From positions 1-19,964 of the forward strand of contig NZ_JAQUVZ010000060.1 in the NCBI RefSeq assembly GCF_028693135.1: a stretch of DNA of 19,964 nucleotides, read 5' to 3'. Shown in pieces: positions 1 through 19,964 of the stretch. A program made the translations under genes and the position numbers. Origin of the DNA: Methanosarcina sp. (GTDB lineage Archaea; Halobacteriota; Methanosarcinia; Methanosarcinales; Methanosarcinaceae). The notes below the pieces were generated by a model that made no database searches, had not been told where the DNA came from, and saw nothing but the letters and a program-made list of their open reading frames with translations. Every line of letters begins with the position of its first letter. Positions within the stretch are counted from its first letter, which is position 1.

Positions 1-122
1 ACTATTTGTCCACTGGCAAATGGGAATTTTTCCTGGGGCTGGATAATGGGAGCCGGATGAGCTGAGAGGTTCACGTCCGGTTCTGAGAGGGCCTGGGGGT
101 GAAATTCCCCTGGGCTACTCAC
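1..122 (+). mobile_element. 3' terminus of a group II intron (domain V 50-83, domain VI ~85-122, branch-point A117); the rest of the intron lies upstream of the window
   Basis: 50-83 GAGCCGGATGAGCTGAGAGGTTCACGTCCGGTTC is a 34-nt match to the group II domain V consensus (GAGCCGUAUG..GAAA-type loop..CACGUACGGUUC). It includes the AGC triad and a compensatory G56:C77 pair. 87-120 folds as GAGGGCCTGGGGG / CCCCTGGGCT-A-CTC, a 13-bp helix with one bulged A (117), followed by AC. This is the classic domain VI plus AY 3' end. Confidence 0.8.
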
Positions 123-545
123 CTTGTAGTCCTTTCAAAGGAATGGATCGATCCTGACAGGGTTGGGGCTATTCTGGCTGATCTGGGCCTTGAATTGAAC
201 AAAGAAAAGACTTATGTCGGAACTGCTGGGAACGGGTTTGAGTTCGTGGGCTTCTATTTTCAGGAAATTGTGGAGGAAAACGGGGCAGGGAGTATTATAA
301 AGATTATACCTACCGAGGGGTCTATTGAGAAGATAATAGAGAGTATCGAGAGCATAGAAAGCGCAATATGTATAGAAAACGCCCGCTTTGACAATGGATA
401 TCAAGCTCAGGCTCTGGATAATGTAATTAAAAATATCTATAGAGTTGTTAACCCCTGGGTAAACTACTACAAACACACGGAATACGCTGCTGGGCTTGAA
501 AGAATTGAGCAGAACTTCAATAAAAAGATTAAAGAATTTATTTAA
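123..545 (+). CDS. Group-II-intron-like reverse transcriptase, 3' exon only (RT motifs 6-7 and thumb/X-like region); 5' exon is outside the window
   Basis: Translation LVVLSKE..LADLGLELNKEKTYVG..GFEFVGFYF matches the (YADD)fvvl..GLxLNxEKT..GFxFLGF pattern. NPWVNYYKH resembles the thumb GWxNYY motif. The frame opens exactly at the predicted 3' splice site. No domain V/VI follows the stop at 545, and cas6 starts 74 nt downstream. The ORF-track start at 99 lies inside intron domain VI and is not credible. Confidence 0.65.
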   Translation, partial: LVVLSKEWIDPDRVGAILADLGLELNKEKTYVGTAGNGFEFVGFYFQEIVEENGAGSIIKIIPTEGSIEKIIESIESIESAICIENARFDNGYQAQALDNVIKNIYRVVNPWVNYYKHTEYAAGLERIEQNFNKKIKEFI

Positions 546-618
546 ATATATATTCTGATTATAATTATATAGACAACTTATTCGATTAATATCATAAGCT
601 ATTTATCTTATCCCAAAT

Positions 619-1374
619 ATGAACAAAATTGAAAAATGTATTTGTAAAAAATTCCAGATAGATTTTATGAATTCTGAAAACATTAAACTCAAAACCCTTG
701 AAATGACTTTCGAAGGAACAGAAGAATTCAGGGGAGATGCAAATCAGATCCGTGGTTTCTTTGCGTCAAAATTCAATGAATATGACCAGCTCCACAACCA
801 TAACACTGACAGGTTTTACTATCGTTACCCTCTCGTGCAGTACAAAGTTCTTGACAGGATGCCTCTCATAGTCGGTGTAAATGAAGGAGCAGAAATCTTG
901 AAAGGTTTATTTGACAAATTTGATACGGTCACCCTTCCTCACGAAGACTTTGAAATCACTGAAAGGTCTATCAGGATTAAAAAACAGGACTTTGGCCTTA
1001 CAAAAGGCATCTTTTTCTACGAATTCCTGACACCCTGGCTTGCTCTCAACAAAGAAAACGAAGAAAAATTCCTTGAGACCAGAAACCCTGAAGATCAAAA
1101 GGAAATCCTCAGGAGGACTCTGATAGGAAACCTGCTTTCCATGTCAAAGACCTTTGGGTACACTGTTCCTGATACAATAAAATGCGATGTTGATGTGGAG
1201 ATTTGCTGTTCAAAATACAAAACTATGGATTTTACTTCTTTTACAGGCGTTTTTATGGTTAATTTTTTGATCCCAGATTTTATGGGAGTGGGGAAGGGAG
1301 TTGCTAAGGGGTTTGGGACTGTGAGGAAAATAAAAGAAAATAGAAGGAAATCTGAATCATTCCAATTTCACTAA
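619..1374 (+). CDS. cas6: Cas6-family RAMP endoribonuclease (crRNA processing)
   Basis: The RYPLVQYK motif is typical of Cas6 N-terminal domains. The C-terminal glycine-rich loop is GVGKGVAKGFGTV. Size is ~250 aa and the gene sits immediately upstream of the type III effector genes. Confidence 0.7.
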   Translation: MNKIEKCICKKFQIDFMNSENIKLKTLEMTFEGTEEFRGDANQIRGFFASKFNEYDQLHNHNTDRFYYRYPLVQYKVLDRMPLIVGVNEGAEILKGLFDKFDTVTLPHEDFEITERSIRIKKQDFGLTKGIFFYEFLTPWLALNKENEEKFLETRNPEDQKEILRRTLIGNLLSMSKTFGYTVPDTIKCDVDVEICCSKYKTMDFTSFTGVFMVNFLIPDFMGVGKGVAKGFGTVRKIKENRRKSESFQFH

Positions 1375-1407
1375 TGTTTGGTATTTTTAGAAAATTTATC
1401 ATGAATT

Positions 1408-2532
1408 ATGGAGCCATTTATGATAGAACCTGAGCCCATTATAATCGAAACTCTTACTCCAATATGGACAGGTGGAGTAAATGGGAAATCTACTGCAATT
1501 AAAGAAACAGGCATTATCGGAAGCATGCGTTGGTGGTATGAGGCAATAGTAAGAGGAATAGGGGGATATGCTTGCGATCCGATCAATACAATAAGTGAAC
1601 AACGATGCACATTGGACGGAAAGGAAAAAACAGAAGACGAAAGAAATAAAAAAATGTGTCCGGTATGTTATCTTTTTGGGTGTGGAGGATGGAAACGGAG
1701 ATTTCGATTAGAAATAGTGGATTCTGGTGCAAAAGAGACTTTTCATTTAGCTACACTTGATAGTGGAGCAGGAAACTACTGGTGGTTATCAACAATTTTC
1801 GAAAAAAACCTTAATGAAAACCTTTCCTTTGGAAAATTCACTTTTAAAATTTATCTCATTGGAAGAGATAATCAATCAGAAATAATTAATCAAATCAAAT
1901 CTTTGCTCTCCATAATGTCTCATGTTGGTGCGATTGGTGCCAAAAATCAATATGGTTTTGGTCAGTTTGAAATGGAAGATAGGATGGATTTTCAAAACGC
2001 TCTGAATGAGATAAATAACTTTTCTAATAAGGATGAATTCAAAAAAGAGGCAAATAAACCAGACTGGTACTCTTTATCAAATTTTTGGTGTTATGAGTTT
2101 AAAATTCCTGTGAAAAACCAGTTAATCCAAAGATTTCAGAAATCGAACATCATTGGGAATAAATCTTTGTCTACGAGTTATCTGCCGGTATCTTTCGATA
2201 TAAGGTATAAACTTCCAAACCACAATAAAGGTTCAGGATTGAGACAAGCATATTACGTTCATTGTAATGGAGATAAGAAACAAGTTCGTAAAATATTTGG
2301 CACACTCCCTAAGAGCGAAAAAAAAGAAGGTGGAATTGGAAGTCGAATTTTTGTAAGTCATCTATTTAGAGAGATGTCAGAAGAGGATTATTATTTTTTA
2401 CGTGTTTGGGGTTTCACTAAAAAAGACGTGGGTGACCTTGTCAGTACGGAGATTAAAAAAATGTTTTCTCTTAAAGAGGTTCCAAAAATGAAATACGAAG
2501 AGGAGATCAATAATTTTTTAGGGGGTGCCTAA
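1408..2532 (+). CDS. cmr1: Type III RAMP protein, Cmr1-like (Cas7 group)
   Basis: N-terminal RAMP signature TPIWTGG..IIGSMRWWYEAIVRG. CPVCYLFGCGGWKRRF. G-rich loop GAIGAKNQYGFGQFE. First effector gene after cas6. The stop abuts the next start (2532/2533). Confidence 0.65.
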   Translation: MEPFMIEPEPIIIETLTPIWTGGVNGKSTAIKETGIIGSMRWWYEAIVRGIGGYACDPINTISEQRCTLDGKEKTEDERNKKMCPVCYLFGCGGWKRRFRLEIVDSGAKETFHLATLDSGAGNYWWLSTIFEKNLNENLSFGKFTFKIYLIGRDNQSEIINQIKSLLSIMSHVGAIGAKNQYGFGQFEMEDRMDFQNALNEINNFSNKDEFKKEANKPDWYSLSNFWCYEFKIPVKNQLIQRFQKSNIIGNKSLSTSYLPVSFDIRYKLPNHNKGSGLRQAYYVHCNGDKKQVRKIFGTLPKSEKKEGGIGSRIFVSHLFREMSEEDYYFLRVWGFTKKDVGDLVSTEIKKMFSLKEVPKMKYEEEINNFLGGA

Positions 2533-3822
2533 ATGAACACTGATTGGGGTTCAGTTCTTCATCAACAGGAAAAAAACTCTATAAATGATTCAGAGATAAT
2601 TGTTAAGGAAATCGATCAGGCAAGAAAGGAAGAAAAAGAAGAATTACAAAAAAAGTTAGAGATCAAACTTAAGGATCTAATTTTGCCCAACGAACATCTG
2701 GCCTATCATTACATGGTTACCATTAATCAAAAACTGTCTGATAATTTCCGAACAGCATGGCAGAGACAGAACTTGAAAGTCAATTTAGAAGAAGTTATAG
2801 AAAACTGGGGACTTACAAAATACATTAAAGACAATTTCTTGTATCCGAAGGTAAATCTTTCTACACTACCCAGTTATTCCTTTGTTCTCAAATTTATGTT
2901 TACACTTAAAAAGCCTTATATGTCTCTTGATGAAAACGATTTTCACATTATTGATAATCCCCTGAGAAAGGATAAAGTTATAAACCTCCCATTTGTAGCG
3001 CCTTCTTCTTGGAAAGGAAGTCTCAGGAACTCACTCTGGCAACTTAAATACGACCCTGAAAACGACTTGATAAGACGTATTTTTGGAAACGAGAAATCTC
3101 CCTCTGAAGAAATAGATCTGAGAAGAGGAAGATTGTATTTCTTCCCTACCTTTTTTACCAAAAAATCATTGGAAATAATTAATCCTCATGACCGAGAGCG
3201 TAGAGTTGGGACAGTGCCGATTCTAATGGAAAGCGTTCCACAAGATACAACGGGATTTTTCACACTTCTATATGTTCCTTTTGACTTGATTGGATGTGAT
3301 GAAAACAACATTAAAAAACAGGTTTCTGAAGATCTAGAGTTGATCTCAAAAGGAGTAAAATTGATGTTTACTTATTATGGTTTTGGAGCCAAAACATCAA
3401 GTGGATACGGGACAGTTTATGAAAATGTTGAAGAGGGTACTGTCACTTTAAGAACTAAAGAAATAGAAGTTTCCGTCAAAGATACTGAGAAAGTAAAGCC
3501 TCCAGAAGACGGTTATATTAAATATCTTAATGAAGATGGCAGTGTCAAGGGAGAATTAAAAGGATCTGGAAAATATGGACTTCTAAGTGATAAAGAGTAT
3601 TATAAAATAAAAAACCAGCTTGAAGGAAGTAAAAACGAATATAGAGGTTTCAGACAATGGTATGGGTTAAATGGAGAAAAGTGGCAAAAACATTTAAACT
3701 CTCTACAGTTTCCAAAACCTGAATGGCCAATTAGGAACTTTGAAAATTTCTCAGAATTAATCGAGATCTCCAAAAATATTGCTACCTCTTTAGAATCTTC
3801 GGGGGCTCATAATGAGTGCTGA
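2533..3822 (+). CDS. cmr6: Type III RAMP protein, Cmr6-like (Cas7 group) with N- and C-terminal extensions
   Basis: LPFVAPSSWKGSLRNSL, RRIFGNE..GRLYFFPTFF and the G-rich loop YYGFGAKTSSGYGTV are RAMP/Cmr6-type motifs. Overlaps the cas10 start by 11 nt. Confidence 0.6.
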   Translation: MNTDWGSVLHQQEKNSINDSEIIVKEIDQARKEEKEELQKKLEIKLKDLILPNEHLAYHYMVTINQKLSDNFRTAWQRQNLKVNLEEVIENWGLTKYIKDNFLYPKVNLSTLPSYSFVLKFMFTLKKPYMSLDENDFHIIDNPLRKDKVINLPFVAPSSWKGSLRNSLWQLKYDPENDLIRRIFGNEKSPSEEIDLRRGRLYFFPTFFTKKSLEIINPHDRERRVGTVPILMESVPQDTTGFFTLLYVPFDLIGCDENNIKKQVSEDLELISKGVKLMFTYYGFGAKTSSGYGTVYENVEEGTVTLRTKEIEVSVKDTEKVKPPEDGYIKYLNEDGSVKGELKGSGKYGLLSDKEYYKIKNQLEGSKNEYRGFRQWYGLNGEKWQKHLNSLQFPKPEWPIRNFENFSELIEISKNIATSLESSGAHNEC

Positions 3823-6574
3823 TCTCAAAATCCTTGCTGAGAATAGAGTAAATCTATTCTTAGCTGAGATTGCTGCTTGGTTGCATGATATGGGAAAATG
3901 CAGTGATAAATTTATAATCGGAAGTTCTAGGGACAAACCATCAGATTTGAAGTATTATGATATAAAAAAAGATTATTTATCAAATTTTGATGAAAGTAAT
4001 AATGAAATTAAATCTCTTTTTGAGAAAAGATATGTTGACTTTTCTAAAGTAAATTTCATCAATGAGAAAGTTACCTTAAATGATCTTATTGTAAAAGGTC
4101 TTCCGAGGACTAATAAAGAAAAAGAGATAGATAAATTTCCTTGGTTGGTAAGAACATTAGGACGTTGTCATGGTGCAGCACATATTGAAAAAGAAACTAC
4201 AGATAAAGTGTATAAACAATCTAAAGATTGCACAATGAAAAGTAATCCTTTTGGATTTGAAAAAAAGATAGATAATCTTACACTGAAATTAACAAATCTT
4301 CCGTATAGCGAAATGGAAAATCGGTCTTTTTTTGTTAAGTCGTTAGTTGAATCTTTTAATTATGCATTAGGCGATACCAGAAGGCCTACAAATGAGGTCA
4401 CACTTACTGATTGGTCAGGCATAGTTGCTGCATTGTATAAATCCACTTTAGCTGGTGCATTACTCCTTGGGGAAAAAATAGATCCAGTTGAACTAAAGTG
4501 GAGGTTTTTATCAATAAGGTTTAATTCAGAACAAATATGGGGAAATGCTCAAAGCGTACCTGTATTAACTACAAAAAAAGAACTTTTAACAGAAGGTTTG
4601 GATCGAGTAAAAATTCTTCTTGAAGAAACTTGTCCATTAGGAAACGAAATATACCGAGATGAAAATAATAGTTTGTTCGTTGTACCAGACATCCCCGATT
4701 TACTGGACAAAATATATGAAAAAGATAAATCGCTAAAACAATTAATAGCAAATGAGTTTGGATTTGAAGGCGAAGTCGTTGTCACTACAGAAATTGATAC
4801 TGAAACCTGGTGGGGACAAAAACCAGATAGAAATGATAATTCCCAAGAAAACGAAATCCCTCCTATAGCAAAGATACTTTCTAATGAAAAGCCTCACTCT
4901 ACAGCAGATGCTAATTCCATTGAGAAATTCTGGAAAGATTCTTTCAATAGAGGAATTTGCACAATTTCCTGGTTACGTCCGCAGGGACCCACTTCAAAGG
5001 GATTTAACAGGAAAGCCTCAGATTGCTGGGTCGAGAGGGTAACGGGGAGAGCGCGTGAATGGTATAATAACCTTAATACCACAATATGGATTGATGAAGT
5101 TGCTGATACAAATAACAGAATTTGTTTGCTAACTGGAAAACTAGACCTCTTAGAATGGCTAAAACCAGATGGGTATATTTCTACGTTAAAGGTAGCTGAA
5201 GCACAAAATGAAGTCGTTACAAAAAACCCATCTTTTGCTCGTATGCATCGAGTCTGGAAAACAACTAAAGAATTCTGGGAAGATGTAGAATCTGAACTGA
5301 AGGGGAAAGTAGGCCCAGTTGACAGTAGGTTAAAGATTACTGGAAAATTCAAACCTGAAAACGCAAATATTCGGCTCACTAGATGCAATGCCTACAAAGC
5401 AATGTTGGATAGAATCGGTTTTAGCATTTTTTATGGGGAAAACAATGAATATCTCATAATCGATAATCTCAAAGAACTAGCAAATAAATTTGGTTTTAAT
5501 CCTGAAAAATGCGCTGATAAAAGTCCTACAGAATATCTTAAAGAATATCTGTCCAATAAAAAAGTTAACATCTATGATTCTGAGGGACAAAACCGACTAA
5601 ACCCCATCGGCAACTTGATAATATTAAATATCGAAGACGAAAATACCCCTTATGTTCCTGCAATTCCCATAATGGCTGAACCAAGTGTATTCATGGCTAT
5701 AGTTCCAGCAGATAAAGCTCTTGAGATATCCAGACTAATAAAAATAAAATACGAAAAAGAAATGGGGAAAGTAAGGAATCGTTTGCCTTTAAGTCTTGGG
5801 ATGGTATTTGCTAAGTCTCGCACTCCGTTAGCGGCTTTAATGGATGCAGGACGGAAGATGTTGCGCAAATCGAATAAAGAGAGATCAGTTAAAGAGGATA
5901 AATGGATCTTGAAAGAAAATCCAATTGAAAACGATAAATTGATTACTCTCAAATTTAATAACGGGATTAAATGGGAAGTTCTTTCAAAAATGGGAGATGA
6001 CATAACTCCTGATATATGGTATCCCTTTTTTTATGTTGACGGAGATCTTCAGGACAGTTCTGACACTTTTATACACTCTTTTAAGAATTCTGAGGGATGG
6101 CTGGTTCATATTAATGAATTAAAAGAAGGAGATTCAGTAAAAATTTTACCTTCTAAATTCGATTTTGAATTTTTGGATTCGGCTTCCCGCAGATTTGAAA
6201 TTTGTTATAATGAAAATGGAAATCGGAAGGAAAGCCTGAAAGCTCTAAGACCATACCTGCTAGAAGAACTTGATAGTTTCGATGGTTTATGGGATATATG
6301 CTCCAAAAACCTCTCAAACACTCAGATGAACAATATTATTACTCTTATTGAGAGAAAAAGGGATGAATGGGCTGTCGAAGAGGATAAAACTATTTTCGAA
6401 ACTTTTGTTCGTGATGTCCTTTACAATGCAAACTGGAACAATGGAAGAAAACCAGATACTACAGACTTGGATAAATTAGAAGATGCGGCTAAGTCTGGGA
6501 AATTAAGGGATATTCTGGAGTTACACATGAACATTTTAAAGCTTAGAGCGAAGGAAGTTTCGGGAGGAATTTAA
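3812..6574 (+). CDS. cas10: Cas10 large subunit, HD domain present, cyclase GGDD motif absent (III-C-like)
   Basis: 920 aa. N-terminal AAWLHDMGK (H25 D26), then GRCHGAAH and LGDTRRP, as in Cas10 HD domains. MAEPSVFMAIVPADKALE..LSLGMVFAKSRTPLAALMDAGRKML aligns to the yaGGDDfxxiG..SaGiaxxxxxxPlxxxxxxAexxL palm-2 pattern but carries AEPS (5675-5686) instead of GGDD. No GGDD or GGDE occurs anywhere in the ORF. Confidence 0.75.
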   Translation: MSADLKILAENRVNLFLAEIAAWLHDMGKCSDKFIIGSSRDKPSDLKYYDIKKDYLSNFDESNNEIKSLFEKRYVDFSKVNFINEKVTLNDLIVKGLPRTNKEKEIDKFPWLVRTLGRCHGAAHIEKETTDKVYKQSKDCTMKSNPFGFEKKIDNLTLKLTNLPYSEMENRSFFVKSLVESFNYALGDTRRPTNEVTLTDWSGIVAALYKSTLAGALLLGEKIDPVELKWRFLSIRFNSEQIWGNAQSVPVLTTKKELLTEGLDRVKILLEETCPLGNEIYRDENNSLFVVPDIPDLLDKIYEKDKSLKQLIANEFGFEGEVVVTTEIDTETWWGQKPDRNDNSQENEIPPIAKILSNEKPHSTADANSIEKFWKDSFNRGICTISWLRPQGPTSKGFNRKASDCWVERVTGRAREWYNNLNTTIWIDEVADTNNRICLLTGKLDLLEWLKPDGYISTLKVAEAQNEVVTKNPSFARMHRVWKTTKEFWEDVESELKGKVGPVDSRLKITGKFKPENANIRLTRCNAYKAMLDRIGFSIFYGENNEYLIIDNLKELANKFGFNPEKCADKSPTEYLKEYLSNKKVNIYDSEGQNRLNPIGNLIILNIEDENTPYVPAIPIMAEPSVFMAIVPADKALEISRLIKIKYEKEMGKVRNRLPLSLGMVFAKSRTPLAALMDAGRKMLRKSNKERSVKEDKWILKENPIENDKLITLKFNNGIKWEVLSKMGDDITPDIWYPFFYVDGDLQDSSDTFIHSFKNSEGWLVHINELKEGDSVKILPSKFDFEFLDSASRRFEICYNENGNRKESLKALRPYLLEELDSFDGLWDICSKNLSNTQMNNIITLIERKRDEWAVEEDKTIFETFVRDVLYNANWNNGRKPDTTDLDKLEDAAKSGKLRDILELHMNILKLRAKEVSGGI

Positions 6575-7537
6575 ATGAACGGATCAAACGGACTTTATAC
6601 TCAACAACGCTATCTATTCATGGCGCTGGACCCTATTCATATAGGTACTGGACAATCCCAACTTGGAAGGGTTGATAACACGATAGTTAGAGAGCCTGGA
6701 ACAAATCTCCCCAAAATTCCAGGGACGAGTTTAATGGGAGCAGCACGTCAATATGCCTCAATGAAATATGGGAAACTAGAAGCAGCTGGCCTGCATAAAA
6801 AATTAAAAGGAAAAAACCATGAAAATTGTCCAATAATCTATACATTCGGTACATATACAGACACCGAAGGGGGCCAGCAAGGTAAAATTAGCATCAGTGA
6901 CGCACAAATTTTGCTATTTCCAGTAAATTCTATTGCAGGACCCTTATGGGTCAGTACAAAAGAGACCCTCGAAGCTGCAGGATTCTCTTTAGAAAATGAT
7001 GTTGAGTTTTCCGACGAAAGCATGTTTACTTCTACAAATTGGGGTAAAGAAACTTTAAATCTTGGGTGGCTCTCACTGAAGGCGATTCCCGGGTTAAATG
7101 TAGTCCCTCCAGATGTTATTAAAGGAAACAATGAATGGAATTCTATAGCTAACCGACTTTCAATTGTATCTTCCAAATTATTTTCTCAAATCGTTAATAG
7201 TAATCTTGAAGTTCGTACTTCTGTTGCCATAAATCCCGAAACTGGAACAGCTGAGGATAAAGCTTTGTTTACTTATGAAGCTATCCCGAGAGCAACCTGG
7301 TTATTTTTTGATGTAGTACAGGATGATTATAAAAATGAGTTTCCACCAACTGAAAAACAGTACAAGGACAAAACCGACAATATAGGTGATTCACTTGGGG
7401 AAACTTGGAACTCACCCATTGATGTTTTGAACGCGGGTTTTCATTTGATAGAGTATCTAGGTATCGGGGGAATGGTTACCAGAGGATTTGGAAGAATGAA
7501 AAATATATGTGGCTGGGAGGTTGAAAATGAATCTTGA
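6575..7537 (+). CDS. cmr4: Type III backbone RAMP, Cmr4-like (Cas7)
   Basis: ALDPIHIGTGQSQLGRVDNTIVREPGTNLPKIPGTSLMGAARQ matches the Cmr4/Csm3 N-terminal motif, including the catalytic-position Asp. C-terminal G-rich loop GIGGMVTRGFGRM. The start directly follows the cas10 stop. Confidence 0.75.
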   Translation: MNGSNGLYTQQRYLFMALDPIHIGTGQSQLGRVDNTIVREPGTNLPKIPGTSLMGAARQYASMKYGKLEAAGLHKKLKGKNHENCPIIYTFGTYTDTEGGQQGKISISDAQILLFPVNSIAGPLWVSTKETLEAAGFSLENDVEFSDESMFTSTNWGKETLNLGWLSLKAIPGLNVVPPDVIKGNNEWNSIANRLSIVSSKLFSQIVNSNLEVRTSVAINPETGTAEDKALFTYEAIPRATWLFFDVVQDDYKNEFPPTEKQYKDKTDNIGDSLGETWNSPIDVLNAGFHLIEYLGIGGMVTRGFGRMKNICGWEVENES

Positions 7538-7710
7538 TCTCGAGGCTGCACGATCCTCTCAAGCACTCATGAAAGATACAATTAATCAACAAAGCAAGAG
7601 TGTAGAAAATCTCGTTAAAATGAATCTTGATCTCGAGGCTGCACGATCCTCTCAAGCACTCATGAAAGATACAATTAATCAACAAAGCAAGAGTGTAGAA
7701 AATCTCGTTA
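7524..7710 (+). repeat. Perfect 93-bp direct tandem duplication (2 copies plus 1 nt) covering the cas11 start codon and first 30 codons
   Basis: 7524-7616 and 7617-7709 read identically: AAAATGAATCTTGATCTCGAGGCTGCACGATCCTCTCAAGCACTCATGAAAGATACAATTAATCAACAAAGCAAGAGTGTAGAAAATCTCGTT. Confidence 0.95.
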
Positions 7711-7997
7711 CAAAGACTTTAGGTGTTTTACAAGAAAACGGGGTTTATGCTTGTATGCTATTTCTTTATTCGCGCAGTAATTCTGAAAAAGAAATTGCTA
7801 AATGTATAAGAAGTAGACTCCTGGAAATGACTGTATTTGTGGGAAAAAAATCACCAGATGGTGATAATTCAGAAGAAATCTTAGAATTCTTTACAAATAA
7901 TATTTGTAATGACATTGATACGCTTTTCTTAACTAAACAACTTTGGGAGCAGACATTAATTTACGCCCGATATGGAGCAAAGGCCAGGGAGGACTAA
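7527..7997 (+). CDS. cmr5: Small subunit Cas11/Cmr5-like, carrying an N-terminal 31-aa exact duplication
   Basis: A ~150-aa helical ORF between cmr4 and the cas5-like gene. TLGVLQENGVYACMLFLYSRS resembles the Cmr5 xxIxxNGLxxxxxFL motif. ATG 7527 is preceded by GGAGG (7515-7519). I prefer it over the track's GTG at 7509. Confidence 0.55.
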   Translation: MNLDLEAARSSQALMKDTINQQSKSVENLVKMNLDLEAARSSQALMKDTINQQSKSVENLVTKTLGVLQENGVYACMLFLYSRSNSEKEIAKCIRSRLLEMTVFVGKKSPDGDNSEEILEFFTNNICNDIDTLFLTKQLWEQTLIYARYGAKARED

Positions 7998-7998
7998 A

Positions 7999-8814
7999 AT
8001 GGCATGGACCTTCTATCGCATAAGTTTACGTCTTCTTTCTCCAGTTCATATAGGATGGAAAAAAACAGATAACTTGCAGCAGACACGGCCTTATGTTCTT
8101 GCCAAAACAATGTGGGGTGCATTGACTGCAAGAATAGCTAGAGACTATGGAAACTTTGACTATGAAAAGATTGGAAATGAAGTCGCTGAAAATTTAAGAT
8201 TCAGTTATTTTTATCCTACAATAATACCTAACAAAATTGATATTTTTCCATGGGAAAATATTGATGACTTTTCCTGGAAGTATTTGAATAGTTCCCAAAA
8301 TACCGCCCTGAATCAAAAAACAGCAGAAGAAGGTTCACTCCACGAGACTGAATATATCTCCCCGAAAACACGTAATAATAAGTCTGTGTATCTATTAGGT
8401 TATCTTTTTGAAAAAGAAGGGAGTGACTTAAAATGGCAAGAGTCATTAAAAAAAGTTCAGCTGGGAGGAGAACGTGGATATGGATGGGGAAAAGTGGAAA
8501 TGGGAAAAGTGGAAATAGAGGAAATATCTAAACTCCATGACGAATTTTTTAATGGGTATACTGTAGATTTAAGTAATGAGAATCCGATTATAAATGTTCT
8601 CGAAGAAAATAAATACGTACTAGCGCATACTCTTGCAAACAACTTGAATTTAAATGGTTTAATAGAACCTTTTGTTGGCAGAGAAACATCCAAAAATAAA
8701 TATTTTGGGGGGAAATATTCAAATGCTGAGATTTGTTGGATGCCTGGAGGCTTTGTAAATAAAAACGAAAAATTTGAAGTTCTACCTACAGGGTTATGGA
8801 AAAGTATGCATTGA
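7999..8814 (+). CDS. cmr3: Cas5-group RAMP (Cmr3/Csx10-like)
   Basis: RLLSPVHIGW..YVLAKTMWGALTARIA is a RAMP N-terminal motif. G-rich loop QLGGERGYGWGKVEM. Last gene of the effector operon. ATG 7999 follows GGGAGG (7987-7992) and the cas11 stop at 7995-7997. The track's earlier start at 7972 overlaps cas11. Confidence 0.55.
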   Translation: MAWTFYRISLRLLSPVHIGWKKTDNLQQTRPYVLAKTMWGALTARIARDYGNFDYEKIGNEVAENLRFSYFYPTIIPNKIDIFPWENIDDFSWKYLNSSQNTALNQKTAEEGSLHETEYISPKTRNNKSVYLLGYLFEKEGSDLKWQESLKKVQLGGERGYGWGKVEMGKVEIEEISKLHDEFFNGYTVDLSNENPIINVLEENKYVLAHTLANNLNLNGLIEPFVGRETSKNKYFGGKYSNAEICWMPGGFVNKNEKFEVLPTGLWKSMH

Positions 8815-8909
8815 GAGTTGAAATTTGTTAGATTCAATAATAAATTTATTTGGAATTCTATTTTATGACTTCATAATCCACCTATAAACCTGGAAAGTGA
8901 GGAAAACCT

Positions 8910-9599
8910 ATGGAAACGTTAGAAAATCCATTTTCCTTTTTGGATATATTTGTTTATCTTTTTCCAGGACTTATTGTATTTTTTACAATAGCTTGGTTTT
9001 TCATACCTGAAAATCAGGTGCCTGACATTTGGGTATTTTTTTCCGAAACAAAAGACTTTAAATATATTTTCTTATTTTTGGCCTTAATAATTATGTATAG
9101 TTTAGGACATATTGTATCTTCTTTTGGAAGCTGTGTTTTTGAAAAGGGACTTGTGAAAAACTGCCTAGGTTATCCTAGAGATAATTTTTTTAGAAACGAG
9201 AAAAAGAGCAGATGGCCATTTATATACTATGGAGTTAATTATTCAGAACAGTTTAGAGAGCGATTTCAGGTTATATTTGAAAATTGTTTTGGTGAGTTTA
9301 CAAATCAAGATAAATTCATATTATGTTTCACTTTTGTTAAAGAGAATTGTCCAACAACTTTTGGAAGAATTAATACTTTCATTTCTTTATATGACTTCTC
9401 AAGAAATTCAGCTGCAGCCCTGATTATCTTAAGTATTACATTCTTCCTCAAAAGCTATTTTATTTATGGCTTTCTAACATTTATATTTGCATTTCTTTTC
9501 ACTTTCAGGTATTTGAAATTTTTTCAGTTACATTCGGACGAAATTTTTAGAACCTTCTATGTTTATAATCATAACAGATTCAATGATCAAGAAAAGTAA
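8910..9599 (+). CDS. Uncharacterised integral membrane protein (about 4 predicted TM helices flanking a ~90-aa Cys-containing soluble region)
   Basis: Hydrophobic runs are FLDIFVYLFPGLIVFFTIAWFFI, FKYIFLFLALIIMYSLGHIVSSF and AAALIILSITFFLKSYFIYGFLTFIFAFLFTF. GTGAGG lies 9 nt upstream of the ATG. Same strand and same AT-rich composition as the cas operon, 95 nt downstream of it. I recognise no family. Confidence 0.55.
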   Translation: METLENPFSFLDIFVYLFPGLIVFFTIAWFFIPENQVPDIWVFFSETKDFKYIFLFLALIIMYSLGHIVSSFGSCVFEKGLVKNCLGYPRDNFFRNEKKSRWPFIYYGVNYSEQFRERFQVIFENCFGEFTNQDKFILCFTFVKENCPTTFGRINTFISLYDFSRNSAAALIILSITFFLKSYFIYGFLTFIFAFLFTFRYLKFFQLHSDEIFRTFYVYNHNRFNDQEK

Positions 9600-9688
9600 A
9601 TTATTGGAGTTTGACCGTATTTTCGAATATTATACAGTTCAAACAAAAAGCAAGCTGCTTGAGGTCTAAAATTGTTTAAAAATTAGCT

Positions 9689-9900
9689 GAAAATAAGTAA
9701 CTATTCAGCCGGGAAAAAACAATATCAATAGCCATCTTTACTAAGATTCAATAGACAAATTTCTGAAAATTAATTTTATTTGATTGTTGACTATTGATTG
9801 CGTTTGTTCAATTCTCATTGGTTAATAATCATACATATCGGTTTCATCAAAATCGATATCAATCAACGGATTTTTGTAGGCTGAATAGTTACGAAAATAA
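9689..9900. mobile_element. MITE-like non-autonomous element: 196-bp body (9697-9892), 14-bp perfect terminal inverted repeats, 8-bp direct target-site duplication
   Basis: GTAACTATTCAGCC (9697-9710) is the exact reverse complement of GGCTGAATAGTTAC (9879-9892). GAAAATAA directly flanks both ends (9689-9696 and 9893-9900). There is no ORF inside. Confidence 0.7.
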
Positions 9901-10001
9901 ATAAAAAGGCTCTTCAAAAAGTACCTTCAACCCACGAACTCGACAAAAACCAAAAACCTAAAATAACCCCCAAAAGTTATTCTCTAACAGGGAGAATAGC
10001 C

Positions 10002-10481
10002 ATGACCATCGAAACCGAAACTCCGGAATGTTGTCCTCGATTTGACCCCGTCCCCTGGGATGGAAAAGTCTTTGAATGGAACAATAAAAAGTTTATCAAG
10101 GATTCAGTTACCACGCAGCATTACATGCCTCTAAACTTTGGGGAGGTAATAATGAGGATGAACGAAAAAGTCGCCAGGGCTGGCGCGGAAGTGCCTGACT
10201 GGCTCTGTTTGTCGGACCATACCTCTGAAAGTAATATGGACCTCTACCTGGCTGTTGACAGAGAAGTGGATGGGGCTGAAAACGTAACCATGAGCGGGAA
10301 GTTCTTGACCAAAGTGTATGAAGGGGATTTTGAAAACACGGAAGGATGGTGCGGGGACATTGAAGGCTATGCAAAAAGCAAAGGGCTCGAAATCAAGGAA
10401 TGGTATATGTGGTACACTACCTGTCCCGCCTGTGCCGAAAAATACGGGAAAAATTACGTTGTTATCGTGGCCGAAGTTTAA
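10002..10481 (+). CDS. Conserved hypothetical Cys-rich protein (CCPxFDP..WD N-terminus, YTTCPxCAxKYGKNYVV C-terminus)
   Basis: 159-aa ORF with GGGAGAA 6-7 nt upstream of the ATG. From memory, its terminal motifs recur in small uncharacterised proteins of methanogens and anaerobic bacteria. Function unknown. Confidence 0.6.
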   Translation: MTIETETPECCPRFDPVPWDGKVFEWNNKKFIKDSVTTQHYMPLNFGEVIMRMNEKVARAGAEVPDWLCLSDHTSESNMDLYLAVDREVDGAENVTMSGKFLTKVYEGDFENTEGWCGDIEGYAKSKGLEIKEWYMWYTTCPACAEKYGKNYVVIVAEV

Positions 10482-10713
10482 AATAAAAATAGAGTCATAA
10501 TATCGGTGGCTCTACTTAACCTTTTTTTCTTATCAGGCCCGAGGGAGAAAGGAGAAGAAAGGGGGAAAAATCCTCCAAACTTACCCAACCGGAAAAATCT
10601 AGACTTTTTATTATTTTCTGGATTTTTGATTGATTGTAGTCAATTGCCAGTGGAATTCAGGGTAAATATTAGCAATCCCGGAAGATGTTAAAAATCTCTG
10701 AATTAGCACGCAT

Positions 10714-11022
10714 TCACGGATTATTCGCTTTATATCGGATCAAACCAGCTATCGAATGCAGCAGAACTCCTGTAAAAGCCATAAAGACCCCGATGAAAGC
10801 CAGCAGCAACATCAAAACAGCAGACCCGAGATTTAAGTTTCCATCAGGATAAAAGGTTTGTACATGATTAAGGTGTATATACAACCCACTTGCCACAAGA
10901 ATGAAACCTGGCAGAGTAAAGTAATACAGAGGACTATTAAACTCCACATAGTTAAAAATGTTTAACAAAACATTCGGACCATGCCCTAAAGGATTTTCCT
11001 TTGAGCAGTTTATATCACACAC
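10714..11022 (-). CDS. Hypothetical membrane protein or gene fragment (2 TM helices)
   Basis: The ORF opens without an ATG (GTG at 11022; the frame is open back to a TAA at ~11083-11085). Hydrophobic segments are YYFTLPGFILVASGLYI and AVLMLLLAFIGVFMAFTGVLL. May be a remnant. Confidence 0.3.
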   Translation of the reverse strand: MCDINCSKENPLGHGPNVLLNIFNYVEFNSPLYYFTLPGFILVASGLYIHLNHVQTFYPDGNLNLGSAVLMLLLAFIGVFMAFTGVLLHSIAGLIRYKANNP

Positions 11023-11226
11023 TTGAGCTACATTTTGAAGCGTAAGATCACCTTCTAGGTCATCAAAAAAATTCTTGTAAATTTATAGAATTAACTAATT
11101 TTCTTGATGGAAATACTTCAATATATAAAAATGCATCTAAAAGAATTATATATGGATCCAAATATATAAACTGGGGAACACAGATGAGTACGGAAATCTC
11201 TGTTCCGATACTGCCTTTCTTCCAGA

Positions 11227-11293
11227 TTTTCCCGTAATTTCCGTATTTTCCGTATTTTCCCTCAATTTCCGTATTTTCCCGTAATTTCAATGG
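11227..11293. repeat. Seven tandem 9-11-bp units of TTTCC(C)GTA(T/A)
   Basis: ttttcccgtaa/tttccgtat/tttccgtat/tttccctcaa/tttccgtat/tttcccgtaa/tttcaatgg, read directly. The period is about one helical turn. Confidence 0.85.
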
Positions 11294-11509
11294 TTCTAAC
11301 TAAATCCAGTTTCTTCAAAAAAGAATTCTGGTTTAACTGTATAATATATTCCACTAACCAGAGTGCAGGAAACTCTTTCTCCTGCCGATAGCAGAAAAAA
11401 TATATAAACAAAGAATTGAATCCCAATAAAACCCGATTCTTGCCCCTGAAGTAGAGGATATATTTTTCCACCTTTGTGAAGCAAATTAACCATATACATA
11501 TAAACAAAT

Positions 11510-11661
11510 GGTTAAGCATCTAACCAGTTATTTATATACAGGTGGTTAAGCGTTTAACCAGTTATTTATATACATGTGGTTAAGCGTCTAACCAGTTATT
11601 TATATACATGTGGTTAAGCGTCTAACCAGCCATTTATATACAGGTGGTTAAGCATCTAAAC
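11510..11661. repeat. 4.5 copies of a 34-bp tandem repeat, each with a GGTTAAGCGTCTAACC dyad plus a TTATTTATATAC TATA-like box
   Basis: Units are 11510-11543, 11544-11577, 11578-11611 and 11612-11645, plus a partial unit 11646-11661. They are contiguous with no spacers and differ at 1-3 positions per unit. Confidence 0.9.
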
Positions 11662-11682
11662 AAAATATGAAAAAATTGAAAA

Positions 11683-13089
11683 TTACTTCTTTTTCTCCCG
11701 TCCTCTCCCCACTTTTTTCTCAGTTTCCTCTCCTTTTGGTTCTCTCCTTGTCCATACACTTCTCTCAGTTCTCTCTCCTCTTTGCTCCGTTCCCTGACCC
11801 CAACTCTTCTCAGTCGTCTCTTCTTTTGGTATTCTCCTTGTCCATTCGCTCTTTTTAGGCCCCTCTACTCTCTGTTCTCTTCCCTGAACCCGAGTTTTCT
11901 TCATTATCTCGCTTGTTGGCTCCTTCCTTGTCCATACGCTCCTCCTGACTTCCGGCTTTTCCTCTTCTCTTTCCTCTTCATCTTCATCCAGGTCGTATCC
12001 GAGTTTTGAGCTTAAGGAATTTCTGGCTTTTCGGGCTTCGGCATAGTCCGGATTGAGCCTGAGGGCTCTTTCAATGGTTCTGAGGGCTTCTTCGTCTTTA
12101 TCCAGACCTGCGAGTGCCATGCCTTTGCAGTACCAGGCGTCAGCAAAGTCGGGCTTTATTAAGATAGCTTGACTGCAGGGCTCAAGCGCTTTTTTATATC
12201 TGCCGAGCTTGAGGTGGACCATTGCTTTTCCGATCCAGATCTTTGCATTGTCCGGGTTTATTTTGAGGGCGGCATCATAGGCTATTAGGGATTCCACATG
12301 CCTGTCCAGGCTGGAGAGAGCAAAGGCTTTGCCTTCCCAGGTCCGGGGGAGGTCCGGGTTTATTTTGAGAGCAGCATCGTAAGCTATTATGGCTGCTTCG
12401 TATTCGCCAAGGTCAACGAGGACTGAGCCTTTTGCGTTCCATGCACCCGCGAGTTTGGGGTTGGCAGCAAGGGCTTTTTCAGAGGCTGCAAGGGCTTTTT
12501 TGTGCTGCCCGAGCCTGCAAAGGACTGAGGTTTTAAGGTTCCAGGTCTTGTCGCTGTTAGGCTTAATTTCAAGCAGCCTGTCAAAAGCCTGCAGGGCATC
12601 TTCATCCCTGTTGAGCTGAAGGAGCACGAAACCTTTTTCGTAGAGGTAGGCAGGATTCGAAGGTTCGATTTCAAGAGCTTTTTCAAAGGCTTTCAGGGAA
12701 TCACTGTACATCCTGTACCTTAGAAACACTGCGGCTTTGCCTGCCCAGGCGGCTGCATCATCAGGGTTTTTCTGAAGGGCTTTATCATAAAGCGCAAGTG
12801 CTTTACTCCGGCGTTCAGAGACTGTTTCACCGGCATTGTCGGCCCTGCCTCCACCTTTCAGGGGGGTTCTGCCTGTCTTGCCTTTCTTGCCAGTCTTACA
12901 TGTTTTGCCTGCTCTATCTGGTCTACATGTTTTGCCTGCTCTGCCTGGCTTACCTGTTCTGCCTGGCTTACCTGTCCTGTCTGGCTTACCTGTTCTGTCT
13001 GGCTTACCTGTTCTGTCTGGCCTGCCTGTCTTGCCTGTTCTGTCTGGCTTATCTGCCTTGCCTGTATTTTTTTTAGAATCATTTGCCAT
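11683..13089 (-). CDS. TPR-repeat protein with repetitive basic N-terminal tail (GKPDRT-type hexapeptides) and charged repetitive C-terminal tail
   Basis: The central ~270 aa contain about eight 34-aa TPR-like units (e.g. AWAGKAAVFLRYRMYSDSLKAFEKALEIEPSNP, AWNAKGSVLVDLGEYEAAIIAYDAALKINPDLP). The N-terminus is (GK[PT]xR[TA])n. The C-terminus has three SVWTRKEP/SEWTRRIP/SVWTRREP-containing repeats. Confidence 0.85.
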   Translation of the reverse strand: MANDSKKNTGKADKPDRTGKTGRPDRTGKPDRTGKPDRTGKPGRTGKPGRAGKTCRPDRAGKTCKTGKKGKTGRTPLKGGGRADNAGETVSERRSKALALYDKALQKNPDDAAAWAGKAAVFLRYRMYSDSLKAFEKALEIEPSNPAYLYEKGFVLLQLNRDEDALQAFDRLLEIKPNSDKTWNLKTSVLCRLGQHKKALAASEKALAANPKLAGAWNAKGSVLVDLGEYEAAIIAYDAALKINPDLPRTWEGKAFALSSLDRHVESLIAYDAALKINPDNAKIWIGKAMVHLKLGRYKKALEPCSQAILIKPDFADAWYCKGMALAGLDKDEEALRTIERALRLNPDYAEARKARNSLSSKLGYDLDEDEEEREEEKPEVRRSVWTRKEPTSEIMKKTRVQGREQRVEGPKKSEWTRRIPKEETTEKSWGQGTEQRGERTERSVWTRREPKGEETEKKVGRGREKKK

Positions 13090-13630
13090 AGTATCGGTCC
13101 CGTGTAATTAGGTTTGGAGTAACTTTTTTTGCAATGAGAATTAGGTACACACCCAACCTCCCCTGATGGGCGGCAAATTCTCCGAGAAATCTAATTTCAA
13201 ACTCTGTTCTCGTATTTCAAACTGATCCTGCTAACCTACTCCTGCCACCTATTCCTGCTAATCCATTTCAAGCGGAGGATATTCGATATAGATCCGGAAA
13301 CAAGAAGAAACCTTCTCGACAGTTCCGGAAAAGCCGAAAATATCAGATATGGGTAGATATAGATAGAAAATTCTCCTGTAAAATAAAGAGGTAAAGCCCA
13401 TTATTAAATGCACCATTATATAAACCTGGACCTGAACTCTGAAAACCCGTATCCATTTCGTGTGTCTTCTGTTAAGTGAAGAACCATAATATATTGCACC
13501 CATTCCCACAACAGATGTTCAAAATTTTGACATAATCGGGCGTTTCATGACTCTCAGGGCTTCCGGCAAGATCTCTTTTTAAGTTAAGAAAACGGGAAGA
13601 AAAAACCGGGAAGAAAAAAAATCCGGTTCT

Positions 13631-13972
13631 TTAATGGCCATAATGCCCTATTAGAATAGCCGCAAAAACTGACATCAGCAGACATAAGAAAGTAAATATG
13701 AGAGCAAGGATTGACTTCATCTCGTCTTCTTCTGGCATCTTGTGGGGCGTTCCATTTACATACAATAGATAGAGCACGGCTGTTGAAACTGGCACTACCC
13801 AGAAGAAGTACTTGATGTCATCATAAGATACCACCTCAGTTGCATTCATCATGATTAATGCAATCATCAACCAGCCTATGATAAGATAAATTCCGATGAC
13901 TGTCTTCTTTTTCACAGACAAGAATTTAGAGCTCCTGCTGTGGCACTGATTCTGAGTTTTTGGATCTGTCAA
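13631..13972 (-). CDS. Hypothetical small membrane protein (3 TM helices)
   Basis: Hydrophobic segments are VIGIYLIIGWLMIALIMM, FFWVVPVSTAVLYLLYV and ILALIFTFLCLLMSVFAAILIG. The track start is a TTG; an internal ATG start is possible. An oligo-T run lies downstream on the minus strand (~13590-13625). Confidence 0.35.
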   Translation of the reverse strand: MTDPKTQNQCHSRSSKFLSVKKKTVIGIYLIIGWLMIALIMMNATEVVSYDDIKYFFWVVPVSTAVLYLLYVNGTPHKMPEEDEMKSILALIFTFLCLLMSVFAAILIGHYGH

Positions 13973-14031
13973 CTATGTAACACCCTAATTTAATATAGGG
14001 ACTTAGGTTTAAAACTGTTTCTTTCCCGGCT

Positions 14032-14121
14032 TCAGTCGATGAGGAGGAGGGACATCGGCTCAGGCTGCCCTTTGATAGGAAATACGATGGGCATTTCTGC
14101 TTCTGCAGCCGTCTTTTTCAT
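14032..14121 (-). pseudogene. Displaced 3' fragment (last 29 codons plus stop) of the DUF2284 gene split by the IscB element
   Basis: The minus strand reads MKKTAAEAEMPIVFPIKGQPEPMSLLLID*. Joined to the V183 codon (15712-15714), it restores a continuous 212-aa ORF: ..GINV|MKKTAAEA..LLLID. Confidence 0.6.
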
Positions 14122-15711
14122 CTTACCTCAGCAGGAGACCCCTTCCTCGACATTTCCGGCTTGCCGGAAATGGCAGGTAGGGGAGGAATGCGTCATCTGT
14201 ACCATCTGAACTAATGTTGTACTCCTCGCACTCAGTCTCCTGCATTTTTTCTTAACATTAACACTATCTGAAATTTTGTTTCCGAATATATCTGAGATTG
14301 AAAAATACCCGGATGACCGTTTGCCACGAATGAACCCGATCCCGTTTTCCGTTTTTACAATATCAAATTTCCTGAGCCCAAACAGCTTTCCGGTAGGTAT
14401 TTTCTTCTCTGATCTCTTCCCTCTCCGCTGCTGATAATCTCCCGCAGGAACGTTTCTTTTTAGAAAAACCGAATCTTCTACCTCTACATTCTGATCGTCC
14501 CTGCAACAGATAGCAACAGCATCAAAGTAATGTGTTTTTAACAACTTCAAGACCTGCTCTCTCCTGTACTTTGTTTCGTACCCGAAAGTCTCTGCAAAAC
14601 TCCAGCCGGATTTCCGGATTTGGGATTTGAGGATCCCGATTTCAGTTGCATGTTTTGTTTTTGACTTTTTCCCTGAAAGCTTGAATTCTCCATTGTGCAG
14701 GGCTTTGTGACAGGTTTCACAAAGCGTAATCAGGTTTTCCGGTGTATCTGTCCCCTTCTGTGACCTGAAAACAATGTGATGGCAATGTAGCCGGAAATCC
14801 TTTGACTTTCCCCTGCATTGCTGGCATGTGTAGCCGTCCCGATCCAGAACGTAAGCTTTGACATTGTAGAAGCCTTTAAGGTCCCCTTCCTGATACCCAA
14901 CCCCGGAAACCTCCGGATTTGTTATTTTGTGAATATCAAAGGAAGCAAGCTCTACCTTCCACCCGGTTACAGGAAGCAGGGATTCCAAAAACCTCTTTTC
15001 CCGGAAATGAGACTCAAGTTTGCTTCGGATAGAAGGAGCTAATCTCCCTTCTTTCCTTGAATTTCCCCGGTTATCAAATCTTGCAGGTCTATACCTTGTT
15101 TTTCTACCTCTTCTGTTTCTCCGGTACATCTTCCGTTGTTCCATCTTTTTCAAAACGTTTTCTCTAAGGTAGATTTCGGACTGATACAACACTTTTCCGT
15201 TAGCAATGGCTGCACAGCCCACTACCTTAGAGCCGGTATCCATCCCTGCAGTTACAGGTTGAGTATACCCACTGCTTCCGAAAAGTAACTTGATGGTGAA
15301 TGGAGTATTTCGGACCACTTTTGCCTTGCCTGCTTGCAGTAGCTTTCTGGCTTTTGAAGGTTTACAGGGCATAAGTGGTTTTTTGTTTTGATTGATTACG
15401 AAAACTAACATATAGTTTTCCTCCGAAGAGTTATGCGTATCTGAATTGTGGAGTCAATTCCGGAATCCGTCTTCCTCTCGATCTGATATGGAAAGGTTTA
15501 ACGATGCAAGCACTGTCCCTACCTCTCAGGACTGTTTAACCGGCATCCTTAGAGCCTTAAACTGAGGCGGCATTCAAGGGTAACTATTTCTTTCCTATCG
15601 TTTACCGATTTTCTATTGCTCCTTATCGGTGATCTGGTCAACCAGGGCTTGTTAGACAAGCCCCTTCCTCAAAAACCTGAGCCGTTAGGAAGGTTTTAGG
15701 GAGGGGTAATT
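14122..15711 (-). mobile_element. IS200/IS605-superfamily non-autonomous element encoding IscB plus omega-RNA (no tnpA), ~1590 bp, boundaries +/-1 nt
   Basis: Boundaries are inferred from the in-frame rejoining of the two DUF2284 halves. Sub-terminal hairpins lie at both ends: CATTTCCGGC-TT-GCCGGAAATG (14151-14172) and GGGCTTGT-TAG-ACAAGCCC (15645-15663). TTCAT (14117-14121) abuts the 14122 end. Confidence 0.7.
14128..15411 (-). CDS. iscB: IscB (OMEGA RNA-guided nuclease; RuvC split by an HNH insertion, PLMP N-terminal domain)
   Basis: KKPLMPCKPSKARKLL is the PLMP motif. GMDTGSK is RuvC-I. The Arg-rich bridge helix is YRRNRRGRKTRYRPARF. The HNH region is CQQC..HCHHIVFRSQKGTDTPENLITLCETCHKALH. 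THYFDAVAI is RuvC-III. The C-terminal region FDIVKTENGIGFIRGKRSSGYFSISD is TID-like. 427 aa. Confidence 0.85.
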   Translation of the reverse strand: MLVFVINQNKKPLMPCKPSKARKLLQAGKAKVVRNTPFTIKLLFGSSGYTQPVTAGMDTGSKVVGCAAIANGKVLYQSEIYLRENVLKKMEQRKMYRRNRRGRKTRYRPARFDNRGNSRKEGRLAPSIRSKLESHFREKRFLESLLPVTGWKVELASFDIHKITNPEVSGVGYQEGDLKGFYNVKAYVLDRDGYTCQQCRGKSKDFRLHCHHIVFRSQKGTDTPENLITLCETCHKALHNGEFKLSGKKSKTKHATEIGILKSQIRKSGWSFAETFGYETKYRREQVLKLLKTHYFDAVAICCRDDQNVEVEDSVFLKRNVPAGDYQQRRGKRSEKKIPTGKLFGLRKFDIVKTENGIGFIRGKRSSGYFSISDIFGNKISDSVNVKKKCRRLSARSTTLVQMVQMTHSSPTCHFRQAGNVEEGVSC

Positions 15712-15727
15712 GACATTAATTCCAACA
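15412..15727 (-). ncRNA. Candidate IscB omega-RNA (scaffold ~15412-15711 inside the element, putative 5' guide from flanking DNA 15712-15727)
   Basis: A ~300-nt non-coding gap lies directly 5' of iscB, the canonical omega-RNA position. It is rich in helices (minus strand): CCTTCC..GGAAGG, GGGCTTGT-cta-ACAAGCCC, ACCGAT..ATCGGT, long-range AACGAT..ATCGTT, CCTCAGTTTAA..TTAAAC..CTGAGAGG, and CTC-TTCG-GAG just before the GGAGG RBS. Confidence 0.5.
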
Positions 15728-16260
15728 GCGTGTTCCGGGATCCTTGCCATGTTTGAGTGGACGCAGGTTCCCTTTTCCACGTTGCACTTTTCACAGAGCC
15801 TGCACGAACCGTTAACAAATGCGACTGCAAAGGTGAAACCCTCGTTAAAGGCAGTCTTTTCAAGTTCCAGCATTGAGAACAGTATTTTTTTGCTGTAGTC
15901 GAAATAATCAGACCAGAATTTTCCTGCCTTTTCCCTTGTTTCATCAGATTCGGCAGGGTCAAGCCAGGTCTTATAAGGGGCTTTTGCTATCTCTTCATCT
16001 GCAACTGCAGGAGACCGGAACTTGACAAGCAGGGCATACCTGTACTCTTTTAAGATCTCTCTGAATTCATCAACTGTAGGAACGTGGGGGGGACAGGTCA
16101 GTTTTTTCCCGTATCCCACACACCCTCTGCATTTTAAAACTACCCTCTTCTCTACAAACACGCTGTAGGTTGGGATAATTTTTGCATCGACTGCTCCCAG
16201 TTCCAGGGCTTTTTTTGCAAGGAATTCAAGTTCATCAGGTTTTATATCTTGATTTGGCAT
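15685..16260 (-). pseudogene. DUF2284-family predicted metal-binding protein, truncated by IscB-element insertion (native sequence 15712-16260; last 8 codons plus stop come from the element)
   Basis: CRGCVGYGKKLTCPP and GSCRLCEKCNVEKGTCVH are the Cys clusters typical of DUF2284. The ORF leaves the family pattern right after GINV and ends NYPSLKPS* within the element end. Confidence 0.65.
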
Positions 16261-16300
16261 CTCTATCCCTCTTCAAAACCTCTTTTCATTTAGAAGCGGC

Positions 16301-16308
16301 ATATAAAT
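16301..16308 (-). promoter_or_regulatory. Possible archaeal TATA box for the DUF2284 transcript, which may read through into the omega-RNA and iscB
   Basis: The minus strand reads TTTATATG about 40 nt upstream of the ATG at 16260. No experimental support. Confidence 0.3.
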
Positions 16309-16872
16309 CATTTCATCTCTTTGCCATTTCACCCGACGACTACACACTACTTAACTTTTTTAAATATTTTTGTTTCACTGATTTTTGTTTCACTGAAGAC
16401 CTGTTCTGTTTTCCCGATTTTTAATTTTTCGGATGTTATGCGATTTTTGATTCCTTAACTTATTTCTAATATTCTATCAACTTTTAACCGCAAACTTTCC
16501 AGAAAAATCATGTTTCTACGTCGGTATGATAATTATATGCATACATAATATCAAGTAGCAACAAAGTATACAAAAGTATTAAATATTGGTTGGTAGTATA
16601 GATAAATGTCTCTTCCCGACAGACACAAATCTAAAATCGCCTCCTAAATTGTCGAAAGCACCTGAAACTCCTTTTTTGCCCCTGCCTGAGAAAAAACGGG
16701 TAGGGGTCAAGGGTGCAAAACAAAGTATGGAAAAAAAGAACTGCGAACCAATTGTATCTAAACTTGTCTCAAAGATACTGATATTTAAAACTTGGAAAGT
16801 AGGAACTTATATAACAAAAGGGGACATTAAACAAATATATTTTATGTTCTCCAGTTGATGTTCCTGGTTTAA

Positions 16873-17520
16873 ATGCAGGTCATTTTATTCGCATTGTTGA
16901 GGGGAGATATAGTGAGAAAAATAATACTGCATATATCTATTTTACTTATGGTTCTTGCAAGCGGCTGCATTACCCTGTCAGTTGATTCGAAGGTAAACAA
17001 AAACGGGGAAATCTTTCAGTATGACATGACAATAGATACGAACTCATACGTTTATTCGCTATTGAACTCGCAGGCTTCGGAGGATGGGAAGACTTTGAGG
17101 GAGAGTGTTGTTGCACAGGGTGGGCAATACGAGGAAATCTGGGATGGGGACAACGTAAAAATAAGCATAAAAGGGCTGCCGCCGGAAAACGCGTATGCAG
17201 AAAAAGCCGGGGATTATCTTACTTACAGGGATCCTATGAAGAATTTTTCGTCAGGGTATCAAAATGCTCCTGAAGACGCCTTTGGCAGGAATGGAGCTGC
17301 GGATTCTCTTTTTAAAATCCACTATTACCTGGAGATGCCCGGGGAAATTGTTGACTCGAATGCTGACTTTGTTGACGGCAATAAAGCCGAGTGGCATATG
17401 GTTAATGCAGCTTCCATAAGGGACATCTACGCAAAATCCAAAGTGCCTCTTCTCCCGGGGTTCGGACCATCCGGAGCTTTGCTTGCTCTTCTGGTTGCAG
17501 CCTTTTTTGTGAGGAGATGA
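16873..17520 (+). CDS. Secreted/surface protein with lipobox-type signal peptide and C-terminal PGF-CTERM archaeosortase sorting signal
   Basis: The N-terminus ILHISILLMVLASGC is a signal peptide with a lipobox Cys. The C-terminus PLLPGFGPSGALLALLVAAFFVRR has PGF, a TM helix and a basic tail. The likely real start is GTG 16912, after GAGGGGAG. Confidence 0.7.
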   Translation: MQVILFALLRGDIVRKIILHISILLMVLASGCITLSVDSKVNKNGEIFQYDMTIDTNSYVYSLLNSQASEDGKTLRESVVAQGGQYEEIWDGDNVKISIKGLPPENAYAEKAGDYLTYRDPMKNFSSGYQNAPEDAFGRNGAADSLFKIHYYLEMPGEIVDSNADFVDGNKAEWHMVNAASIRDIYAKSKVPLLPGFGPSGALLALLVAAFFVRR

Positions 17521-17638
17521 AGAAATAACCTGAAGTGCCCTGCATAATCGTTAATACATCAGGACCCTCACCAGAGCCCTCCCCGCCTGCAAGACAGGCA
17601 GCTTTCTTCAGTATATTTTTCGCAGATTATTTCGAATA

Positions 17639-18628
17639 TTATACCTCCCTGACCACCCTGACCACCCTGAATCCCAGGCTGTTGAGCTTCCTATTCTGCG
17701 CTGCAAAAAGCCTTTCAGCCGACCTGCAGCAGCCTGCATTTCCGTTCCAGCCCCCACCCTTTCTTATCCGTACAGGAACAGATACACTTGGCAAAGAACT
17801 CTCCCAGGCTCTGCCGTCTGAAGGCGCTCCTTTGTAGCTGATATGGTATTCGTCCTGTACCCATTCCCCTACATTTCCGTAAATATCATAAAGTCCCCAG
17901 GGATTGGGCTTCTTCAAACCGACTGGATGAGTTTCAAGTCCGGAGTTCTTGAGAAACCAGGCATATTCTGTGAGTTTGGATTCGCAGTCCCCAAAGAAGT
18001 AGCTGCCTGTGGTACCTGCCCTTGCTGCGTATTCCCACTCAGCTTCCGTGGGGAGGCGGTAAACTGAGCTCTTTTCGCCAGTATTTTCAACGGCATTAAG
18101 TTTTCGGATAAAAGCCTGCGTCTCTTCCCAGGAAACAGTTTCAACCGGGTACTTTTCATCTCTGAAATATGAAGGGAAATTTCCCATCACTTTACTCCAC
18201 TGTTCCTGCGTAACCGGATACCTGCCCAGGTAAAAGGGTTTTTTTATCGATACCCTGTGTACAGGGCTTTCCCAGAGCTTTCTGCGCTTCTCAAGGGAAG
18301 GAGAGCCCATATCAAATTCTCCTGCAGGGATAGGGACAAACTCCATTCCGATTGAGTTTCTGATCAGGTTGTTTGCAGTGATTGGACTGTTAGTAGATCC
18401 TGCAGTCGAACCTTTAATTGAAATATTAGAAATATTGTTTAGAGTAAGGGCTGAGCCCCCGGTTAAATCTTCAGTTAAATCTTCAGTTAAATCTTCAGTT
18501 AAATCTTCAGTTAAATCTTCAGTTAAATCTTCAGTTAAATCTTCAGTTAAGTTCTCAAACGTGGATACAGAGTCTTTTGAGTATGTATATTTTCCACAAA
18601 AGTATATGTTTAGATCCAGCGGTTTCAC
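17639..18628 (-). CDS. FGE-sulfatase (SUMF1/formylglycine-generating-enzyme-like) domain protein with N-terminal (LTED)7 repeat
   Basis: RLPTEAEWEYAARAG, YGNVGEWVQDEY, KGGGWNG and LGFRVVR are signature motifs of the FGE-sulfatase domain. The start (GTG 18628) is uncertain. No obvious signal peptide. Confidence 0.8.
   Translation of the reverse strand: MKPLDLNIYFCGKYTYSKDSVSTFENLTEDLTEDLTEDLTEDLTEDLTEDLTEDLTGGSALTLNNISNISIKGSTAGSTNSPITANNLIRNSIGMEFVPIPAGEFDMGSPSLEKRRKLWESPVHRVSIKKPFYLGRYPVTQEQWSKVMGNFPSYFRDEKYPVETVSWEETQAFIRKLNAVENTGEKSSVYRLPTEAEWEYAARAGTTGSYFFGDCESKLTEYAWFLKNSGLETHPVGLKKPNPWGLYDIYGNVGEWVQDEYHISYKGAPSDGRAWESSLPSVSVPVRIRKGGGWNGNAGCCRSAERLFAAQNRKLNSLGFRVVRVVREV
18462..18550. 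repeat. Seven perfect copies of a 12-bp tandem repeat GTTAAATCTTCA (plus a partial copy), encoding (LTED)7 on the minus strand
   Basis: Read directly. Units start at 18462, 18474, 18486, 18498, 18510, 18522 and 18534. Confidence 0.95.
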
Positions 18629-18710
18629 AGCTCCAGTAAGAATAAATATTTTTCTGGATGCTATTTTCGTCTTCTGTTTTTTATTCCTTCCTGTTTGACT
18701 TTTTATTCAT

Positions 18711-19964
18711 TTTTTATCTCCCGAAGCGGGAAGACTCCTTCCTCGGACAATCCGGTAGAACCGGATTGGACAGGTGGGAGATGAGAGCGTCAACTTCCCC
18801 ACAATCCGAAGATAATAATTTCGTATATCTCCATATAGTTACAAAGAGTATATTATAAAGATGCTTCGAGGTAACAGATACCGAATTTACCCTAATAAGG
18901 AGCAAAAAGCTCTTATGGAAAAACACTTCGGTAGCTGTCGTTTTGTCTATAATAAACTCCTTGAAATCAAATCGTTAATGTATAAAAAATTCAGAATAAG
19001 TCTCTCGGAGTTTGACCTTAATAATCACCTCTTAGTTTTGAAAGAAGTGTATCCCTGGTTGAAAGAAGTTAATGCAGGAGCATTGCAACAAGCAAGTAGA
19101 AATCTGAATAAAGCTTTTACAAACTTCTTTAATTTTGGATTTGGGTATCCTCAAAAGAAAAAGAAAAAAGATCACCATTTTTCCTTTCAGATTCCTCAAC
19201 ACTATAGTCTTGATACATCTATTTCCAAAGTTTTGTTGCCTAAGTTTGGTTGGATTAAGGTTAAGATGCATAGGGAAATTAGCAAAGGAAGTTTGAAAAC
19301 TATAACTATATCCAGAACACCAACAGGAAAATACTACATAAGTTTTCTAACTAATGATGGAGAAAAACTTCCCGAAAAACAAGAATTTTCTCATGCTACC
19401 TTGATTGGAATAGATGTAGGAGTTACGACTTTCGCTACTCTTTCTACCGGAGAAAAAATTGATAACCCAAAATTCCTGAAAAACTCTCTTGAAAGATTGA
19501 AATGTTTGCAAAGAAGAGTTTCTAAGAAAGTTAAAGGTTCGAAAAACCGGAGAAAGGCAGTCTATAAACTTACGAAAATCCACGAAAAAATAAGTAATCA
19601 AAGGCATGATTTCCAGCATAAAGTTTCAAATCGGTTAATCAGCGAAAACCAAGCAATAGCCGTTGAAACTCTCAATATTAAAGGATTAAAGAAAAACCAC
19701 AAATTAGCTCAGGTTATCAGTGATTCAGCATGGTATTCTTTCGTACTGAAATTAACGTACAAAGCTGAATGGGTAGGAAAAACTATACTGAAAATAGGCA
19801 TGTTTGAACCTTCCTCTAAAATCTGTAATGTTTGTGGTTATAAACTTAAAGAATTAAGTTTAGATATTAGAGAGTGGCAATGTCCTGATTGCAAAAATAC
19901 GCATGATAGAGACATTAATGCCGCTATCAATATTAAGAAAATTGCTGTAGGGACTACAGTTTGA
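18711..19964 (+). mobile_element. IS200/IS605-superfamily element encoding TnpB (left end and tnpB visible; right end and omega-RNA guide lie beyond the window)
   Basis: The sub-terminal hairpin AATCCGGT-AGA-ACCGGATT (18749-18767) lies ~95 nt upstream of tnpB. TTCAT (18706-18710) and TTTAT (18713-18717) sit just to the left. The block 18718-18790 is homologous to 14122-14195. Confidence 0.65.
18861..19964 (+). CDS. tnpB: TnpB (IS1341/OrfB-type RNA-guided RuvC nuclease)
   Basis: The N-terminus YRIYPNKEQKALMEKHFGSCRFVYNKLL is the OrfB_IS605 signature. The RuvC triad is GIDVGV / AVETLNIKGL / HDRDINAAINI. The zinc ribbon is CNVCGY..CPDC. 367 aa, with the stop at the window end. Confidence 0.9.
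   Translation: MLRGNRYRIYPNKEQKALMEKHFGSCRFVYNKLLEIKSLMYKKFRISLSEFDLNNHLLVLKEVYPWLKEVNAGALQQASRNLNKAFTNFFNFGFGYPQKKKKKDHHFSFQIPQHYSLDTSISKVLLPKFGWIKVKMHREISKGSLKTITISRTPTGKYYISFLTNDGEKLPEKQEFSHATLIGIDVGVTTFATLSTGEKIDNPKFLKNSLERLKCLQRRVSKKVKGSKNRRKAVYKLTKIHEKISNQRHDFQHKVSNRLISENQAIAVETLNIKGLKKNHKLAQVISDSAWYSFVLKLTYKAEWVGKTILKIGMFEPSSKICNVCGYKLKELSLDIREWQCPDCKNTHDRDINAAINIKKIAVGTTV

What the first reader, a model, noticed from the sequence alone, without database searches (positions are those of the whole stretch)
1..545. A group II intron sits in the YADD box of a reverse transcriptase gene that directly precedes cas6 and a type III operon
- Seen in the sequence: 50-83 is a near-consensus group II domain V, and 85-122 is a domain VI helix with a single bulged A117 and an ..AC terminus.
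- The RT reading frame becomes interpretable only from 123 (LVVLSKE..GLELNKEKT..GFEFVGFYF), which is exactly what follows YADD in group-II-type RTs.
- The two in-frame TGAs (63-65, 84-86) and the odd 'WATH' where YADD should be are therefore intron RNA structure, not decay of the coding sequence.
- Established knowledge: Methanosarcina group II introns are known to home into RT ORFs of related introns, and RTs of group II origin are known partners of type III CRISPR-Cas adaptation modules.
- Inference: the host here does not look like an intron ORF. No DV/DVI follows its stop, and cas6 starts 74 nt later in the same AT-rich composition.
- A mobile intron therefore appears to have invaded a CRISPR-linked RT at the catalytic motif. 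RT activity, and any RNA-spacer acquisition, would then depend on splicing.
- I do not know of a description of this specific arrangement.
Basis: partly seen in the sequence, partly recalled or inferred. Interest (0 to 1): 0.75.

Follow-up and report, generated by a model that had tools for sequence, protein, structure and literature searches.

The report
Group II intron splitting a CRISPR-linked RT
The window opens inside a mobile group II intron that has inserted right after the catalytic FADD codons of the reverse-transcriptase gene Methanosarcina keeps beside its cas6b/type III CRISPR operon, which is a neat but predictable hit by an intron lineage that specialises in RT genes.

Summary

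- **Intron:** Window 48-123 is a full-length Rfam group II domain V/VI match (58.3 bits, E 2e-9). Positions 2-46 encode the C-terminus and stop of the intron's own RT (LFVHWQMGIFPGAG*).
- **Splice site:** The 3' splice site is after C123, not C122. The exon starts at T124 in codon phase 1, and splicing would restore FADD-F-VVLSKEW as in seven intron-less alleles.
- **Host gene:** The exon (124-545) is 68-71% identical, end to end, to the C-termini of full-length Methanosarcina CRISPR-linked RTs (Toro clade 1, Silas branch 11). In intact loci these lie between a CRISPR array and cas6b plus type III genes and have no intron RNA around them. The host is therefore not an intron ORF.
- **Intron lineage:** It is probably RmInt1-like class D, with a 415-aa IEP lacking an endonuclease domain, and occurs in M. 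lacustris and Methanosarcinaceae MAGs. Its closest copies all sit right after YADD in RT genes, and its EBS1/EBS2 pair with the CRISPR-RT site.
- **Unresolved:** The 5' exon cannot be seen because the contig ends in the intron. In M. mazei, WWM596 and a metagenome this RT is already a 5'-truncated remnant.

"RT activity depends on splicing" is possible but unproven. I file this as a new member of a known kind, of moderate interest.

The parts
2..46 (+). 3' end of the intron's own ORF (intron-encoded RT/maturase): LFVHWQMGIFPGAG followed by TAA at 44-46
   Evidence: Frame 2 aligns with the IEP C-termini of related introns (L028 LFVHWEMGIHPAVG*, L067 LFVHWKMGILPGAG*). It is identical to the last 14 residues of the intact 415-aa IEP in L140.
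48..84 (+). Group II intron domain V (helix 50-83; AGC triad 51-53; GAGA loop 64-67)
   Evidence: Rfam RF00029 at 58.3 bits, E 2e-9. The identical 34-mer occurs in more than 119 bacterial intron copies.
85..123 (+). Domain VI (85-120) with unpaired branch-point A117, plus the 3' terminal ACC; 3' splice site between C123 and T124
   Evidence: Rfam alignment and centroid fold. Relatives all end CTACTYACC. A117 lies 7 nt from the splice site.
124..545 (+). 3' exon of the CRISPR-linked RT (clade 1): last two bases of the Phe codon, then VVLSKEW...KEFI, stop 543-545. Covers RT motifs 6-7 and the thumb/X domain.
   Evidence: 68-71% identical end to end to the C-termini of P0219, P0197 and P0211. Weak GIIM Pfam hit. 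dN/dS 0.12-0.22 against orthologues. DNA homology to intron-less alleles begins at 124.
546..666 (+). AT-rich spacer between the RT stop and cas6b, with blocks conserved across loci (e.g. TTCGATTAATATCATAAGCTATTTATCTTAT); probably holds cas6b's own promoter (inferred)
   Evidence: Alignment of window, L005, L006, L007 and L129.
619..1374 (+). cas6b (ORF from the first ATG at 619; the orthologous start is probably ATG 667)
   Evidence: Pfam Cas6b_N 6.5e-30 and Cas6b_C 3.1e-37; orthologue alignment.
1408..8814 (+). Type III (Cmr-type) effector genes: Cmr1-like 1408-2532, RAMP 2533-3822, Csx11 (Cas10-family large subunit) 3812-6574, Cmr4-like 6575-7537, small ORF 7509-7997, RAMP 7972-8814
   Evidence: Pfam RAMPs and Cas10 palm2. 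NCBIfam Cmr1 7e-38, Csx11 2.8e-276, Cmr4 2.6e-36. Same gene order in L005 and L007.

Best explanation
**What it is.** The window begins in the last 123 nt of an ORF-containing group II intron. Complete close relatives are about 1.86 kb and encode a 415-aa RT/maturase with no endonuclease domain, most similar to RmInt1-type class D/IIB3 introns. The intron is inserted in the Methanosarcina CRISPR-linked RT gene (RT-CRISPR clade 1), which normally sits between a CRISPR array and cas6b plus a type III operon.

**How it got there.** The insertion splits the codon after FADD (...GAT GAT T | intron | TT GTA GTC...). This intron lineage retrohomes by EBS-IBS base pairing into the YADD-coding sequence of RT genes. 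The CRISPR RT descends from a group II intron RT and still carries a near-canonical copy of that site.

**Consequences.**
- Shown: the RT ORF is split at its catalytic motif.
- Inferred: an intact RT could be made only from spliced mRNA. The cas6b and type III genes keep their own conserved upstream region and should be unaffected.
- Most likely: the RT is knocked down or already non-functional, about 0.65-0.7, against about 0.3 for an intact RT that depends on splicing.
For: **Intron identity**
- Rfam DV/DVI match.
- IEP C-terminus at 2-46, identical to that of the intact IEP in L140.
- The tail is 97-98% identical to L140 and L134, and 91-93% to Peptococcaceae and Syntrophomonas copies.

**Target specificity**
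- The closest copies all have 3' exons that read as RT sequence straight after YADD.
- Complete copies L028, L119 and L140 have 5' exons ending RYADD+T/A followed by GTGCG/GTACG.
- EBS1 AGUCGU(U) and EBS2 GCGUAG in L028, L119 and L140 pair with those exons.
- They would also pair with the Methanosarcina site GAUGAUU (7/7 positions, 3 of them G-U) and UUUUGC (5/6).

**Residence in Methanosarcina**
- IEP clusters at >=90% identity include M. lacustris Z-7289, a Methanosarcinaceae MAG and M. acetivorans.

**Host identity**
- establish sequence membership.
- establish synteny.
- Intact loci lack intron RNA.
- The family is described by Toro 2017/2018 and Silas 2017.

**Class**
- The IEP is 55% identical to a multi-copy S. 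meliloti pSymB intron ORF and about 30% to other plasmid introns.
- RmInt1 and RmInt2 are class D, lack the En domain, and RmInt1 splices poorly in vivo (PMC5894124).
Against: - The intron's domains I-IV, its 5' end and the 5' exon are not in the window, and I could not retrieve them.
- It is therefore unknown whether the intron is complete, whether its EBS match this site, and whether an RT N-terminus precedes it.
- I found no second genome with the same insertion.
- The intron would end in CC rather than the canonical AY.
- The class D assignment rests on similarity, not on a phylogeny.
Confidence: 0.85

Rival explanations
1. The intron landed in, or now sits in, a dead RT remnant. The RT 5' half is already missing or decayed, as in M. 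mazei and WWM596, so the insertion has no functional consequence and no splicing-dependent RT exists. This is a sub-case of the best explanation that differs only in the state of the host gene.
For: - RT fragments next to cas6b are cut at three different 5' points by the end of a CRISPR array in L005 (M. mazei), L006 (WWM596) and L007.
- L006, the window's closest relative (dS 0.27), also has an internal stop, and dN/dS against it is raised to 0.43.
- Retrohoming needs only about 15 nt around FADD, and all the truncated alleles keep that sequence.
Against: - The window's 140-codon exon is open to the native stop.
- It shows dN/dS of 0.12-0.22 against intact orthologues.
- Full-length RT-cas6b loci are common in M. 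siciliae, M. horonobensis, M. vacuolata and many metagenome proteins.
Confidence: 0.45
2. Twintron: the host RT is itself the ORF of an outer group II intron, as in the nested Methanosarcina arrays, and its proximity to cas6b is coincidental.
For: - The same intron lineage is nested in other introns' ORFs in L140, L134, L028 and L119.
- A weak GIIM (maturase) domain hit in the exon.
Against: - No DV/DVI or DI-DIV match after the RT stop, even at E<=1.
- No intron RNA around the full-length orthologues.
- The exon is 68-71% identical to cas6b-linked RTs and 21-35% to intron IEPs.
- The RT-cas6b-type III order is conserved in seven loci.
Confidence: 0.02
3. Assembly chimera: an intron tail from a co-occurring syntrophic bacterium was joined to a Methanosarcina RT fragment during metagenome assembly.
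For: - The window comes from a MAG contig that ends within the intron.
- The IEP family is abundant in Firmicutes from the same kinds of habitat.
- No second example of this junction was found.
Against: - The join is base-precise at the lineage's own homing site and restores the reading frame. A k-mer chimera would need sequence shared across the junction.
- Closely related IEPs (>=90% identity clusters of the L140 copy) are found in Methanosarcina genomes, including the isolate M. lacustris Z-7289.
Confidence: 0.04

Closest known systems
Methanosarcina group II introns that home into the RT ORFs of other group II introns (Dai & Zimmerly 2003, RNA 9:14; summarised in PMC4424553 and PMC2882425)
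   Same: - Same genus.
- Same behaviour: site-specific retrohoming into conserved RT-coding sequence.
- L140 and L134 show this very lineage nested after YADD in other introns' ORFs, and L140's host ORF is also hit by a second intron at QGG|ISP.
   Different: - Here the target is a domesticated, CRISPR-linked RT gene with no intron RNA around it, not another intron's ORF.
- I could not read the original paper (not held), so I cannot say whether this lineage or this site is among those it lists.
RT-CRISPR clade 1 (Toro et al. 2017/2018, PMC5541045, PMC6013744), equivalent to branch 11 (Silas et al. 2017, PMC5513706): Methanosarcinaceae RT next to cas6 and type III genes
   Same: - Sequence family, position directly upstream of cas6b, Cmr/Csm-type neighbours and lack of intron RNA structure all match.
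   Different: - The published descriptions treat the RT as an intact stand-alone gene.
- Here it is split by an intron. In several genomes I examined it is a 5'-truncated remnant abutting a CRISPR array.
RmInt1/RmInt2 of Sinorhizobium meliloti (class D, IIB3, IEP without endonuclease domain; PMC5894124)
   Same: - An IEP of about 415 aa with RT plus maturase and no En domain.
- 55% identity to a multi-copy S. meliloti pSymB intron ORF.
- Homing into conserved coding motifs of other mobile elements. More distant members of the window's DV family sit in IS3-type transposase genes.
   Different: - A different target: the RT YADD box rather than ISRm2011-2.
- Class membership is inferred from similarity only.
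- The window shows just DV, DVI and 14 residues of the IEP.
Twintrons and ORF-targeting introns of Thermosynechococcus elongatus (PMC2882425)
   Same: - Introns that proliferate by inserting at a conserved site in the RT ORF of other introns.
   Different: [quoted passage not shown]
- This lineage carries an ORF and targets the catalytic YADD codons.

Membership tests
Group II intron | Domain V with AGC catalytic triad, 2-nt bulge and tetraloop | tested here: met
   Rfam RF00029 full-length match at 58.3 bits against a gathering score of 40; helix 50-83 in the fold.
Group II intron | Domain VI with an unpaired branch-point adenosine 7-8 nt from the 3' splice site | tested here: met
   A117 is unpaired in the fold and lies 7 nt before the 123|124 junction, which is fixed.
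Group II intron | 5' GUGYG end and domains I-IV with EBS1/EBS2 complementary to the 5' exon | not testable with these tools
   These lie upstream of window position 1. In the 97%-identical copy L140 they are present (GTGCG, Rfam D1D4-2 at 124 bits, EBS1 AGUCGUU, EBS2 GCGUAG).
Group II intron | Intron-encoded RT/maturase ORF in domain IV | tested here: inconclusive
   Only the last 14 codons and the stop are in the window (2-46). They are identical to the end of the intact 415-aa IEP in L140.
Bacterial class D / IIB3 introns (RmInt1-like) | IEP clusters with class D RTs, has RT plus X domains and no D/En domain | tested here: inconclusive
   The proxy IEP from L140 is 415 aa with Pfam RVT_1 and GIIM only. 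It is 55% identical to a multi-copy S. meliloti pSymB intron ORF and about 30% to other plasmid introns. No class phylogeny was built.
RT-CRISPR clade 1 (Toro) / branch 11 (Silas) | Sequence clusters with the Methanosarcinaceae CRISPR-linked RTs rather than with intron-encoded RTs | tested here: met
   68-71% identity end to end to M. horonobensis, M. siciliae and M. vacuolata RTs, against 21-35% to IEPs. Only the C-terminal 140 residues could be tested.
RT-CRISPR clade 1 (Toro) / branch 11 (Silas) | Stand-alone RT gene directly upstream of cas6 and a type III effector operon, not fused to cas1 | tested here: met
   RT stop at 545, cas6b at 619/667-1374, Cmr1/Csx11/Cmr4 genes at 1408-8814. Same order in L002-L007, L129 and L130.
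RT-CRISPR clade 1 (Toro) / branch 11 (Silas) | No group II intron RNA structure belonging to the RT itself | tested here: met
   No DV/DVI after the RT stop at E<=1; none around full-length orthologues. The DV/DVI at 48-123 belongs to the inserted intron, whose own IEP ends at 46.
RT-CRISPR clade 1 (Toro) / branch 11 (Silas) | Complete RT domain (motifs 0-7) with catalytic aspartates | not testable with these tools
   Motifs 0-5 would lie in the unseen 5' exon. They are absent in the truncated alleles of M. mazei, WWM596 and L007.
Twintron (intron within an intron) | Host sequence is itself a group II intron, with RNA domains flanking the host ORF | tested here: not met
   Searches find no such domains. 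By contrast L140 and L134 do show a second DV/DVI downstream of the host ORF.
Type III CRISPR-Cas effector module (Cmr-type, III-B/C-like) | Cas10-family large subunit plus several RAMP (Cas7/Cas5-type) subunits | tested here: met
   Csx11 at 920 bits, Cmr1 at 130 bits, Cmr4 at 126 bits, and four RAMP Pfam hits. The exact subtype was not resolved.

The most novel reading that the evidence does not exclude
The RT is intact apart from the intron, and the intron splices. Production of the CRISPR-linked RT, and with it any RNA-derived spacer acquisition, would then be gated by group II intron splicing, while the intron places a second active RT (its IEP) inside the CRISPR locus. More broadly, YADD-homing introns could act as parasites that disable or replace domesticated RTs of defence systems. 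That could help explain why clade 1 RTs so often decay in Methanosarcina, and how RTs are repeatedly recruited to CRISPR loci.
Probability: 0.25. Interest if true: 0.6.

Novelty: new member of a known kind. Interest (0 to 1): 0.4.

Why it matters
- **A domesticated gene still carries its old homing site.** The CRISPR-linked RT of Methanosarcina descends from a group II intron RT. It keeps that ancestor's homing-site sequence and so remains a target for introns that specialise in RT genes.
- **If the gene is otherwise intact,** this would be the first CRISPR adaptation-associated RT whose expression depends on intron splicing.
- **If it is not intact,** it adds to evidence gathered here that this RT is often lost in Methanosarcina. 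It is truncated by array ends in M. mazei, WWM596 and a metagenome. That bears on whether clade 1 RTs function in spacer acquisition at all.
- **For annotation,** the 148-aa "hypothetical protein" (MDD3248459.1) is an artefact that fuses intron RNA to an RT exon.

Tried and rejected
- **Upstream contig.** Exact look-ups of window proteins (Cas6b, Cmr1, the 148-aa ORF, P0001) gave nothing or only a 3.7-kb Logan contig that starts inside cas6b.
- **Genome scan used up.** The loci still proved useful for target-site analysis.
- **Junction scan.** A degenerate intron-end plus RT-exon pattern found nothing in the JGI metagenomes.
- **Suspected second case.** P0002 and P0009 start at "VLSKEW". P0002's contig (L144) turned out to be an intron-less, low-coverage, frameshifted RT.
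- **5'-exon products.** I looked among hits of suitable length for proteins ending ...RFADD plus intron read-through and found none.
- **Regex for 5' junctions.** My first pattern, YADD directly followed by GTGYG, failed because one extra exon base intervenes. That failure led to the corrected splice site.
- **Dai & Zimmerly 2003** (PMC1370365) is not held in the library.
- **Considered and rejected:** the twintron and chimera readings (see rivals), and a 3' splice site at 122|123. The latter would give Leu where every intron-less allele has Phe, a non-canonical T/A+GTGCG intron start, and a branch point at -6.

Full report
**1. What is at 1-545**

Rfam's group II intron model (RF00029, domains V and VI) matches window 48-123 over its whole length. 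The score is 58.3 bits against a gathering score of 40, with E 2.2e-9 for the whole window and 2.8e-10 in a sensitive local scan.

- Domain V is 50-83.
- Domain VI is 85-120, with A117 unpaired on the 3' strand above a 3-bp basal helix (centroid fold). The 130-nt stretch folds better than all 200 shuffles (z = -3.4).

This is the conserved C-terminus of the intron-encoded protein (IEP) in related introns. It is identical to the end of an intact 415-aa IEP in metagenome contig L140. So the window starts inside an ORF-containing intron.

**2. Where the intron ends**

Five observations put it at C123, with the exon starting at T124.

1. All seven intron-less alleles of the host gene read GAT GAY TTY GTN, with T where the window has C123. 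Homology to the window starts at TTGTAGTCC, which is position 124.
2. C123 is invariant among related introns whatever they are inserted in, as expected for an intron base.
3. In three complete copies (L028, L119, L140) the 5' exon ends ...RYADD plus one extra base (T or A), followed by a canonical GTGCG or GTACG.
4. That extra base extends the EBS1-IBS1 helix in L028 and L140.
5. Rfam aligns its last model position to 123, and A117 then lies 7 nt from the splice site.

Splicing would therefore give ...GAT GAT T|TT GTA GTC = FADD-F-VVLSKEW, exactly as in the uninterrupted alleles.

**3. The host gene**

The exon 124-545 (140 codons, stop at 543-545) is 68-71% identical, end to end, to the C-termini of full-length RTs of 364-404 aa from M. 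horonobensis, M. siciliae and M. vacuolata. It is only 21-35% identical to intron-encoded RTs, including the invading intron's own IEP.

In M. siciliae and M. horonobensis the gene order is cas2-cas1 on the opposite strand, then a CRISPR array, the RT, cas6b (an unannotated 268-aa gene in M. horonobensis) and type III genes. Rfam finds no intron RNA there. In the window nothing intron-like follows the RT stop, even at E<=1.

This is the family described as RT-CRISPR clade 1 (Toro 2017/2018) and branch 11 (Silas 2017). It is restricted to Methanosarcinaceae, stands apart from cas1, lies next to cas6, and is thought to derive recently from a group II intron RT.

Downstream the window carries:
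- cas6b (Pfam Cas6b_N and Cas6b_C);
- a Cmr1-like RAMP;
- a further RAMP;
- a Csx11 large subunit (920 bits);
- a Cmr4-like RAMP;
- a small ORF;
- another RAMP.

The twintron reading is therefore rejected.

**4. Why the intron is there**

I compared the 123-nt tail with 119 loci that share the DV 34-mer. The closest copies are 85-93% identical over the whole tail and come from Peptococcaceae, Syntrophomonas and others. They have 3' exons that read as RT sequence straight after YADD, for example xVMGFQHRNEAED, xVITVSG and xVVLAKSKRAAKRLL. More distant tails sit in a conserved IS3-type transposase motif.

A second scan, keyed on the IEP C-terminus, found L134 (98% tail identity) and L140 (97%). 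Both are AT-rich contigs in which the intron is nested after YADD in another group II intron's ORF. In L140 that host ORF is also split by a different intron at QGG|ISP.

- EBS1 (AGUCGUU) and EBS2 (GCGUAG) in these copies pair with their 5' exons.
- They would pair with the Methanosarcina CRISPR-RT site at 7/7 positions (GAUGAUU, three of them G-U) and 5/6 positions (UUUUGC).
- The one mismatch comes from Phe (TTT) replacing Tyr (TAT).

So the insertion is what this lineage does by retrohoming. The CRISPR RT is hit because it still carries the ancestral site.

The IEP's >=90% identity clusters include M. lacustris Z-7289, a Methanosarcinaceae MAG and M. acetivorans. The intron is therefore resident in the genus. 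That fact, together with the base-precise junction, makes an assembly chimera unlikely.

The IEP is 55% identical to a multi-copy S. meliloti pSymB intron ORF and about 30% to other plasmid introns. RmInt1 and RmInt2 are class D/IIB3, lack an endonuclease domain, and RmInt1 splices poorly in vivo (PMC5894124). I treat class D as likely but not tested by phylogeny.

**5. Is the RT still a working gene?**

This cannot be settled here. The source contig is 20,342 nt against a 19,964-nt window, so it ends in the intron, probably because the intron is a repeat. No other source gave the upstream DNA.

Evidence for a working gene:
- The exon is open to its native stop.
- It shows dN/dS of 0.12-0.22 against orthologues. 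However, dS is near 1, so a recent loss of constraint would not be visible.

Evidence against:
- In M. mazei (four strains examined) a long CRISPR array runs straight into the RT at IEDKLIL.
- In WWM596 a partial repeat abuts GKYSKKGLLQGG, and the gene has an internal stop.
- In a JGI contig a repeat remnant precedes FDNQW.
- All of these lack motifs 0-3 and cannot be active polymerases, yet all keep the FADD site.
- WWM596 is the window's nearest relative (dS 0.27, dN/dS 0.43).

My estimate is about 0.3 that an intact, splicing-dependent RT exists here, and about 0.65-0.7 that the RT is knocked down or already dead. The spacer between the RT stop and cas6b contains blocks conserved across loci. 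I therefore infer that the effector operon has its own promoter and does not depend on the RT's state.

**6. Comparison with what is known, and novelty**

Both components are known. Methanosarcina introns home into RT ORFs (Dai & Zimmerly 2003, via PMC4424553 and PMC2882425), and clade 1 RTs next to cas6 and type III genes are described. None of the RT-CRISPR papers I could read mentions an intron-interrupted or array-truncated clade 1 RT. I found no second example of the interruption.

I file it as a new member of a known kind: a predictable but apparently unreported hit by an RT-targeting intron on a domesticated RT. Interest is moderate at 0.4. It would rise to about 0.6 if the gene proves intact and splicing-dependent.

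Noticed in passing
L005 9958-10020 (also L002-L004); L128 310-340; L129 and L130 RT genes: The clade 1 RT gene contains a segment (codons K-T-R-I-E/G-D) that is 14-15 nt identical to the 3' end of the neighbouring CRISPR repeat (CTAAAACAAGGATTGAAAC) in some alleles. In M. mazei the last repeat runs straight into the RT at exactly this segment. This suggests the RT 5' half was deleted by recombination between a repeat and this repeat-like stretch.
   Followed up: partly
L005 9400-10000, L006 8600-10050, L007 4800-5080: The CRISPR-linked RT is 5'-truncated at three different points by the trailer end of a CRISPR array in three Methanosarcina lineages. WWM596 also has an internal stop. The published descriptions of this RT clade that I read do not mention this.
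   Followed up: partly
window 14128-15714 (-): An IscB-type gene (427 aa, RRXRR plus HNH domains) with its HEARO/omega RNA immediately upstream (Rfam RF02033, 117.5 bits, 15469-15714).
   Followed up: no
window 18861-19964 (+): A TnpB/IS605 OrfB-type gene (HTH_OrfB_IS605, OrfB_IS605 and Cas12f1-like TNB domains) whose 367-aa ORF ends at the last base of the window.
   Followed up: no
window 619-669: The cas6b ORF starts at ATG 619, but orthologues start at the ATG equivalent to 667 and the Pfam Cas6b_N match begins at residue 23. The true start is probably 667, leaving about 121 nt of conserved AT-rich spacer after the RT stop.
   Followed up: partly
window 99-545: The public annotation of this stretch (148-aa hypothetical protein PHF18_16640, MDD3248459.1, starting MKFPWATH) is an artefact. 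Its first 8-9 codons are intron domain VI read in the RT frame.
   Followed up: yes
L140 3600-3800 (-) and 1700-1800 (-): One group II intron ORF is hit by two different introns at two conserved RT motifs (after QGG, before ISP; and after YADD). This is a nested arrangement like that reported for M. acetivorans.
   Followed up: partly
loci L080, L049, L107, L079, L100 and others: More distant introns that share the identical DV 34-mer are inserted in a conserved IS3-type transposase motif. The exon resumes (T)YIP...GWLYLAVV, again in codon phase 1.
   Followed up: no
window 10002-10481 (+) and 11683-13089 (-): A 'Bacterial hydrolase' (PF20603) gene follows the type III operon here and in L007. 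A 468-aa TPR-repeat protein lies on the opposite strand.
   Followed up: no

Follow-up and report, generated by a model that had tools for sequence, protein, structure and literature searches.

The window, a stretch of 19,964 nt from a Methanosarcina genome, contains a minus-strand DUF2284 gene interrupted by an insertion. The minus-strand open reading frame at 15685–16260 encodes a truncated DUF2284 protein (PF10050, 128.5 bits, profile positions 1–135 of 161). Its native part, codons 1–182 at 15715–16260, ends in ..AVGIN and is collinear with 19 intact congeneric orthologues up to the AAT or AAC codon just before the junction. In the list of open frames it is followed by nine element-encoded codons, VNYPSLKPS, and a stop (15685–15714, minus strand), bases that are element DNA in every one of 26 sibling copies. 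The missing C-terminus is encoded by a 29-codon minus-strand frame at 14032–14121 (MKKTAAEAEMPIVFPIKGQPEPMSLLLID*), which comprises native codons 183–211 and the stop. Joining this piece to the truncated frame raises the PF10050 match to 140.6 bits and extends its coverage to the whole profile (1–161 of 161), and the C-terminus agrees with those of the 19 orthologues. The original prediction, made from the letters of the window, had proposed both the split gene and the identity of its 3' piece, and both are borne out. The restored product is 211 amino acids long (..GIN|MKK..) and shares 93% identity with the nearest orthologue.

The insertion is a non-autonomous element of the IS200/IS605 superfamily, of the IscB type ('ISC'), which occupies 14122–15714 (1,593 nt) without a target duplication. 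Its top strand is the plus strand of the window, iscB and the omega-RNA lie on the minus strand, and the element is oriented like the host gene. The iscB gene (14128–15411, minus strand) is an intact frame of 427 amino acids, with a Shine-Dalgarno-like GGAGG 8 nt upstream of its ATG. Its product matches RRXRR (PF14239, 218.9 bits, profile 1–174 of 174), with the PLMP motif in the context ..KKPLMPC.., and an HNH domain (PF01844, 43.2 bits). IscB chains in the PDB match it with E values from 1e-34 to 1e-27, and in the alignment to one of them the catalytic blocks pair up (this protein given first): GMD58TG/GIDPG for RuvC-I with its D58, CHHIV/YHHVV for HNH with H211/H212, ENLITLCE/ENRVGLCE, VELASF/LELNRF, and HYFDA/HYLDA for RuvC-III. 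The catalytic motifs are thus intact, as had been predicted. Judged by its sequence, the protein fits the IscB class, with PLMP/RRXRR, HNH, catalytic residues and cognate omega-RNA all present.

The omega-RNA lies directly upstream of iscB on the same strand. The HEARO match (Rfam RF02033, 15714–15469, minus strand) covers the model in full (1–211 of 211) at 117.5 bits, where 83 is the gathering score (E = 4e-24), and stops 57 nt before the ATG; the scaffold is delimited at 15412–15714 by this match together with a 3' extension to the iscB start codon. Relative to the Rfam consensus, the first hairpin carries a 27-nt insertion. The element lacks terminal inverted repeats and bears subterminal hairpins at both ends on one strand, the top strand, as is characteristic of IS200/IS605 elements. 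The right-end hairpin CCCCTTCCTC...GGGAGGGG (15660–15707, plus strand) has a DNA folding energy of −12.4 kcal/mol (z = −3.25), and the left-end hairpin (14139–14183, plus strand), with the stem base CCCCTTCC../..GGGGAGG, folds at −18.1 kcal/mol (z = −3.5); the stem base of the latter resembles the right-end hairpin.

The boundaries are fixed by sibling copies and by two independent empty sites. The genome contains three more full copies, 96–97% identical to this one, which have exactly the ends of 14122–15714 and all read TTCAT|YTTACCTCAGC...GGGGTARTTGAC|unrelated flank; 20 copies in the congeneric genome G009 have identical ends. Counted over the full copies here, the 20 G009 copies and partial copies that lie at the ends of contigs of the same genome, TTCAT flanks the left end in 24 of 25 insertions, and the right end reads TTGAC in 26 of 26, with unrelated flank beyond. 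The element is accordingly inserted immediately 3' of the pentanucleotide TTCAT (14117–14121, plus strand), which is host DNA, is also found in uninterrupted DUF2284 orthologues, and upholds the earlier proposal of this pentanucleotide as the target/transposon-adjacent motif (TAM). Its gene-strand form is ATGAA, which contains the Met183 codon of the native gene. From 25 independent insertions, the TAM on the iscB strand comes out as 5'-ATGAA-3', and an A follows it in 18 of them. TTGAC (15710–15714, plus strand) represents the transposon-encoded motif (TEM), the cleavage site of the right end, and the start of the HEARO model falls exactly at 15714.

In all 19 intact orthologues, the junction reads ..GGAATYAAY|ATGAAR.. 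(..AVGIN|MKKTA.., 211 aa, without Val). The second empty site, found in G009, corresponds to the sibling copy on contig C1, with more than 60 nt identical on either side of TTCAT|TTATAG. Both sites join the flanks exactly, which confirms the predicted IscB-bearing, IS200/IS605-type insertion 3' of a short motif and without target-site duplication. The only empty site for the copy on contig C58 comes from a 78%-identical relative, in which the junction is too diverged to inform. Read on the iscB strand, the restored empty site in DUF2284 is CGCTGTTGGAATTAAT|ATGAAA.

Two other placements of the ends have been proposed or can be derived from published targets. The original prediction had set the element at 14122–15711 (±1 nt at the right end), leaving a GTC codon (Val183) to the host as part of the family pattern and arriving at a restored frame of 212 amino acids (..GINV|MKK..) and the protospacer TGTTGGAATTAATGTC. 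Deletion of 14122–15711 does leave 212 codons open, and their product matches the Pfam profile over its full length, but rejoining in frame is unable to separate the two boundaries, since 1,590 and 1,593 are each divisible by 3. The extra codon is missing from 19 of 19 orthologues, GAC lies inside 26 of 26 sibling right ends, before the flanks diverge, and is absent at the empty site of the C1 copy, and helix 1 of HEARO begins with GUC at 15714. Together with the TTCAT left flanks, these comparisons identify GTC as element DNA: the omega-RNA scaffold begins with these three bases. The boundary at 15711, off by 3 nt and thus beyond its own margin, is refuted by the orthologues, the sibling right ends and the C1 empty site, and we assign it practically no chance of being correct. 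The alignment to intact orthologues proposed as a check therefore upheld the C-terminus and the junction but not the Val codon, and the comparison with other genomic copies upheld the left end and TTCAT while moving the right end to TTGAC at 15714. Likewise, the guide is indeed the flank beside the scaffold, but the exact empty site is the CGCTGTTGGAATTAAT|ATGAAA given above and not TGTTGGAATTAATGTC|ATGAAA.

Another placement follows from the target GT|GA, which Table 1 of Kapitonov et al. gives for the M. lacustris elements ISC2-1_ML and ISC2-2_ML (PMC4810608). It would put the element at 14120–15712 and the empty site at AAT-GT|GA-AAAAG (..N V K K..), a model of the same length (211 codons) lying one base away from N|ATGA. 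The codon in question, however, is ATG and never GTG in 19 of 19 orthologues, and the G009 empty site of the C1 copy reads TTCAT|TTAT, not TTCAC|TTAT, within 120 nt of perfect identity. Under the IS200/IS605 mechanism, moreover, the TAM lies entirely outside the element and the TEM entirely within it (Meers et al. 2023), and the GT|GA target of Microcystis elements was itself revised to N|ATGA after empty sites were found (PMC4810608). GT|GA is thus very improbable here, and the comparison suggests that the 2016 target for Methanosarcina ISC elements should read N|ATGA(A).

ISC elements of Methanosarcina, with empty-site analysis, were described by Kapitonov, Makarova & Koonin (2016; PMC4810608), and the element family matches their ISC2_ML. 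Like ISC2-1_ML and ISC2-2_ML of M. lacustris Z-7289, the element is an IscB-only, non-autonomous element of ~1.6 kb in the same genus, present in multiple copies of ~96–97% identity, and has termini in common with IS605B elements that encode only TnpB, from the opposite strand. Such a TnpB-only element, with its gene so oriented and with the shared termini, is located at 18718–20068; its left end is related to that of the ISC element. The differences lie in the target, listed as GT|GA for the published elements and supported by two empty sites as N|ATGAA (TTCAT| on the top strand) here, and in the DUF2284 insertion itself, which belongs to another species-level genome and is absent from PMC4810608. 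The insertion is an ordinary new instance of a known and well-documented kind; mechanism, family and motif have already been published.

The ISGst IscB element of Geobacillus stearothermophilus has the same TAM, TTCAT, defined experimentally (Meers et al. 2023), whereas its TEM is TTCAC and that of the present element TTGAC. TTCAC is the end motif of many other IS200/IS605-type elements in the genome under study. In both systems it is the right end that supplies the omega-RNA scaffold, and the guide lies beyond the element, as reported for GstIscB by Meers et al. (2023; bioRxiv 10.1101/2023.03.14.532601), and the catalytic Asp is at position 58. Both elements are non-autonomous, with TnpA acting in trans (presumably so here), and PATE-like derivatives occur in the same genome in each case; the present element differs in its archaeal host and in being known from sequence alone. 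The 3' motif ATGAAA had been noted to fit NWRRNA, the TAM of OgeuIscB (PMC12660989); it does so, and also equals the GstIscB TAM. OgeuIscB–omegaRNA (PDB 7XHT, 7UTN, 8CSZ) shows the same domain order and alignable RuvC and HNH blocks (E = 3.7e-33), with 496 aa against 427 aa here. The alignment of the best match ends at residue 304, and no best stretch among the tabulated matches reaches further, leaving the C-terminal third, which includes the putative TAM-interacting domain, outside it.

We regard as very probable the reading of a TTCAT-targeted ISC element at 14122–15714, inserted without duplication into DUF2284, which would have been moved by TnpA and may be subject to IscB/omega-RNA homing. 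The element contains no tnpA; three Y1 TnpA (PF01797) loci are found elsewhere in the genome, two of them, on contigs C36 and C77, with open frames, and resemblance to the left and right ends of the element is seen near TnpA at only one of the three (C77). By analogy with published systems (Meers et al. 2023; Kapitonov et al. 2016), the element would have moved as single-stranded DNA ('peel and paste') through the action of a Y1 TnpA whose gene lies elsewhere in the genome. Host DNA directly 5' of the scaffold (15715–15730, minus strand; 5'-CGCTGTTGGAATTAAT-3' on the iscB strand) is delimited by the HEARO start and the element boundary, and published IscB systems assign it a putative guide function; its length of 16 nt is the figure of the original prediction, taken over as given. 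Transcription from the DUF2284 promoter, running into the element, may yield an omega-RNA with the 5' guide CGCUGUUGGAAUUAAU. Excision by TnpA would leave an empty allele with the junction ..GGAATTAAT|ATGAAAAAG, and IscB with this omega-RNA would be expected to cut that allele at CGCTGTTGGAATTAAT|ATGAAA. Recombination with a filled copy could then restore the element, a homing process favouring its retention. The insertion adds no new principle; it provides an archaeal example of a natural IscB insertion with exact boundaries and an empty site seen in 19 relatives, and a ready target/guide pair on which a compact (427-aa), mesophilic archaeal IscB could be tested.

The insertion had also been described as datable and as caught in the act, and neither label is supported. 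At 97.0–97.3% identity to its nearest sibling, this copy did not arise by a fresh jump from any of those sampled and may be old and possibly immobile. The split gene has 5 private substitutions against 0–5 in its orthologues, and a search of it for stops or frameshifts found none and gave no usable date. A fixed fossil, in which a real past insertion no longer excises, IscB and omega-RNA are unexpressed or inactive, and no homing occurs today, appears possible, though distinctly the less likely state. A difference of ~3% from every sampled sibling would agree with it, as would the failure to find, among the three TnpA loci, one with demonstrably matching ends. The iscB gene of the C58 sibling is already frameshifted, so that the family is decaying in part, and the independent degradation of the DUF2284 orthologue in other species would imply that selection on the locus is weak. 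Against it, this copy retains an intact iscB frame, GGAGG, all catalytic motifs, both hairpins, TAM, TEM and an omega-RNA of full score, and the 427-aa frame is kept in three of the four full copies despite 3–4% DNA divergence, which suggests purifying selection on IscB.

In G009, the DUF2284 orthologue has its 5' end replaced by 587 nt. This replacement, judged by eye only, resembles a piece of a different insertion sequence, and a search of it for an omega-RNA found none. IscB elements are reportedly biased toward the orientation of the upstream gene (Meers et al. 2023). As a crude test of such a bias, 24 copies were checked for open frames within 150 nt upstream of the omega-RNA; 7 had them in sense, 3 in antisense, 3 in both orientations and 11 in neither, a distribution too weak for use.

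In G009, IscB matches number 31, with identities to the present IscB of up to 97%. In the genome with the DUF2284 insertion, there are 45 matches to HEARO but only about a dozen iscB frames. Tentatively, this genome may run active archaeal IscB homing, in which a small number of IscB-encoding copies act in trans for IscB-less omega-RNA mini-transposons about three times as numerous, the DUF2284 insertion being one live guide driven by a host promoter; we hold this to be a possibility on the unlikely side. PATE-like derivatives are present in the same genome, and in some of the IscB-less mini-transposons the omega-RNA contains a 44-nt hairpin module in 0 to 4 tandem copies.

The DUF2284 gene is divided in two, as had been predicted. 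Its truncated minus-strand ORF (15685-16260, 191 aa) matches Pfam PF10050 over profile positions 1-135 of 161 (128.5 bits), and joining to it the tail encoded by a 29-codon minus-strand ORF (14032-14121, reading MKKTAAEAEMPIVFPIKGQPEPMSLLLID to a stop) extends the coverage to full length (1-161 of 161, 140.6 bits). Between the halves lie an iscB ORF and its omega-RNA. The iscB ORF (14128-15411, minus strand, 427 aa; Pfam RRXRR 218.9 bits, HNH 43.2 bits) carries GGAGG 8 nt 5' of its ATG and matches solved IscB structures, e.g. OgeuIscB 7XHT (E = 3.7e-33). The catalytic motifs are indeed intact. In RuvC-I the Asp (D58) aligns with the structures, as do the two HNH histidines (H211/H212), the ENxxxLC block and HYxDA in RuvC-III. 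The omega-RNA matches the Rfam HEARO model along its full length (RF02033; 15714-15469, minus strand; 117.5 bits against a gathering score of 83, E = 4e-24), with the first helix of the model beginning with GUC at 15714-15712.

The window's own genome (4.22 Mb in 89 contigs, with the window on C89) carries three further full-length copies at 96-97% identity, and all four copies read TTCAT/YTTACCTCAGC ... GGGGTARTTGAC/ (slashes mark junctions) before unrelated flanks. When 20 copies from the congeneric genome G009 and partial copies at contig ends are included, TTCAT precedes 24 of 25 left ends, with ATCAT the sole exception, a T directly precedes this flanking motif in 18 of the 25, and TTGAC terminates all 26 right ends before the flanks diverge. 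From these sibling ends and the HEARO start at 15714, the element is 14122-15714, 1,593 nt. TTCAT thus holds as the flanking target motif, while the right boundary originally placed at 15711 moves by 3 nt: the GTC codon at 15712-15714, read as host Val183, is element DNA and is absent from intact orthologues. The flanks carry no target duplication, as expected, and the ends lack terminal inverted repeats. On the top strand of the element, which is the window's plus strand, hairpins occupy the left (14139-14183, plus strand; -18.1 kcal/mol, z = -3.5) and right (15660-15707, plus strand; -12.4 kcal/mol, z = -3.25) ends, with similar stem bases (CCCCTTCC/GGGAGGGG).

Empty sites decide between this and other placements of the ends. 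Uninterrupted DUF2284 orthologues turned up when 59 species-level genomes of Methanosarcina were searched; the 19 retrieved all read ..PEHAVGIN/MKKTAAE.. in protein and ..GGAATYAAY/ATGAAR.. in DNA, at 211 aa and without an extra codon. Deletion of 14122-15711, which restores 212 aa, is rejected on this count. It does keep the frame, so that in-frame rejoining of the halves, correctly predicted in itself, is unable to discriminate between boundaries. The target listed for ISC2 elements of M. lacustris is GT/GA, in a study that used empty sites to describe ISC2-1_ML (12 copies, 96%) and ISC2-2_ML (10 copies, 97%) (Kapitonov et al. 2016, PMC4810608). Applied here, that target predicts GTG at a codon that is ATG in 19 of 19 orthologues. 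A second, independent test agrees with 14122-15714: the empty site of the sibling copy on contig C1 is present in G009, identical over more than 60 nt on either side, and reads ..GTATTCAT/TTATAGCC.., as the TTCAT/...TTGAC/ boundaries predict. It reads neither TTCAC/TTAT, which argues further against GT/GA, nor TTCAT/GAC.., and the junction with an extra GAC is likewise rejected.

Both iscB and the omega-RNA are encoded on the bottom strand of the element, so that the omega-RNA scaffold forms the right end and the guide corresponds to DNA beyond it. The guide would be CGCUGUUGGAAUUAAU, outside the element, and the homing target would be the empty allele CGCTGTTGGAATTAAT/ATGAAA; the protospacer originally proposed lay correctly on the flank adjoining the scaffold, displaced by 3 nt. 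The 3' motif ATGAAA does fit the NWRRNA TAM of OgeuIscB (PMC12660989). The same arrangement, in which the right end supplies the scaffold and external DNA the guide, has been demonstrated for the Geobacillus IscB element, where a promoter beyond the element is needed to transcribe the guide, the GstIscB TAM is TTCAT and the TEM is TTCAC; IscB elements are biased to the orientation of the upstream gene (Meers et al. 2023, bioRxiv 10.1101/2023.03.14.532601). The window element has the same orientation as DUF2284. The insertion itself, with its boundaries, motifs and intact parts, is established; by analogy with the cited work, the element may be transcribed, support RNA-guided cleavage, be excised and home. 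It contains no transposase gene; the genome has three Y1 TnpA (PF01797) loci, two with open frames, and matching ends were demonstrated at none of the three. The practical value lies chiefly in a TAM logo drawn from 25 natural insertions and in a guide/target pair ready for a compact archaeal IscB.

The original prediction regarded the insertion as caught in the act and datable, neither of which is supported. The closest sibling copies in the two genomes are only 97.0-97.3% identical, so the window copy did not jump recently from any donor sampled. The DUF2284 halves contain no stops or frameshifts, and their 5 private substitutions fall within the orthologue range of 0-5, which offers no date. 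The only bound on the insertion's age is that it arose after divergence from the closest species sampled (DUF2284 protein 93% identical). The gene appears dispensable. Among the 59 genomes, a few other species have orthologues with stops. In G009 the orthologue (locus L119, G009:C1:2579300-2581400) is a frameshifted pseudogene in which 587 nt of unrelated DNA (L119 positions 161-747), including a transposase-like ORF fragment, stand in place of the promoter region and 5' end; the IscB site is unoccupied, with ATTAAA as a mutated TAM (ATT for ATG). This degradation is independent of the IscB insertion. The iscB strand at the left terminus and TAM reads TGAGGTAAG/ATGAA in every sibling copy (window 14119-14130, minus strand): iscB terminates here, and its stop codon is followed by a Shine-Dalgarno-like GAGGT and an outward-directed ATG. 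In the window this ATG is native, encodes Met183 and shares the frame of the 29-aa tail, so that coupled translation of the tail from iscB is conceivable in principle. A DUF2284 paralogue (C67:3987-4625, 34% identical to the interrupted gene) lies ~600 nt from an omega-RNA and an IscB of the distant third family (C67:5244-6736), probably by coincidence.

IscBs of the window element's family occur in 13 of the 59 Methanosarcina genomes, with 31 matches of up to 97% identity in G009 (a single 4,139,808-bp contig). For M. lacustris Z-7289, ~30 copies have been reported (Kapitonov et al. 2016, PMC4810608). The family and its biology are already known, and the window insertion is one more ordinary member of a published archaeal IscB transposon family with a published mechanism. 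Gammaproteobacterial IscBs from Aliiglaciecola litoralis (L064), Candidatus Thiomargarita nelsonii (L066) and locus L075 are 62-67% identical to the window IscB, closer than the co-resident third family (34-36%), which suggests that the element family has crossed between domains. N/ATGA targets are listed for Marinobacter and Halomonas ISC elements, and ISC2 termini are shared with TnpB-only elements bearing the gene on the opposite strand (Kapitonov et al. 2016, PMC4810608). An element of this type is also present in the window, as a plus-strand IS605-type element with a 367-aa tnpB (~18718-19964, continuing to C89:20068). Its left end at ~18718, preceded by TTTAT, aligns with that of the IscB element and has its own hairpin sequence; its right end is ..GGGGTAGTTCAC (TTCAC) at C89:20068, and about 20 more TTCAC-type right ends are scattered across the genome.

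The genome contains 45 HEARO matches above the Rfam gathering score against only about a dozen iscB ORFs. Many are IscB-less mini-elements of a few hundred nt, each bounded by its own TTCAT/left end and a ..TTGAC right end, with a complete omega-RNA scaffold behind a short spacer (examples of mini-elements or omega-RNAs: C36:29233-29640, C88:11400-11766, C84:17700-18077, C3:90600-91015). Omega-RNAs of a third type (135-160 bits, about 205 nt) number ~24, and only 3 of these lie beside an IscB, which belongs to the distant family (34-36% identity). A 44-nt hairpin module (GGACTCCAACTTCGTGAAGTTGGAGTGTTACAGCGTAGCTGGAA) is inserted towards the 3' side of the omega-RNA region, at the equivalent of 15451/15452; element copies carry it 0, 1, 2 or 4 times in tandem, and the window's has none (examples with the module: C9:8463-8507, C37:4888-4973, C3:90560-90775; in G009, copies 1639 and 1681-1683 nt long). 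Mini-elements of ~70 nt (C58:34373-34434, C60:22081-22150, C26:14479-14547), in which a left-end-type hairpin leads directly into the right-end terminus (..GGGAGGGTTAGTTCAC), appear to derive from the IscB element's superfamily as minimal PATE-like forms. The window opens with a match to group II intron domain V/VI (48-123, plus strand; RF00029; 58.3 bits, E = 2e-9).
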